Origin: a virus | Taxonomy: Duplodnaviria; Caudoviricetes | DNA length: 29,598 bases | Virus record (IMG/VR): IMGVR_UViG_3300020045_005943 | Location: 1 to 29,598 of that record | Reading direction: 5' to 3' (one strand) | Translations under genes and position numbers: made by a program | The notes under the pieces: generated by a model | The model's database searches: none | Told to the model about the DNA's origin: nothing | Seen by the model: the letters and a program-made list of their open reading frames with translations, nothing else | Part shown: positions 1 through 29,598 of the stretch, in pieces | Layout: each line of letters begins with the position of its first letter | Position numbering within the stretch: the stretch's first letter is position 1

Positions 1-345
1 GAGGAACAATTTAAAGACGTTACAGTGCCCTTGCTGCTAAAGGTGGACGATCTTCTGCAAAAATTCGGGGTGGATGTGTTGACCATACCAATAATGAACC
101 GGGCGTTATATGAGAGGTTGGGGTATTTTTTCAATCCTATTTATCGCAGTCTTTTTGTAGATCAGGATTTATATCACGTAGTAAATAACATGGGCGCTAT
201 TCGCTTTTGTCCTGAGTTGAAATTTCCCCATGAACATTATTGTAATGGGAAGGCCTCTATGGATCAAACCTACGAGCGCTCCAATAAGAATTGGATTTCG
301 GGCAAACATACATATGCAAGACGTAAAGCGGAGGGGTTTAGATAA
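1..345 (+). CDS. Partial (5'-truncated) glycosyltransferase-like protein, C-terminal part
   Basis: Frame is open from base 1. PIMNRALYERLGYFFNPIYRSLFVDQDL resembles the C-terminal half of GT-A fold (GT2-like) enzymes. Confidence 0.55.
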   Translation, partial: EEQFKDVTVPLLLKVDDLLQKFGVDVLTIPIMNRALYERLGYFFNPIYRSLFVDQDLYHVVNNMGAIRFCPELKFPHEHYCNGKASMDQTYERSNKNWISGKHTYARRKAEGFR

Positions 346-485
346 TGAAGCTATCCATCTTAATCTGCACCCTTGATGCCCGCGTTGAACAGTTCAACAA
401 ACTATTTATTGAACTTGACCGGCAGCGAGATAACCGTAACACCACTTTGGAAATATTGGTAGAAGTTAAATTGATCCTCGCTTAA
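345..485 (+). pseudogene. Truncated GT2-type glycosyltransferase N-terminus (46 aa)
   Basis: ATG overlaps the upstream stop (TAATG). MKLSILICTLDARVEQFNKLFIELDRQ...LEILVEV is a typical GT2 start, but it stops early inside the antisense of the 402-1103 gene. Confidence 0.5.
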
Positions 486-1103
486 ATTGTCTTTCAAAAA
501 CCCATTATCGGGTATTACATAACGGTGCATTTTATTTGTGTGCCCTGTGCCGCCCGCCACCCCTTCACCGTGGCCTTTCATGCCAATGGCTAAAACCTTA
601 TCAGGACTTATTAGCTTCATGTTCATTGGCCATTTCTCGTTATGGCTCCAAAGCCACATATCAACAAACCGCCAATTATCTGCCGGCCAGTTCAATTCAA
701 TGTCTGGCTTTAAACACGTACACATCATTGACGCGCGGCCAGGGTGTAAGTACTTGAAATAGAAGCCCATTGGCAGGTGATAGTAATAGGTATAATCAAT
801 TCCGAATAAATCAGGCTTTCGCGCGGCTTGGTATTGTTCGTACATGTAAAGCAGATAGTCGGGGCTATACCAATCATCGTTTTCCATACAGGCAATCATT
901 TCAATGCCTTGATTTCTTAGTTGATCGTAACCCCATTTATAACGCTTAGTAATGTCATAGCCTGAATTCTCAGGAGGTGCGTGAACATGCGATACTACTA
1001 TTTCACCAAGATGGCGAAAGGTTTGTTCATCCAATTGGGCAAGGATATTGGCCGTCATTTTAGGCCGGTCACCTTTATCTGGAATTATTACACCTATTTT
1101 CAT
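402..1103 (-). CDS. Glycosyltransferase family 2-like protein
   Basis: N-terminal IGVIIP strand and an ENDDWY DxD-like motif; 233 aa. Confidence 0.7.
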   Translation of the reverse strand: MKIGVIIPDKGDRPKMTANILAQLDEQTFRHLGEIVVSHVHAPPENSGYDITKRYKWGYDQLRNQGIEMIACMENDDWYSPDYLLYMYEQYQAARKPDLFGIDYTYYYHLPMGFYFKYLHPGRASMMCTCLKPDIELNWPADNWRFVDMWLWSHNEKWPMNMKLISPDKVLAIGMKGHGEGVAGGTGHTNKMHRYVIPDNGFLKDNLSEDQFNFYQYFQSGVTVISLPVKFNK

Positions 1104-1108
1104 ACGTT

Positions 1109-1138
1109 AAAAAAAGCGACCACCGCCACAGTGGCCGC
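1109..1138 (-). terminator. Putative intrinsic terminator
   Basis: Minus strand reads GCGGCCAC-tgtggcg-GTGGTCGC followed by T7. Confidence 0.55.
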
Positions 1139-1219
1139 CTTTCCCCTTAACCTGTCTAAACTACTATTGGCTTTAATCATGAGTATTAATAAGAACGTTT
1201 GGCTCTAACTTGTTGATAA

Positions 1220-1227
1220 CAAAAGTA
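1220..1227 (-). promoter_or_regulatory. Possible Bacteroidota -7 promoter element
   Basis: TACTTTTG on the minus strand matches TAnnTTTG in an intergenic region; no clear -33 TTTG. Confidence 0.3.
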
Positions 1228-1253
1228 AGTAAAAGTTTCATTTGTTTACGGGC

Positions 1254-2162
1254 TTAGTTAATCCAATCGGGTTTTAACTCAAGTTCTTTCTGTTCTTGTT
1301 TAACCTCCATTGCATTTCCTCCCCCATGTGCGTTCAAATAGTATCGGTTAGTTATTATGTTGAAAAATGCATCTACTTCACCTGGGCGACCGTTCAGTTT
1401 TTGATTCTTCATTTTCCATACTTTTATCTTTACATCGCCTGTATATTTACCGTCTTGCTTGATTGAATGTATTGCGAAAATACAGTCCGACTTATTCCAC
1501 CACATCGACCCTCCAAATAGTTGATATGGGCCAGGTATTTCATGCGCTTGATTTGGATCGCGTGGGGTCTTTGGGTGCTCTATGCAAAAGAAAATTACCC
1601 TTTCCGTATGCGTAAAGTGAACGAACTTATTAAGCGTGTCTTTCAATTGCAAGGCCATGTTTGGATTCTCTTCATCGTTAGTTATAGAGTTGAAGGGGTC
1701 AAGCACAAACACCTTACAACCATATTCATTTTTAAGTTGTTTAAAGTCCTCAATAATGTTTTCCGGTGCTGGACTGTCATCGTATTCAACAAAGTAAATC
1801 CATTCCTGCAACCAATCTAAAGCCCTTATGTATGCTTCCTCTGAACAGCAGTCCGAATAATGACGATCCGTTGAACGTCCTAAAAAGCAATGCGCCATAG
1901 TTGCTATAAATGATTCTACCGGATAAGACTCAGGCGAATAAAAGCCAATTTTTCGCTTTGAAATTATGGCCTGCAGGATTGCTAATTGCATAACGAACTC
2001 AGACTTACCGCTACCTGGCCAGCCGGTTACCGTGTAAAAATAGCCCGGCCTGATCTTCAAATGAGGGTCAAGGAATGTAAGCCCGGACGGCTCCCCGACC
2101 TGAGACCCCTTCTGAAATTGATCTAACACCGATTCCCGGTAGTCGTTTATCCGCTTAATCAT
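1254..2162 (-). CDS. DnaB/SF4-like replicative helicase
   Basis: Walker A GWPGSGKS, Walker B VFVLDP, EHP and C-terminal KMKN motifs; lies downstream of the initiator. Confidence 0.85.
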   Translation of the reverse strand: MIKRINDYRESVLDQFQKGSQVGEPSGLTFLDPHLKIRPGYFYTVTGWPGSGKSEFVMQLAILQAIISKRKIGFYSPESYPVESFIATMAHCFLGRSTDRHYSDCCSEEAYIRALDWLQEWIYFVEYDDSPAPENIIEDFKQLKNEYGCKVFVLDPFNSITNDEENPNMALQLKDTLNKFVHFTHTERVIFFCIEHPKTPRDPNQAHEIPGPYQLFGGSMWWNKSDCIFAIHSIKQDGKYTGDVKIKVWKMKNQKLNGRPGEVDAFFNIITNRYYLNAHGGGNAMEVKQEQKELELKPDWIN

Positions 2163-2496
2163 CGAATTTGAAATTATGGTTATCCCGTATGTAGTCGGCC
2201 ATAACCTGATCGACCCTACTCATTTGCTCATATTTTGCCCGGTTGCCAATTTCCAACGCTTGCTCTCTAATTCGCATTAGGCGCAATGATTTTACTAAGG
2301 GGTCTTTCCATAGGGCTATTGTCTCAACTGCTTTCCTGGTGGCTTGTAGGGGCATTGTCGTACGTCCTAGCTCTTTCATTGCCCGTTCCGTGGGTATGTC
2401 GGAAAGAATTCTCATAACATCTTCAAACGGATCAACCGAGGGAACCAGGGGCGCTGGTTCCGATGGTGTCAAGTTCAGGTTGTTTTCTGTTTGCAT
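2155..2496 (-). CDS. Hypothetical protein in the replication module
   Basis: 113-aa ORF overlapping both neighbours in operon fashion. Confidence 0.6.
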   Translation of the reverse strand: MQTENNLNLTPSEPAPLVPSVDPFEDVMRILSDIPTERAMKELGRTTMPLQATRKAVETIALWKDPLVKSLRLMRIREQALEIGNRAKYEQMSRVDQVMADYIRDNHNFKFDD

Positions 2497-3226
2497 CTTT
2501 TAAGGTTTTTGCGATACGTTCCGCCTTCCGTTCAGGGTCAGCATCTTTCATTTTTTCTATCCAATCCGCTTCCATGAATGACATTGTAAGCGTTTCTATC
2601 TTGGTTGGAAATACCAGCCGGTTCATTTCGTAGTGGGTTTTCATGGCCTTTAATTGGGTGATTATGTTCTGATGCCCGGCATCAATCCATTGTTTGACCA
2701 TGAAAAAAACATCCATTGTGTTTGGGTTCGTCCTTTTTAAGAGGGTATTTATTTCTGAGGCTAAAGCGTGTATTTCTGCTTGAATTTCTTTTTTAAGGTT
2801 ATCTGGTTTATGGTTTATGGTTAATGGTTTATCTATACTACTATTGCTTTCCCCTATGGTTTGGGATTGCTTTCCCGCATGGGCAAGGATTGCTTTCCCT
2901 AATGCTTTCCCGTTTTTCGGAAAAGCATTTATGAGGCTAATTATGTTAGATGAGTATTGATTCTTTGATTTTTCAACTAAAACAAAGAAACCCCATTCAA
3001 CCAAATCATTGAAGTATCTGATGTATGTTTCGTGTTTTTTTATGCCTATTGCATCCATAACCATCTGAGTTGGGAAACCAAATTTTGTCTTCCATCCTAA
3101 CCTGTTGCAGTGTTCAATAGCAAAAAAATAAATAGCTGAATGATTAGGGCTAATTAATTCTGGATTCTCAAATGAGAAATCAAACCATCCCCTACTTAAT
3201 TCGTATCCGTTTAATTTATCGTTCAT
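2432..3226 (-). CDS. Phage replication initiator / replisome organiser
   Basis: N-terminal winged-helix-like region (GYELSRGWFDF...HSAIYFFAIEHCNRLGW), repetitive linker containing iterons, upstream of the helicase. ATG at 3226 preferred. Confidence 0.7.
   Translation of the reverse strand: MNDKLNGYELSRGWFDFSFENPELISPNHSAIYFFAIEHCNRLGWKTKFGFPTQMVMDAIGIKKHETYIRYFNDLVEWGFFVLVEKSKNQYSSNIISLINAFPKNGKALGKAILAHAGKQSQTIGESNSSIDKPLTINHKPDNLKKEIQAEIHALASEINTLLKRTNPNTMDVFFMVKQWIDAGHQNIITQLKAMKTHYEMNRLVFPTKIETLTMSFMEADWIEKMKDADPERKAERIAKTLKDANRKQPELDTIGTSAPGSLG
2804..2911. repeat. Iteron-like repeats, putative replication origin
   Basis: TGCTTTCCC at 2845, 2868, 2891 and 2903, plus four tandem TGGTT(T/A)A units at 2804-2831, all inside the initiator gene. 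Confidence 0.65.
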
Positions 3227-3276
3227 AAAAAAAGGCAACCACCATCAACGCAAGTGCTAATCACAAATCAAAACCA

Positions 3277-3438
3277 TCACTCCACAATTTGGATAATAAC
3301 CCACCCAAAAAAGGCCACAATGGCCACGGCTGCCACGAAGGCCATGCCAAGCAATTGCAAGACCTGGTTAATTACACAGTGCTTTGAGTGGCAATAAACG
3401 CACCGGTGGAGGTGGCGGAGGTAGGGGCGTAGGGTCAT
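3277..3438 (-). CDS. Small membrane protein (53 aa)
   Basis: MTLRPYLRHLHRCVYCH... with a hydrophobic C-terminal helix; start overlaps the upstream stop. Not in the ORF track. Confidence 0.4.
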   Translation of the reverse strand: MTLRPYLRHLHRCVYCHSKHCVINQVLQLLGMAFVAAVAIVAFFGWVIIQIVE

Positions 3439-3584
3439 TAGTTCAGGAAATAGTTATCGTTTTCATCGTTCGGGTCTTTGGGCGGTTCGTTCTTGGCATC
3501 GTCCGCAGCTTGGGCCATTCGGTAACCGGCTGCAAAGGCCAAGCCCATGAGCGTAATAAGGGCAATGATTGAGGGGGTGTTCAT
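3438..3584 (-). CDS. Small membrane protein (48 aa)
   Basis: MNTPSIIALITLMGLAFAAGY... N-terminal hydrophobic helix and acidic tail. Not in the ORF track. Confidence 0.45.
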   Translation of the reverse strand: MNTPSIIALITLMGLAFAAGYRMAQAADDAKNEPPKDPNDENDNYFLN

Positions 3585-3596
3585 ATTGTTTTGGGT

Positions 3597-3818
3597 TTAT
3601 AAATCAAAGTCGTTAAACTTCACGCGGGGCTGTTTGCCGGGGGTTTTGAGGCATCCAACGCAATCAACCCACGCTTTCCTGGTTCGGCTCCACTTCTTTA
3701 TTTTGCCGTCACAACAGGGGCACGGCACAAAGGCCGTCACAACTTCCTTATGGTGTTTCTTTGGGTAAAACAAAACGCTGTCCGTTTTGCGCCTTATGTG
3801 TATGTATGGCCTACTCAT
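3597..3818 (-). CDS. Small Cys-rich (zinc-finger-like) protein
   Basis: CPCCDG...CVGC pairs; ATGA overlap with the upstream gene. Confidence 0.55.
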   Translation of the reverse strand: MSRPYIHIRRKTDSVLFYPKKHHKEVVTAFVPCPCCDGKIKKWSRTRKAWVDCVGCLKTPGKQPRVKFNDFDL

Positions 3819-4159
3819 TTTTCAGTAATTTCAAAGTAATAATGACCTCCCGTTCTCCACATTACATGTCTCATGTTAAAGTGAGTAAGCCAGAAATTTG
3901 ACTTTATGGCCGCAATTACTTCTTCGTTACCACTCCATCCACCCGTATGTAACTCAAGCCTTCGAACGCCTTTGTATTGTCTATGAAGTTTAAAACCCCA
4001 ATCAGGCATCCACCACCCATCCACCAATACCATTTCAACAAATCGCAAAACCGGTAAACTTTCGTCAGGGACATAGTTTTTAATAAACTCTAACCACTCT
4101 GCCGTTGGATAACCGTCATCATTAAGGAGCGCGGAAGGTAACATTGTAAATGCACTCAT
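3815..4159 (-). CDS. Hypothetical protein
   Basis: LELHTGGWSGNEE...GGHYYF. ATG at 4159 overlaps the upstream stop and is preferred to 4249. Confidence 0.65.
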   Translation of the reverse strand: MSAFTMLPSALLNDDGYPTAEWLEFIKNYVPDESLPVLRFVEMVLVDGWWMPDWGFKLHRQYKGVRRLELHTGGWSGNEEVIAAIKSNFWLTHFNMRHVMWRTGGHYYFEITEK

Positions 4160-4362
4160 ACGCCCCGCTTCATTTGTGACAGGTGGAGGCCGTCCATTTT
4201 CCGGGACTTGGCCACTATCGCCCGCTGTTCGTCCATGCGCTGGAGCCATTCGGGGGAGCTAATAGGTTTTTCGAGATGGCCGAATAAATCCTCGTACATT
4301 TCATGCCTGAGGTATGGGTGCTTATGGCATTCACCCGAGGTGCCTTGTCCTGATTTTCTCAT
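4156..4362 (-). CDS. Hypothetical protein
   Basis: ATGA-coupled to both neighbours. Confidence 0.5.
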   Translation of the reverse strand: MRKSGQGTSGECHKHPYLRHEMYEDLFGHLEKPISSPEWLQRMDEQRAIVAKSRKMDGLHLSQMKRGV

Positions 4363-4574
4363 GAGTACCAATTATTAGATTTAAAGACTTTTAATCCCCT
4401 CAAATGTTTTTCGGGGTAATCCATAGGGTAAGTAATAATAACGCCCCTATTGGCTTTTAAATCAATCGTGGAGCCCATCAGGCGGCCGCGAATGTCCCGG
4501 ACTACCTTTCGGGGGGTAACGGCCTCGAACTTGACCCCGTTCGGGTGGGTTACGGATGAACTGATTTCCATCAC
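4359..4574 (-). CDS. Hypothetical protein
   Basis: 71-aa ORF coupled to its neighbours. Confidence 0.55.
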   Translation of the reverse strand: MMEISSSVTHPNGVKFEAVTPRKVVRDIRGRLMGSTIDLKANRGVIITYPMDYPEKHLRGLKVFKSNNWYS

Positions 4575-4894
4575 GCGAATATTTGAGGCCTCACTAACCG
4601 GGCGTTAACATTCTTTTTCAACCGCGTGCGCCTGGCTTGCAGTTTCTTTATGTACGTGGTCAGGAACGCATCGGCCTTTCGCCATTGGCTCCATGACTTG
4701 ACAATCGAATAGCCTTGTAAGCTGGATTGGATTGGCTCGCCCTGTTGGATCAGGTCGGTAATGTGTTGGCGCAAATCACGTTCTGAACAGTGCGCGGTTT
4801 TATTCACCTCCATTAGCAGGTCAACCCGGCCAATGGTGCGGTGTTTTTTCAGGATTGATAGGATTAGTTTTTTCATTTCTTTTTCATTTGTCAA
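4571..4894 (-). CDS. Winged-helix DNA-binding protein
   Basis: ILSILKKH...IGRVDLL...SERDLRQHITDLIQQGEPIQSSLQGY fits a wHTH pattern. Confidence 0.6.
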   Translation of the reverse strand: MTNEKEMKKLILSILKKHRTIGRVDLLMEVNKTAHCSERDLRQHITDLIQQGEPIQSSLQGYSIVKSWSQWRKADAFLTTYIKKLQARRTRLKKNVNARLVRPQIFA

Positions 4895-5258
4895 GGTTTA
4901 AATATTGTTCAATCATGCTTTTTGCCTCTTCAAAGCCGGTAGCAAATTCCGAGTAATACCCCTTTTGCGTAAGCCGTGTTAGTGTTTCGTCCTGCTCTTT
5001 CAGGTGGTCATCTTTTTTTAGGCTGCCATCCTTCCGGTAAGGGCTGACTACTTTTAGTTCCATCAATAGGCCGTGAAAATCTCCACGGGGTTCAAAGATG
5101 ATTAAGTCGGGCAGGCCATTACCACTGCGTAGAGTCTTTGCCTTCTTTGCCTGGCCAATCGTTAACCGCTGGCCGCTGGCCTCGCTGGTGAAGATGATGT
5201 CCGGGTGTTGGACGCGTAACCACTGGCATATCTGTGAATGTAAATGGGCTTCGCTCAT
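4884..5258 (-). CDS. VRR-NUC family PD-(D/E)xK nuclease (resolvase-like)
   Basis: MSEAHLH...GLPDLII...MELKV...EQ motifs. Confidence 0.8.
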   Translation of the reverse strand: MSEAHLHSQICQWLRVQHPDIIFTSEASGQRLTIGQAKKAKTLRSGNGLPDLIIFEPRGDFHGLLMELKVVSPYRKDGSLKKDDHLKEQDETLTRLTQKGYYSEFATGFEEAKSMIEQYLNLDK

Positions 5259-6016
5259 TTCTTAATCGTTAGTGTCGGCTTTTGCCCGTTGATTATCGAA
5301 AGTAAATAAAGTTTCTCTTTGATGGCCGCCTCTAACTTTATGATAATCCGGTCTATGTCCTCTGCAATTGGCTTAATTGGAATGTAAACCATCTTATTCT
5401 TATCCTCTTTCATCCGGTGGTCGTATGTAACGAAATGGCAAAGGGGTGAATCCAGGAAAAGAATATTGCTCATGCACTGCCAATAGTATTCCGGGTATTC
5501 GCGTTTCAAATCCCATTGATCGGTTAACATTAGATAATCAATTTGATTGGCTGAATTGTACGGGCATTTAATCTCCAAAATTTCTTTAGTGCCTGCTATT
5601 AACCGGTCAGGGCTTCCGCCTGCATGGTCACCAAAAGGAACGAAGGCCACTATCTCAAAATCTAATCCTGTTTTTTCTGTGAAGTATTCAGCCGCTATCG
5701 GTTCAAAGTCGTCACCCCAACGGGTGGGGGCGCTGTTCACTTCCTCCGCTGTGTGGCCAGTTAAAGTCTCCGCTACCTTTGATCGAATGTAGGTGGTGGT
5801 TGCTTTTGATAAGATAGTCGGGTCTTCGATGAATTTGGCCGAGCTTCCCTTACCTGTTTTAGGCCTTGCTTTTAGTTCGACCTCGGTCATGGGCCGCGTT
5901 CCTGAACTCATTAGTAGGTGCATTTGGGAGGACGTAAATCGCCCGGCCCGTATGTCAAGCCATATCTGTGAGCCTTGCTCACCTTGTTGGGCTAACTCTA
6001 ATTCGAAGGCATCCAT
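5255..6016 (-). CDS. YqaJ / lambda-exonuclease family protein
   Basis: W..R.GRFTSS, WGDDFEP, GGSPD, LEIKCP and YYWQC motifs. ATG at 6016 preferred. Confidence 0.88.
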   Translation of the reverse strand: MDAFELELAQQGEQGSQIWLDIRAGRFTSSQMHLLMSSGTRPMTEVELKARPKTGKGSSAKFIEDPTILSKATTTYIRSKVAETLTGHTAEEVNSAPTRWGDDFEPIAAEYFTEKTGLDFEIVAFVPFGDHAGGSPDRLIAGTKEILEIKCPYNSANQIDYLMLTDQWDLKREYPEYYWQCMSNILFLDSPLCHFVTYDHRMKEDKNKMVYIPIKPIAEDIDRIIIKLEAAIKEKLYLLSIINGQKPTLTIKK

Positions 6017-6020
6017 AATC

Positions 6021-6203
6021 CTAATGATTATCAGCGAATCCACCCTCCCACGCGCCAGGCTCATTCATTGCCCGTTCGCCTGCATCTTCATCGGCATTAT
6101 CTTTTAGCCGTTGCACAACCTTTTGCAACTCTTCCCAACCCCCGTAATAGTGGGTAATCTCTTTTAAATCGGCCTCTATCTCGTTTTCGATGTCGTTTTT
6201 CAT
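6021..6203 (-). CDS. Hypothetical protein
   Basis: 60-aa acidic ORF between the annealase and exonuclease genes. Confidence 0.55.
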   Translation of the reverse strand: MKNDIENEIEADLKEITHYYGGWEELQKVVQRLKDNADEDAGERAMNEPGAWEGGFADNH

Positions 6204-6862
6204 TGGATTTGTTTTTGTTTGGCTCCGTATAACATGGCTTTCTGATCTTCGGTTAAAATGAAATTGGACTCCGCTAATGGGATGGTTTCCAATTGCCCGT
6301 TTTCAACCCTCTCAATGGCCGCCAATAGCGCCTTGTCTGAAATGGGCTTTAAAGGCGGTTTAAAGACATCTTTATTTTTCCGGTTAATATCCCTGCCAAA
6401 AACCTTTCCGAGCGATTGGGCGGCATTCTTGACGCATTCAGCCTTTAATTTCGGGAAAGCTAAATCTAAGGCGTTGGGCTTCTTGTTTTCCGGGTTCAAA
6501 GCAAACAGATTTCTATCCTGTTTTGACATCCGGTTTTTGTCCTCCTCGCTCAGGGAGTCAACCATGATAATGATTGACCCGGCACCCGTGCGCCTTATTG
6601 GCGTTCTCGTCACCGGGTGCAGCACTACCAAATCAATTGATCCCTGAACCTCGTTAGTAATGGCCGACCATTTAAAATTTTCAGTTGACCATAAGCCCAA
6701 AAACAATTCATCGAGGGTCATTTCAACGAATGAAATTGGGAGGTAACTAGCCCGACCATCGGGGGTTTTATCGAACTCACGCGGGTCCGGTTCCTTGTTT
6801 AGCTTGGTTTGAAAGTCTTGTAGTAAGAGTTTCAACTTTTCATCATGCCCGAAATCTTCCAT
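6200..6862 (-). CDS. Rad52/Sak-like single-strand annealing protein
   Basis: SYLPISFVE..LDELFLG.W and KAECVKNAAQSLGKVFGRDIN motifs; paired with the YqaJ exonuclease. Confidence 0.7.
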   Translation of the reverse strand: MEDFGHDEKLKLLLQDFQTKLNKEPDPREFDKTPDGRASYLPISFVEMTLDELFLGLWSTENFKWSAITNEVQGSIDLVVLHPVTRTPIRRTGAGSIIIMVDSLSEEDKNRMSKQDRNLFALNPENKKPNALDLAFPKLKAECVKNAAQSLGKVFGRDINRKNKDVFKPPLKPISDKALLAAIERVENGQLETIPLAESNFILTEDQKAMLYGAKQKQIQ

Positions 6863-6910
6863 AGTTTTTAAGTTTTAGCGTCCAGTCTTTAATTTGGCGT
6901 TTCTTGGTGG

Positions 6911-7072
6911 TCATATCAAGATACGCCAAACGTTTTTAAATCCGTTAAAAATTGGCTTTAATTGCCCGTCATATTTACCGGCAAATATGGCCGCCTCGCT
7001 GAACTTATCAGCCGTATAAGTCCTAACGATAACCCCGTGAGGTAAGTAGCTGGTGCAAGTGTGAACGATCAT
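6911..7072 (-). CDS. Small hypothetical protein (53 aa)
   Basis: MIVHTCTSYLPHG...; ATGA overlap with 7069-7317. Confidence 0.4.
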   Translation of the reverse strand: MIVHTCTSYLPHGVIVRTYTADKFSEAAIFAGKYDGQLKPIFNGFKNVWRILI

Positions 7073-7317
7073 AACCGTATATCAATGTTTTCAGACACGC
7101 CCAACTCATTGAAGTAAAAATAAATATCATCCTTCAACGATGAAAAGTCCGTAGCCTTGCGCCCGCGTAGGTTAAGCCCTGACCGGTCGAGGATGTTATT
7201 GACCAGTGTAACATCAATTGTAACTAGCGTTTCGCGGTCAGCTAAATAAGCGATAACCTCATGGGTGTCAATCGTTTGCTTTTCGTAAGCGTAGGGGGGT
7301 GATGTCCAGTTGTTCAT
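7069..7317 (-). CDS. Hypothetical protein, first gene of the leftward operon
   Basis: 82-aa ORF next to an AT-rich divergent intergenic region. Confidence 0.55.
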   Translation of the reverse strand: MNNWTSPPYAYEKQTIDTHEVIAYLADRETLVTIDVTLVNNILDRSGLNLRGRKATDFSSLKDDIYFYFNELGVSENIDIRL

Positions 7318-7436
7318 TTTGTGGCGTTGTTTAAGTATTTGTCAGAAAGGCGTTGTTTTGTTGACGGGTCAAAATAGCAACGAAGTTTTTTTAATTCCTA
7401 TTTTTTTCTAAATTATTTTATATCTATTTTTACACC
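7318..7436. promoter_or_regulatory. Divergent promoter region
   Basis: AT-rich spacer where gene orientation switches from minus to plus; exact promoter boxes are uncertain. Confidence 0.5.
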
Positions 7437-7622
7437 ATGAAAACAGCACTACCGGAAACACGCGGCAGGAAAGCCCGTAAATCTTTCAGTATTAAACCAG
7501 GTGAATTGAAAAAATTTCCTATTAAAGACGGCCCCGGCCTTCGCTACCGGGCGCGTGCGGCTAAGTGGGTAATATCAACCAGGACAATTAACGGGCAACT
7601 TTTAGTTTTTAGGGAGTCATGA
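7437..7622 (+). CDS. Small basic, probably DNA-binding protein
   Basis: 61 aa, Arg/Lys-rich, first gene of the rightward unit. Confidence 0.55.
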   Translation: MKTALPETRGRKARKSFSIKPGELKKFPIKDGPGLRYRARAAKWVISTRTINGQLLVFRES

Positions 7623-7708
7623 GGAACACTGCACTAAAACAAAGCCTGAAAGTTTAGGGATTGGCGCCTCACCTGAACAGGAGCAAGATTATTCTACTCA
7701 TTACAATT

Positions 7709-8095
7709 ATGACAATCGAAGACTTAGTAAAAGAACAAATTGAACAACTTGACATAAGAGAGTTAGTTCAAGGTGAAATCAGGAAACTAATTTCTGATGA
7801 GGTGCAACGCGAAATCGTTAAAACCACAAAAGAGGAAATTCAACGAGTGATTAAAAATGAAGTTGAAATTGCTCTATCAAAAGGCGTTAACACCGATGAC
7901 GGATGGGGGAAACGGGAAAGTTATACTTCATTTGAAGAGATGTTCAAAAAGTTTTTCAAGGAGGCTCTTAACAACCAATACGAGGTTAAGAAGACTATTG
8001 AAAACCACGTTAAGGACACAACGAAAAAACTTGTTGACGAAAAAACAAAAGACATCGTTGAAGCCCTCAAAAAATCTCTTGGCGCGGGTGGCTGA
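7709..8095 (+). CDS. Hypothetical helical protein (array remnant)
   Basis: ATG at 7709. The gene ends in GCGCGGGTGGCTGA followed by an orphan AT-rich right arm. Confidence 0.7.
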   Translation: MTIEDLVKEQIEQLDIRELVQGEIRKLISDEVQREIVKTTKEEIQRVIKNEVEIALSKGVNTDDGWGKRESYTSFEEMFKKFFKEALNNQYEVKKTIENHVKDTTKKLVDEKTKDIVEALKKSLGAGG

Positions 8096-8163
8096 TTTTA
8101 AATTAAAAATTTGCACGGTGAACAGTTGAAGCAGCTACTCAAAACCTCACTACGAAGCACTAA

Positions 8164-8675
8164 AGGCTTTTTTATTTTTTAGCGTGGATTTGGAAATGTG
8201 AATTATTATGTGGATCTTTGTTACACAAAACATTAAATAATACACTTATGAAAGTAGCTTATGAATGGTGTTACGAGGTAACCGATGAACATGGGGATAT
8301 TATTGATAGCAACTTTGCTGATAAATTATCCGACTTTTCAAAAAATGAAGATGGCGAACTATTACTTGTTAGAAATGAGGGCGATGAAATTAATGGAGTT
8401 GAGGACAGGCAATGGGCTTACGTGAAGGATGGTAAATTACCCTTTAAGTTTTCAGATGCCAGAAACGTTGAGATTGATATTGATGTTCCGAAACGATTCT
8501 TTAAAGAACTTGAAAACTACCTGAAATGAAAATACACCAAACATTCAGGCTTGATTCTGATTTAATTGAAGTAGCCAAAAGTTACGCTGAAAAAGAAAAC
8601 CGTACTATTTCCAATGTTTATGAAACTGCTGTTATTGAGTATTTAAAAGCGCGTGGGCAAAAAATAAAAAAGCCT
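8164..8675. repeat. Inner inverted repeat pair 1 (17 bp, perfect)
   Basis: AGGCTTTTTTATTTTTT 8164-8180 / AAAAAATAAAAAAGCCT 8659-8675. Confidence 0.9.
8248..8529 (+). CDS. Hypothetical acidic protein
   Basis: MKVAYEWCYE...; ATG at 8248 follows an A-rich leader. Confidence 0.7.
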   Translation: MKVAYEWCYEVTDEHGDIIDSNFADKLSDFSKNEDGELLLVRNEGDEINGVEDRQWAYVKDGKLPFKFSDARNVEIDIDVPKRFFKELENYLK

Positions 8676-8690
8676 CTCACCAAACGTTAA
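8526..8690 (+). CDS. Ribbon-helix-helix (CopG/Arc-like) protein, 54 aa
   Basis: MKIHQTFRLDSDLIEVAKSYAEKENRTISNVYETAVIEYL fits the RHH pattern; ATGA overlap. Not in the ORF track. Confidence 0.7.
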   Translation: MKIHQTFRLDSDLIEVAKSYAEKENRTISNVYETAVIEYLKARGQKIKKPLTKR

Positions 8691-8694
8691 TATG

Positions 8695-9069
8695 AAATTT
8701 TAAAACAAAAAATAGCGATGGCACATGGAATGAAAATTAAGGATGATGAAAAAGCGGCTTTTATAAAAATGAATGGTGGAATATTATGGTTCATTGAAAA
8801 TAAAAGCACCGGACTTTGGTGGCATCACACCCTTGACTTAAAGGACAATCTCCCTTGCACCTGTAGAAAATGTTACCCAACCGGCTATCCATTTAAAAAA
8901 TACAAAGACGGATGGACAAATGATGTTCAAAAAGCTGATGCCTATCTTACAAAGGAACAGGCAGAACATGGAATATTCTTTTACTATACCAATGAACCAG
9001 AAACAAATTTAATAGCCACCGAACATGAATTTATACCAAGCGCGTAGGGGATTTTTTGTTTTAAAATTT
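8695..9069. repeat. Inner inverted repeat pair 2 (19 bp, perfect)
   Basis: AAATTTTAAAACAAAAAAT 8695-8713 / ATTTTTTGTTTTAAAATTT 9051-9069. Confidence 0.9.
8718..9047 (+). CDS. Hypothetical protein
   Basis: 109 aa, exactly filling inverted repeat pair 2. Confidence 0.75.
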   Translation: MAHGMKIKDDEKAAFIKMNGGILWFIENKSTGLWWHHTLDLKDNLPCTCRKCYPTGYPFKKYKDGWTNDVQKADAYLTKEQAEHGIFFYYTNEPETNLIATEHEFIPSA

Positions 9070-9088
9070 TATGCGCACGAACTACGCT

Positions 9089-9274
9089 AACGGGAGGTGC
9101 TTATGCAGTGCGATTAATTAAACTAAAAATTAAAATATGAAACACAAATTCACACTAACGCAAACAATTGAGTTGATAAGGATGAACGCTCATAGCGGCA
9201 CAAAAGAAAATTTAGAAGCGATTATCGACCTGACATACGAAGCAGAAAAATTAGCATTACATAAGCACAATGTT
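9089..9274 (+). repeat. attC-like hairpin A1, with a start codon in its loop
   Basis: TAAC-G...GTGCTTATGCAGTGC 9097-9111 / GCATTACATAAGCAC 9254-9268...T-GTTA. Confidence 0.75.
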
Positions 9275-9358
9275 ATGCCATCGTTGCCCGAATTAGACGC
9301 AGACTCTAACTGTGACCACAAAATTTTATATGAAAGACTTATTGAAAAAAGCGTTTGA
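9137..9358 (+). CDS. Hypothetical protein reading through the GTT core
   Basis: ...LALHKHNV|MPSLP...; GTT at 9272 is the Val codon. Confidence 0.55.
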   Translation: MKHKFTLTQTIELIRMNAHSGTKENLEAIIDLTYEAEKLALHKHNVMPSLPELDADSNCDHKILYERLIEKSV

Positions 9359-9557
9359 GGCTGGCGAAAGAAAGGCACACGCTCAAGATAGCACTGAGGG
9401 AATTTTAGGATTCGATACCGAACCTGATTTTGAAACATGGTACGAGCAATCGCAACAACCTATTGTTAGCGGCAGTGGCGACTTAATCCAATTCGCTATG
9501 TATTTAACGGGGCATGATGAAGACACCATTAAACAGATGTACCGTGATTGGCACTGA
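9330..9557 (+). CDS. Hypothetical protein reading through the GTT core
   Basis: MKDLLKKAFEAG...QQPIV|SGSGDL...; GTT at 9465 is the Val codon. Confidence 0.65.
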   Translation: MKDLLKKAFEAGERKAHAQDSTEGILGFDTEPDFETWYEQSQQPIVSGSGDLIQFAMYLTGHDEDTIKQMYRDWH

Positions 9558-9625
9558 GCCATCGCAGGAATGTTGCAAAGAATATATGGACAAACACAAA
9601 AAACTATCCAGCGGCAATGCGCCAT

Positions 9626-9695
9626 AACGTGCAAGTGCTTGTGTCCGGTTTGCTCCAGACACAAGACAAAGGCAAACTGGCACAAGCACGGTGTT
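9626..9695 (+). repeat. attC-like hairpin A2 (short, empty)
   Basis: AAC-gtgcaa-GTGCTTGTG(T)CCGGTTTGC-loop-GCAAACTGGCACAAGCAC-ggt-GTT, with one extrahelical T. Confidence 0.85.
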
Positions 9696-10212
9696 ATAAG
9701 CTGGCCGGGATGAACCGATGAACGAACTTAAAATAGATGAACTGAATTTTTAAACTTAACCAAGAAGCGCGGGCTTTTGAAACACCGAACGACATGAACG
9801 AAGAAGAAATTAAAAACGCTGTGATTGAATCAGTAACCATTGATATGGGTGACCGTGGATTGCTAACCGCTTGGCTACATTTGAACTATGGCGGAAGCGG
9901 CCAGGGCTTTGGCGGATTCTCACTTTACCTACCAAAATCATATACTCATTTTACAGAGAAGGGAGATTTTGCCGGACACTTTATTTTCAGATGCATGGAG
10001 ATTGCGGGCGTTGAGAAATGGGAACAGATGAAAGGCAAAACCATAAGGGTAAAATCAAGCCATAGTAAAGTGGAAGCCATCGGGCATATTGTGAAAGACG
10101 ACTGGTTCAATCCTTCACAGGACTTCACCCGTATGAGTGCGGTGGGTGGTTAAGTTTAAAAATTCTCCGCAGACACTGACCTATGAAACACGTCCCCCGG
10201 CTTGCTTATAAC
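9693..10212. repeat. GTT...AAC module with nested inner repeat pair 3
   Basis: GTTATAAGCTGGCCGGG 9693-9709 / CCCGGCTTGCTTATAAC 10196-10212; inner perfect 19 bp pair at 9744-9762 / 10147-10165. Confidence 0.9.
9794..10153 (+). CDS. Hypothetical protein
   Basis: 119 aa (KNAVIESV...GQGFGG...IGHIVKDDWFNP), filling inner pair 3. Confidence 0.8.
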   Translation: MNEEEIKNAVIESVTIDMGDRGLLTAWLHLNYGGSGQGFGGFSLYLPKSYTHFTEKGDFAGHFIFRCMEIAGVEKWEQMKGKTIRVKSSHSKVEAIGHIVKDDWFNPSQDFTRMSAVGG

Positions 10213-10333
10213 GAATCGGTGCTTGTTTAGTGCCGTGATTAACAGATTGAACTAACTTAAAAACACAAATATGACAACAACTAAAAAACCATCCACGAAG
10301 CGCAAAGCTAAGGCATTGAACAAGCACAATGTT
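10210..10333 (+). repeat. attC-like hairpin A3, with a start codon in its loop
   Basis: GTGCTTGTTTAGTGCC 10219-10234 / GGCATTGAACAAGCAC 10312-10327, between AAC and GTT. Confidence 0.85.
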
Positions 10334-10516
10334 AGCCACAGTGCCGACACACCGAAAGTATATATAGGGGGTGAAGAAGTTACCGACAAAGACACAAAAG
10401 CAATACTTCTGATACATTATGCAATGACCATATCAACACCCCGCATGAGAAAGGCAAACTTGGAATTTGTGTTGAGCCGTCCAAAGTACAAGTTGAAAGT
10501 CACAGAATCTTATTAG
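10271..10516 (+). CDS. Hypothetical protein spanning hairpin A3 and the next module
   Basis: MTTTKK...LNKHNV|SHSA.... The stop falls just before the right arm. Module arms: GTTAGCCACAGTGCC 10331-10345 / GGCATTGTGGCTAAC 10518-10532. Confidence 0.7.
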   Translation: MTTTKKPSTKRKAKALNKHNVSHSADTPKVYIGGEEVTDKDTKAILLIHYAMTISTPRMRKANLEFVLSRPKYKLKVTESY

Positions 10517-10587
10517 AGGCATTGTGGCTAACGCATTGTGGGTTTGGTGATGTGAATAATGACTATGCCGGGAAAAGTTCTGAGGAG

Positions 10588-10719
10588 ATGAAGGAAGATA
10601 TAAAGGTTCTGCTATCCTTCACAAAACCAGAATCAATTACTGCCATGATTCACTCACTCATTGAATTGCAAAAAGCTGTGTTCGATGGTCACTTAGAAGT
10701 TCCCGAGCGGGTCGGCTGA
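10588..10719 (+). CDS. Probable 3' gene fragment or short hypothetical protein
   Basis: Frame is open from 10522; ends in GAGCGGGTCGGCTGA plus an orphan right arm. Confidence 0.4.
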   Translation: MKEDIKVLLSFTKPESITAMIHSLIELQKAVFDGHLEVPERVG

Positions 10720-10872
10720 TTTAGTTTAAAAATTGTTTCGCACGAACTGAACTACGAAGAGAATGACAGAGGCTGAATTTATCCAATTTGCCGAAAACAG
10801 AATATCAGGTAAAGAGTGGCATAACACTATTGATTCAGGCTATTCTCTGTTTAAGTCAAAAAAAGAAAAACT

Positions 10873-11091
10873 ATGACACAACAATATATAACCCATCTTA
10901 ACGAATGCATTAAGGCAAATAAAGCGCATTCTATTGACCCATTTGAAGTATTCGAAAGAATGAAAAAATCAGCAATCGAAGCATATATTAAAACACGTAA
11001 TGAAGAAAATGAAGAAGGGAACATGGGGAGGCAAGCGAATAAGCACGAAGCCAAAGAAAGAACCAACCAAAGTTATCCGCGTACCCATTAG
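10873..11091 (+). CDS. Hypothetical protein
   Basis: 72-aa ORF whose 3' half overlaps the 11000-11131 gene. Confidence 0.45.
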   Translation: MTQQYITHLNECIKANKAHSIDPFEVFERMKKSAIEAYIKTRNEENEEGNMGRQANKHEAKERTNQSYPRTH

Positions 11092-11131
11092 CAAGTTACC
11101 GGCTGTACTCAAGGCTCTTGGTAAAGTTTAG
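11000..11131 (+). CDS. Small basic putative DNA-binding protein, copy 1 (43 aa)
   Basis: MKKMKKGTWGGKRISTKPKKEPTKVIRVPISKLPAVLKALGKV; paralog at 15259 differs largely by synonymous or conservative changes. Confidence 0.7.
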   Translation: MKKMKKGTWGGKRISTKPKKEPTKVIRVPISKLPAVLKALGKV

Positions 11132-11159
11132 GATGTGTCCAACTTAATAAAATAACAAC

Positions 11160-11297
11160 ATGAAAAAGAAACTTTCAAAAACCACAAAATCAAGGCCATT
11201 AACTAAACACAATGTTAGCGGTATACCAAATATGTATCCCACAGAAGCCCGCTTTGACAAAAGAAAGAATAGCGTTCAAGTTATCACTAAACGGTAA
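11160..11297 (+). CDS. 45-aa peptide reading through the GTT core
   Basis: MKKELSKTTKSRPLTKHNV|SGIPN...; the stop lies within the right arm GGTAATTGCCGCTAAC. Confidence 0.5.
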   Translation: MKKKLSKTTKSRPLTKHNVSGIPNMYPTEARFDKRKNSVQVITKR

Positions 11298-11415
11298 TTG
11301 CCGCTAACGTTTGCCGCTTTATGCAGTGCCTACACGAACTTAACTATGAAATGCGAACCTTTTTTTGAATTAAATTTTTTAAGCGTGGATTTTTGAATTT
11401 AAAACTTTAACAACT

Positions 11416-12381
11416 ATGAAAAAGTATCCGAGTATAGAACAATTTAGAAATGTGATTAGAAGCGTAAAAGCTATTCACGACTATCAAGGCAAGGACGAGG
11501 AAGGTAAAGCCATTTACCAACACAAGGATAATTACCCAACCCTGACCTTTAGAGGCACAGTAAAACTTCATGGGACGAATGCCAGTGCAGTAAAATACTC
11601 AGATGGCAGAATTGAGTTCCAATCAAGGGAAAGAGTTTTATCATTGGAAGATGATAACGCTGGATTCATGGCTGCAATGGTTGGTAAAGACTTGAACATC
11701 TTGTTTAACCAGTTTTCACCAAAAAACTATGTTGCTATTTATGGCGAATGGTGTGGTGGAAATATTCAAAAAGGAATTGCCATAAACGGACTTGGTAAAA
11801 TGTTCGTAATTTTTGGAGTGATGGTTGATGATGTTTGGGTTGACTTACCGAGTGACCTACACTCAAATGAAAATAGCATCTACAATATTTTACAGTTCCC
11901 AACTTATGAAGTTGAAATAGACTTCAATCACCCTGAGTTAGTGCAGAATAAAATAATTGAAATGACTATTTCCGTTGAGGAGTGCTGCCCGGTTGGGAAA
12001 TTCTTTAATAAGGAAGGCGTGGGTGAGGGTATAGTTTTTACTTGCCTGAAAAATCAAGAACTGAAATTTAAATCTAAGGGTGAGAAACATTCCGCATCGA
12101 AGGTAAAAACACTTAATCCGGTTGATGTTGAGGCTATAGCAAGTATCAACGAATTTGTTGAATTAGCGGTTACTGAAAATAGATTGGAACAAGGAATTTC
12201 CTTTTTCAGGGAAAACAATATTGAGGTGGAAGCTAAAAATACTGGGCAGTTTTTAGGCTGGGTTGTAAAAGATGTCTTGAAAGAAGAGAAAGACACCTTA
12301 GAAGCAAGTGGATTGGATGAGAAAAAAGTGAAAAACGCAATAGTAACAAAAGCTCGAATCTGGTTTCTGAATTGCATTTAA
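11416..12381 (+). CDS. RNA ligase, Rnl2-like nucleotidyltransferase
   Basis: Motif I KLHGTN, QSR, III YGEWCG, IIIa FVIF, IV EGIV, V KFKSK, and a C-terminal VTENRLEQ...DVLKEE domain. Confidence 0.85.
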   Translation: MKKYPSIEQFRNVIRSVKAIHDYQGKDEEGKAIYQHKDNYPTLTFRGTVKLHGTNASAVKYSDGRIEFQSRERVLSLEDDNAGFMAAMVGKDLNILFNQFSPKNYVAIYGEWCGGNIQKGIAINGLGKMFVIFGVMVDDVWVDLPSDLHSNENSIYNILQFPTYEVEIDFNHPELVQNKIIEMTISVEECCPVGKFFNKEGVGEGIVFTCLKNQELKFKSKGEKHSASKVKTLNPVDVEAIASINEFVELAVTENRLEQGISFFRENNIEVEAKNTGQFLGWVVKDVLKEEKDTLEASGLDEKKVKNAIVTKARIWFLNCI

Positions 12382-12420
12382 TGTGCTGCGGAATAACAGA
12401 TAAACTTTGATTGAAACACA

Positions 12421-12841
12421 AAAAATAAATTTAAACTTTTTAGAGCGATGGCAATTAACGTAAATGAATTTAGAAAAGGTAACTATGCAAACTACTCCTA
12501 TCAAGGAACGGATGTGATTTTTTACGGTTACAACTATTCCGATGGATGCTTTACCGACTTTTCATCAATACCAATTGAGCCGGAAGAACTTGACCCAATA
12601 CCATTAACTGAAAAATTGTTAATACAATTGGGATTTATTAAAAAGTGGGATGATTATAAAGGTGAGGTTGAACAATTTGAGAAGGGTTTGATTACTTGGT
12701 CAAATGGCCAGTTTAGGATTGGAACTTATTGGGTATTTGATTTTGAAATACATCACCTTCACCAATTACAAAATCTTTACTTCTCAATTACAGGAACCGA
12801 ACTTGTATTGAGCGGGGAGGAAAAAGTTTAAATTTATTTTT
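12421..12841. repeat. Inner inverted repeat pair 4 (21 bp, perfect)
   Basis: AAAAATAAATTTAAACTTTTT 12421-12441 / AAAAAGTTTAAATTTATTTTT 12821-12841. Confidence 0.9.
12448..12831 (+). CDS. Hypothetical phage protein
   Basis: 127 aa (PIPLTEKLLIQLGF...HLHQLQNLYFSITGTEL), filling pair 4. Confidence 0.8.
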   Translation: MAINVNEFRKGNYANYSYQGTDVIFYGYNYSDGCFTDFSSIPIEPEELDPIPLTEKLLIQLGFIKKWDDYKGEVEQFEKGLITWSNGQFRIGTYWVFDFEIHHLHQLQNLYFSITGTELVLSGEEKV

Positions 12842-12895
12842 CCTTCAATGACCTGCGCCCTGTCCGATGGAATACGAACTAAGCAGCTTGCATAC

Positions 12896-12969
12896 AACGC
12901 TCTCTGTGTTTGTGAGCGGTTTTGCTCCACACGAAAGACTACGGCAAAACTGGCACAAACACAGTTGTT
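12896..12969 (+). repeat. attC-like hairpin A6 (short, empty)
   Basis: AAC-gctct-CTGTGTTTGTG(A)GCGGTTTTGC / GCAAAACTGGCACAAACACAG-tt-GTT. Confidence 0.85.
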
Positions 12970-13059
12970 AGCAGCAGTAGCTTCCACTGAACTTAATTAA
13001 ATGCACAAGAAAAAAGAAAAAATTTTAGCAGGGATTTTGAAACACTAAACTATAAAATT

Positions 13060-13401
13060 ATGGATGGAAACTTAGCAATGGCAAACTCAATTGTAAATCA
13101 AACTGAGGAACAAGCCAACACACCGAACTACCCAAAAGGAACGACCAAGGAACAATGGGACAGATACGCGATTGACCTGAAAGCCCATGAGGAACGAGTG
13201 GCACGAGAGAAACCAATTGAGCCAGACCATCTTAAATACAAAGAACAAAAATATAAAGGTGAATGGACTTTTATACCGGGGTATTTAGAGCGGTATTCAA
13301 ATGATTGGGACGCTTACCAAAAGAAACTATCTGAATGGGAAATGATGTGTTCGTGTGATGCCCCCAACAAGCCCGGTTACTACAGAGCAAACAACGATTG
13401 A
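13060..13401 (+). CDS. Hypothetical protein
   Basis: 113 aa, inside pair 5. Confidence 0.75.
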   Translation: MDGNLAMANSIVNQTEEQANTPNYPKGTTKEQWDRYAIDLKAHEERVAREKPIEPDHLKYKEQKYKGEWTFIPGYLERYSNDWDAYQKKLSEWEMMCSCDAPNKPGYYRANND

Positions 13402-13402
13402 T

Positions 13403-13612
13403 ATGCCAAGAGTAGAATTATCTGAAGCCGATTTAGAATGGGTAACCGAAGCCATTGGTGAGGGCTATACCAAGAAACAATTAGCGAAACAATATGGTGT
13501 ATCGGTGCCGACTCTTAATAGATTACTAAAGGGCGAATCTATCATTTGCGGTAAATGCAAGATGCTTGGGCCGTTAGCTCCGTGTGATGAATGTGGGTTA
13601 AAACTAATTTGA
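13403..13612 (+). CDS. HTH protein with a C-terminal CxxC/CxxC motif
   Basis: YTKKQLAKQYGVSVPTLNRLL HTH; CGKC...CDEC. Confidence 0.7.
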   Translation: MPRVELSEADLEWVTEAIGEGYTKKQLAKQYGVSVPTLNRLLKGESIICGKCKMLGPLAPCDECGLKLI

Positions 13613-13695
13613 ACTCAATGCGCGGTGGCAAAATTTTTTCTTTTTTCTCGTTCAAGTTTGCACGAACTCAGCTACGAAGAAAGGCTATTGCTGCT

Positions 13696-13764
13696 AACGG
13701 GCGAATGTTTATGACGGTTTGCTCCACACGGAAGACAAAGGCAAACTGGCATAAACATGGTGTT
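13696..13764 (+). repeat. attC-like hairpin A7 (short, empty)
   Basis: AAC-gggcga-ATGTTTATGACGGTTTGC / GCAAACTGGCATAAACAT-ggt-GTT; a relative of A2 and A6 with compensatory changes. Confidence 0.85.
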
Positions 13765-13847
13765 ATCTGCTGGCCGGTTACACTGATAAACTTAACTATG
13801 AAACACACAAAAATTTTGAATTAAAATGCCGAAGGGCGGATGTATTT

Positions 13848-14054
13848 ATGACACTAATAGAAGCATGGTATCGAAGACATTTTTGTGAGACTACCAGTTG
13901 GTATGCAGGTAATCCAGCACTTGGAACTGAGTTGATGGACATACCTTCACAGAACATGAAGTACATCTACGTTGGAAAAGGAAAGATTTGGATTAAAAAG
14001 GACGTAAGTAAACTCATGCGCAAATTGAGAGAATCAAAAAGACCAATATTCTGA
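13848..14054 (+). CDS. Hypothetical protein
   Basis: 68 aa, coupled (TGATG) to the next gene. Confidence 0.65.
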   Translation: MTLIEAWYRRHFCETTSWYAGNPALGTELMDIPSQNMKYIYVGKGKIWIKKDVSKLMRKLRESKRPIF

Positions 14055-14410
14055 TGACTACAGGTTATGAATTATTAGCCGAACAACTACACGGTAGAAT
14101 TAGGGCGGCAAAAAAGGAATACGTTATATGTGCAGCTAATTGGTATAAAGTGCCGACTTCAAAAAGCGAACACCTACCACAAAATATTGGCTACGGTATT
14201 GTTGTTTGCGGCAGGAGGCACCACAATATTTTTGCCACGGTAGCTAAAATAAGTGAGGACTTTATGCATGATACTAAATCAATGTGTGAGCAAGGGTTTA
14301 TGACTTCAAAAGATAGATGGGTTGACAGAAAAGAAGCTGGGCAAATAGCCTTTGAAGCTGGGCAAACGACTGAATTAAAAACATGTCTTTTTTCGGAAGA
14401 TTTATACTAA
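14054..14410 (+). CDS. Hypothetical phage protein
   Basis: 118 aa (VCGRRH...QGFMTSKDRWVDRKEA...LFSEDLY). Confidence 0.8.
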   Translation: MTTGYELLAEQLHGRIRAAKKEYVICAANWYKVPTSKSEHLPQNIGYGIVVCGRRHHNIFATVAKISEDFMHDTKSMCEQGFMTSKDRWVDRKEAGQIAFEAGQTTELKTCLFSEDLY

Positions 14411-14503
14411 CCCGCATTGCGAATGGGGCTGGGGCATTTTAATTCAAAATTTTTGCTCACTGAATGAACCTATGAAATGCGCTCTGTCCACCGGCTTGCA
14501 GAT

Positions 14504-14592
14504 AACGACCAAGTGTTTAAAGCGTTTGGCGCTTCAAAGCTACGCCCCGTCCACGGAGGGCAAAACCGCCAAATGATTTTAAACACGGTGTT
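14504..14592 (+). repeat. attC-like hairpin A8 (short, empty)
   Basis: AAC-gaccaa-GTGTTTAAAGCGTTTGGCG / CGCCAAATGATTTTAAACAC-ggt-GTT. Confidence 0.8.
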
Positions 14593-14780
14593 ATGCACAG
14601 TGGCAACGTGGGAACTTTTTATGAGCAATAGGGGCTTGCGCAGCTTGCCTCTATTGCGGTGAAACCCGCTTTTTACGCTGATTTGAGGGGTCTAAAAAAT
14701 AATTCAAATATTTATCTTGAAAGTGTAACAAGTTCAAGTTATTAGCGTATATTTACATAACAATTAAAACAAACAACGCC

Positions 14781-14912
14781 ATGACAACCTCAAAAAAATC
14801 AACCAAAAAAGAGACAGTAAAAATCTTCGGACAGACTGTAACCGTAGGAACTAAGGAACATGCCCGGTTAGTTTATCAACAAAAACTGTTTGCTCAAAAT
14901 GGTGACTACTAA
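14781..14912 (+). CDS. Small hypothetical protein (43 aa)
   Basis: MTTSKKSTKKETVKIFGQ..., after an A-rich leader and a promoter-like TATATTTA (14748-14755). Confidence 0.55.
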   Translation: MTTSKKSTKKETVKIFGQTVTVGTKEHARLVYQQKLFAQNGDY

Positions 14913-15045
14913 GCTAACGATAAAAGAAATAGGAAGGCTTTCAAAACGGAGGCTTTCCAAATACATTGAGGATATTACACAAACTCCAATTTGTGCTGAT
15001 GTTAATTACTGCAAAGCCCTGATTGAATTATGGATGCAGAAGTAA
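14899..15045 (+). CDS. Small hypothetical protein (48 aa)
   Basis: MVTTKLTIKEIGRLSKRRL...; overlaps the upstream stop region. Confidence 0.45.
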   Translation: MVTTKLTIKEIGRLSKRRLSKYIEDITQTPICADVNYCKALIELWMQK

Positions 15046-15055
15046 TCCATTTAAG

Positions 15056-15304
15056 ATGAAAATCCAACACGCTAGGAGACGTCCACAGGTGCTAGGGTGG
15101 TGCCGCTCGTTAGTGCGGCACCTTTTTTCAAAAATCATTGCAGTCAGATGGTGGAATAATCTTCCAAGACTAACCCAAATTTCATATAATTATAATGTGT
15201 TTGGAGCGCCCGATTTAGGCGAAACCGATGAACTAAGCAAAAAAGATATTATAAAAATATGGGAACTAAAAAGAAAAAAGGAACATGGGGAGGAAAGCGA
15301 GTAA
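15056..15304 (+). CDS. Hypothetical protein
   Basis: ATG at 15056 in the frame of track ORF 15023-15304; contains a terminator-like hairpin. Confidence 0.45.
   Translation: MKIQHARRRPQVLGWCRSLVRHLFSKIIAVRWWNNLPRLTQISYNYNVFGAPDLGETDELSKKDIIKIWELKRKKEHGEESE
15099..15128 (+). terminator. Intrinsic terminator-like hairpin
   Basis: GGTGCCGC-tcgttagt-GCGGCACC followed by T6. Confidence 0.55.
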
Positions 15305-15393
15305 GCACGAAACCAAAGAAGGAGCCGACTAAAGTCATGCGGATACCGATTAGCAAGATTGGGGTTATACTCAAGGCTCTTGGAAAGGCTTAG
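15259..15393 (+). CDS. Small basic putative DNA-binding protein, copy 2 (44 aa)
   Basis: MGTKKKKGTWGGKRVSTKPKKEPTKVMRIPISKIGVILKALGKA. Confidence 0.7.
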   Translation: MGTKKKKGTWGGKRVSTKPKKEPTKVMRIPISKIGVILKALGKA

Positions 15394-15457
15394 GAATTGA
15401 GCGCGGCACGTGTGGCCTTTGCAAGTGCCTTGCTACGCTCTGTCCGCCATTGTGCAT

Positions 15458-16047
15458 AACGCTTGGTGTGTTTATACAGTGCGATTATTAACAGATGAAC
15501 TTTCAACGAAGTAGTAACAAATTTTAATTTAAAAAGCAGGGAGGGGCTTACCCAACATTTAAAGTTATGAAACAATCCAACTACACATTTGCGGAAGGAT
15601 TCTATGGAACTCCGGCAATTGCAGCCAAAGCAAGAGGCGCTAAAATGAAAGCCTTTGATTGGGATAAGGCAGCCCAAATAATAAAAGAAAGGTTTGCCCA
15701 ACATCCCGATTTAAGTGCAGAGGCAGGACTTCAAGGAGACTGGAATTATACAGGTGGGGTAATCTTTGAAAACGGCAAACCGACCAAAGAAAACTATACA
15801 TACCTATCATCAAATTGGGCTGCACCAACTTTGATTTTGAGCTGGGATGGTAATGAACAAGAGGAGCTTGAATGTTCAACTGAGGCCAATGAGAGATTTG
15901 ACTCAGATAGCAAATGGGATGAAACCTCTTTGGGTATTCTTGGGATAACTCTGTAATTCATCGTGCGGCTGGTGATTTTTAAATTAAAATTTGCACGGTG
16001 AACTATCCACAACGCACTGAACTAAGCATTGTATAAACACACTTGTT
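15458..16047 (+). repeat. attC-like hairpin A9 with a whole gene in its loop (inner pair 7)
   Basis: GTGTGTTTATACAGTGC 15466-15482 / GCATTGTATAAACACAC 16026-16042; inner perfect 18 bp pair at 15518-15535 / 15976-15993. Confidence 0.85.
15567..15956 (+). CDS. Hypothetical protein
   Basis: 129 aa (FDWDKAAQIIKE...AGLQGDWNYTGG...SSNWAAP). Confidence 0.8.
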   Translation: MKQSNYTFAEGFYGTPAIAAKARGAKMKAFDWDKAAQIIKERFAQHPDLSAEAGLQGDWNYTGGVIFENGKPTKENYTYLSSNWAAPTLILSWDGNEQEELECSTEANERFDSDSKWDETSLGILGITL

Positions 16048-16108
16048 GTATGCTGGCCGCCACCGCTTTTAAAAGGATTAGAGAGACTTCGGGCGGCTTG
16101 CATACAAC
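16045..16108. repeat. Empty GTT...AAC module next to the putative attI-like site
   Basis: GTTGTATGCTGGCCGCC 16045-16061 / GGCGGCTTGCATACAAC 16092-16108. Confidence 0.85.
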
Positions 16109-16148
16109 TATACCATTGAGAAATATTTCGTAAATCAAATTTAATCCG

Positions 16149-16156
16149 TATCTTTG
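16149..16156 (+). promoter_or_regulatory. Bacteroidota -7 promoter element for the recombinase
   Basis: TATCTTTG matches TAnnTTTG and lies 4 nt before the ATG. Confidence 0.6.
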
Positions 16157-16160
16157 AATC

Positions 16161-16988
16161 ATGGATACACGGACTAAATTCGAGAATTACATGGTTCTCA
16201 GAAACTTTGCGGCCAATAGCATCACAAGCTACTTATCAGTATTTGATATAGTCGTTTCTGAGGATGAAGAAATATTCAGTCGAAGCCAGGATGAAATAAT
16301 TACATACTTAGCGAAAAAGATTAAGAAGCAAAACCTAAGCGCTTCTTATGTGGCTCAGTTCGTGTCCGTGTTCAATATCGTTATTAAACAAATTTTAAAG
16401 CGAACAGATTCGATTAAGATACCAAGACCAAACAAACCTATTATACAACCAGACATATTAACTACTGAGGAAATAATCAAGATGCTTTCTTGCATAACCA
16501 ATATTAAGCATAAGGCTATAATTTGCTTAATGTACGCCACTGGAATAAGGGTTAGTGAGGTTTGTAATATGCGAATCAACGATATTGACAAGTCAACCAA
16601 CTGCATAAAAATAAGACAGGCAAAAGGAAAAAAAGATAGGGTTGCAATGTTAGACCCAAATCTATTAAACGTACTGAGGGATTACTTTGTATCGTACAAA
16701 CCAAACGTTTACCTGTTTAATGGAGCTAAAGGTGAAAAGTATTCTAGCCGGAGTATTCAAAAAATGGTAACAGATTGCGCTGCAAAAGCAGGCATTAGAA
16801 AGCACATCTCAAGCCACTCAATGCGTCATAGTTGCTTTACTCAGTTAGTAAAAGACGGAACGGATATTAGGTATATTCAAAAACTGGCCGGTCATAAGAA
16901 CATAAACACAACCGCCCGATACTTGCAAATAGCTGACATGGATATTATTGAAATGAAAAGCCCATTTTCTAATCTGAACTTGAAATGA
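16161..16988 (+). CDS. Tyrosine recombinase/integrase (XerD/IntI-like, N-terminal SAM-like domain)
   Basis: Catalytic motifs ATGIRVSE (R), AKGKKDR (K), HSMRH, LAGH and TTARY (Y); 275 aa with no arm-binding domain. Confidence 0.95.
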   Translation: MDTRTKFENYMVLRNFAANSITSYLSVFDIVVSEDEEIFSRSQDEIITYLAKKIKKQNLSASYVAQFVSVFNIVIKQILKRTDSIKIPRPNKPIIQPDILTTEEIIKMLSCITNIKHKAIICLMYATGIRVSEVCNMRINDIDKSTNCIKIRQAKGKKDRVAMLDPNLLNVLRDYFVSYKPNVYLFNGAKGEKYSSRSIQKMVTDCAAKAGIRKHISSHSMRHSCFTQLVKDGTDIRYIQKLAGHKNINTTARYLQIADMDIIEMKSPFSNLNLK

Positions 16989-17188
16989 GATACACAAGTA
17001 TAACCCGATATGCCAAATTAGTAGGCATAAATCGAGAGTCAGTCTATAAACGAATTAAGGCAGGATCAGTAATACTATTAGAAGATTGCGATGTGCCAGT
17101 GGTAGATTTAATGCAAAGTAAAGGAACAATGAACAGAAATGATTGGTCTAAACCAAAGGCACCTGATCTACCAAATTGGGCACGTTAG
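16985..17188 (+). CDS. Small HTH protein (excisionase/RDF-like)
   Basis: SITRYAKLVGINRESVYKRIKAG; ATGA-coupled to the recombinase. Confidence 0.65.
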   Translation: MRYTSITRYAKLVGINRESVYKRIKAGSVILLEDCDVPVVDLMQSKGTMNRNDWSKPKAPDLPNWAR

Positions 17189-17231
17189 AAGCCGTGGAAA
17201 GATGACGCGCAATAAGTGGAAGGATAGAGCG

Positions 17232-17714
17232 CTACTTGCGCATCATACGGTCTAACATCTTTTGCTTTTCGTGGCTCCCCTGACTTGTTCCGCGATGAAA
17301 ATTAATTGACGTTCCCAGGTAACCGCCCAACGTTCCAAACCCTACATAGAATAATTCGTGGTTTTCTTCTGGGACGGTGTGAAAAAATATCATTGAAAGC
17401 ATTACGAGGAAAGCGATTAACAAAAGAAGGTCAATAATGTAGCCTACGTTTTTAGCTAACCAAGATGAATTTTCACTTTGTTGGATAGTTGCATTGCTAT
17501 CCCTTGCGCTTTTCGTGTCTGCTAACTGGAGCTCCATTTCCTTAACAGCGCTTGCCTCCATCGCCTCCGCGTGCCGATTGATCTCACTATCAATCTTTAG
17601 CTGTGCCTCCAATGGCGCTATTTTGTTTTCGCCAACTTGCTGAATGATGTCTTTGGCAGAATCGGCAAGGCCTTTGAGGCCGCCTGAAAAAAGTCCTTTT
17701 AAGTTTAAGCTCAT
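17232..17714 (-). CDS. Holin-like membrane protein
   Basis: D..SAR motif followed by two hydrophobic helices; coupled to the endolysin. Confidence 0.65.
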   Translation of the reverse strand: MSLNLKGLFSGGLKGLADSAKDIIQQVGENKIAPLEAQLKIDSEINRHAEAMEASAVKEMELQLADTKSARDSNATIQQSENSSWLAKNVGYIIDLLLLIAFLVMLSMIFFHTVPEENHELFYVGFGTLGGYLGTSINFHRGTSQGSHEKQKMLDRMMRK

Positions 17715-18211
17715 AAGTTATAAAGTTTATACGCCTGTTCCTTTGTTAATAAGTCCCTGTGTTTCACGCCTTTGGCATCGTGGTAAATGTGTAAAATCTT
17801 TTTCATGGTGTAGCCTGGAAGTAGTCCAATATGAACCCAATCTGGTTGATTAAGATTGCCAAATTCCCAAATAATTTCATTGGCCGGAATCCAGCCATCA
17901 ATACAAAATTTGAATATCGCTTTATTATCCACATTGCCAAGCGTGTCAATATCCAGCGCCCCCGCGAAGGAGTGAAAGGAATTAGGCGACCCGCCCACGG
18001 CTTTGTTTAGTGGAGCAGACCGGAAAAATGAATAGCATCCAGCGTTCGGGAACTTGTCTTTGATCGGGTCAAATACTTTAGTTGCAATGTACTTAGCATT
18101 GGATAGCTCTGTTTCGTTCATGCTGTTATCAATGCCTTTCCGTATGGCCGTCTCGCTTTTAATGGCATCGGCTACGGTCAGGTACTTGCTTATCTTGTCG
18201 GTGAGGGTCAT
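17711..18211 (-). CDS. Endolysin, peptidase M15 family
   Basis: FRS..LN.AVGG...SFH...ALD and WVH zinc motifs. ATG at 18211 preferred. Confidence 0.85.
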   Translation of the reverse strand: MTLTDKISKYLTVADAIKSETAIRKGIDNSMNETELSNAKYIATKVFDPIKDKFPNAGCYSFFRSAPLNKAVGGSPNSFHSFAGALDIDTLGNVDNKAIFKFCIDGWIPANEIIWEFGNLNQPDWVHIGLLPGYTMKKILHIYHDAKGVKHRDLLTKEQAYKLYNL

Positions 18212-18327
18212 ATTTTTTATTACATTTGCGTTAAAGAAATTTAAGACTGTGTGGTTCGACTCCACTAGGGTCACTGACAGCAGGGGTGCTTTCGCGGAGG
18301 TTTAATAACCTTTCAGGGCGTGGTGAT

Positions 18328-18353
18328 AAAAGGGGGTTAACGCCCTCTTTTTT
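18328..18353. terminator. Possible bidirectional terminator
   Basis: AAAAGGGGG-ttaacg-CCCTCTTTTTT between the tail and lysis genes. Confidence 0.5.
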
Positions 18354-18364
18354 ATTTAGCTTGT

Positions 18365-18661
18365 TCATAACTTCGCGGCCTCTTTGTAAACCTTAACAAT
18401 CTCCTGCTTTACCATATTGTTCTTTTGGTTCTCCGTTCCCTGCGCCAACGCATCCCAATCAGTTATGTTAATCTGTGAACAAATCAAAGTAACGTAATTG
18501 TTCACCCGCCCGCCATCGTTTGGGGAGCGAAGCACTTCTTTGAAATAGTCCTTTTCGTCTTGGGTGTAATTGCCTGCCACTGCCTGCCGGGCAATGACAA
18601 TGAGTTGCAATTGTACGCGGCTGTGGAAATCAGCGTTACTTAGTAATTCTATTTGTGTCAT
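18365..18661 (-). CDS. Hypothetical protein (tail-fibre associated)
   Basis: 98 aa at the end of the tail operon. Confidence 0.65.
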   Translation of the reverse strand: MTQIELLSNADFHSRVQLQLIVIARQAVAGNYTQDEKDYFKEVLRSPNDGGRVNNYVTLICSQINITDWDALAQGTENQKNNMVKQEIVKVYKEAAKL

Positions 18662-19353
18662 ATCATTTGCGGACCCATTAGGCCTTTATAGTGCGTGTAA
18701 TATTTAATCCTATCCCTTATTTGTGTTCCCGTGTAAAGTGACTCTGATACAATTACCTCATCAACCATGCCTTTTATTGGTGAATTTAAACCACGGTTTG
18801 ATCCTACCATATTAAAATATGTAGCCGCTGTTGATACTTGAGTTGTAACAGCCGCGCTGCCTGCATTATTATTTCTATCCATATCTATATTGATCGTCTT
18901 GGCTATAATCAAAATTCTAAGAAAATGCCAATTCGTATCTGCGCTAAAAGTAATACTACAAGATTGATTAGAAGGCGAACCGGCAATCGTTCCGGTTAGT
19001 GTAACGGTTCCACCGCTTATCGAATAACTCGCTGAAAATTGAAGCCTGTTTGTTTGCGCGGTGTTATCGGTTGATATTACGATTATTGTTCCTGAATGGT
19101 TTGATGTGTCTAAAAATTTAAACGAAATAAAAACACATACATCAGATGGATTGCTTCCGCTTAAAATATTAGCATTATAGCTCAATCCTTTATTTGTTCC
19201 GGTGGTTCCAAAGTTAGCTCCATTCGAAAATTTACCTGCCGTAAAAGTTACTGTATTATGATTGGTTAAATTAAACCCGTTACCACTACTATCGTTAGCG
19301 TTTTCACACTTCAAATAAAGCCTCAAATTTCCTCCTGGTATTTCGCCAAGCAT
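18658..19353 (-). CDS. LamG/concanavalin-A-like virion protein
   Basis: NANDSSGNG.NLT...GKF..GANF, WHF and G.VDEV motifs. Confidence 0.7.
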   Translation of the reverse strand: MLGEIPGGNLRLYLKCENANDSSGNGFNLTNHNTVTFTAGKFSNGANFGTTGTNKGLSYNANILSGSNPSDVCVFISFKFLDTSNHSGTIIVISTDNTAQTNRLQFSASYSISGGTVTLTGTIAGSPSNQSCSITFSADTNWHFLRILIIAKTINIDMDRNNNAGSAAVTTQVSTAATYFNMVGSNRGLNSPIKGMVDEVIVSESLYTGTQIRDRIKYYTHYKGLMGPQMI

Positions 19354-20612
19354 TACAAGTAGATGTTATTAGTTTGAAATAAGTAAACGTTGATATAAGC
19401 ATCAATTGGCGCGGTGGTTGACAAAGTATTAACATTAAGAGTCATTTCATCGTCAATGGCCAAACTAGAATTATCAATTGCCGTATAGCTGTTACCAGCA
19501 ACCGCCCCGCTGGCAATGCTTACATCAGTAGTCCATAATGAGTTAGCCGATCCGTTTTTAACGGGTTCGTAAGTTGTGGCGTTTGTTGTCCCTGCTGTAC
19601 CGTGTGACCCGTCCGCCATTAGAACACGATAGGCGGCCTTTGCCGTAAACATCCAGCTTAAATCCGTTCCTGTAGCAATCGTTCCGGCTATCAGGAACGT
19701 GACTATTTTAGCATCCTTAGCTGTAAAGTAAAAGGATGTCATGGTAGCGGACGCGTCTAATGTATCCCCGCCAATTTCAACGGTAACCACATCAGCGGCA
19801 TAACTTGCGCTTTTAATGATTCCAACGTGAACGGTAGTATCCGTCCATTTTATTATCCTGAGCCTATCTAGTTTTTTATCCCAATTCCCGGCATTACCAA
19901 CATCCGGAATGGTGAACGTGTCCCCGTCCGTTCGGGTAACGGTAGGCATCTTTTTCCAAACGGCTGTATTATCAACATACGCCTTAACGCTCTGCTGGCT
20001 TGGCACCGCGCTGGCCGAATCGCTGGCCATGTCGTCCTCGTCTTTGAAGTCGATCAAATCAGCCGTGCCGCTTCCGGTGAATCTCGGTATCTTGTTGGCC
20101 GCGCTCGTTAGCCCGGCAATGGCGGTAAGTTCAGCGTCCAATGGTTGGTAAAGCGCATCGGCCTTTGCCTTTAGATAGTTAGCCCAAAGATTCGATAAAG
20201 TAGTTCTTAAATTAAGATTACTTACCGTGTCGCGGGTGAATACTTCATCGGTATCTAATGGCGTTGAATCCGAAGTATAACCAGCATAAAGGTCGTCAAG
20301 CGCTTGTGCCATTGTTCTGGCTGTAACCGTATTATCGGCATTGAGCCTAACCCAAGTAACCGCTGACGGGTTAGCCAAATTCATTATGGCTATGCCTACC
20401 GTTGTGGGTAGTATGGTGCTGTTCTTAATTAGTTTGCCCGTGGTGCCATCGTAAAGCACTACCGCCCCGCTCGTGGCGCTGGCCGGGCCTACAACGTCCC
20501 CGGAACCGCCTCCCCCGCTGGCCGCAATGGTAATGACGTTGCCAACCTGGGTTAGCGTTATGTTGCTACCCTCCTCAAGTAATGGCGCTATGTTGGTGTT
20601 AGCTATGGCCAT
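19353..20612 (-). CDS. Tail fibre-like protein
   Basis: GSGDVVGP.SAT, QPLDAELTAIAGL and VPSQQSVKAYVD segments typical of fibres. ATG at 20612 overlaps the upstream stop. Confidence 0.7.
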   Translation of the reverse strand: MAIANTNIAPLLEEGSNITLTQVGNVITIAASGGGGSGDVVGPASATSGAVVLYDGTTGKLIKNSTILPTTVGIAIMNLANPSAVTWVRLNADNTVTARTMAQALDDLYAGYTSDSTPLDTDEVFTRDTVSNLNLRTTLSNLWANYLKAKADALYQPLDAELTAIAGLTSAANKIPRFTGSGTADLIDFKDEDDMASDSASAVPSQQSVKAYVDNTAVWKKMPTVTRTDGDTFTIPDVGNAGNWDKKLDRLRIIKWTDTTVHVGIIKSASYAADVVTVEIGGDTLDASATMTSFYFTAKDAKIVTFLIAGTIATGTDLSWMFTAKAAYRVLMADGSHGTAGTTNATTYEPVKNGSANSLWTTDVSIASGAVAGNSYTAIDNSSLAIDDEMTLNVNTLSTTAPIDAYINVYLFQTNNIYL

Positions 20613-21283
20613 TAGTTTACAATAAATGAACCACCTCCCTGCACTTGCCAATAAATACTCATGTGTACCGTTATCCATCCATCGGTACGCCCGCCTGTTG
20701 CCGTTACGCTTCCGTCTGAACTTACGTTTTCATAATCTTTAAGTTCTAAAGTCATGTTCATTCCATCGCTATCACTTGTCCGTGCCGTGTAACCGGTTGG
20801 GGTGCTTATGGCAATGCTATCTTTTTGCCCGACTAAGGCCAATAACGTTCTAACCGATCCTCCAACCGTTACCGCGTTCCATGTTATGGTAGCATCTCCA
20901 TTGCCATCATCTTTCAAATCTGAATCTTCAATGGTGTTGGCATCTCTGTATTGGTAAATAATAGCGCTGAAAGTTGTAAGCCCTCCCGTGTCGCCCGTTC
21001 TTGTAACGGTAACAAAGCCTCCATTTTCTGAACCCGTGGCCGCCTTATAAAATACGGCTCCATTGCCAACCAATGCAACGGCTGAATTATTAAACCCACC
21101 GGTTACCACTGGCGTCCATCCCGAGGGGGTGTTTATTATTCCAGTTGTTACGCCTAACTGATCGTTAACAACCCAAAGAATAAGCATATCGCCAAACACT
21201 ATACCCGATGCAGGGTATTCAGGCAACACGGTATCTGTTGCCACTGAATCCATATCCCCTTTACCTATGTATGTAGCTGCCAT
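20612..21283 (-). CDS. Putative virion structural protein
   Basis: GDMLILWV...TPSGWT...YK.A beta-rich repeat; located in the tail module. Confidence 0.65.
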   Translation of the reverse strand: MAATYIGKGDMDSVATDTVLPEYPASGIVFGDMLILWVVNDQLGVTTGIINTPSGWTPVVTGGFNNSAVALVGNGAVFYKAATGSENGGFVTVTRTGDTGGLTTFSAIIYQYRDANTIEDSDLKDDGNGDATITWNAVTVGGSVRTLLALVGQKDSIAISTPTGYTARTSDSDGMNMTLELKDYENVSSDGSVTATGGRTDGWITVHMSIYWQVQGGGSFIVN

Positions 21284-21285
21284 TT

Positions 21286-21792
21286 TTAAGCTGTTCTTTT
21301 AACTCTGATAACTACCGTAACCCTTGTAACCGTTGCCACGCTGTCAACATTATACCTCAACCAATCGCCACGGGTTAACGATGTAGTCCATGACGATAGA
21401 CTTGTATCTTGATTTTTTAAAGCTGCCGTTATGGTTGGTTTTTCCGATCCTGTTATTGTATCTGCCACCGTTGGCGGATAGTTGGCATACGTGTCTTTCC
21501 AAATATCAATTACAATACTACCGGTTTGATCTGCCACAATATCCCATCCTAAAACGGTACAGTTAAAAGGTATCATTATATCGCCCTTTATGCCGGTTGT
21601 TATTGTGGCCCCTGGATTGATAACATATTGTATCGTATCGTATGCATCGTCAATAAATAGAACGCTGTCTTTTATATCCGTTGAAAACGTCCTCATTATT
21701 AAGGCTGTTATTGCCCTAATGGCGTTTGTAGCGAAGCTACCCGATGCATTGGCATAGGTAGTATCGAACGTTGATTTGCTTAATTGGCTCAT
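21286..21792 (-). CDS. Putative tail structural protein
   Basis: 168 aa. The C-terminal beta domain resembles the end of the 19353-20612 protein. Confidence 0.65.
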   Translation of the reverse strand: MSQLSKSTFDTTYANASGSFATNAIRAITALIMRTFSTDIKDSVLFIDDAYDTIQYVINPGATITTGIKGDIMIPFNCTVLGWDIVADQTGSIVIDIWKDTYANYPPTVADTITGSEKPTITAALKNQDTSLSSWTTSLTRGDWLRYNVDSVATVTRVTVVIRVKRTA

Positions 21793-24731
21793 GAGTTGTA
21801 ATCTAAGTTAAAATCTAAATTGAATTCTGCCGCGCTGTTCTCATCAGCATCAGCATCCGCCACGCTGGTAAGTTCTGATAACTCCGATCTGTATTCGTTA
21901 TTCTTATAATCAATGTCTAACGCTGCCGGGAAATACTTCCGGTCATTATCCATCGTTTCGTTGAGGGTATCTAATGGCGTAAAAATTATATCGCCAATAA
22001 ATCCACCGCCCAAACTCCTCCAGGGTCTATTGTACTGGGATAAATACATATCAAGAAATATTTCTTGAAGGCTAAGGCTTTCCGATCTTGAGTCCCTGGC
22101 CCATAACGTAAATCCCGCTCCGGTTGAGTCTCTCAAATAGCCTGAATAGGAAAGCTCAGGGCTTCCTGGTGTAAAGTTAAATGAGGATTGAAACGTATCT
22201 GAATAGAAAATATTTACAGTGAAATTATCATCGCCAAACTTACCAACCTTTGGCACACGGGAAAGGCCATAATCAAAAGTAGCATAACCATTGGTTACCA
22301 AACTCCCATGATAAATCAACTTATTAAGGATGCTGGGGTTTTCGTTCTCCATGCTCTTTTCATAGGCTGCATTTTTAGGCAGTGTTTTTCCTTTATTGAG
22401 CAATTCAAATTTAACGTAATCAATATACGTATGATTTAGCGCTGTTGATATTGGGTTATAGGCCACCAATATCCATTTATAAGGATTTGTTGTAACGTGG
22501 TAGTCGTCAGGCTCAACTATGTTAGGCAATGATTCTGCGTGTGTTTCATTCTTTAATTCATAATACAATAATTGACCACCCGCAAAATACGCTGATGCGT
22601 TATCGTAATATTGCAGCCTGTAGCCTGCCGGCAGGCTTGCTGTTAGCTTTGCCCTGAATGGCGTTAACGTTGAATAATCGTAATCGCCCGCGTGGGGGAT
22701 ATAAATTTTAACATTGAAATTTTCACCTGTTACATACGCAGGGTCAGGCACATCGGCAATAATCTCAAACTTTTGATACTTGTTTAGCTGATCCTCTTTA
22801 ATAAAGAATACTATGTTTGAATCAGTCAAAGACCATGATCCTCCATCCTGTAAAAAATAATCGCCATAGATTACCTTTACTTTTAGTTTAATGTAAAGAA
22901 CGCTCGTATCAATGGCCTCAGTAACTATCTTTACATTAATTGTAAACCTTATTTCATCCTCATTGCCCATTTTAAGGTTTAGCGTATCGCTCAAAATGTA
23001 ACCACCACGGGCATAAAAAGTGCTAACCACTAAGGCTACATTACTATCCTCAATAGTCTCAATGCTTTTATTAAAAATATCCTCATTATTAATAAGTTCA
23101 AACCCGGTAGTGTCTGCAATGGTGCCCTGAATAAGTCCACCGGCAAACCCGCTCACATTAGGGCCGGCTATAACGGGGGCCGCATAATACGAATATTTCC
23201 TTACCGCAAAATCTCCGTTTATGAATAGATTGCTTTTAAGACCCATATCATAAAGCAACCTTATCTTTCCATAGCCCGGATTGATTTTTAAAAGCTGGTC
23301 TTGGTTTGTCCAAACTAATCTATTTGATTGGCCTGATCCCTTTAAATTCTTAACGGGTGAGTAACTTGAATTGCTAACATAAACTCCATCGCTATCAAAC
23401 GTTCTGTAATCAAAGGAATTTACCCGCTCATCAATCCTTAAAATATTCCATACGTTATAATACTGTATTATTTGCGCCCCGTATGGTTCCAGTATGTAGG
23501 TTAAAACATCCCAACAGTTAGGCGTTTCATCAATCAGGTAGTAACGATATACATCAACATAGGCCTGATCTAAAGGATCGCTTGCCGCTGTGGTGGCCAT
23601 TGCTGGCTCAAGTGCGTAAATATTACACCCTGAACGAATGTTCAACCCTAGCCCTATCTTTTTAAGTATCCAGGCAATGATTGAAATTTGTTTATAGCTT
23701 CCGGTTAGCCTGTTTCCATCATCGTCAAGGAAGGGTATCTCCTGCAACGTGGCAAGGCCATCGTGCGCCCTTACGGTAATGTCGTAAGGCGCTGATTTAT
23801 AGGCTTCCTCGTATTGGCTTGGCAGTACTTTGGCCGTCCATATAACCGAATAACCAGACCCCGAATCAATGCTATGGCGCATCCTGAACTTTTCCGGGTC
23901 ATTGGTAAAGAATGTTTGATATTGCGCCTCCGTTACGCTCATCATATTAAAGGCCATATCAGCCGAAAATATGGGAGAAAATTTATCTTTATCGGCCTTA
24001 AATCCACCGCTGTAAGTGGTTGGGCTAGACCCGCCTATAATTTCAATTATCGCCCCCGCGTAATCTTTTTGTAGAATCTGTGTCTTATGGTGACCCCCAG
24101 TATGAATATCGTAATATTCCAATTGATACAATACGCCATACGTTTTATCAACTCCAACGTTAACACTTATAACCGCCAGGCAGTTGATAGCATCGCGGGC
24201 AAATATTAGATAGTTTCCTTTTCCTAAAGAAGTGAACGTGCCGCTGGTTTGGCCGCCCGTGCTATACTCAAAGTCTGAATTGATATTATATTTTACTGAT
24301 CCGTTTGAACCAGCAGCGCTTACCACTATCTGGCCATCGGTTGCCGTTATGGTACTGGCATCGGTAACGGTTGGCAGCGTGTTAAACTTCAAATCGCAAA
24401 CCTCGCCACCAACTGAACAGGATGGATGATCTACCAACGGTATCATTATATAATACGGAAATTGATCTATCCTTACAAACTTCAAAAAATCCGTTCCCTG
24501 GCACATGGATATTTGGTAAATCCTTTCGGCCTTGTAGTAAAATTGATTGTTACCTGAATAGGTAAAGTTTACAGGCATCTCCGGGCCGCTGGTAATAACC
24601 CCTCCATTCTTTTTAACTACGAATAGGTTTGTAGAATCATCCCAATAAACATCAATATAGTCAGCCACTACGAATGTGCCGTAGGGGCTGTTTTGCATCC
24701 AAAGAATATTTGTTATTTGCGTTTGGGCCAT
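21789..24731 (-). CDS. Large tail tip/baseplate protein
   Basis: 980 aa directly after the tape measure gene; includes an SprB-like Ig segment (DGQIVVSAAG...F..L..GNY.I.ARDA..C). Confidence 0.7.
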   Translation of the reverse strand: MAQTQITNILWMQNSPYGTFVVADYIDVYWDDSTNLFVVKKNGGVITSGPEMPVNFTYSGNNQFYYKAERIYQISMCQGTDFLKFVRIDQFPYYIMIPLVDHPSCSVGGEVCDLKFNTLPTVTDASTITATDGQIVVSAAGSNGSVKYNINSDFEYSTGGQTSGTFTSLGKGNYLIFARDAINCLAVISVNVGVDKTYGVLYQLEYYDIHTGGHHKTQILQKDYAGAIIEIIGGSSPTTYSGGFKADKDKFSPIFSADMAFNMMSVTEAQYQTFFTNDPEKFRMRHSIDSGSGYSVIWTAKVLPSQYEEAYKSAPYDITVRAHDGLATLQEIPFLDDDGNRLTGSYKQISIIAWILKKIGLGLNIRSGCNIYALEPAMATTAASDPLDQAYVDVYRYYLIDETPNCWDVLTYILEPYGAQIIQYYNVWNILRIDERVNSFDYRTFDSDGVYVSNSSYSPVKNLKGSGQSNRLVWTNQDQLLKINPGYGKIRLLYDMGLKSNLFINGDFAVRKYSYYAAPVIAGPNVSGFAGGLIQGTIADTTGFELINNEDIFNKSIETIEDSNVALVVSTFYARGGYILSDTLNLKMGNEDEIRFTINVKIVTEAIDTSVLYIKLKVKVIYGDYFLQDGGSWSLTDSNIVFFIKEDQLNKYQKFEIIADVPDPAYVTGENFNVKIYIPHAGDYDYSTLTPFRAKLTASLPAGYRLQYYDNASAYFAGGQLLYYELKNETHAESLPNIVEPDDYHVTTNPYKWILVAYNPISTALNHTYIDYVKFELLNKGKTLPKNAAYEKSMENENPSILNKLIYHGSLVTNGYATFDYGLSRVPKVGKFGDDNFTVNIFYSDTFQSSFNFTPGSPELSYSGYLRDSTGAGFTLWARDSRSESLSLQEIFLDMYLSQYNRPWRSLGGGFIGDIIFTPLDTLNETMDNDRKYFPAALDIDYKNNEYRSELSELTSVADADADENSAAEFNLDFNLDYNS

Positions 24732-24732
24732 G

Positions 24733-26706
24733 TTAACCTCCGCGTCTTATTTTATTGTCTGCTTTGGCCGAGTCATAAACGCCCACTAAATCAGACCCTT
24801 TAGCCTCTACCCTTATGACTAACCGCTGTTCTGATTGGCTGTTACCTGAAACACCGCCACGGGTGGCATTTTGATTTATATTTTGCCCACCCACATCACC
24901 GCCACCGCTCACAGATTTACCAACGGCTGAACTAACAATGCCTAACGCGGCTCCGGCTGCAATGGCCTGTAAACCACCCTTAACCGCCACCGGGTTTTTG
25001 AAAATTATCCCCTCAGCAACTTTACCAACTCCAAGCGCTACTAATTGCCGCCCGTATTGCTTACCGAAATTAGCCAATGACTTAAGTAATGCCTGACCTA
25101 TGGGCTCACCTCCCCCAATGGATTCCGCCAATGAGGAAATAACATCGGCAGCCATAGTTTTAAAACTATGCTGTAATCTTTCATTAATAGCAATGAGTTC
25201 ATCAGCATTAGCATTATAAGCCTCCGTTGCCGCTTTTCCTCCAAGATTAAGATCAACGCCACCCATTTGGCCTGGTAATTTATCAACCGATAAGGCCGAT
25301 GTGTGTTGAGCTAACCCAACACTTCCAACTTTTTGAAATTCTTTATCCTTTGGGAATAATTGATTAACCCACTTAACCGCCTCTTTTAATTCTTCGGCAT
25401 ATTTCTTTGCAGCCTCTGCGTTTTCAGCAATTAATCTAGCCTTTGCAATCATATCCTCCTCTGCATCGGGAGTTAATTCACTAAAATCAGTCCACCAGTT
25501 TTCACTCGTTTTTGTTGCATCAATAGCCTTATTAAGGCTTTCCTGATTCTTCGTTAATCTATCAAGCGCTAATGTTTGTAATTGTATTACCTCAGTTCCG
25601 TGGGTCATGGTAGTAAAAGCCGCTGCCCACGCTTTCTCCCAACCTGAAATATCATCACGCTGAAAGTAGTTTGAAAGCATAGTTAGTTGCTGAACTATAC
25701 CCCTCAAAATGTTAGTCCTGTCACCATCACCCTGAATGGCTTTATCCATAGAACCTGATAGCTTATCCCAATCACCGGCAAGATTATCCTGCATGATCTT
25801 GGCCATCTTTTCCAGTTCACCGTTGGCGTTTTTATAGGCTACTGTAGCCTTATCAATTCCTTCTGTATTCTTGGCAAGTATTAAAAGAGATGCATAGGCC
25901 GTTCTTCCTACTTCATCCATAGCCGCGGCACCATCAAGCCCCTTAGCAGCCATTTCGCCTAAAGCCTTAGTTAATTTAGGGGCTGACCCTTCACCTAAAT
26001 CACTAATAATCTTTCTTAATGAAGTACCGGCCATTGAGCCCTTGATACCATTGTCAGCTAATACTCCAAGCATAGCGGAAACTTGCTCAAGGCTTAACCC
26101 TGCCGCTGCTGCCACCGGTGCAACGTACTTAATAGCCTCACCAAAATCTGAAAGACCTAATGCCGACTTATTAAATGCTGCTGCCATTACATCGGTTACC
26201 CGATTCATTTCGCTGGCATCTAAATTAAAAGAGCGTAATGTTGACCCGGCTATCTGCGCGGACATTGCTAAATCTTCACCCGTTGCTTTGGCTAATAAAA
26301 TCGCTGCTTTACTTGATTTTAATATCTCACCGGTTGAAAAACCTAGCCTTGCAAATTCAAGTTGTAATGAGGCTACATCCTTAGAAGATGCACCAAATGA
26401 AGCGCCCAAATCAATAGCACTTCTTCGTAAGACATCAATTCCCCCCTTCGTTTCGTTTGTAACGGCACGAACCTTACTCATCTCTGCCTCAAAATCAGAT
26501 AGAGATTTTATTACCTGTGACCCTATGTTAAGAGCCTGCTGAAATCCGACATATCCTAAAGCAAAATTTTTAACTTTATCAGCTATTCCATCAATGGTAG
26601 TACCCACACCCCTAACGCTTTTTGCCGCGTCTTGCATAGCTGCATTAAATCCGGCTGTATTAGCCGCAATTTGAACCGCCATTTTTGCCAGAACGCTTTG
26701 TCCCAT
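24733..26706 (-). CDS. Tail tape measure protein (TP901-type core)
   Basis: FEAEMSKVRAVT...LADNGIKGSMAGTSLR...MQDNLAGD; Ala/Gly-rich. Confidence 0.92.
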   Translation of the reverse strand: MGQSVLAKMAVQIAANTAGFNAAMQDAAKSVRGVGTTIDGIADKVKNFALGYVGFQQALNIGSQVIKSLSDFEAEMSKVRAVTNETKGGIDVLRRSAIDLGASFGASSKDVASLQLEFARLGFSTGEILKSSKAAILLAKATGEDLAMSAQIAGSTLRSFNLDASEMNRVTDVMAAAFNKSALGLSDFGEAIKYVAPVAAAAGLSLEQVSAMLGVLADNGIKGSMAGTSLRKIISDLGEGSAPKLTKALGEMAAKGLDGAAAMDEVGRTAYASLLILAKNTEGIDKATVAYKNANGELEKMAKIMQDNLAGDWDKLSGSMDKAIQGDGDRTNILRGIVQQLTMLSNYFQRDDISGWEKAWAAAFTTMTHGTEVIQLQTLALDRLTKNQESLNKAIDATKTSENWWTDFSELTPDAEEDMIAKARLIAENAEAAKKYAEELKEAVKWVNQLFPKDKEFQKVGSVGLAQHTSALSVDKLPGQMGGVDLNLGGKAATEAYNANADELIAINERLQHSFKTMAADVISSLAESIGGGEPIGQALLKSLANFGKQYGRQLVALGVGKVAEGIIFKNPVAVKGGLQAIAAGAALGIVSSAVGKSVSGGGDVGGQNINQNATRGGVSGNSQSEQRLVIRVEAKGSDLVGVYDSAKADNKIRRGG

Positions 26707-26714
26707 AACTTTTT

Positions 26715-26990
26715 TTAGTATCCTTCCGTTTTTAATTTCATCACTACCAAATCAGCCAATTGATGCCCGGCTATTTTTGTTTCGGCCTTAATCTGTATCA
26801 CTTCCCTATGTAGGCCTTCATGTTTTTCTTTCAATTGGTCATGCTCCTCCTCCCGTGTATCTACCCGCGTATGGATGTTTTTAATTTCATCCTTAAACGA
26901 GCGTAGGGTATTGATAAACACCCATCCAACAATTGAAGAGATAAAGGTTAGTAACGCTCCGGTAATTAAAGGCCAGTTAATATTTTCCAT
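26715..26990 (-). CDS. Small membrane-anchored coiled-coil protein (holin-like)
   Basis: N-terminal TM helix followed by a charged coiled coil. Confidence 0.6.
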   Translation of the reverse strand: MENINWPLITGALLTFISSIVGWVFINTLRSFKDEIKNIHTRVDTREEEHDQLKEKHEGLHREVIQIKAETKIAGHQLADLVVMKLKTEGY

Positions 26991-27019
26991 TTTCTCATGA
27001 GTTTAATTTCAGCCCAGTT

Positions 27020-27403
27020 CTATTTAATAAATTTGCTACCTAAGTTTGCCTTAACATCTTTTAGCGAAATTTTCTTTTCGGCTTGCTTTTCCTCATCATC
27101 CTTATCATAACTCAATCGCATAAAATCAGTAGGTTCAAACGGTGTTGGTTTTGTCTTTGAGTCCCTGTTTACATTTGCAAACAAGCACATAAACTGCCTT
27201 GTCATTTCCATTTTTAACTCGCGGTCTTGTTGCCTTCGCTCTCTGTCTGCCCTTATCTTCTCTACCCAAAGGTTCCAATCCCACCAAGTTAAACTCCAAA
27301 ACGTTTTTGAGTCCATGCCCAATTCGCACCGGGCAACCCACTCCCATTCATCTATCGTTTCTTCTTCGGCTTTGCCTCCGCTGGGGAGGCTTGCCCGTTT
27401 TTT
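27020..27403 (-). CDS. Tail assembly chaperone GT extension (-1 frame)
   Basis: Frame entered through the slippery AAAAAAC at 27403-27397. Confidence 0.75.
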   Translation of the reverse strand, partial: KKRASLPSGGKAEEETIDEWEWVARCELGMDSKTFWSLTWWDWNLWVEKIRADRERRQQDRELKMEMTRQFMCLFANVNRDSKTKPTPFEPTDFMRLSYDKDDEEKQAEKKISLKDVKANLGSKFIK

Positions 27404-27702
27404 GGTATGAAACTCTCCAACAATACAGCGGTAACTTTTGCCGCCTGATCTTCGCCCATTTTTTCCAACCAATCGCTAACCATTGGCATAGTTAGTTCAG
27501 GGCTTTTCTTATTTGCGAATTGGCAAGCACTACCGTAGAACAGGGCAAGGATGGTGAGCAAATCCTGCTCGACCATCTTTGCAAAAAGTTCCTGTATTGA
27601 TTTCACACCGGCCTCACGGCAAGCAATAGCTATGGCCATTGTGCCACATTTAAACCCTACTTTTTGGCCGGAAATCTCTACCTCAATTGTGTTCCTCTCC
27701 AT
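27352..27702 (-). CDS. Tail assembly chaperone (G-like)
   Basis: Between the tail tube and tape measure genes; ends ...PKN at the slippery site. Confidence 0.8.
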   Translation of the reverse strand: MERNTIEVEISGQKVGFKCGTMAIAIACREAGVKSIQELFAKMVEQDLLTILALFYGSACQFANKKSPELTMPMVSDWLEKMGEDQAAKVTAVLLESFIPKNGQASPAEAKPKKKR

Positions 27703-28121
27703 TAGGTAGTTGTACCAATGTTAAGAGCGCCATCACCTTCATAGGTGAGGTTAAATGTAGCCGCTGAATTAAGAGGCCCAGCCACATTAAACTGATTGAG
27801 CAAGGCGTATCCCATAAAATAGGATTTACCGCTCTCCTCATTGCCTGATGTGTCCGTAATGGCCATTTTAATGCCTACCCGCGTTCCGGCCTTATGGGCT
27901 GCATATAAAGCCTGTGGCCCCAGGGTGGAGGCAAAATCCCATTTGCCGCTGCAAGTGATTGTCCATGTTTGTGAACCGGACAAAACCTGACGCGCCCCGT
28001 TGCTGTCTTTACAGGTTGCATCGATTGTTTCCTTGCCTGAATTTAATTCGCAGTTATCGGTGCAACCGATGGCCACGTTGTCTATAAAAACAAGTAGCTG
28101 ATTTCCATTAATTATTGCCAT
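27702..28121 (-). CDS. Major tail tube protein (TP901-1-like)
   Basis: ING...ETIDATCKDS.G......G...W.I..SG...ATF.L...G.G.L pattern. Confidence 0.85.
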   Translation of the reverse strand: MAIINGNQLLVFIDNVAIGCTDNCELNSGKETIDATCKDSNGARQVLSGSQTWTITCSGKWDFASTLGPQALYAAHKAGTRVGIKMAITDTSGNEESGKSYFMGYALLNQFNVAGPLNSAATFNLTYEGDGALNIGTTT

Positions 28122-28123
28122 TG

Positions 28124-28303
28124 TTATTTTGGTTTAAAAAGTTCTGTTTTCATTTTCTTTTTTGGCGGATATTCTCCGTTATATTTTTCTGCCTTGCCTT
28201 CTGATATTAATCTTAGTGCCGGGCCTTTTGAGTAGTTTAAAATGGTTCCAATCGCATAATCTTTATGAGGGGTTATGTGTCGTTTAAGTAGGCGAACTCG
28301 CAT
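28124..28303 (-). CDS. Small hypothetical protein
   Basis: MRVRLLK...A.RLI..GKAE; lies in the structural operon. Confidence 0.55.
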   Translation of the reverse strand: MRVRLLKRHITPHKDYAIGTILNYSKGPALRLISEGKAEKYNGEYPPKKKMKTELFKPK

Positions 28304-28712
28304 TTTCTTGCGCTTCAAATTGTGGTAACCTTACATACAATCCAACCCCATCATTTGTCTGAATGAAATCCTCGGAAGTATTCACGTAACGCAAATAAGT
28401 CAGATTAACACTTCCGTAATTTCCACCTGCCTTTCCGTCCAACGCATCAATAACAGCCGCCTCAATATCAAGTGCATCTTCATAATTCTGAGCATAACAA
28501 AAAACAGTTGCCGATGGCGTGAACCCTGATGGCCGTTGCCCTTTACATTCAATTGGTGGCCTGCCAGTTGTTCTTACCGCGATGTACGGATGAAGCTCAC
28601 CCTGTGGCACTACAACCGGGTAAACCTTATATTTATCACTGGCTTTATTTTCGCCAATCAAGGTTTGCACGTTGCTATCTGCTATCAATATGGCTACTAT
28701 TCCGCCCGTCAT
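28284..28712 (-). CDS. Tail terminator (DUF3168-like)
   Basis: KVYP...PQ....PYI and V..ALDG motifs; follows the gp10-like gene. Confidence 0.75.
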   Translation of the reverse strand: MTGGIVAILIADSNVQTLIGENKASDKYKVYPVVVPQGELHPYIAVRTTGRPPIECKGQRPSGFTPSATVFCYAQNYEDALDIEAAVIDALDGKAGGNYGSVNLTYLRYVNTSEDFIQTNDGVGLYVRLPQFEAQENASSPT

Positions 28713-29167
28713 GCCTTTAGTGTTCTTTTCATGAATGAGTATAATTTTTTACCAATGCTGGTAGCTATCCTGCTTTCAACCTCAGCTTTTGTAGATTCAA
28801 AAGCTGGCGCCATGAATGGTTTCTTTTTCATCATTCCACGGTTGGCGCCTTTCTTGTTTTTTCTTTGCTTGGTTCCGTATTCAACTAAATGCCCATGAAA
28901 GCCCCTGTTTTTACCTCCCCTGCGCGGGCCGGCAATCACTAATCCAATCTCATCACTTTTACCAAAGCCTACCTTTTCCGCTCCAATAGAATCTACCAGA
29001 TTACCAGTAGGCCCTTCGGGTGCCAATAACTTAGCCCGATCAATCAACGGTTTGGCCGCGTCCGCATGTGCCTGCCCCAGGATTTTGTGATTGAGTTGCA
29101 ACGGCAATCCCTTTAGAACTGCGTCTATCTCTTTCACTCCGGTTACTGAAATTTTAACTCCGCTCAT
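28709..29167 (-). CDS. HK97 gp10-like tail completion protein
   Basis: AP..PTGNL..SI, HLVEYGT and PFMAPAF motifs. Confidence 0.85.
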   Translation of the reverse strand: MSGVKISVTGVKEIDAVLKGLPLQLNHKILGQAHADAAKPLIDRAKLLAPEGPTGNLVDSIGAEKVGFGKSDEIGLVIAGPRRGGKNRGFHGHLVEYGTKQRKNKKGANRGMMKKKPFMAPAFESTKAEVESRIATSIGKKLYSFMKRTLKA

Positions 29168-29538
29168 GTGGCGTAAATAGTTGGCACTTCGTTTGGCACT
29201 TCTTCGGCTGCTATCATTAAAAAACCATCTCTGCTTTCTTCGTGTTCAGCGATGCTGATAATGTTGAAATATTTGCTTGCATAAACTATTCTCATTTCTG
29301 GCGTTATATCGGTTCTATAATCAATTATAAAACTTGTGTTTAGCGTGCTCTGTATTTGATCTGCCACTACTAATTCTGCCCCCGGCTTTTGATCTACCTT
29401 TGCCCATACCTGGGAGTCAGAATCAATCACTTCCCACCCTGCCAGTGCATCTTCATTGGCGGAACCGGATGTAATAATCTTTTGCACAAAGACTATTTGC
29501 CGGTCTAATTGCCCACGCCTTATGCGACTTTGCAGCAT
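29164..29538 (-). CDS. Head-tail adaptor / head closure protein (SPP1 gp16-like)
   Basis: G.LDRQI, VWAKV and F.I.YR.DIT..MRI.Y...FNI motifs. Confidence 0.85.
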   Translation of the reverse strand: MLQSRIRRGQLDRQIVFVQKIITSGSANEDALAGWEVIDSDSQVWAKVDQKPGAELVVADQIQSTLNTSFIIDYRTDITPEMRIVYASKYFNIISIAEHEESRDGFLMIAAEEVPNEVPTIYAT

Positions 29539-29597
29539 AGCTCATTTTCAACTTTCTTTCCATTCTTAAACTTCTCCCACGGATGAATATTGGTATC
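29520..29597 (-). CDS. Partial CDS (C-terminal end only)
   Basis: Open frame DTNIHPWEKFKNGKKVENELCCKVA* entering from the window edge. Confidence 0.4.
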   Translation of the reverse strand, partial: DTNIHPWEKFKNGKKVENELCCKVA

Positions 29598-29598
29598 G

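Follow-up and report, generated by a model that had tools for sequence, protein, structure and literature searches.

The closest described systems are integrons (IntI, attI and attC, including phage-borne integrons and CALINs), in which de novo cassette formation is described as largely unknown in the consulted part of PMC5371416. CALINs of Polaribacter phage are mentioned in PMC9892861, and the portion of that source covered here makes no mention of nested-platform features. A literature search with little coverage of subscription journals found no report of nested arms, G tracts or junction mapping. Two other systems invite comparison: the XerA/XerC-like recombinases and, according to part of PMC3945230, the mosaicism of phages carrying Rad52-like annealing proteins, in which exchange occurs at short, diverged homology.

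The window analyzed here is the whole 29.6-kb stretch (29,598 nucleotides) of a Caudoviricetes virus record. The hairpin-bracketed gene units upstream of its XerA-like recombinase are an integron-like cassette array. As in integrons, units of one or two genes lie between YAAC...GTTR hairpins, a tyrosine recombinase adjoins a terminal half site, the strand bias is one of G.T pairs and purines, and ORF boundaries are tight. Unlike in integrons, cargo ORFs and recombinase all lie on the + strand, with genes reading towards the recombinase rather than away from an integrase with a Pc promoter, the recombinase lacks the IntI insertion, the complementarity of cassette ends extends at least 15 bp beyond the 7-bp core, a second, private helix and G tracts are present, and the platform supplies stop and sometimes start codons. 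The nested anatomy runs in this order: att-like hairpin, outer stem, purine-rich bubble (its motif directly repeated on both sides), AT-rich arms, G tract and gene. Each G-rich side stretch in these nested hairpins likely marks where genes swap, and thereby records cassette building. Among the 12 inverted repeats found in the whole window, the seven scoring at least 17 all fall within the array, and all seven present a G-rich tract just inside each arm. A script identified five attC-type YAAC/GTTR hairpins with a short unpaired spacer and an inner stem in the window, where a fold was also computed, and at least two per locus in 46 fetched loci. The features are listed below; X1 joints denote the limits of similarity in local alignments to contigs from one sequencing run (24-52 letters on the short side, likeness 85).

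5255-6064, - strand: YqaJ exonuclease (ORF scan)
6200-6862, - strand: possible Rad52-like annealing protein (cluster at 0.94, with PF04098 found in 11% of its members; no more than a lead)
7709..8095, + strand: cargo ORF ending LGAGG*, reading through the right tract by its translation; 6/15 homologs end LGA*
8082..8112, + strand: right G tract GCGCGGGTGG and orphan right arm, its partner absent among the repeats found
8164..8187, + strand: left inner arm and tract AGCGTGG (repeat search; X1 joint at 8191)
8649..8675, + strand: right tract GCGCGTGGG and right arm, through which ORF 8526-8690 reads; X1 joint resumes at 8649
8695..8721, + strand: left arm and tract AGCGATGG holding the ATG of ORF 8718-9047; X1 joints at 8720 and 8723
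9040..9069, + strand: right tract GCGCGTAGGGG, which contains the stop, and right arm; X1 joints resume at 9038 and 9040
9088..9278, + strand: attC-like hairpin TAAC...GTTA with a long loop (repeat search and sequence)
9625..9696, + strand: attC-like hairpin (repeat search and fold)
9693..10212, + strand: complete nested cassette with bubbles; outer stem 9693-9709/10196-10212, arms 9744-9762/10147-10165, tracts at 9766 and 10139, ORF 9794-10153 ending SAVGG*; X1 joint 9794 to 10136
10209..10336, + strand: attC-like hairpin (repeat search)
10707..10734, + strand: right tract GCGGGTCGG and orphan right arm; ORF 10522-10719 ends ERVG*
11359..11388, + strand: orphan left arm and AGCGTGG ahead of the RNA-ligase ORF 11416-12381 (sequence)
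12382..12391, + strand: TGTGCTGCGG after the RNA-ligase stop, abutting the left bubble of the next cassette (sequence); likely a deletion between two GCGG motifs
12421..12841, + strand: arms 12421-12441/12821-12841, tracts at 12444 and 12812, ORF 12448-12831 ending SGEEKV*
12895..12970, + strand: attC-like hairpin (repeat search)
12967..13698, + strand: complete nested cassette with two ORFs; arms 13008-13026/13630-13648, tracts AGCAGGG at 13027 and GCGCGGTGG at 13620; X1 joint 13055 to 13622
13695..13765, + strand: attC-like hairpin (repeat search)
13762..14506, + strand: complete nested cassette, absent from the preliminary description; arms 13808-13830/14433-14455, tracts GAAGGGCGG and GCGAATGGGGCTGG; X1 joints 13851 to 14431, 13852 to 14433 and 13807 to 14456
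15457..16048, + strand: attC-like hairpin with a loop holding an inner unit; arms 15518-15535/15976-15993, tracts at 15535 and 15965, ORF 15567-15956
16045..16112, + strand: final short hairpin of the array, with a terminal CAAC/TATA half site that is attI-like (sequence)
16161..16988, + strand: XerA-like tyrosine recombinase without the IntI insertion (profile and structure-database comparison)

The best structure-database matches of the recombinase are full length (PDB 4a8e, E 3e-32; 5hxy, E 1e-30) and the catalytic RHRY residues are invariant in 44 homologs, both as in XerA/XerC-like recombinases; unlike these, judged from gene placement, it appears to be associated with the adjoining hairpin array rather than to work on a dif site. 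Residues 174-197, which span positions 179-245 of VchIntIA, are about 43 residues shorter and lack the IntI insertion (patch III to box II), and TIGR02249 scores 150 bits in two stretches, with a cut-off of 265. In 15 loci, the recombinase comes after a terminal YAAC and a stretch of non-hairpin DNA, an arrangement that is attI-like by sequence. Recombinase loci in viral contigs were retrieved with an alignment query, a single-protein search having returned none. Two attC-loop patterns yielded one true relative (L001/L006); searching 401 genomes of a single phylum by pattern produced no matches, an uninformative result since the pattern fits only 1 of 44 units. Among sequencing runs, a single DNA run was listed, with a word share of 0.05, and no RNA run, a result that bears on neither expression nor habitat. 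No excised circle was present in the contigs of one sequencing run.

The preliminary description had reported a GCG motif just inside both arms. All 15 of its motifs were recovered exactly in place, far above chance expectation, and the G-rich tract proved to be conserved; GCG itself is not constant, occurring on the left in 15 and on the right in 24 of 39 arm pairs, and on both sides in only 11. The motifs at 13027 and 15535 read AGCAGGG and hence lack GCG, those at 8082, 10707 and 11382 lie on orphan arms without a partner among the repeats found, and the best arm pair (13808-13830/14433-14455) had been omitted. In the window, GCG falls within 9 nt of the left arm in 5/7 cases (background 6.3%, binomial P 2e-5) and GCG..GG lies no more than 15 nt from the right arm in 7/7 (background 2.7%, P 1e-11), both P values being optimistic for a motif defined post hoc. 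Among 139 AT-rich arm pairs near att-like sites in relatives, 44 are G-rich inside both arms, 12 on one side and 83 on neither, a co-occurrence with Fisher p 3e-23 across related platforms, the rows of which are not independent; none of the 139 is C-rich on both inner sides. The 39-unit counts were obtained from these 44 pairs by dropping, by eye, five likely chance pairs (L018 8752, L028 9543, L035 2574, L045 2164, L050 7811). In other cassettes, the tract is absent from both sides in 98 of 156, and G-richness just before the right arm is found even without inner arms in 50 of 156, versus a 16% background. Cassettes without both tracts likewise end at the arm (127/136) and hug ORF ends equally, so tracts are not required. 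The G tracts may resemble Chi sites. A third stem inside the tracts occurs in about eight units (p 1.5e-4; p 0.22, not significant, in a shorter test), making the tract there an internal loop, not a join. A recombination site within the cargo that pairs with the left leader through this stem was rejected, the stem being confined to a minority and absent from most window units.

A single platform type carries many different cargos, and families with identical arms carry unrelated cargo. For one left arm (18 pattern matches), the partner arm lies 511-982 nt away in 10 (one a duplicate). The right tract was borne out as a genuine cargo/platform join: in five of seven joints, contigs that share the arms but carry other cargo become similar again no more than 3 nt from the right GCG, resuming at 8649, 9040, 9038, 10136 and 13622 (offsets 0, 0, -2, -3 and +2), with the caveat that similarity would begin at the edge of a conserved tract under any mechanism. 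The gap contained 295 other letters in one measured joint, and about 476 and about 296 in two others, as computed from record coordinates. Protein ends give a concordant picture. The tails that the preliminary description attributed to tract or arm (GAGG*, SAVGG*, ERVG*, SGEEKV*, PSA*) are all present in the translations. Of 39 ORFs, 25 run on through the tract and take their stop from the platform, another 11 stopping within 12 nt and none more than 17 nt before it. As that description had predicted, homologous proteins stop at the GCG codon or one residue later, mostly without tails. Three cargo families end at the right GCG codon: for ORF 12448 (150 homologs), occupancy falls from 93% at this codon to 35% two residues on, and for ORF 9794 (119 homologs), identity is 77% at M114 and drops to 11% on reaching the GCG codon, where the two closest homologs with another tail carry Ala, as do 12/94 overall. 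The LGA* ends among homologs of ORF 7709 imply that homology enters GCGCG by 5 nt and that the stop was replaced; these homologs are known as proteins without DNA context and could be cassette-derived. Homologs with DNA share at most 73% protein identity, too distant for a base-level donor join, and the homolog loci of ORF 7709 (30-40% identity) are too distant to place the join.

The left side behaves differently, and here the proposal that cargo similarity ends at the motif, which stands on the right, failed, except possibly in units reading AGCG-ATGG. Left joins lie 3-25 nt beyond the GCG or tract, and at most about 5 nt from an ATG in 6/7; similarity continues past the tract for 35-60 nt in platform families and, in four X1 joints, for 12-25 nt. 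Five units have the cargo ATG directly after AGCG, and the X1 joints there end at or just after this ATG, so that the join possibly lies directly after GCG.

Taking together the nested anatomy, the sharing of one platform by many cargos, the join positions, the loss of native stops and the bias of the coding strand towards folding, the best reading would be repeated ORF-for-ORF replacement inside a folded platform. Sequence comparison gives about an even chance that the G tracts are fixed inner edges of the nested platform, marking joins where coding sequences likely replaced each other, with the right join at the tract start and the left one beyond the tract, in most cases close to the start codon. 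The XerA-like recombinase would move whole cassettes at AAC/GTT as folded single strands, the entry site presumably adjoining its gene. New cassettes would come from a folded platform that already holds a gene and trades its loop for foreign coding DNA, guided on the right by G-rich homology of a few nucleotides and on the left by AT-rich leader or ATG homology, after which selection would keep full-length, in-frame genes. Candidate joining enzymes are the recombinase itself and a phage annealing protein; the YqaJ exonuclease and the possible Rad52-like protein (5255..6862) are candidate helpers of the array and recall Rad52-like phage mosaicism. Unlike in that process, homology here spans 5-10 nt and is bound to a hairpin platform; Red-beta pairing has a quoted minimum of 23-27 bp in part of PMC3945230, and the shortness of the tract homology counts against replacement. 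A stronger version, in which the nested hairpin is a platform dedicated to making cassettes and an enzyme of the Xer-like system inserts foreign coding DNA, reaching from the start codon to just short of the stop, into the folded single strand at the G tracts, is doubtful.

The best-surviving rival, a tentative but serious one, takes the tracts as purely structural, unpaired purine-rich loops favoring the folding of one strand, like the unpaired portions of attC, with joins adjoining them through selection for compact, intact genes and trimming by later deletions rather than through a use of the tracts in capture. The recombining strand of attC is rich in purine, especially G, and in G:T pairs (PMC5027507, in part), which is seen here too: coding-strand mismatches in 204 stems comprise 216 G.T versus 9 A.C. 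An intact 596-nt stretch folds at -93.3 kcal/mol on the coding strand versus -79.9 on the other, with outer stem and arms formed. Three platforms folded without cargo gave -30.3/-27.4, -29.5/-31.2 and -33.4/-33.0, an inconsistent strand bias. The repeated bubble motif, the third stem in some units, the equally tight ORF ends of tract-less cassettes and the deletions between repeated motifs visible in the window (12382-12391) also agree with a structural role. On trimming alone, however, one would not expect 25 of 39 genes to have given up their own stop to the tract, donor-like ends to match the tract or arm-less cassettes to be enriched in G at their 3' end.

The preliminary description had instead proposed that foreign DNA entered an empty arm-AGCG-GGG-arm hairpin at a single loop GCG, leaving a motif copy on each side. 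The right joins at GCG and the five AGCG-ATGG units fit this proposal, which is nonetheless improbable: the left joins mostly lie off GCG, GCG is seldom on both sides, and left and right tracts are no more alike within a unit than between units (permutation, p 0.98; flanks p 0.15), which led us to reject target-site duplication. Empty hairpins were sought without success in 1.98 Mb of fetched loci, in 18 left-arm or four two-tract pattern matches, or in three joints re-examined in X1 contigs, absence in samples not being proof; an L086 hairpin with a GTGCGG loop was rejected as an empty unit, having by eye no surrounding att stem or bubble. Improbable, too, is a fold acting in the transcript, with arms and tracts as processing or template-switch signals and cassettes formed by reverse transcription of ORF-bounded RNA, which would suit a folding strand that is the coding strand and joins that closely track start and stop codons, but which is opposed by the lack of a reverse transcriptase among 40 ORFs scanned in the window (a partial contig) and of any Rfam match (0 in 7000-17300), by some cargos with two ORFs or a likely promoter, and by the fact that inversion of the array with respect to its entry site accounts for the strand bias equally well.

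The array shows phage genes acquiring their ends anew, and in some cases their starts, from platform DNA that is non-coding. Enough of the platform is conserved, over a sufficient length, for sequence comparison to place joins between cargo and platform to within a few bases, and having one small recombinase, along with hairpins and a tract that are defined, makes cassette formation testable. If the cassette-making platform is true, the arrays would preserve hundreds of readable capture joins and would provide a first direct assay for the creation of gene cassettes.

The window is a tailed-phage contig, with tail, head-completion and lysis genes on its right side and replication genes on its left, and two of its features are central here:

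about 7.6-16.1 kb, + strand: small-ORF array, with the recombinase gene after it
16161-16988, + strand: tyrosine recombinase, 275 aa, best match XerA

The recombinase is ~43 residues shorter than VchIntIA at the place of the integron-specific insertion; its closest phage match is Polaribacter phage Leef_1 (35%), and its two best genome matches are Mesonia and Bacteroidales. Directly 5' of its ATG, at 16140-16160, lies TATCTTTG, which is similar to the Bacteroidota -7 promoter element. The phage and genome matches, together with this promoter motif, point to a host in the Bacteroidota. Relatives were obtained from an alignment of 44 recombinase homologs, leading to 80 viral and 53 metagenomic loci, and two or more att-like sites were present in 46 fetched loci. 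In the 15 loci printed, the array terminates in YAAC, followed by non-hairpin DNA, immediately before the recombinase.

Within the array, attC-like hairpins (YAAC...GTTR) alternate with cassettes whose ends are complementary over ~15 bp. A complete unit, or platform, comprises in order a GTT outer stem, purine-rich bubble, AT-rich arm, G tract, leader and gene, and then G tract, arm, bubble and AAC outer stem. Coding-strand mismatches in 204 stems are 216 G.T versus 9 A.C, and in a complete 596-nt stretch the coding strand folds better than the other (-93.3 versus -79.9 kcal/mol). In attC, the strand that recombines is the one marked by G:T pairs and purines (PMC5027507, in excerpt); by analogy, the array may be read as integron-like, its genes lying in reverse with respect to the entry site. 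The system works like an integron array, but its recombinase does not test as an IntI and its genes do not show integron orientation. Phage-borne attC arrays have already been published (PMC9892861, in excerpt). Cassette-like segments of 77-139 nt without a full gene also lie between att sites (L016 7783-7888 and 14 further short units), some of which contain short fragments whose frame starts at an ATG within the att site.

The preliminary description placed a GCG motif just inside both inner arms, and all 15 motif positions that it gave are exact; two of the listed left motifs, both AGCAGGG, lack GCG, and one arm pair, bearing GAAGGGCGG, had been overlooked. Seven inverted repeats in the window have a score of at least 17; all lie in the array and carry a G-rich tract inside both arms. 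GCG is found at most 9 nt from the left arm in 5/7 pairs (background 6.3%), and all 7 have GCG..GG no more than 15 nt from the right arm (background 2.7%). The AT-rich arm pairs neighbouring att sites number 139; their inner sides are G-rich at both arms in 44, at one in 12 and at neither in 83, and none is C-rich on both. Exclusion of five likely chance pairs from the 44 left 39 units, 7 of them from the window, in which GCG occurs on the left in 15, on the right in 24 and on both sides in only 11. GTG stands in place of GCG in 16 on the left and 9 on the right, and GG is found on each side in 39/39, partly because the units were selected for G content. What is conserved, on both sides, is therefore the G-rich tract.

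Repeated change of cargo within the platform is seen in X1, a sequencing run whose contigs carry the window's arms with different cargo. Seven joints, all in this single run and all read from local alignments whose sides are short, skip a cargo. Five resume at 8649, 9040, 9038, 10136 and 13622, that is 0, 0, -2, -3 and +2 from GCG, while the remaining two, both in the 13808 unit, resume at the arm. One joint is filled by 295 other letters, and two more are filled as judged by record coordinates. Protein ends of homologs agree with the right join. For ORF 12448 (150 homologs), conservation is 97% at E118-L119, and occupancy is 93% at the GCG codon but has dropped to 35% two residues on; for ORF 9794 (119 homologs), identity falls from 77% at M114 to 11% at the GCG codon. 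ORF 7709 ends in LGAGG* and 6/15 homologs in LGA*; the AVGG tail is present, among the homologs printed, only in a 93%-identical protein. A missing tail is weak evidence alone, because tails vary naturally in these families, and no donor gene with DNA was found above 73% protein identity. As to the suggestion that ORFs take their stop from tract or arm, 25 of 39 read through the right tract, and the stop lies within 12 nt of it in 11 and within 17 nt in 3. By eye, homologs of ORF 9794-10153 seem to occupy plain TAAC-type cassettes in other phages (L145, L149, L165, L186), where neither arms nor tracts are present.

The expectation that similarity stops at GCG holds on the right but not, except possibly in AGCG-ATGG units, on the left, where the X1 joints (8191, 8720, 8723, 9794, 13055, 13851, 13852) end 3-25 nt beyond GCG or tract. 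An ATG lies within ~5 nt of six, and the seventh precedes a very short ATG-TGA by 5 nt. In platform families, similarity reaches 35-60 nt past the left tract, sometimes into a common N-terminal peptide. An ATG stands in or upstream of the left tract in 7/38 scorable units, five being AGCG-ATGG, and in these five a join directly after GCG is possible. Many large-phage cargos share a TATTTATAT leader (L014 8610, L026 9337, L030 5258, L042 252, L047 8608, others) and an N-terminal MxxLRKFIxTTIRE(Y/F)LNE; unrelated sequence follows this peptide, which puts the left join of these cargos within the coding region. In DNA methyltransferase cargos (L008 9150-9935, L016 8950-9935, L028 7900-8765, L067 200-900), the platform holds the start codon and the frame runs through left arm and tract.

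These joins may be explained by a folded, already filled platform that would swap its loop for foreign coding DNA, using short stretches of homology, G-rich on the right and leader or ATG on the left, with selection retaining whole in-frame genes; we give this reading about an even chance. The phage encodes a YqaJ exonuclease and, possibly, a Rad52-like protein; for Red-beta, the 23-27 bp quoted in an excerpt of PMC3945230 exceed the 5-10 nt of homology at platform joins.

That the tracts are purely structural, with trimming, is a less probable account. Some units have a third stem inside the tracts (p 1.5e-4; a shorter test gave p 0.22). Against loop exchange, 98/156 cassettes without inner arms bear a tract on neither side, and tight ORF ends do not depend on tracts, because 127/136 scorable cassettes of this group run up to the arm all the same. 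Across the group, the last 11 nt are nevertheless G-rich in 50/156 versus a 16% background, a count that falls to 18/156 two windows upstream. Chimeric junctions lacking the att site, in which one cassette's right bubble or tract is fused to the next cassette's left bubble, occur at 8095-8163, 8676-8694, 9070-9091, 10735-10760 and 12382-12420, and are likely deletions between directly repeated motifs. A mini-ORF of 43-44 aa is duplicated (11006-11133 and 15268-15395, 81% identical); the first copy breaks off at GGATGTG, where the right half of an att-like site follows, and an X1 contig runs on at this point with a G tract and hairpin resembling the second.

Insertion of foreign DNA at a single GCG in the loop of an empty arm-AGCG-GGG-arm hairpin, as first proposed, is improbable. 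No empty hairpin was found in 1.98 Mb (201 sequences), nor among 18 left-arm pattern matches (partner arm 511-982 nt off in 10, doubtful in 1, absent in 7), and by eye 0/4 two-tract matches had complementary arms. Neither the tracts (p 0.98) nor their flanks (p 0.15) are more alike within units than across them. The only candidates in the 1.98 Mb were one chance match and an unrelated repeat in L086 (716, 3207, 3506, 4418, 6579), a separate short hairpin with AT-rich arms and a AACGTGCGGA loop in both orientations. An RNA route is equally improbable.

No description of nested arms or G tracts was found in the literature listings, and excerpts of PMC8352920, PMC8618304 and PMC8946536 hold nothing further on either. 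The feature itself is real and its original interpretation half right. Cassette genesis, called largely unknown in an excerpt of PMC5371416, may here proceed by loop exchange in a platform already filled.

Follow-up and report, generated by a model that had tools for sequence, protein, structure and literature searches.

Perfect inverted repeats in a phage cassette array as a probable inner stem of mobile cassettes

Seven perfect, AT-rich inverted repeats (clamps) bracket genes of an integron-like cassette array in the window, that is, the whole stretch of 29,598 nt analyzed here (one strand of a partial genome of the Duplodnaviria, Caudoviricetes; IMG/VR record IMGVR_UViG_3300020045_005943, positions 1–29,598). 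With a probability of about 0.55, we read these pairs as a second, inner stem of mobile cassettes, which would fold the long single-stranded cassette on itself and leave loops that are each the size of an SSB tetramer footprint.

The seven clamps and the array around them

All seven pairs listed in the preliminary description were recovered with no mismatches, at lengths of 17, 19, 19, 21, 19, 23, and 18 bp, and all were AT-rich, with 1–5 G+C per pair. No other perfect inverted pair of at least 15 bp was found anywhere in the 29.6-kb window, whatever the distance. When positions 8001–16100 were subjected to 300 dinucleotide shuffles, pairs of at least 17 bp appeared with a mean of 0.007 (global) or 0.003 (50-base blocks, which preserve local AT richness) and a maximum of 1, and a chance origin was ruled out with less than 0.01 expected per shuffle. 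Every pair encloses one or two ORFs, in line with the close bracketing of a gene or gene pair described before. The right arm at 8659–8675 sits within an Arc-like gene, and those at 10147–10165 and 12821–12841 overlap stop codons. Three more arms have lost their partners. The features of the array are as follows, with the strand where one was assigned:

8096–8112 (+), orphan right arm 3ʹ of ORF 7709–8095; G-rich inner motif and usual 3ʹ spacer present, partner absent
8164–8180/8659–8675 (+), clamp pair 1, 17 bp, around ORF 8218–8529 and the Arc-like gene 8526–8690; flanking att boxes lost
8695–8713/9051–9069 (+), clamp pair 2, 19 bp, around ORF 8718–9047; 5ʹ box lost, 3ʹ spacer shortened
9085–9278, attC-like site; loop of about 133–145 bases containing the start of ORF 9137–9358
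9622–9699, short attC-like site, one of a family of three in the window
9744–9762/10147–10165 (+), clamp pair 3, 19 bp, around ORF 9794–10153, in body 9693–10212; 35+31 = 66 unpaired bases between it and the box stem
10206–10337, attC-like site; 77-base loop containing the start of ORF 10271–10516
10331–10532 (+), short cassette body, ends self-complementary, unclamped
10720–10735 (+), orphan right arm 3ʹ of ORF 10522–10719; partner absent
11214–11308 (+), short cassette body, 65-base loop, unclamped; recognized by eye, under the automated threshold
11360–11380 (+), orphan left arm, 30 bases past an attC-like left stem and 5ʹ of the RNA ligase gene 11416–12381; partner deleted
12421–12441/12821–12841 (+), clamp pair 4, 21 bp, around ORF 12448–12831; cassette 5ʹ end deleted, 3ʹ box retained at 12898
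12892–12973, short attC-like site
13008–13026/13630–13648 (+), clamp pair 5, 19 bp, around ORF 13060–13401 and an HTH gene, in body 12967–13698; 26+35 = 61 unpaired bases
13692–13768, short attC-like site
13808–13830/14433–14455 (+), clamp pair 6, 23 bp, around ORFs 13848–14054 and 14054–14410, in body 13762–14506; 29+34 = 63 unpaired bases
14500–14596, attC-like site, 35-base loop
14590–15460 (+), cassette body of 871 bases, ends self-complementary, unclamped
15454–16051, attC-like site with an entire clamped gene within its loop
15518–15535/15976–15993 (+), clamp pair 7, 18 bp, around ORF 15567–15956, in the loop of attC-like site 15454–16051; 35+32 = 67 unpaired bases
16045–16108 (+), gene-less cassette body of 64 bases, 30-base loop, adjoining the attI-like site
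16102–16120, putative attI-like site; last box, no attC stem beyond, 53 bases 5ʹ of the recombinase start
16161–16988 (+), tyrosine recombinase of 275 amino acids, catalytic residues intact, without the IntI-specific insertion

The attC-like sites are built as integron attC sites are, with AAC and GTT boxes, an unpaired spacer, an inner stem, a variable loop, and one strand more stable than the other. There are seven in the window and 341 across 206 loci, and the coding strand was the more stable one in 295 of 324 sites from these loci. Extrahelical bases were observed as single bulges in some sites of the window, and the constant feature was a G·T pair (287 of 327 end stems). The ends of a cassette complement each other over 15–17 bases; a body's own ends paired over at least 12 bp in 83 of 214 bodies, compared with 2 of 214 for swapped ends. 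Genes lay on the G·T-containing strand in 124 of 132 phage bodies and on the opposite strand in none (8 were unclear), and the integron layout with genes on the attC top strand, away from attI, was not found in them.

Residues R130, K155, H219, R222, H245, and Y254 of the recombinase were invariant across 42 homologues. The IntI insertion is missing: TIGR02249 matched the protein in two stretches with 150 bits (cut-off 265), and residues 180–244 of VchIntIA (2A3V) aligned to just 22 of its 275 residues. The sections of PMC3053210 on insertion elements α-I2 and β-4,5 assign them a role in the reading of extrahelical bases. An attI-like site appears to lie beside the recombinase gene and to close the array, judging from a last box without an attC stem followed by a TA-rich motif, which many of 55 loci share in a related form at the equivalent place. 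With the recombinase gene 53 bases from the last box, the array is not a CALIN, in which no integrase lies beside the sites. No further recombinase or transposase was found in the window, and a scan of viral contigs with the recombinase as a single protein gave no match.

Clamp position and loop size

Clamps lie either flush with the end stem or about 70 unpaired bases inside it. In all four intact modules of the window, the stretch from box stem to clamp comprised 61–67 unpaired bases, and overall 52 of 72 non-flush clamps had 60–79, compared with 22% under random placement; these and the following counts take in related sequences. For 44 distinct arms at recombinase-anchored loci, the sum of the two end distances was 95–101 (quartiles). 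Because these distances showed no anticorrelation (rho −0.05, n = 44), a constant sum, as opposed to two sides that are each fixed, is unsupported. Longer cassettes had longer clamps (rho 0.24, p = 0.003, 148 bodies), and the clamp position tracked the recombination box, not the start codon. That the clamps constitute a separate structural level, as had been proposed, is borne out by their fixed distance inside the boxes, by their absence from 74 cargo homologues outside arrays, and by homologous genes, which carried different yet perfect arms. The statement that classical integron cassettes have no such layer also agreed with 14 Vibrio cassettes, none of which was clamped.

Unpaired stretches clustered near 35, 70, and 140 bases, and this included stem–clamp gaps, attC-like loops, and perfect stems in coding sequence. 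In 274 bodies, there were 39 perfect stems of at least 11 bp with loops of 60–79 bases, where shuffles gave 1.4 and non-array DNA 1.5; another 19 had loops of 130–149 bases, compared with 1.2. The in-gene stems formed 38 independent clusters, and 38 of 40 were inside ORFs. Among 332 attC-like loops, the length was 30–39 bases in 90, 60–79 in 166, and 135–144 in 10. In chromosomal attC-like sites the loop was 61–82 bases in 25 of 27, with the genes on the other strand, which points to the DNA level.

The passages of Grieb et al. (2017, PMC5737091) on binding modes state that Escherichia coli SSB covers 35, 56, or 65 bases and that the ends of a 70-mer are brought together. With E. coli SSB as the reference, the loop sizes would match SSB footprints; no SSB gene was recognized among the 23 other ORFs of the partial genome. 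Long attC loops cut recombination by up to four logs under replicative conditions, according to the part of PMC8946536 on loop length. Most likely, the clamps organize the single-stranded cassette for recombination. Wrapping by SSB would put the arms in register, so that long cassettes and gene-holding attC loops could still offer a folded site; the recombinase would cut the folded coding strand at its AAC box and may insert cassettes at the attI-like site.

Reusable frames and related arrays

The arms had been called private, which holds within the window, where each pair is distinct, and fails in general, similar arms being found in other phages. They form families common to different phages and are reused around unrelated genes; one frame carries five unrelated DNA-modification gene families, and frames retain their arms while the enclosed gene changes. 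Inside both arms lies a G-rich motif in direct orientation (G making up 39%–41% of the 12 inner bases), at which the cargo switches. New cassettes would probably arise when a phage gene takes over from the cargo of an existing frame at this motif. An origin of the repeats as a property of the cargo gene was rejected: across 66 loci from the 9794 family (12 of 78 loci, apparent duplicates or cut by a contig end, were left out), the best bracketing repeat did not exceed 12 bp, and across 8 loci from the 15567 family it did not exceed 10 bp. For two cargo genes, GenBank phages gave no match.

The neighbors of cassettes change exactly at the AAC and GTT boxes, and the attC stems of bodies were exchanged often. 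Among 20 body pairs of at least 85% identity, which share members, the left attC only was kept in 3, the right only in 0, both in 1, and neither in 16; in a second comparison, all eight informative body pairs had kept neither. Terminal inverted repeats of a transposon or MITE were rejected because the sequence shared by copies extends beyond the arms to the GTT and AAC boxes.

Clamps were present in 50 of 148 phage cassettes and in none of 56 chromosomal Flavobacteriales cassettes; the other 98 phage bodies, including the 871-base body of the window, were unclamped. Since none of the 56 chromosomal cassettes of the same site family was clamped, the recombinase family does not need the clamp. 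Clamps were found only where the coding strand was the G·T-containing, more stable strand. Like the phage arrays, the Flavobacteriales chromosomal arrays (G001–G058) have a box stem with G·T at position 11 and the 61–82-base attC loop, and their recombinase, judged from matches that cover the whole profile with about 270 codons, is without the IntI insertion. Unlike them, they carry their genes on the opposite strand (49 of 56), as classical integrons do, have the array 3ʹ of the recombinase gene, and show neither a clamp nor an enrichment of in-gene 70-base stems.

Classical integrons, such as the Vibrio anguillarum array in phage Va_90-11-286_p16, share with the phage array a tyrosine recombinase reading away from the array with an adjoining attI-like site, AAC…GTT boxes that flank an imperfect stem, one strand that folds better, and a youngest moving unit that consists of a cassette and a single attC (L527/L538, L350). 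The phage array differs in that its recombinase has no IntI insertion, its genes are on the stabler, bottom-like strand, and its end stems span 15–17 bases with a fixed G·T pair (compared with runs of 8–11 in Vibrio); it further has the inner clamp, whole genes or gene starts within attC loops, and attC stems often swapped on both sides of a body.

The phage CALINs of Qi et al. (2023, PMC9892861) likewise comprise attC-like sites in Bacteroidota phage with DNA methyltransferase cargo. The sections of that work on phage attC clusters report two methyltransferase genes in Polaribacter phage P12002L, one site recombined by IntI1, and odd site directions, and describe no inner stems, loop sizes, or reusable frames. 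In contrast to those CALINs, the window has a cognate recombinase and an attI-like site. In P12002L, our scan picked up few end stems and did not find a clamp, and phage TJE1 had no end stems of this type; an array like that of the window is present in the cultured Polaribacter phage Leef_1. The sections of Grieb et al. (2017) on attC hairpins also place SSB on folded att sites, bound in modes of 35 and 65 bases and competing with the recombinase, but there SSB melts a short hairpin, whereas here loop lengths across the entire cassette appear to match its footprints. The literature consulted, mostly open-access main texts without supplements, held no description of an inner stem, or of loop sizes, for phage cassettes.

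Selection, building process, and other accounts of the stems

The preliminary description left two options, stems selected to pair and stems made by the process that builds the cassette; evidence exists for both, and its overall interpretation is partly supported. In 29 clamp comparisons, which involve related pairs and mostly one frame switch, 32 two-sided Watson–Crick changes were observed, compared with 5 two-sided breaks. In the homologue comparison, one-sided changes exceeded two-sided ones (48 broken in clamps and 77 in in-gene stems), and most in-gene stems were not kept in homologues at 60%–77% identity.

We consider it unlikely that the stems are footprints of cassette building or copying in the phage, through template switching between points about 70 bases apart on single-stranded DNA, and now do little. 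Quasi-palindromes and hairpins are reported to become perfect through template switching (PMC7202029, PMC8794818), and few of the stems here are imperfect (61 of 69 end clamps are perfect, as are 33 in-gene stems compared with 5 with a G·T pair) despite G·T-rich att boxes. They also occur inside unrelated coding sequences and are missing from chromosomal cassettes; in one case, L236, the left arm alone departs from that of two homologues, through two altered bases that complete the stem. The clamp appears dispensable in an equilibrium model of naked DNA, where the box stem paired at 0.97–0.98 with or without it (three cassettes). As for copying polarity in in-gene stems, usable homologues existed for 4 of 59 stems beyond one repeated family, with one suggestive case. 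With regard to strand preference, the first mismatch beside 62 arms favored the non-coding strand in 25, the coding strand in 13, and neither in 24, a tendency that is opposite to the box stems and too slight to be decisive. However, one-sided arm changes persist in several members of one frame, indicating that no continuous correction takes place; even so, conservation is higher in the arm than in the adjoining spacer (mean identity of 0.91 for the left arm compared with 0.84 in a frame family of 19 rows). Two compensatory synonymous changes in the in-gene stem of L289/L014 also argue against a mere by-product, and the non-array genes of the same phages are without 70-base stems, so the building process would have to act on cassettes only.

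A role in the transcript, where the stems would close the mRNA of each gene into a loop and thereby serve its processing, its stability, or the control of translation, seems quite improbable. The gene orientation described above would suit it, with clamps confined to bodies whose coding strand is the stabler one, and A/U-rich perfect stems around genes are reminiscent of RNase III stems. However, right arms and 70-base stems lie mostly within coding sequence, chromosomal sites have equal loops with genes on the other strand, the recombination box rather than the start codon places the clamp, left arms are rich in U or in A depending on the family, and an Rfam search was without match. Already weak, and very improbable in our view, is a second site-specific system that would target arm, G-rich motif, and arm, insert genes, and duplicate the motif: the direct motif in both arms and the cargo change there fit, but no empty arm–motif–arm site was found in 121 matches to the commonest arm family (18 of 64 parts scanned), nor an empty clamp by eye among the short AT-rich hairpins of 206 loci, the arm families are too different for one protein site, and no second recombinase or transposase was found in the window.

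The inner-stem reading can be extended to a cassette factory in Bacteroidota phages, an account that, with all its parts taken jointly, we regard as tentative and rather doubtful. Arrays would be chains built from two kinds of self-folding module, the bodies and the attC stems, each reshuffled independently of the other by a recombinase that is IntI-like but has no strand-reading insertion. Every module would consist of stems spaced by SSB-sized loops of 35, 70, or 140 bases, a layout perhaps written even into coding sequence via templated copying in the single-stranded state. Ordinary phage genes would turn into cassettes on entering a ready-made clamped frame, with the frame also supplying a start or a C-terminal tail.

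To our knowledge, no route by which integron cassettes are made has been established. PMC7923331 cites just a proposed intron route. If true, the factory account would offer a visible route of cassette creation, and ordinary phage genes in reusable frames with a defined junction make one such route testable, the window uniting intact clamped cassettes with a recombinase and an attI-like site. A folding layout encoded in the genome, with loops the size of a protein footprint and extending into coding sequence, would place mobile DNA under a constraint of a new kind.

Inverted repeats in the phage array

The window represents an incomplete tailed-phage genome with helicase, YqaJ exonuclease, endolysin and tail genes. 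The preliminary description reported seven AT-rich inverted-repeat pairs around single genes or gene pairs, here called clamps (each half being an arm):

8164-8180/8659-8675, clamp pair
8695-8713/9051-9069, clamp pair
9744-9762/10147-10165, clamp pair
12421-12441/12821-12841, clamp pair
13008-13026/13630-13648, clamp pair
13808-13830/14433-14455, clamp pair
15518-15535/15976-15993, clamp pair

All seven were located where described, with 0 mismatches, and are the sole perfect inverted pairs of at least 15 bp in the window, which also holds three arms whose partners are lost. Shuffling of the array region (300 shuffles of each of two kinds) gave a mean of 0.003-0.007 pairs of at least 17 bp. 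The clamps occupy a one-strand array (~7700-16110), the end of which is 53 bases from the start of a tyrosine recombinase gene. Three of the seven are in intact bodies (the cassette parts running from GTT to AAC), one is in an attC-like loop that contains a whole gene and three are in eroded units. At the left array end the boxes (AAC/GTT site ends) have gone through deletion, and this end is presumably older than the right. Two repeats of other kinds were seen, namely an 81%-identical 128-base direct repeat in two different cassettes (11006-11133 and 15268-15395) and three tandem, iteron-like 23-base copies (2843-2911) within a putative replication initiator gene (2432-3238).

Array anatomy and relation to integrons

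Two kinds of unit alternate in the array. The attC-like unit reads AAC, a 5-6 base spacer, stem, loop, stem, 2-3 bases and GTT, and the body spans GTT to AAC, its own two ends being complementary over 15-17 bases. In 206 loci, 327 distinct end stems were recovered, of which 287 carried a G.T pair at position 11 on the coding strand, a feature outside the search criteria. The coding strand gave the more stable fold in 295/324 attC-like units and 229/275 end pairs. Of 132 bodies, 124 had their gene on the more stably folding strand and 0 had it on the opposite one. At many of 55 loci, the final box before the recombinase is followed by no stem and then by a shared TA-rich motif, which we read as a putative attI. 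Anatomy, strand bias and this attI-like end point to the layout of an integron with genes facing the recombinase. In the window, start codons and N-termini occur within attC loops (9085-9278, 10206-10337), and the reading frames run through the right stem and box, which yields the KHNV-type motif that recurs in several small proteins.

The 275-aa recombinase retains the catalytic residues, scores under the integron-integrase cut-off and is missing ~43 residues at the VchIntIA-specific insertion. Its best GenBank-phage match is in Polaribacter phage Leef_1, whose array is of the same type, and homologues are present in 18/61 genomes of the order of one chromosomal array, G001; on these grounds the host is probably a member of the Bacteroidota. 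Another phage carries a 30-37-base inverted repeat several times upstream of the recombinase (L082:712-6594), unrelated to the clamps. The element would work much like an integron; however, it fails two defining features, the IntI insertion and gene direction, and is therefore not classed as one. Phage-borne attC clusters were described by Qi et al. 2023 (PMC9892861), with Polaribacter phage P12002L among the carriers and one of its sites recombined by IntI1, and IntegronFinder 2.0 found integrons near-absent from Bacteroidetes (PMC9024848). Our literature searches returned nothing on inner stems, frames or loop sizes of the kind described below.

From 20 chromosomal stretches around homologues came 56 bodies sharing the G.T signature, although thresholds were looser and a few units may be false. 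The gene was on the opposite strand in 49/56, and a 12-bp clamp was found in 0/56. Classical integron cassettes had been said to have no such layer, and 14 classical Vibrio cassettes agreed, none of which had a clamp longer than 8 bp. The clamp layer thus appears phage-specific.

Clamp geometry and loop sizes

A perfect stem of at least 12 bp joined a body's own ends in 83/214 cases, compared with 2/214 for swapped ends. Among loci fetched via the recombinase alone, 50/148 bodies had a clamp (short bodies, 16/60; long, 10/17). On the coding strand, each arm has a G-rich motif immediately on its inner side. When 61 distinct viral loci were chosen solely by five T plus this motif, a perfect partner of at least 13 bp was found downstream in 28/61 and upstream in 1/60, which supports arm pairing. 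The clamps are real and belong to a widespread phage cassette system. By eye, the motif before right arms can pair over 5-7 bases with C-rich bases after them (8649-8681, 9040-9078, 10135-10171, 15960-16000), and a possible alternative fold would place the arm in a local loop.

The fold of 15440-16065 nests the clamp in the site stem (coding strand, -82.9 kcal/mol; other strand, -72.7 kcal/mol). Across loci the clamp either abuts the box stem directly or lies ~45-58 bases inward from each end. Unpaired bases from site stem to clamp numbered 66, 61, 63 and 67 in the four intact window cases, and the box-stem-to-clamp total was 60-79 in 52 of 72 cases, a count that takes in one repeated frame family. 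Perfect stems of at least 11 bp inside 274 distinct phage bodies showed a loop peak at 60-79 bases (n = 39, where triplet shuffles gave 1.4, non-array DNA from these phages 1.5 and the 54 chromosomal bodies 1) and another at 130-149 bases (19, 1.2 expected). These in-body stems form 38 independent clusters, and 38/40 lie within ORFs; the window's clamped genes have no inner stem above 10 bp. With related sites counted many times, attC-like loops measured 30-39 bases in 90/332, 60-79 in 166/332 and 135-144 in 10/332, and chromosomal ones measured 61-82 bases at 25/27 sites. E. coli SSB binds in modes of 35, 56 and 65 bases, the last drawing the ends of a 70-mer near each other (PMC5737091), and by analogy the loop sizes would match SSB footprints; none of 23 other ORFs in the window was recognised as an SSB gene. 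Classical Vibrio attC loops, counted by hand, are ~63 bases, near the SSB-65 footprint (L476:34741-34867 and other sites), and sedentary integrons may follow the same loop rule.

Exchange of cassettes and frames, and the role of clamps

Near-identical bodies have different neighbours, the switch falling exactly at boxes. The mobile cassette probably comprises left attC plus body, because an identical pair (L527/L538) and a chromosomal duplicate (L350) keep the left attC and change the right. The attC stems also seem to be often exchanged: among 20 body pairs of at least 85% identity, which share members and are not independent, both sides differed in 16 and the right alone was kept in 0, and a 99.7% pair (L238/L274) likewise differed on both. 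Because many short genes begin within the attC loop, such exchange would fuse differing N-termini to one body (L014/L289).

The arms had been called private, which fails as a general property: they form families, four window arms have look-alikes elsewhere, and one arm surrounds unrelated genes. As a check proposed by the preliminary description showed, homologues can carry different perfect pairs, one 23-member gene cluster having six. Homologues of two window cargo genes in other phages had no clamp (0/66 and 0/8); the clamp is not a property of the gene. Modification genes of the N6/N4, D12, Dam, Mom and EcoRI-like kinds all occur in a single frame (arms plus spacers), whose right arm supplies them with an in-frame tail. 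The last five residues of the protein of cargo gene 9794 come from the G-rich motif, and only one of 33 aligned homologues has them. The shared frame, the varied arms and this tail show that frame and cargo reassort, with the motif as the junction.

At five cassette 3' ends (L480, L490, L491, L544, L545), right arm plus spacer of one frame give unrelated modification enzymes a common C-terminal tail, one form of which ends QKTLF. This resembles the sliding-clamp binding motif QL[S/D]LF, and such a tail could explain these enzymes' preference for that frame. Hybrid frames (L506, L556), joining a left arm of one family to a right arm of another or to none, suggest crossovers inside bodies. In 60% G+C phages (L172:1498-1858, L183), a 9794 homologue is bounded by perfect 12-bp GTT...AAC ends and lacks an AT-rich clamp, apparently an independent capture of this gene family by another cassette lineage.

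We favour a working role for the clamps in single-stranded DNA, with a probability of roughly 0.55. Selection is indicated by compensatory changes in clamps (32 two-sided pairs kept, 5 broken), by a single in-gene stem with two compensatory synonymous changes and by a left arm more conserved than its own spacer. A strict need is opposed by chromosomal and most short phage cassettes, which have no clamp, by frequent one-sided breaks among homologues and by a box stem that, in an equilibrium model, folds equally well without one. That clamps are by-products, the footprint of templated copying, is rather unlikely as the explanation, even though 61/69 are perfect, wobble pairs are rare in stems yet freely used by boxes, and one homologue set has a two-base change confined to one arm; it can be true together with the single-stranded-DNA role. 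Action in RNA is doubtful, and membership in a second recombination system is highly improbable.

The reusable frames bear on the question of how cassettes are made, and the loop-size rule is unexpected and open to direct testing.

What the first reader, a model, noticed from the sequence alone, without database searches (positions are those of the whole stretch)
9137..11308. ORFs start inside the attC-like hairpin and read through the GTT core, always as a Val codon
Seen: four ORFs cross a GTT core in the same frame: LHKHN-V-MPS (9272), QQPI-V-SGS (9465), LNKHN-V-SHS (10331) and LTKHN-V-SGI (11214). In 10331-10532 and 11214-11308 the frame fills the module and stops at its right arm. Short hairpins without such a leader (9626, 12896, 13696, 14504) are instead followed by modules holding complete genes. 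Inferred: either exchange at GTT creates in-frame N/C-terminal fusions, or the unit is hairpin plus following module (crossover at AAC) and the site is embedded in coding sequence. The leader/start-less correlation favours the second reading.
Basis: partly seen in the sequence, partly recalled or inferred. Interest (0 to 1): 0.82.

Follow-up and report, generated by a model that had tools for sequence, protein, structure and literature searches.

The report
Phage genes starting inside swap hairpins
In this bacterial virus and many relatives, small genes begin inside the folded DNA joints of an integron-like row of swappable gene cassettes; whole cassettes move with their joint, yet the same protein front ends also turn up on unrelated back ends, which likely makes the array a natural protein-part mixer.

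Summary
Confirmed, with corrections. All four ORFs cross a GTT core as Val, but only 9137 and 10271 start inside an intact hairpin; 9330 and 11160 cross orphan right arms. The window is a tailed-phage contig whose array ends at an attI-like AAC (16106), 55 nt before a co-oriented XerA-like recombinase that lacks the IntI insertion. Relatives gave 518 distinct sites in 119 arrays. In 96-135 nt hairpins, ATG-to-beyond-core ORFs fall in the Val frame 115 times of 227, against 5 and 28. Modules at least 95% identical keep the hairpin in front of them (9 of 9; identity starts at AAC), so the moving unit is hairpin plus following module. At 85-95% identity 5 of 7 have changed hairpin at GTT, and the window's own heads occur on unrelated bodies. 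Likely mechanism: routine cleavage of the folded gene strand at AA|C, slower exchange at G|TT. Translation and catalysis are untested. This scan noted the system before on other DNA; in print I found one such site, treated as an ordinary attC (PMC9892861).

The parts
9089..9274 (+). Long hairpin site, AAC 9089 to GTT 9272; loop holds the start of ORF 9137
9137..9358 (+). Read-through ORF, 45-aa head + Val + 27 aa; related heads occur with other C-termini (P0134, P0139, P0136)
9330..9557 (+). Read-through ORF across orphan right arm (GTT 9465); a chimera: head shared with P0129, body shared with P0130
9626..9695 (+). Short leaderless hairpin site
9693..10212 (+). Module with complementary ends holding complete gene 9794-10153 (phrog_30930)
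10210..10333 (+). 121-nt leader hairpin; ATG at 10271 inside the loop
10271..10516 (+). Read-through ORF, 20-aa head + body filling module 10331-10532; same head on its own body in 2 proteins and on unrelated bodies in 4
10520..10560 (+). Module end, AAC 10530 and a left arm without a clear partner
11160..11297 (+). Read-through ORF, 18-aa head across orphan right arm (GTT 11214); body matches the C-terminus of P0125
11296..11335 (+). Module end, AAC 11306 and a left arm whose right arm was not found
12896..12969 (+). Short hairpin site; 97% identical in L435, with different DNA beyond both AAC and GTTA
13696..13764 (+). Short hairpin site
14504..14592 (+). Short hairpin site
15458..16047 (+). 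Hairpin site whose loop holds a whole gene (15567-15956)
16045..16160 (+). Empty last module (16045-16108) ending in the attI-like AAC at 16106, with no hairpin after it
16161..16988 (+). 275-aa tyrosine recombinase, XerA-like, catalytic residues intact, no IntI-type insertion

Best explanation
This is a phage cassette array in which genes start inside the recombination hairpins and read through their GTT core as valine; near-identical cassettes run from one AAC to the next, so start and body usually travel together, likely cut by the neighbouring Xer-like recombinase on the folded gene strand, while a slower exchange at GTT, likely by the same enzyme using the other strand, joins heads to new bodies. 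The layout is an integron with the genes turned round: the gene strand plays the part of the attC bottom strand, the attI-like AAC lies 55 nt before the recombinase, and the cassette is C-hairpin-GTT-module-AA. Hairpins of about 120 nt and longer act as portable translation starts (A-rich tract, ATG, 14-45 codons, the last six spelled by the right arm, hence KHN-V or LNISD-V); short hairpins carry no start and precede modules with their own genes. Shown: geometry, frame bias, breakpoints at AAC, switches at GTT. Inferred: that the recombinase catalyses either step, single-strand chemistry, translation, and that the fusions are useful.
For: Unit: 9 of 9 module pairs at least 95% identical share the upstream hairpin, with identity starting at (T)AAC; 1 of 10 share the downstream hairpin, and that one is the near-invariant 43-nt class. 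End of array: 78 of 78 arrays with a recombinase homologue have it on the same strand; in 44 of 60 distinct recombinase loci a module-end AAC lies 38-76 nt before the estimated start; same layout in Polaribacter phage Leef_1. Strand: gene strand folds more stably in 466 of 517 sites, the other in 36; conserved G.T positions. Coding: frame bias; crude pN/pS 0.41 on 23 independent leader pairs; A at -3 in 95 of 129 in-frame starts against 23 of 79 out-of-frame ATGs; Pfam N6_N4_Mtase starts at residue 37 in four proteins whose first Met after the Val lies at body position 48-102. Exchange at GTT: 5 of 7 independent module pairs at 85-95% identity have a different hairpin, switching at the core; 44 of 49 pairs of near-identical 96-135 nt hairpins have unrelated modules; one methyltransferase family has three unrelated heads; window heads on other bodies; window hairpin 12896 bounded by both cores in L435.
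Against: No inverted cassette in 119 arrays (379,612 bases), although use of the other strand at attI would make them; selection could remove them. The 6 nt after GTTA are more alike between near-identical heads with unrelated bodies than by chance (9 of 89 pairs fully identical against 1.0%; 3 of 21 independent pairs), so some switches lie a few bases inside the module. 52 of 181 leaders are followed by a frame closed within 25 codons. 22 of the 30 longest read-through proteins have no Pfam match of their own (21 none; 1 runs into the recombinase), and the window's four have none. The recombinase lacks the insertion that IntI needs for single-strand sites (PMC7790495 passages), so the chemistry is unexplained. 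Two of the window's four cases sit on half sites. Sites are not phylogenetically independent.
Confidence: 0.62

Rival explanations
1. The unit and crossover at AAC are right, but heads meet new bodies by another route: a stock hairpin is attached when a cassette is first made, and later swaps come from short-homology recombination at the conserved core by phage recombination proteins, not from cleavage of the second strand.
For: 129 read-through ORFs fall into 122 body clusters while heads are reused (10 multi-member head clusters; in 9 every member has an unrelated body), as for uniform attC repeats in large chromosomal integrons (recalled). Raised likeness just after GTTA. No inverted cassettes. 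The window encodes a RecE-like exonuclease.
Against: Attachment at birth cannot by itself give the same body two different hairpins (5 of 7 pairs). In 14 of 21 independent pairs at most 3 of the 6 nt after GTTA match, and the window head 10271 changes body at the residue after Val in 4 of 4 unrelated proteins, leaving little homology beyond the core.
Confidence: 0.25
2. The read-through ORFs are by-products: the site's letters avoid stops in one frame, the leaders are not translated, and head-body pairing has no protein-level meaning.
For: TAA/TAG in the arm and core close one frame mechanically. Most products are short with no known family. No expression data.
Against: Frame bias persists with the site's letters left out and is confined to leader-class hairpins; pN/pS 0.41 and start-context bias; full methyltransferase domains have no other start before the domain.
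Confidence: 0.08
3. The array is a canonical-polarity integron: routine crossover at G|TT on the gene strand, so every move makes a new fusion.
For: Many head-body switches at Val.
Against: 9 of 9 versus 1 of 10 junction test; arrays end in AAC, not a whole hairpin, beside the recombinase; strong leader/open-body association.
Confidence: 0.04

Closest known systems
Integrons (IntI, attI, attC cassettes)
   Same: Array of cassettes separated by imperfect hairpins with AAC and GTT cores; complementary module ends; attI-like site next to the 5' end of a tyrosine recombinase; one strand favoured for folding; exchange at AA|C on that strand. The gene strand here opens with TAACG and closes with TGTTA like the bottom strands listed in Table S3 of PMC9892861.
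   Different: Recombinase aligns without a gap to XerA and lacks about 43 residues present in VchIntIA; genes lie on the attC bottom-equivalent strand and run towards the recombinase; no bulged base in the first 9 inner pairs of the window's intact sites; hairpin loops carry translation starts or whole genes; exchange also at the second core.
CALIN of Polaribacter phage P12002L (Qi et al. 2023, PMC9892861)
   Same: Its attC1 is a 43-nt-class site of this family, read on the gene strand.
   Different: Described as an ordinary attC cluster without integrase; attC1 was the one of six sites not recombined by IntI1. No mention of a cognate recombinase, inverted genes or ORFs crossing the site in the parts I read.
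Synthetic attC sites embedded in coding sequence (Nivina et al. 2020, PMC7439510)
   Same: Recombination hairpin that also encodes peptide; proposed for shuffling protein modules (passages).
   Different: Engineered, IntI1-dependent; here natural, widespread and with the start codon inside the hairpin.
attI1 short ORF supplying a start to start-less class 1 cassettes (recalled, not from a call)
   Same: A recombination site lends a translation start to a cassette gene.
   Different: One fixed site in attI; here each mobile hairpin carries its own start and head.
XerA/XerC/XerD recombinases
   Same: Best structural relatives by sequence (4A8E, 5HXY); NF040815 183 bits, below its 220 cut-off.
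   Different: No dif-type role tested; the gene sits at the end of cassette arrays in 78 loci.

Membership tests
Integron | Tyrosine recombinase with intact catalytic residues | tested here: met
   PF00589; R130, K155, H219, R222, H245, Y254 invariant in 54 sequences (their catalytic role is established knowledge)
Integron | IntI-specific insertion (I2 helix) | tested here: not met
   22 residues where VchIntIA has 65; gapless to XerA; TIGR02249 150 bits, cut-off 265, in two stretches
Integron | attI site next to the 5' end of the recombinase gene | tested here: met
   Hairpin-less module-end AAC 38-76 nt upstream in 44 of 60 loci, with a shared AT-rich motif; activity untested
Integron | Array of attC-type hairpins with AAC/GTT cores and complementary cassette ends | tested here: met
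   518 sites; ends complementary at 6 or more of 8 in 176 of 269 adjacent pairs, against 14 of 354 across a hairpin
Integron | Cassette gene upstream of its own attC, on the top strand, ending before the site | tested here: not met
   Unit is hairpin plus following module; ORFs start in and cross the site
Integron | Extrahelical base within the L box | tested here: not met
   No bulge in the first 9 inner pairs of the window's intact sites; 500 of 518 sites have at least 9 of 11 ungapped pairs, but my finder demands 7 of 8 ungapped pairs, so that count is partly built in
Integron | One strand of the site preferred, cut between AA and C | tested here: inconclusive
   Folding bias 466 of 517 and breakpoints at AAC fit; cleavage itself not testable here
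Integron | Recombinase-catalysed single-strand recombination | not testable with these tools
   Needs an assay
Integron | Pc promoter driving the array from attI | not tested
   Genes run towards attI, so a canonical Pc would face the wrong way (inference)
CALIN | attC cluster with no associated recombinase | tested here: not met
   Recombinase at the array end here and in 78 of 119 arrays within the DNA held

The most novel reading that the evidence does not exclude
Bacteroidota phages run a two-edged integron-like machine, driven by a recombinase without the I2 helix, whose hairpins are mobile translation-start modules: exchange at AAC moves whole genes, exchange at GTT builds new proteins by fusing any head to any body and gives start-less DNA an instant start codon, a natural engine of domain shuffling and gene birth behind many phage 'hypothetical proteins'.
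Probability: 0.4. Interest if true: 0.92.

Novelty: new variant of a known kind. Interest (0 to 1): 0.78.

Why it matters
It would be a natural case of recombination hairpins that double as coding sequence, so far shown as an engineering feat, and of cassette shuffling by a recombinase without the helix held to be the key to integrons. That makes two open questions testable: how single-strand hairpin recombination arose from Xer-like enzymes, and how cassettes gain their sites and starts. It also explains a recurring motif (..LNISD-V.., ..KHN-V..) in small phage proteins whose shared heads mislead homology searches, and gives a cultured model (Polaribacter phage Leef_1).

Tried and rejected
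Single-protein locus search with the recombinase found nothing; the alignment search did. The KHNV-type DNA pattern gave 16 hits, of which I judged 15 chance by eye (no left arm) and 1 real (L012); the 15 were left out but scanned. A DNA pattern for the 10271 head found 0 viral contigs. No window module was found in the loci held, apart from the start of the module at 9693 in L435 and a 66% match of the RNA ligase gene; the weak L012 match to body 10271 is a stand-alone gene without a site. Sequencing runs: none was listed, no RNA holder listed, so expression was not examined. The first junction test had only one informative pair and was redone with more loci. Two pattern scans pick hairpins by sequence and inflate hairpin sharing: 20 of 25 pairs at 85-95% fell to 2 of 7 once pairs that both carry a search pattern were removed; I use the corrected figure. 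Only 6 loci came from species genomes, one with a site (Mesonia, L178), so chromosomal arrays were not examined. No structure or complex prediction was run. Eight literature searches found no description of this system beyond PMC9892861; subscription journals are not covered, bioRxiv supplements are closed, and I did not see the Dryad annotation file of PMC9892861, which may show how genes lie against those sites.

Full report
Context. The window is a whole 29,598-base contig of a tailed phage: tape measure, major tail, neck, head closure, endolysin, primase/helicase and RecE-like exonuclease genes. Between about 8,100 and 16,110 lies a row of small + strand genes, followed by a 275-aa tyrosine recombinase on the same strand (16161-16988). 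A Bacteroidota host is inferred from the same layout in Polaribacter phage Leef_1, sites in P12002L and a Mesonia contig, and starts without a Shine-Dalgarno motif (0 of 129; the A-rich start context of Bacteroidota is recalled).

The observation. All four ORFs cross GTT as Val. Intact hairpins (AAC to GTT) are 9089/9272, 9626/9693, 10210/10331, 12896/12967, 13696/13762, 14504/14590 and 15458/16045. GTT 9465 and 11214 are right arms without a convincing left arm, and AAC 10530 and 11306 are left arms without a clear right arm: this array is partly decayed. So two of the four ORFs start inside an intact hairpin, and two cross half sites.

Comparative set. A recombinase alignment and hairpin patterns fetched loci. 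Of 434 sequences scanned, 194 had a site and 119 had two or more; 746 sites collapse to 518 after removing exact duplicates; shuffled controls gave none. Hairpin lengths cluster near 43, 83 and 120 nt, with a tail of longer ones.

Is the Val frame real? In loci fetched through the recombinase, 72 of 149 hairpins of 96-135 nt hold an ATG whose frame runs at least 25 codons past the core in the Val frame, against 6 and 18 in the other frames; for longer hairpins 17, 2, 2 of 41; for 61-95 nt hairpins 2, 5, 4 of 102; for the shortest 0, 7, 4 of 38. The full set agrees (115, 5, 28 of 227). Stops inside the site explain part of it, but the bias stays when openness is counted from 15 nt after the core (136, 32, 59 of 227) and is absent after 61-95 nt hairpins (25, 39, 45 of 191). 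Leader and open body go together: 129 of 181 against 43 of 337 (odds ratio 17; sites are not independent). The leaders look translated: crude pN/pS 0.41 on 23 independent pairs (ungapped, uncorrected), A at -3 in 95 of 129 in-frame starts against 23 of 79 other ATGs, and 98 of 129 bodies have no Met in their first 15 residues. Of the 30 longest read-through proteins, 9 have a Pfam match; in four N6/N4 methyltransferases the domain begins at residue 37, before any Met of the body. There is no direct expression evidence.

Where is the routine crossover? For pairs of sites in different contexts I asked whether a shared module brings the hairpin before it or after it. At 95% identity or more, 9 of 9 modules share the hairpin before them, with identity starting at the (T)AAC; 1 of 10 share the hairpin after them, that one being of the near-invariant 43-nt class; random pairs reach the threshold in 1.9%. 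Four cassettes are resolved at both ends, AAC to AAC. The recombinase is on the gene strand in 78 of 78 arrays that include one; in 48 of 60 distinct recombinase loci an AAC matching the last module start lies before the gene, in 44 of them 38-76 nt before the estimated start, with no hairpin after it; none has sites within 1.5 kb downstream. In the window this AAC is at 16106. The gene strand folds better in 466 of 517 sites, through conserved G.T positions. Read on the other strand this is the usual recombinase-attI-cassette order, with the genes reversed.

Do heads and bodies re-pair? Yes. After correcting for how loci were fetched, 2 of 7 independent module pairs at 85-95% identity and 2 of 9 below 85% still share their hairpin; in the five exceptions shown, identity begins at the core. 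Conversely 44 of 49 pairs of near-identical 96-135 nt hairpins, and 2 of 2 longer ones, precede unrelated modules; of 10 multi-member head clusters, 9 have a different body for every member. One methyltransferase family carries three unrelated heads. The window's own genes show it. The head of 10271 occurs with its own body in 2 proteins and with unrelated bodies in 4, changing right after the Val. The 9330 protein is a two-way chimera: P0129 has its head with another body, P0130 its body with another head. Heads like 9137 occur on other C-termini. The body of 11160 matches the end of P0125, which has the 10271 head. Hairpin 12896 recurs at 97% in L435 with foreign DNA beyond both cores.

Mechanism. 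Shown: geometry, polarity, AAC-bounded transfer, GTT-bounded switches. Inferred: the recombinase cuts the folded gene strand at AA|C to excise and insert cassettes at the attI-like site; occasional use of the other strand cuts at G|TT, and one such excision followed by normal insertion gives two new head-body pairs. Against this last step: no inverted cassette in 119 arrays, and raised likeness of the 6 nt after GTTA between shared heads (3 of 21 independent pairs identical, 14 of 21 at most half), which fits some switches inside the module, through cassette birth or short-homology recombination. How an enzyme without the IntI insertion handles hairpins is open: it has 22 residues where VchIntIA has 65 and aligns without a gap to XerA, and the window's sites have no bulge in the first 9 inner pairs.

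What is known. PMC9892861 (read: parts 1-4 of 7 of the text, through the conclusions, and part 1 of 2 of the supplement) reports attC clusters in phages; its P12002L attC1 is a 43-nt site of this family and was the one of six that IntI1 did not recombine. PMC7439510 (passages) engineered attC sites into proteins and proposed module shuffling. PMC7790495 (passages) states that I2 confers single-strand recombination; PMC8138268 (passages) says the insertion is essential for integron function. Other papers were seen as search listings only. Eight searches found no account of this system. The scan itself noted it on other genomes; one note reported that its frame-bias test failed, whereas mine passes with controls. 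I took the words head and body from that note and tested the claim here.

Verdict. It works like an integron but is not a member: two defining features fail (I2 insertion, gene-attC polarity) and a third fails in the window (bulged base). It is a new variant whose special trait, the subject of this finding, is a recombination site that is also the start of the gene, moved whole at one edge and re-paired at the other.

Noticed in passing
window 8692/9030, 12421/12821, 13002/13630, 13808/14433, 15518/15973: Genes inside modules and loops are flanked by a second pair of 21-43 nt inverted repeats. In relatives 79 of 280 modules have an inner exact repeat of 12 nt or more, against 0 of 280 shuffles; possibly a trace of how cassettes are made.
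   Followed up: partly
518 sites: Hairpin lengths come in steps of about 40 nt (43, 83, 120).
   Followed up: no
window 15458-16108: The newest cassette has its whole gene inside the hairpin loop and an empty 64-nt module: cargo can sit on either side of the GTT.
   Followed up: partly
L097:9746-10468: An ORF that starts in a hairpin reads through Val into the recombinase domain, as if attI had been lost and the recombinase had gained a head.
   Followed up: no
L372:1199-9811; L033:6386 and 9388: One array holds four paralogous N6/N4 methyltransferase cassettes; another holds the same cassette twice.
   Followed up: no
window 11006-11133 and 15268-15395: A 128-nt repeat (81%) encoding a short basic peptide occurs twice within the array.
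   Followed up: no
window 11416-12381: Rnl2-type RNA ligase gene among the cassettes, a possible repair function against host RNA-cutting defences (inference).
   Followed up: no
window 7660-9090: Module-end-like sequence without cores (8093-8123 matches 15973-16003) suggests the array once reached further left and has decayed.
   Followed up: no
L434 (P12002L) 30036 and 30936; 38935-40948: Beyond the published cluster, P12002L has further sites of this family on the gene strand, with no recombinase annotated.
   Followed up: partly

What the first reader, a model, noticed from the sequence alone, without database searches (positions are those of the whole stretch)
15458..16108. Inside-out cassette: a full gene in the attC-like loop and an empty cargo module
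Seen: the recombinase-proximal unit has its 129-aa gene and inner repeat pair inside the AAC...GTT hairpin (590 bp, versus 69-89 bp for the short hairpins), while the GTT...AAC module is only 64 bp and non-coding. The other intact units are arranged the other way round. Known: attC sites are normally under ~150 bp and long loops impair folding. Inferred: either end of a symmetric structure can take cargo, and the inner repeat may help close the long loop.
Basis: partly seen in the sequence, partly recalled or inferred. Interest (0 to 1): 0.75.

Follow-up and report, generated by a model that had tools for sequence, protein, structure and literature searches.

The report
Phage gene cassette loaded inside-out
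In a phage's row of hairpin-bounded gene units beside a recombinase, this unit carries its gene inside the long loop of the predicted swap-site hairpin and leaves the usual gene slot empty; the layout recurs in related phages, so these likely mobile cassettes appear to be two-ended folds that can take cargo at either end.

Summary
Real. A 129-aa gene and an 18-bp inner inverted repeat lie inside a 590-bp AAC...GTT hairpin with a 17-bp stem; the GTT...AAC module is 64 bp and holds no gene. It is the recombinase-proximal unit of an integron-like array in a phage contig; the recombinase lacks the IntI insertion. Units run AAC to AAC (exact 391-bp duplicate in L081).

'Either end takes cargo' is well supported. 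Of 292 units in 63 loci, 14 are loop-only, 149 module-only and 105 straddle GTT. The same 11-nt cap closes 30 empty hairpins and 8 empty modules. This gene family is loop-loaded in three other loci, module-loaded in two and site-free in most.

The inner-repeat idea is only partly supported: the repeat marks long cargo on either side (5 of 7 loops, 29 of 57 modules) and does not raise equilibrium closure of the outer stem. 'Other units are the other way round' omits two straddling units and one weak 687/95 unit.

Likely mechanism (inferred): the free circle folds a compact site, so insertion is easy and re-excision slow. Not found in print in eight searches; this scan reported the layout before on other DNA (e1-5743917, e1-7976633). 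No activity shown.

The parts
15458..16108 (+). Recombinase-proximal unit, AAC to AAC (648 bp between cores): 590-bp hairpin plus 64-bp module
   Evidence: boundary at AAC from L081 duplicate and contigs diverging after AAC15460 and AAC16108
15458..15460 (+). 5' core AAC, inferred crossover; also the 3' end of the preceding module 14590-15460
15466..15482 (+). Outer stem, 5' arm (5-nt spacer after AAC)
15518..15535 (+). Inner AT-rich inverted repeat, 5' arm, 57 nt inside the core
15536..15546 (+). G-rich motif just inside the 5' inner arm, stereotyped in long-cargo units
   Evidence: the stretch up to the ATG is shared with a contig that continues into another gene
15567..15956 (+). 129-aa gene of unknown function, widespread in phage-like contigs
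   Evidence: 310 homologues among 317 candidates; no Pfam, NCBIfam or PHROG family; model pLDDT 84 with no PDB match at Z 5 or more
15963..15974 (+). G-rich motif just inside the 3' inner arm
15976..15993 (+). Inner inverted repeat, 3' arm, 51 nt inside the GTT core
16026..16042 (+). Outer stem, 3' arm (2-nt spacer before GTT)
16045..16108 (+). Empty GTT...AAC module, a self-contained hairpin (pair probability 0.99)
   Evidence: a copy with 5 differences, followed by letters that look like another hairpin start, lies in run X1
16106..16160 (+). Terminal AAC and spacer, attI-like docking site 55 bp before the recombinase start
   Evidence: 25 of 32 listed arrays end 39-60 bp before the start codon, 14 of them at exactly 55
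16161..16988 (+). 275-aa tyrosine recombinase with intact R130-K155-H219-R222-H245-Y254 and no IntI-specific insertion
9089..15460 (+). Rest of the array: units 186/357, 70/520, 124/202, 687/95 (weak), a 1590-bp stretch without a recognisable GTT core, 74/732, 69/745, 89/871

Best explanation
The 15458-16108 stretch is one unit of a phage array beside a non-IntI tyrosine recombinase, with its gene in the hairpin loop and an empty module, and it is likely a mobile cassette whose free form is predicted to be a single-stranded dumbbell that can hold cargo in either loop. Shown: the geometry, the AAC-to-AAC unit, the fixed terminal AAC beside the recombinase, cargo on one side or the other in related arrays, and a coding-strand bias of G.T pairs. 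Inferred: the recombinase cuts at AAC on the folded coding strand and inserts circles at the terminal AAC, so this unit would be the latest arrival. In the circle, the right outer arm, GTT, the 64-bp module, AAC and the left outer arm form one compact stem of about 100 nt, so insertion would not need the long loop to close. Once inserted, the site must close over 590 nt, which by analogy with long-VTS attC sites would slow excision of this unit and of its upstream neighbour. The inner repeat belongs to a scaffold used for long stand-alone genes on either side and would shorten the open loop to about 114 bp; any benefit would be kinetic.
For: 327 unit calls in 145 loci against 5 in shuffles. 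59 of 63 recombinase loci with 1 kb or more upstream have units there; 273 upstream, 10 downstream, 26 on the other strand. Identical 391-bp AAC-to-AAC copy at two places in L081 with different flanks, one of them terminal. ORFs cross GTT in 109 of 292 units and the 3' AAC in 23. Module start matches the unit's own 3' end at 5.8 of 6 bases, the upstream neighbour's end at 2.7. Long hairpin with short module 27, long/long 6, short/short 10, short/long 249 (Fisher p 3e-24; related units are not independent). The cap TCGTTTTAATG closes 30 hairpins of 45-47 bp and 8 modules of 29-38 bp. Among 40 loci with close homologues of the gene: loop-loaded L015 (546/83), L034 (548/542), L016 (560, module read by eye); module-loaded L021 and L022. 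8 of 15 loop-gene units are followed directly by another unit. The circular junction folds as one stem, -35.1 kcal/mol on the top strand. Up to 4-log loss with long VTS under replicative conditions but none after single-strand delivery (PMC8946536 passages).
Against: No excised circle, empty site or rearranged copy of this exact unit was seen; run X1 holds only pieces from relatives. In array-state folding the AAC15458:GTT16045 core does not pair (P 0.0) because GTT pairs with the module's AAC; the same holds in 3 of 4 short-hairpin controls, and the fourth was folded without its module end, so the model needs protein-assisted folding. The top-strand G.T bias (247:1 and 135:21) fits RNA as well as DNA, and part of it is one conserved wobble counted many times. 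L021 and L022 share the module at 98% but the hairpin at 71%, which a single AAC crossover does not explain. L021, L022 and L016 score below my 19.5 threshold. Removing the inner repeat changes nothing at equilibrium. 35 of the 40 homologue loci show no site (some lack flanking DNA).
Confidence: 0.65

Rival explanations
1. Secondary insertion: an inner-repeat-bounded gene unit dropped into the loop of an ordinary 111-125-bp site of an empty cassette, leaving a stuck or dead unit.
For: Removing the inner-repeat-bounded piece leaves 114 bp, a common hairpin size (131 of 293 units are 101-135 bp). Contigs of relatives share the scaffold up to the ATG and continue with another gene, and join the flanks of other window genes across other letters.
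Against: The same gene family is loop-loaded in three other arrays with different arms. Both stems are perfect or nearly so, and the unit sits at the docking site. Profiles of the 113- and 124-bp classes did not hit the window unit at 8 bits. The insertion route may be how such units are made without making them inactive.
Confidence: 0.13
2. The stems are RNA structures bracketing a gene (leader and terminator or stability elements), and units move by homologous recombination between conserved flanks, not by the recombinase.
For: All G.T wobbles favour the mRNA-sense strand; genes run toward the recombinase as an operon; an earlier scan report read a similar unit this way (e1-6293754, unchecked).
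Against: Stems vary freely in sequence while AAC/GTT and a 2-4-nt spacer asymmetry are kept (284 of 285 scored); arrays end at a fixed AAC beside a recombinase; an exact AAC-to-AAC duplicate; stems sit inside ORFs in 109 units; no Rfam family.
Confidence: 0.1
3. Hairpin half and module half are separately exchanged (crossover at both cores or a second strand exchange between two folded sites), so an 'inside-out' unit is a loaded hairpin half joined to an empty module half.
For: Same module with different hairpins (L021/L022); a 121-bp hairpin 100% identical in L094 and L123 with different modules; a unit empty at both ends (L145, 45/28) and one loaded at both (L034, 548/542); the enzyme lacks the IntI insertion.
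Against: Cargo is strongly one-sided (27/6/10/249), unlike free assortment; ORFs read through GTT in 109 units; only 2 pairs shared a module among 294 units and in one of them the hairpin followed it (0.92/0.81); shared hairpins are also expected from a reused scaffold, as with Vibrio repeats.
Confidence: 0.12

Closest known systems
Integron gene cassettes and attC sites (IntI, attI, attC; class 1 and Vibrio sedentary integrons)
   Same: Tyrosine recombinase beside a docking site; array of units bounded by conserved AAC/GTT triplets; site defined by fold, not sequence; unit ends complementary as in a circular form; reused site families of set lengths (46, about 78, 86, 124 bp).
   Different: No IntI insertion; site 590 bp against 57-141 bp (PMC5371416 passage) and holding a whole gene; end complementarity 8-16 bp; G.T bias on the coding strand, whereas attC recombines on the bottom strand; genes point toward the recombinase; ORFs often cross the GTT core; carried by phages.
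Archaeal XerA / NF040815 'site-specific tyrosine recombinase/integron integrase' group
   Same: Best family score (183 bits) and best PDB matches 4a8e and 5hxy.
   Different: Below the 220-bit cutoff; no dif-type role tested; sits at the end of a cassette array.
Polaribacter phage Leef_1 (MT732473) integrase region
   Same: 35% identical recombinase with three units detected upstream (128/489, 122/246, 177/175) and a terminal AAC 57 bp before the start.
   Different: No loop-only unit detected; the describing paper's main text has 0 hits for 'cassette' or 'integron' and treats the integrase as a sign of lysogeny (PMC8776804 passages; supplements not read).

Membership tests
Integron | Tyrosine recombinase with intact catalytic residues | tested here: met
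   PF00589 at 136.6 bits; R130, K155, H219, R222, H245, Y254 invariant in 39 relatives
Integron | IntI-specific insertion in the catalytic domain (PMC8138268 passage) | tested here: not met
   Against VchIntIA (2a3v) the match breaks into two stretches, 22 residues apart in the query and 65 in IntI; TIGR02249 150 bits against a cutoff of 265
Integron | Docking site (attI) next to the recombinase gene | tested here: inconclusive
   A conserved terminal AAC at 39-60 bp in 25 of 32 listed arrays and a terminal duplicate in L081 fit; use as a target is not shown
attC site | Conserved AAC and GTT triplets closing an imperfect hairpin | tested here: met
attC site | Length 57-141 bp, non-coding variable terminal structure | tested here: not met
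   590 bp with a 129-aa ORF against PMC5371416
attC site | Unpaired central spacer plus two or three extrahelical bases in the L stem (PMC2727003) | tested here: inconclusive
   A 5-versus-2-nt spacer lies next to the core and a 2-4-nt asymmetry is general; the 17-bp stem of this unit has no extrahelical base; other units were not surveyed for them
attC site | Bottom (non-coding) strand is the folded substrate | tested here: not met
   G.T pairs favour the coding strand 247:1 in module arms and 135:21 in hairpin arms; indirect evidence only
Integron | Single-strand exchange between folded attC and attI, resolved by replication | not testable with these tools
   needs a recombination assay
Integron | Cassette genes read away from attI from a Pc promoter | tested here: not met
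   Array genes point toward the terminal site and the recombinase; promoters were not mapped

The most novel reading that the evidence does not exclude
These phage cassettes are symmetric single-stranded dumbbells built from a shared cap and a copied stem, and the non-IntI recombinase can exchange their two halves, so that loop-loaded, module-loaded, doubly empty and doubly loaded units and ORFs fused across GTT are products of one reaction. That would be a visible route by which new gene cassettes and new fusion genes are made.
Probability: 0.2. Interest if true: 0.85.

Novelty: new variant of a known kind. Interest (0 to 1): 0.64.

Why it matters
attC sites are known as short non-coding hairpins, and tools that look for them assume so. 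A recurring 400-970-bp site with a gene in its loop, and the same cap at either end of the stem, says that in this system the unit of design is a two-loop circle. It predicts an insert-easily, excise-slowly class of cassette, which would set how long a gene stays in a phage array. It also gives a handle on how cassettes are built (shared scaffold, gene swapped at the ATG), a long-open question for integrons (my own knowledge). A cultured host-phage pair with the array exists (Polaribacter phage Leef_1).

Tried and rejected
Single-protein scan of viral contigs with the recombinase found nothing; the alignment did. Exact DNA patterns for this unit's arm gave two chance matches with no unit around them and none. 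The gene has no close relative in the genome collection and only Stenotrophomonas phage relatives at 46-53% among annotated phages. No whole-genome survey of kin is available for this virus record. No RNA holder listed; the one DNA run does not cover the gene itself. Rfam gave one match below threshold. Protein function: no family, Atlas hits at 0.84 or lower, only uncharacterised viral folds, best PDB Z 3.9. Terminal position is not enriched for long-loop units (6 of 43 against 21 of 249, p 0.26). The idea that the 64-bp module is a fixed part of the platform was rejected: terminal modules range from 29 to 1301 bp and the module also occurs before a non-terminal-looking sequence. Class profiles did not place the unit's flanks in the 113- or 124-bp class. 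The non-pairing of the core in array-state folding is not special to this unit. Rows dropped before the counts: the single weak call shared by L009, L010 and L037; all minus-strand calls; hairpins over 1500 bp; duplicates (312 to 293); and the merged unit L112:6941 (293 to 292).

Full report
Context. The window is a whole 29.6-kb virus-like contig with tape-measure, endolysin and YqaJ genes. Between about 9090 and 16108 lies a row of small + strand genes followed by a 275-aa tyrosine recombinase at 16161-16988. A Bacteroidota host is inferred, not shown: the nearest annotated phage recombinase is that of Polaribacter phage Leef_1, at 35% identity.

The observation. AAC15458, GTT16045 and AAC16106 define a 590-bp hairpin and a 64-bp module. 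The 17-bp outer arms pair on both strands in DNA folding (probabilities 0.87 and 0.77). Their score, 15.7, is the best in the window and well above 200 shuffles (maximum 10.6). The inner repeat is a perfect 18-bp pair, and the 129-aa ORF lies inside it. It leaves out two units whose ORF starts in the loop and crosses GTT (124/202 and 186/357) and a weak 687/95 unit that may be a decayed composite.

What the unit is. A parser for AAC-hairpin-GTT-module-AAC triples made 327 calls in 145 fetched loci and 5 in their shuffles. Of 63 recombinase loci with at least 1 kb upstream, 59 have units there; 273 calls lie upstream on the same strand, 10 downstream and 26 on the other strand. Of 32 listed arrays, 25 end at an AAC 39-60 bp before the recombinase start, 14 of them at exactly 55 as in the window, while the last module varies from 29 to 1301 bp. 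L081 holds one 391-bp stretch twice, identical from AAC to AAC with different flanks, the second copy terminal. ORFs cross GTT in 109 of 292 units and the 3' AAC in 23. Contigs of relatives in one run diverge from the window right after AAC15460 and AAC16108.

Either end takes cargo. After removing duplicates and the rows listed under Tried and rejected, 292 units in 63 loci split into 149 with an ORF of 50 aa or more in the module only, 105 straddling only, 14 loop only, 5 mixed and 19 with none. Long hairpins go with short modules: 27 long/short, 6 long/long, 10 short/short, 249 short/long, in 18 of 63 loci. The strongest sign of symmetry is one 11-nt cap, TCGTTTTAATG (one mismatch allowed), which closes 30 hairpins of 45-47 bp and 8 modules of 29-38 bp, each on a stem of different but complementary sequence. 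The gene family itself changes sides. Among 40 loci with close homologues it is loop-loaded in L015, L034 and L016, module-loaded in L021 and L022 (near-identical copies, scores just under threshold), and without a site in 35, some of which lack flanking DNA. Inside the window, a 44-46-aa gene pair sits once in the 687-bp loop and once in a module.

The inner repeat. It is a stereotyped part of long-cargo units: an AT-rich arm 42-53 nt inside the core in most modules and 51-59 nt in the two best loops, usually with a G-rich motif just inside each arm on the coding strand. With a fixed rule it is present in 5 of 7 loops and 29 of 57 modules of 450 nt or more, in 2 of 16 and 22 of 144 shorter ones, and in at most 1.4% of shuffles. 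It thus follows cargo length, not side. Shuffling one arm in six trials left outer-stem pairing at 0.93 and 0.83, and L015 lacks it. A kinetic role, cutting the open loop to about 114 bp, remains possible. Contigs of relatives keep the scaffold and change the gene, in two cases for this unit at the ATG and for other window genes between the inner arms. These come from one run at 80-85% likeness and are hints.

How it likely works. G.T pairs favour the coding strand (247:1 in module arms, 135:21 in hairpin arms), so that strand is the folded one. The module start matches the unit's own end (5.8 of 6 bases) and not the neighbour's (2.7), as expected of a circular form. Joining the unit's ends gives one continuous stem closed by the short module, -35.1 kcal/mol. 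I infer that the circle inserts by a cut at AAC without closing the long loop, and that the inserted site then has to close over 590 nt. For attC, long loops cost up to four logs under replicative conditions and nothing after single-strand delivery (PMC8946536, passages), so this unit would be easy to gain and slow to lose. Against this reading: no activity, circle or rearrangement of this unit was seen; the core does not pair in array-state folding, here or in 3 of 4 controls; the strand bias fits RNA too; and L021/L022 share a module at 98% but a hairpin at 71%, which points to possible exchange of halves.

Comparison with what is known. It works like an integron cassette but fails membership: the recombinase lacks the IntI insertion (PMC8138268 passages), the site is four times the 57-141-bp range (PMC5371416 passages), and strand and gene orientation are reversed relative to attC (PMC2727003 passages). 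[quoted passage not shown] Eight searches (listings only, except for the papers named) gave no description of this array type or of genes inside a site loop. Two papers note 'XerD' beside resistance genes in Flavobacteria without describing cassettes (PMC11194056, PMC7473080, passages). A review (PMC8618304, passages) gave nothing on it. The Leef_1 paper does not mention cassettes in its main text, although my parser finds three units there. Supplements were not read and most subscription journals are outside the library, so absence from print is not established.

Earlier scan notes. My reading was fixed before the first look-up. The scan already holds 229 notes on this array type and at least two on loop-loaded units in other genomes, one marked 'part of it fell' without saying which part. 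They are leads, not support. One note reads a similar unit as an RNA bracket; I weighed it as a rival.

Verdict. The feature is real, recurrent and probably functional. It is a new variant of an integron-like design and is not unique to this genome. Interest 0.64.

Noticed in passing
window 10271-10516 and 9137-9358; 105 of 292 units: ORFs start inside the roughly 124-bp or longer hairpin and read through the 3' arm and GTT into the module, so the site encodes part of the protein (HKHNV-like ends).
   Followed up: partly
L145 9310-9379: A 67-bp unit empty at both ends (45/28), with a variant of the shared cap in both loops.
   Followed up: no
L021 714-1218 and L022 725-1231: Same module (98%) with different hairpins (71%) and different neighbours; possible exchange at the GTT side.
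   Followed up: partly
window 11000-11131 and 15259-15393: Two paralogous 44-46-aa ORFs (WGGKR...EPTKV.R.P), 81% identical DNA, one in a long loop and one in a module; not in the ORF list at 70 aa.
   Followed up: partly
window 11306-12898: RNA-ligase-like gene (PF09414) and a second gene lie between two AAC cores with no recognisable GTT core; probably a decayed or merged unit.
   Followed up: partly
window 8093-8123 and 8692-9072: Inner-repeat scaffolds continue upstream of the first full unit, one nearly identical to this unit's 3' inner arm, suggesting older decayed cassettes at the far end of the array.
   Followed up: no
L150 6829-8925 (Polaribacter phage Leef_1, MT732473): A cultured phage carries three such units and a terminal AAC before its 'integrase'; usable as a test system.
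   Followed up: partly
long-cargo units: G-rich coding-strand motifs such as GTGCGGTGGG sit just inside both inner arms in direct orientation; role unexplained.
   Followed up: no
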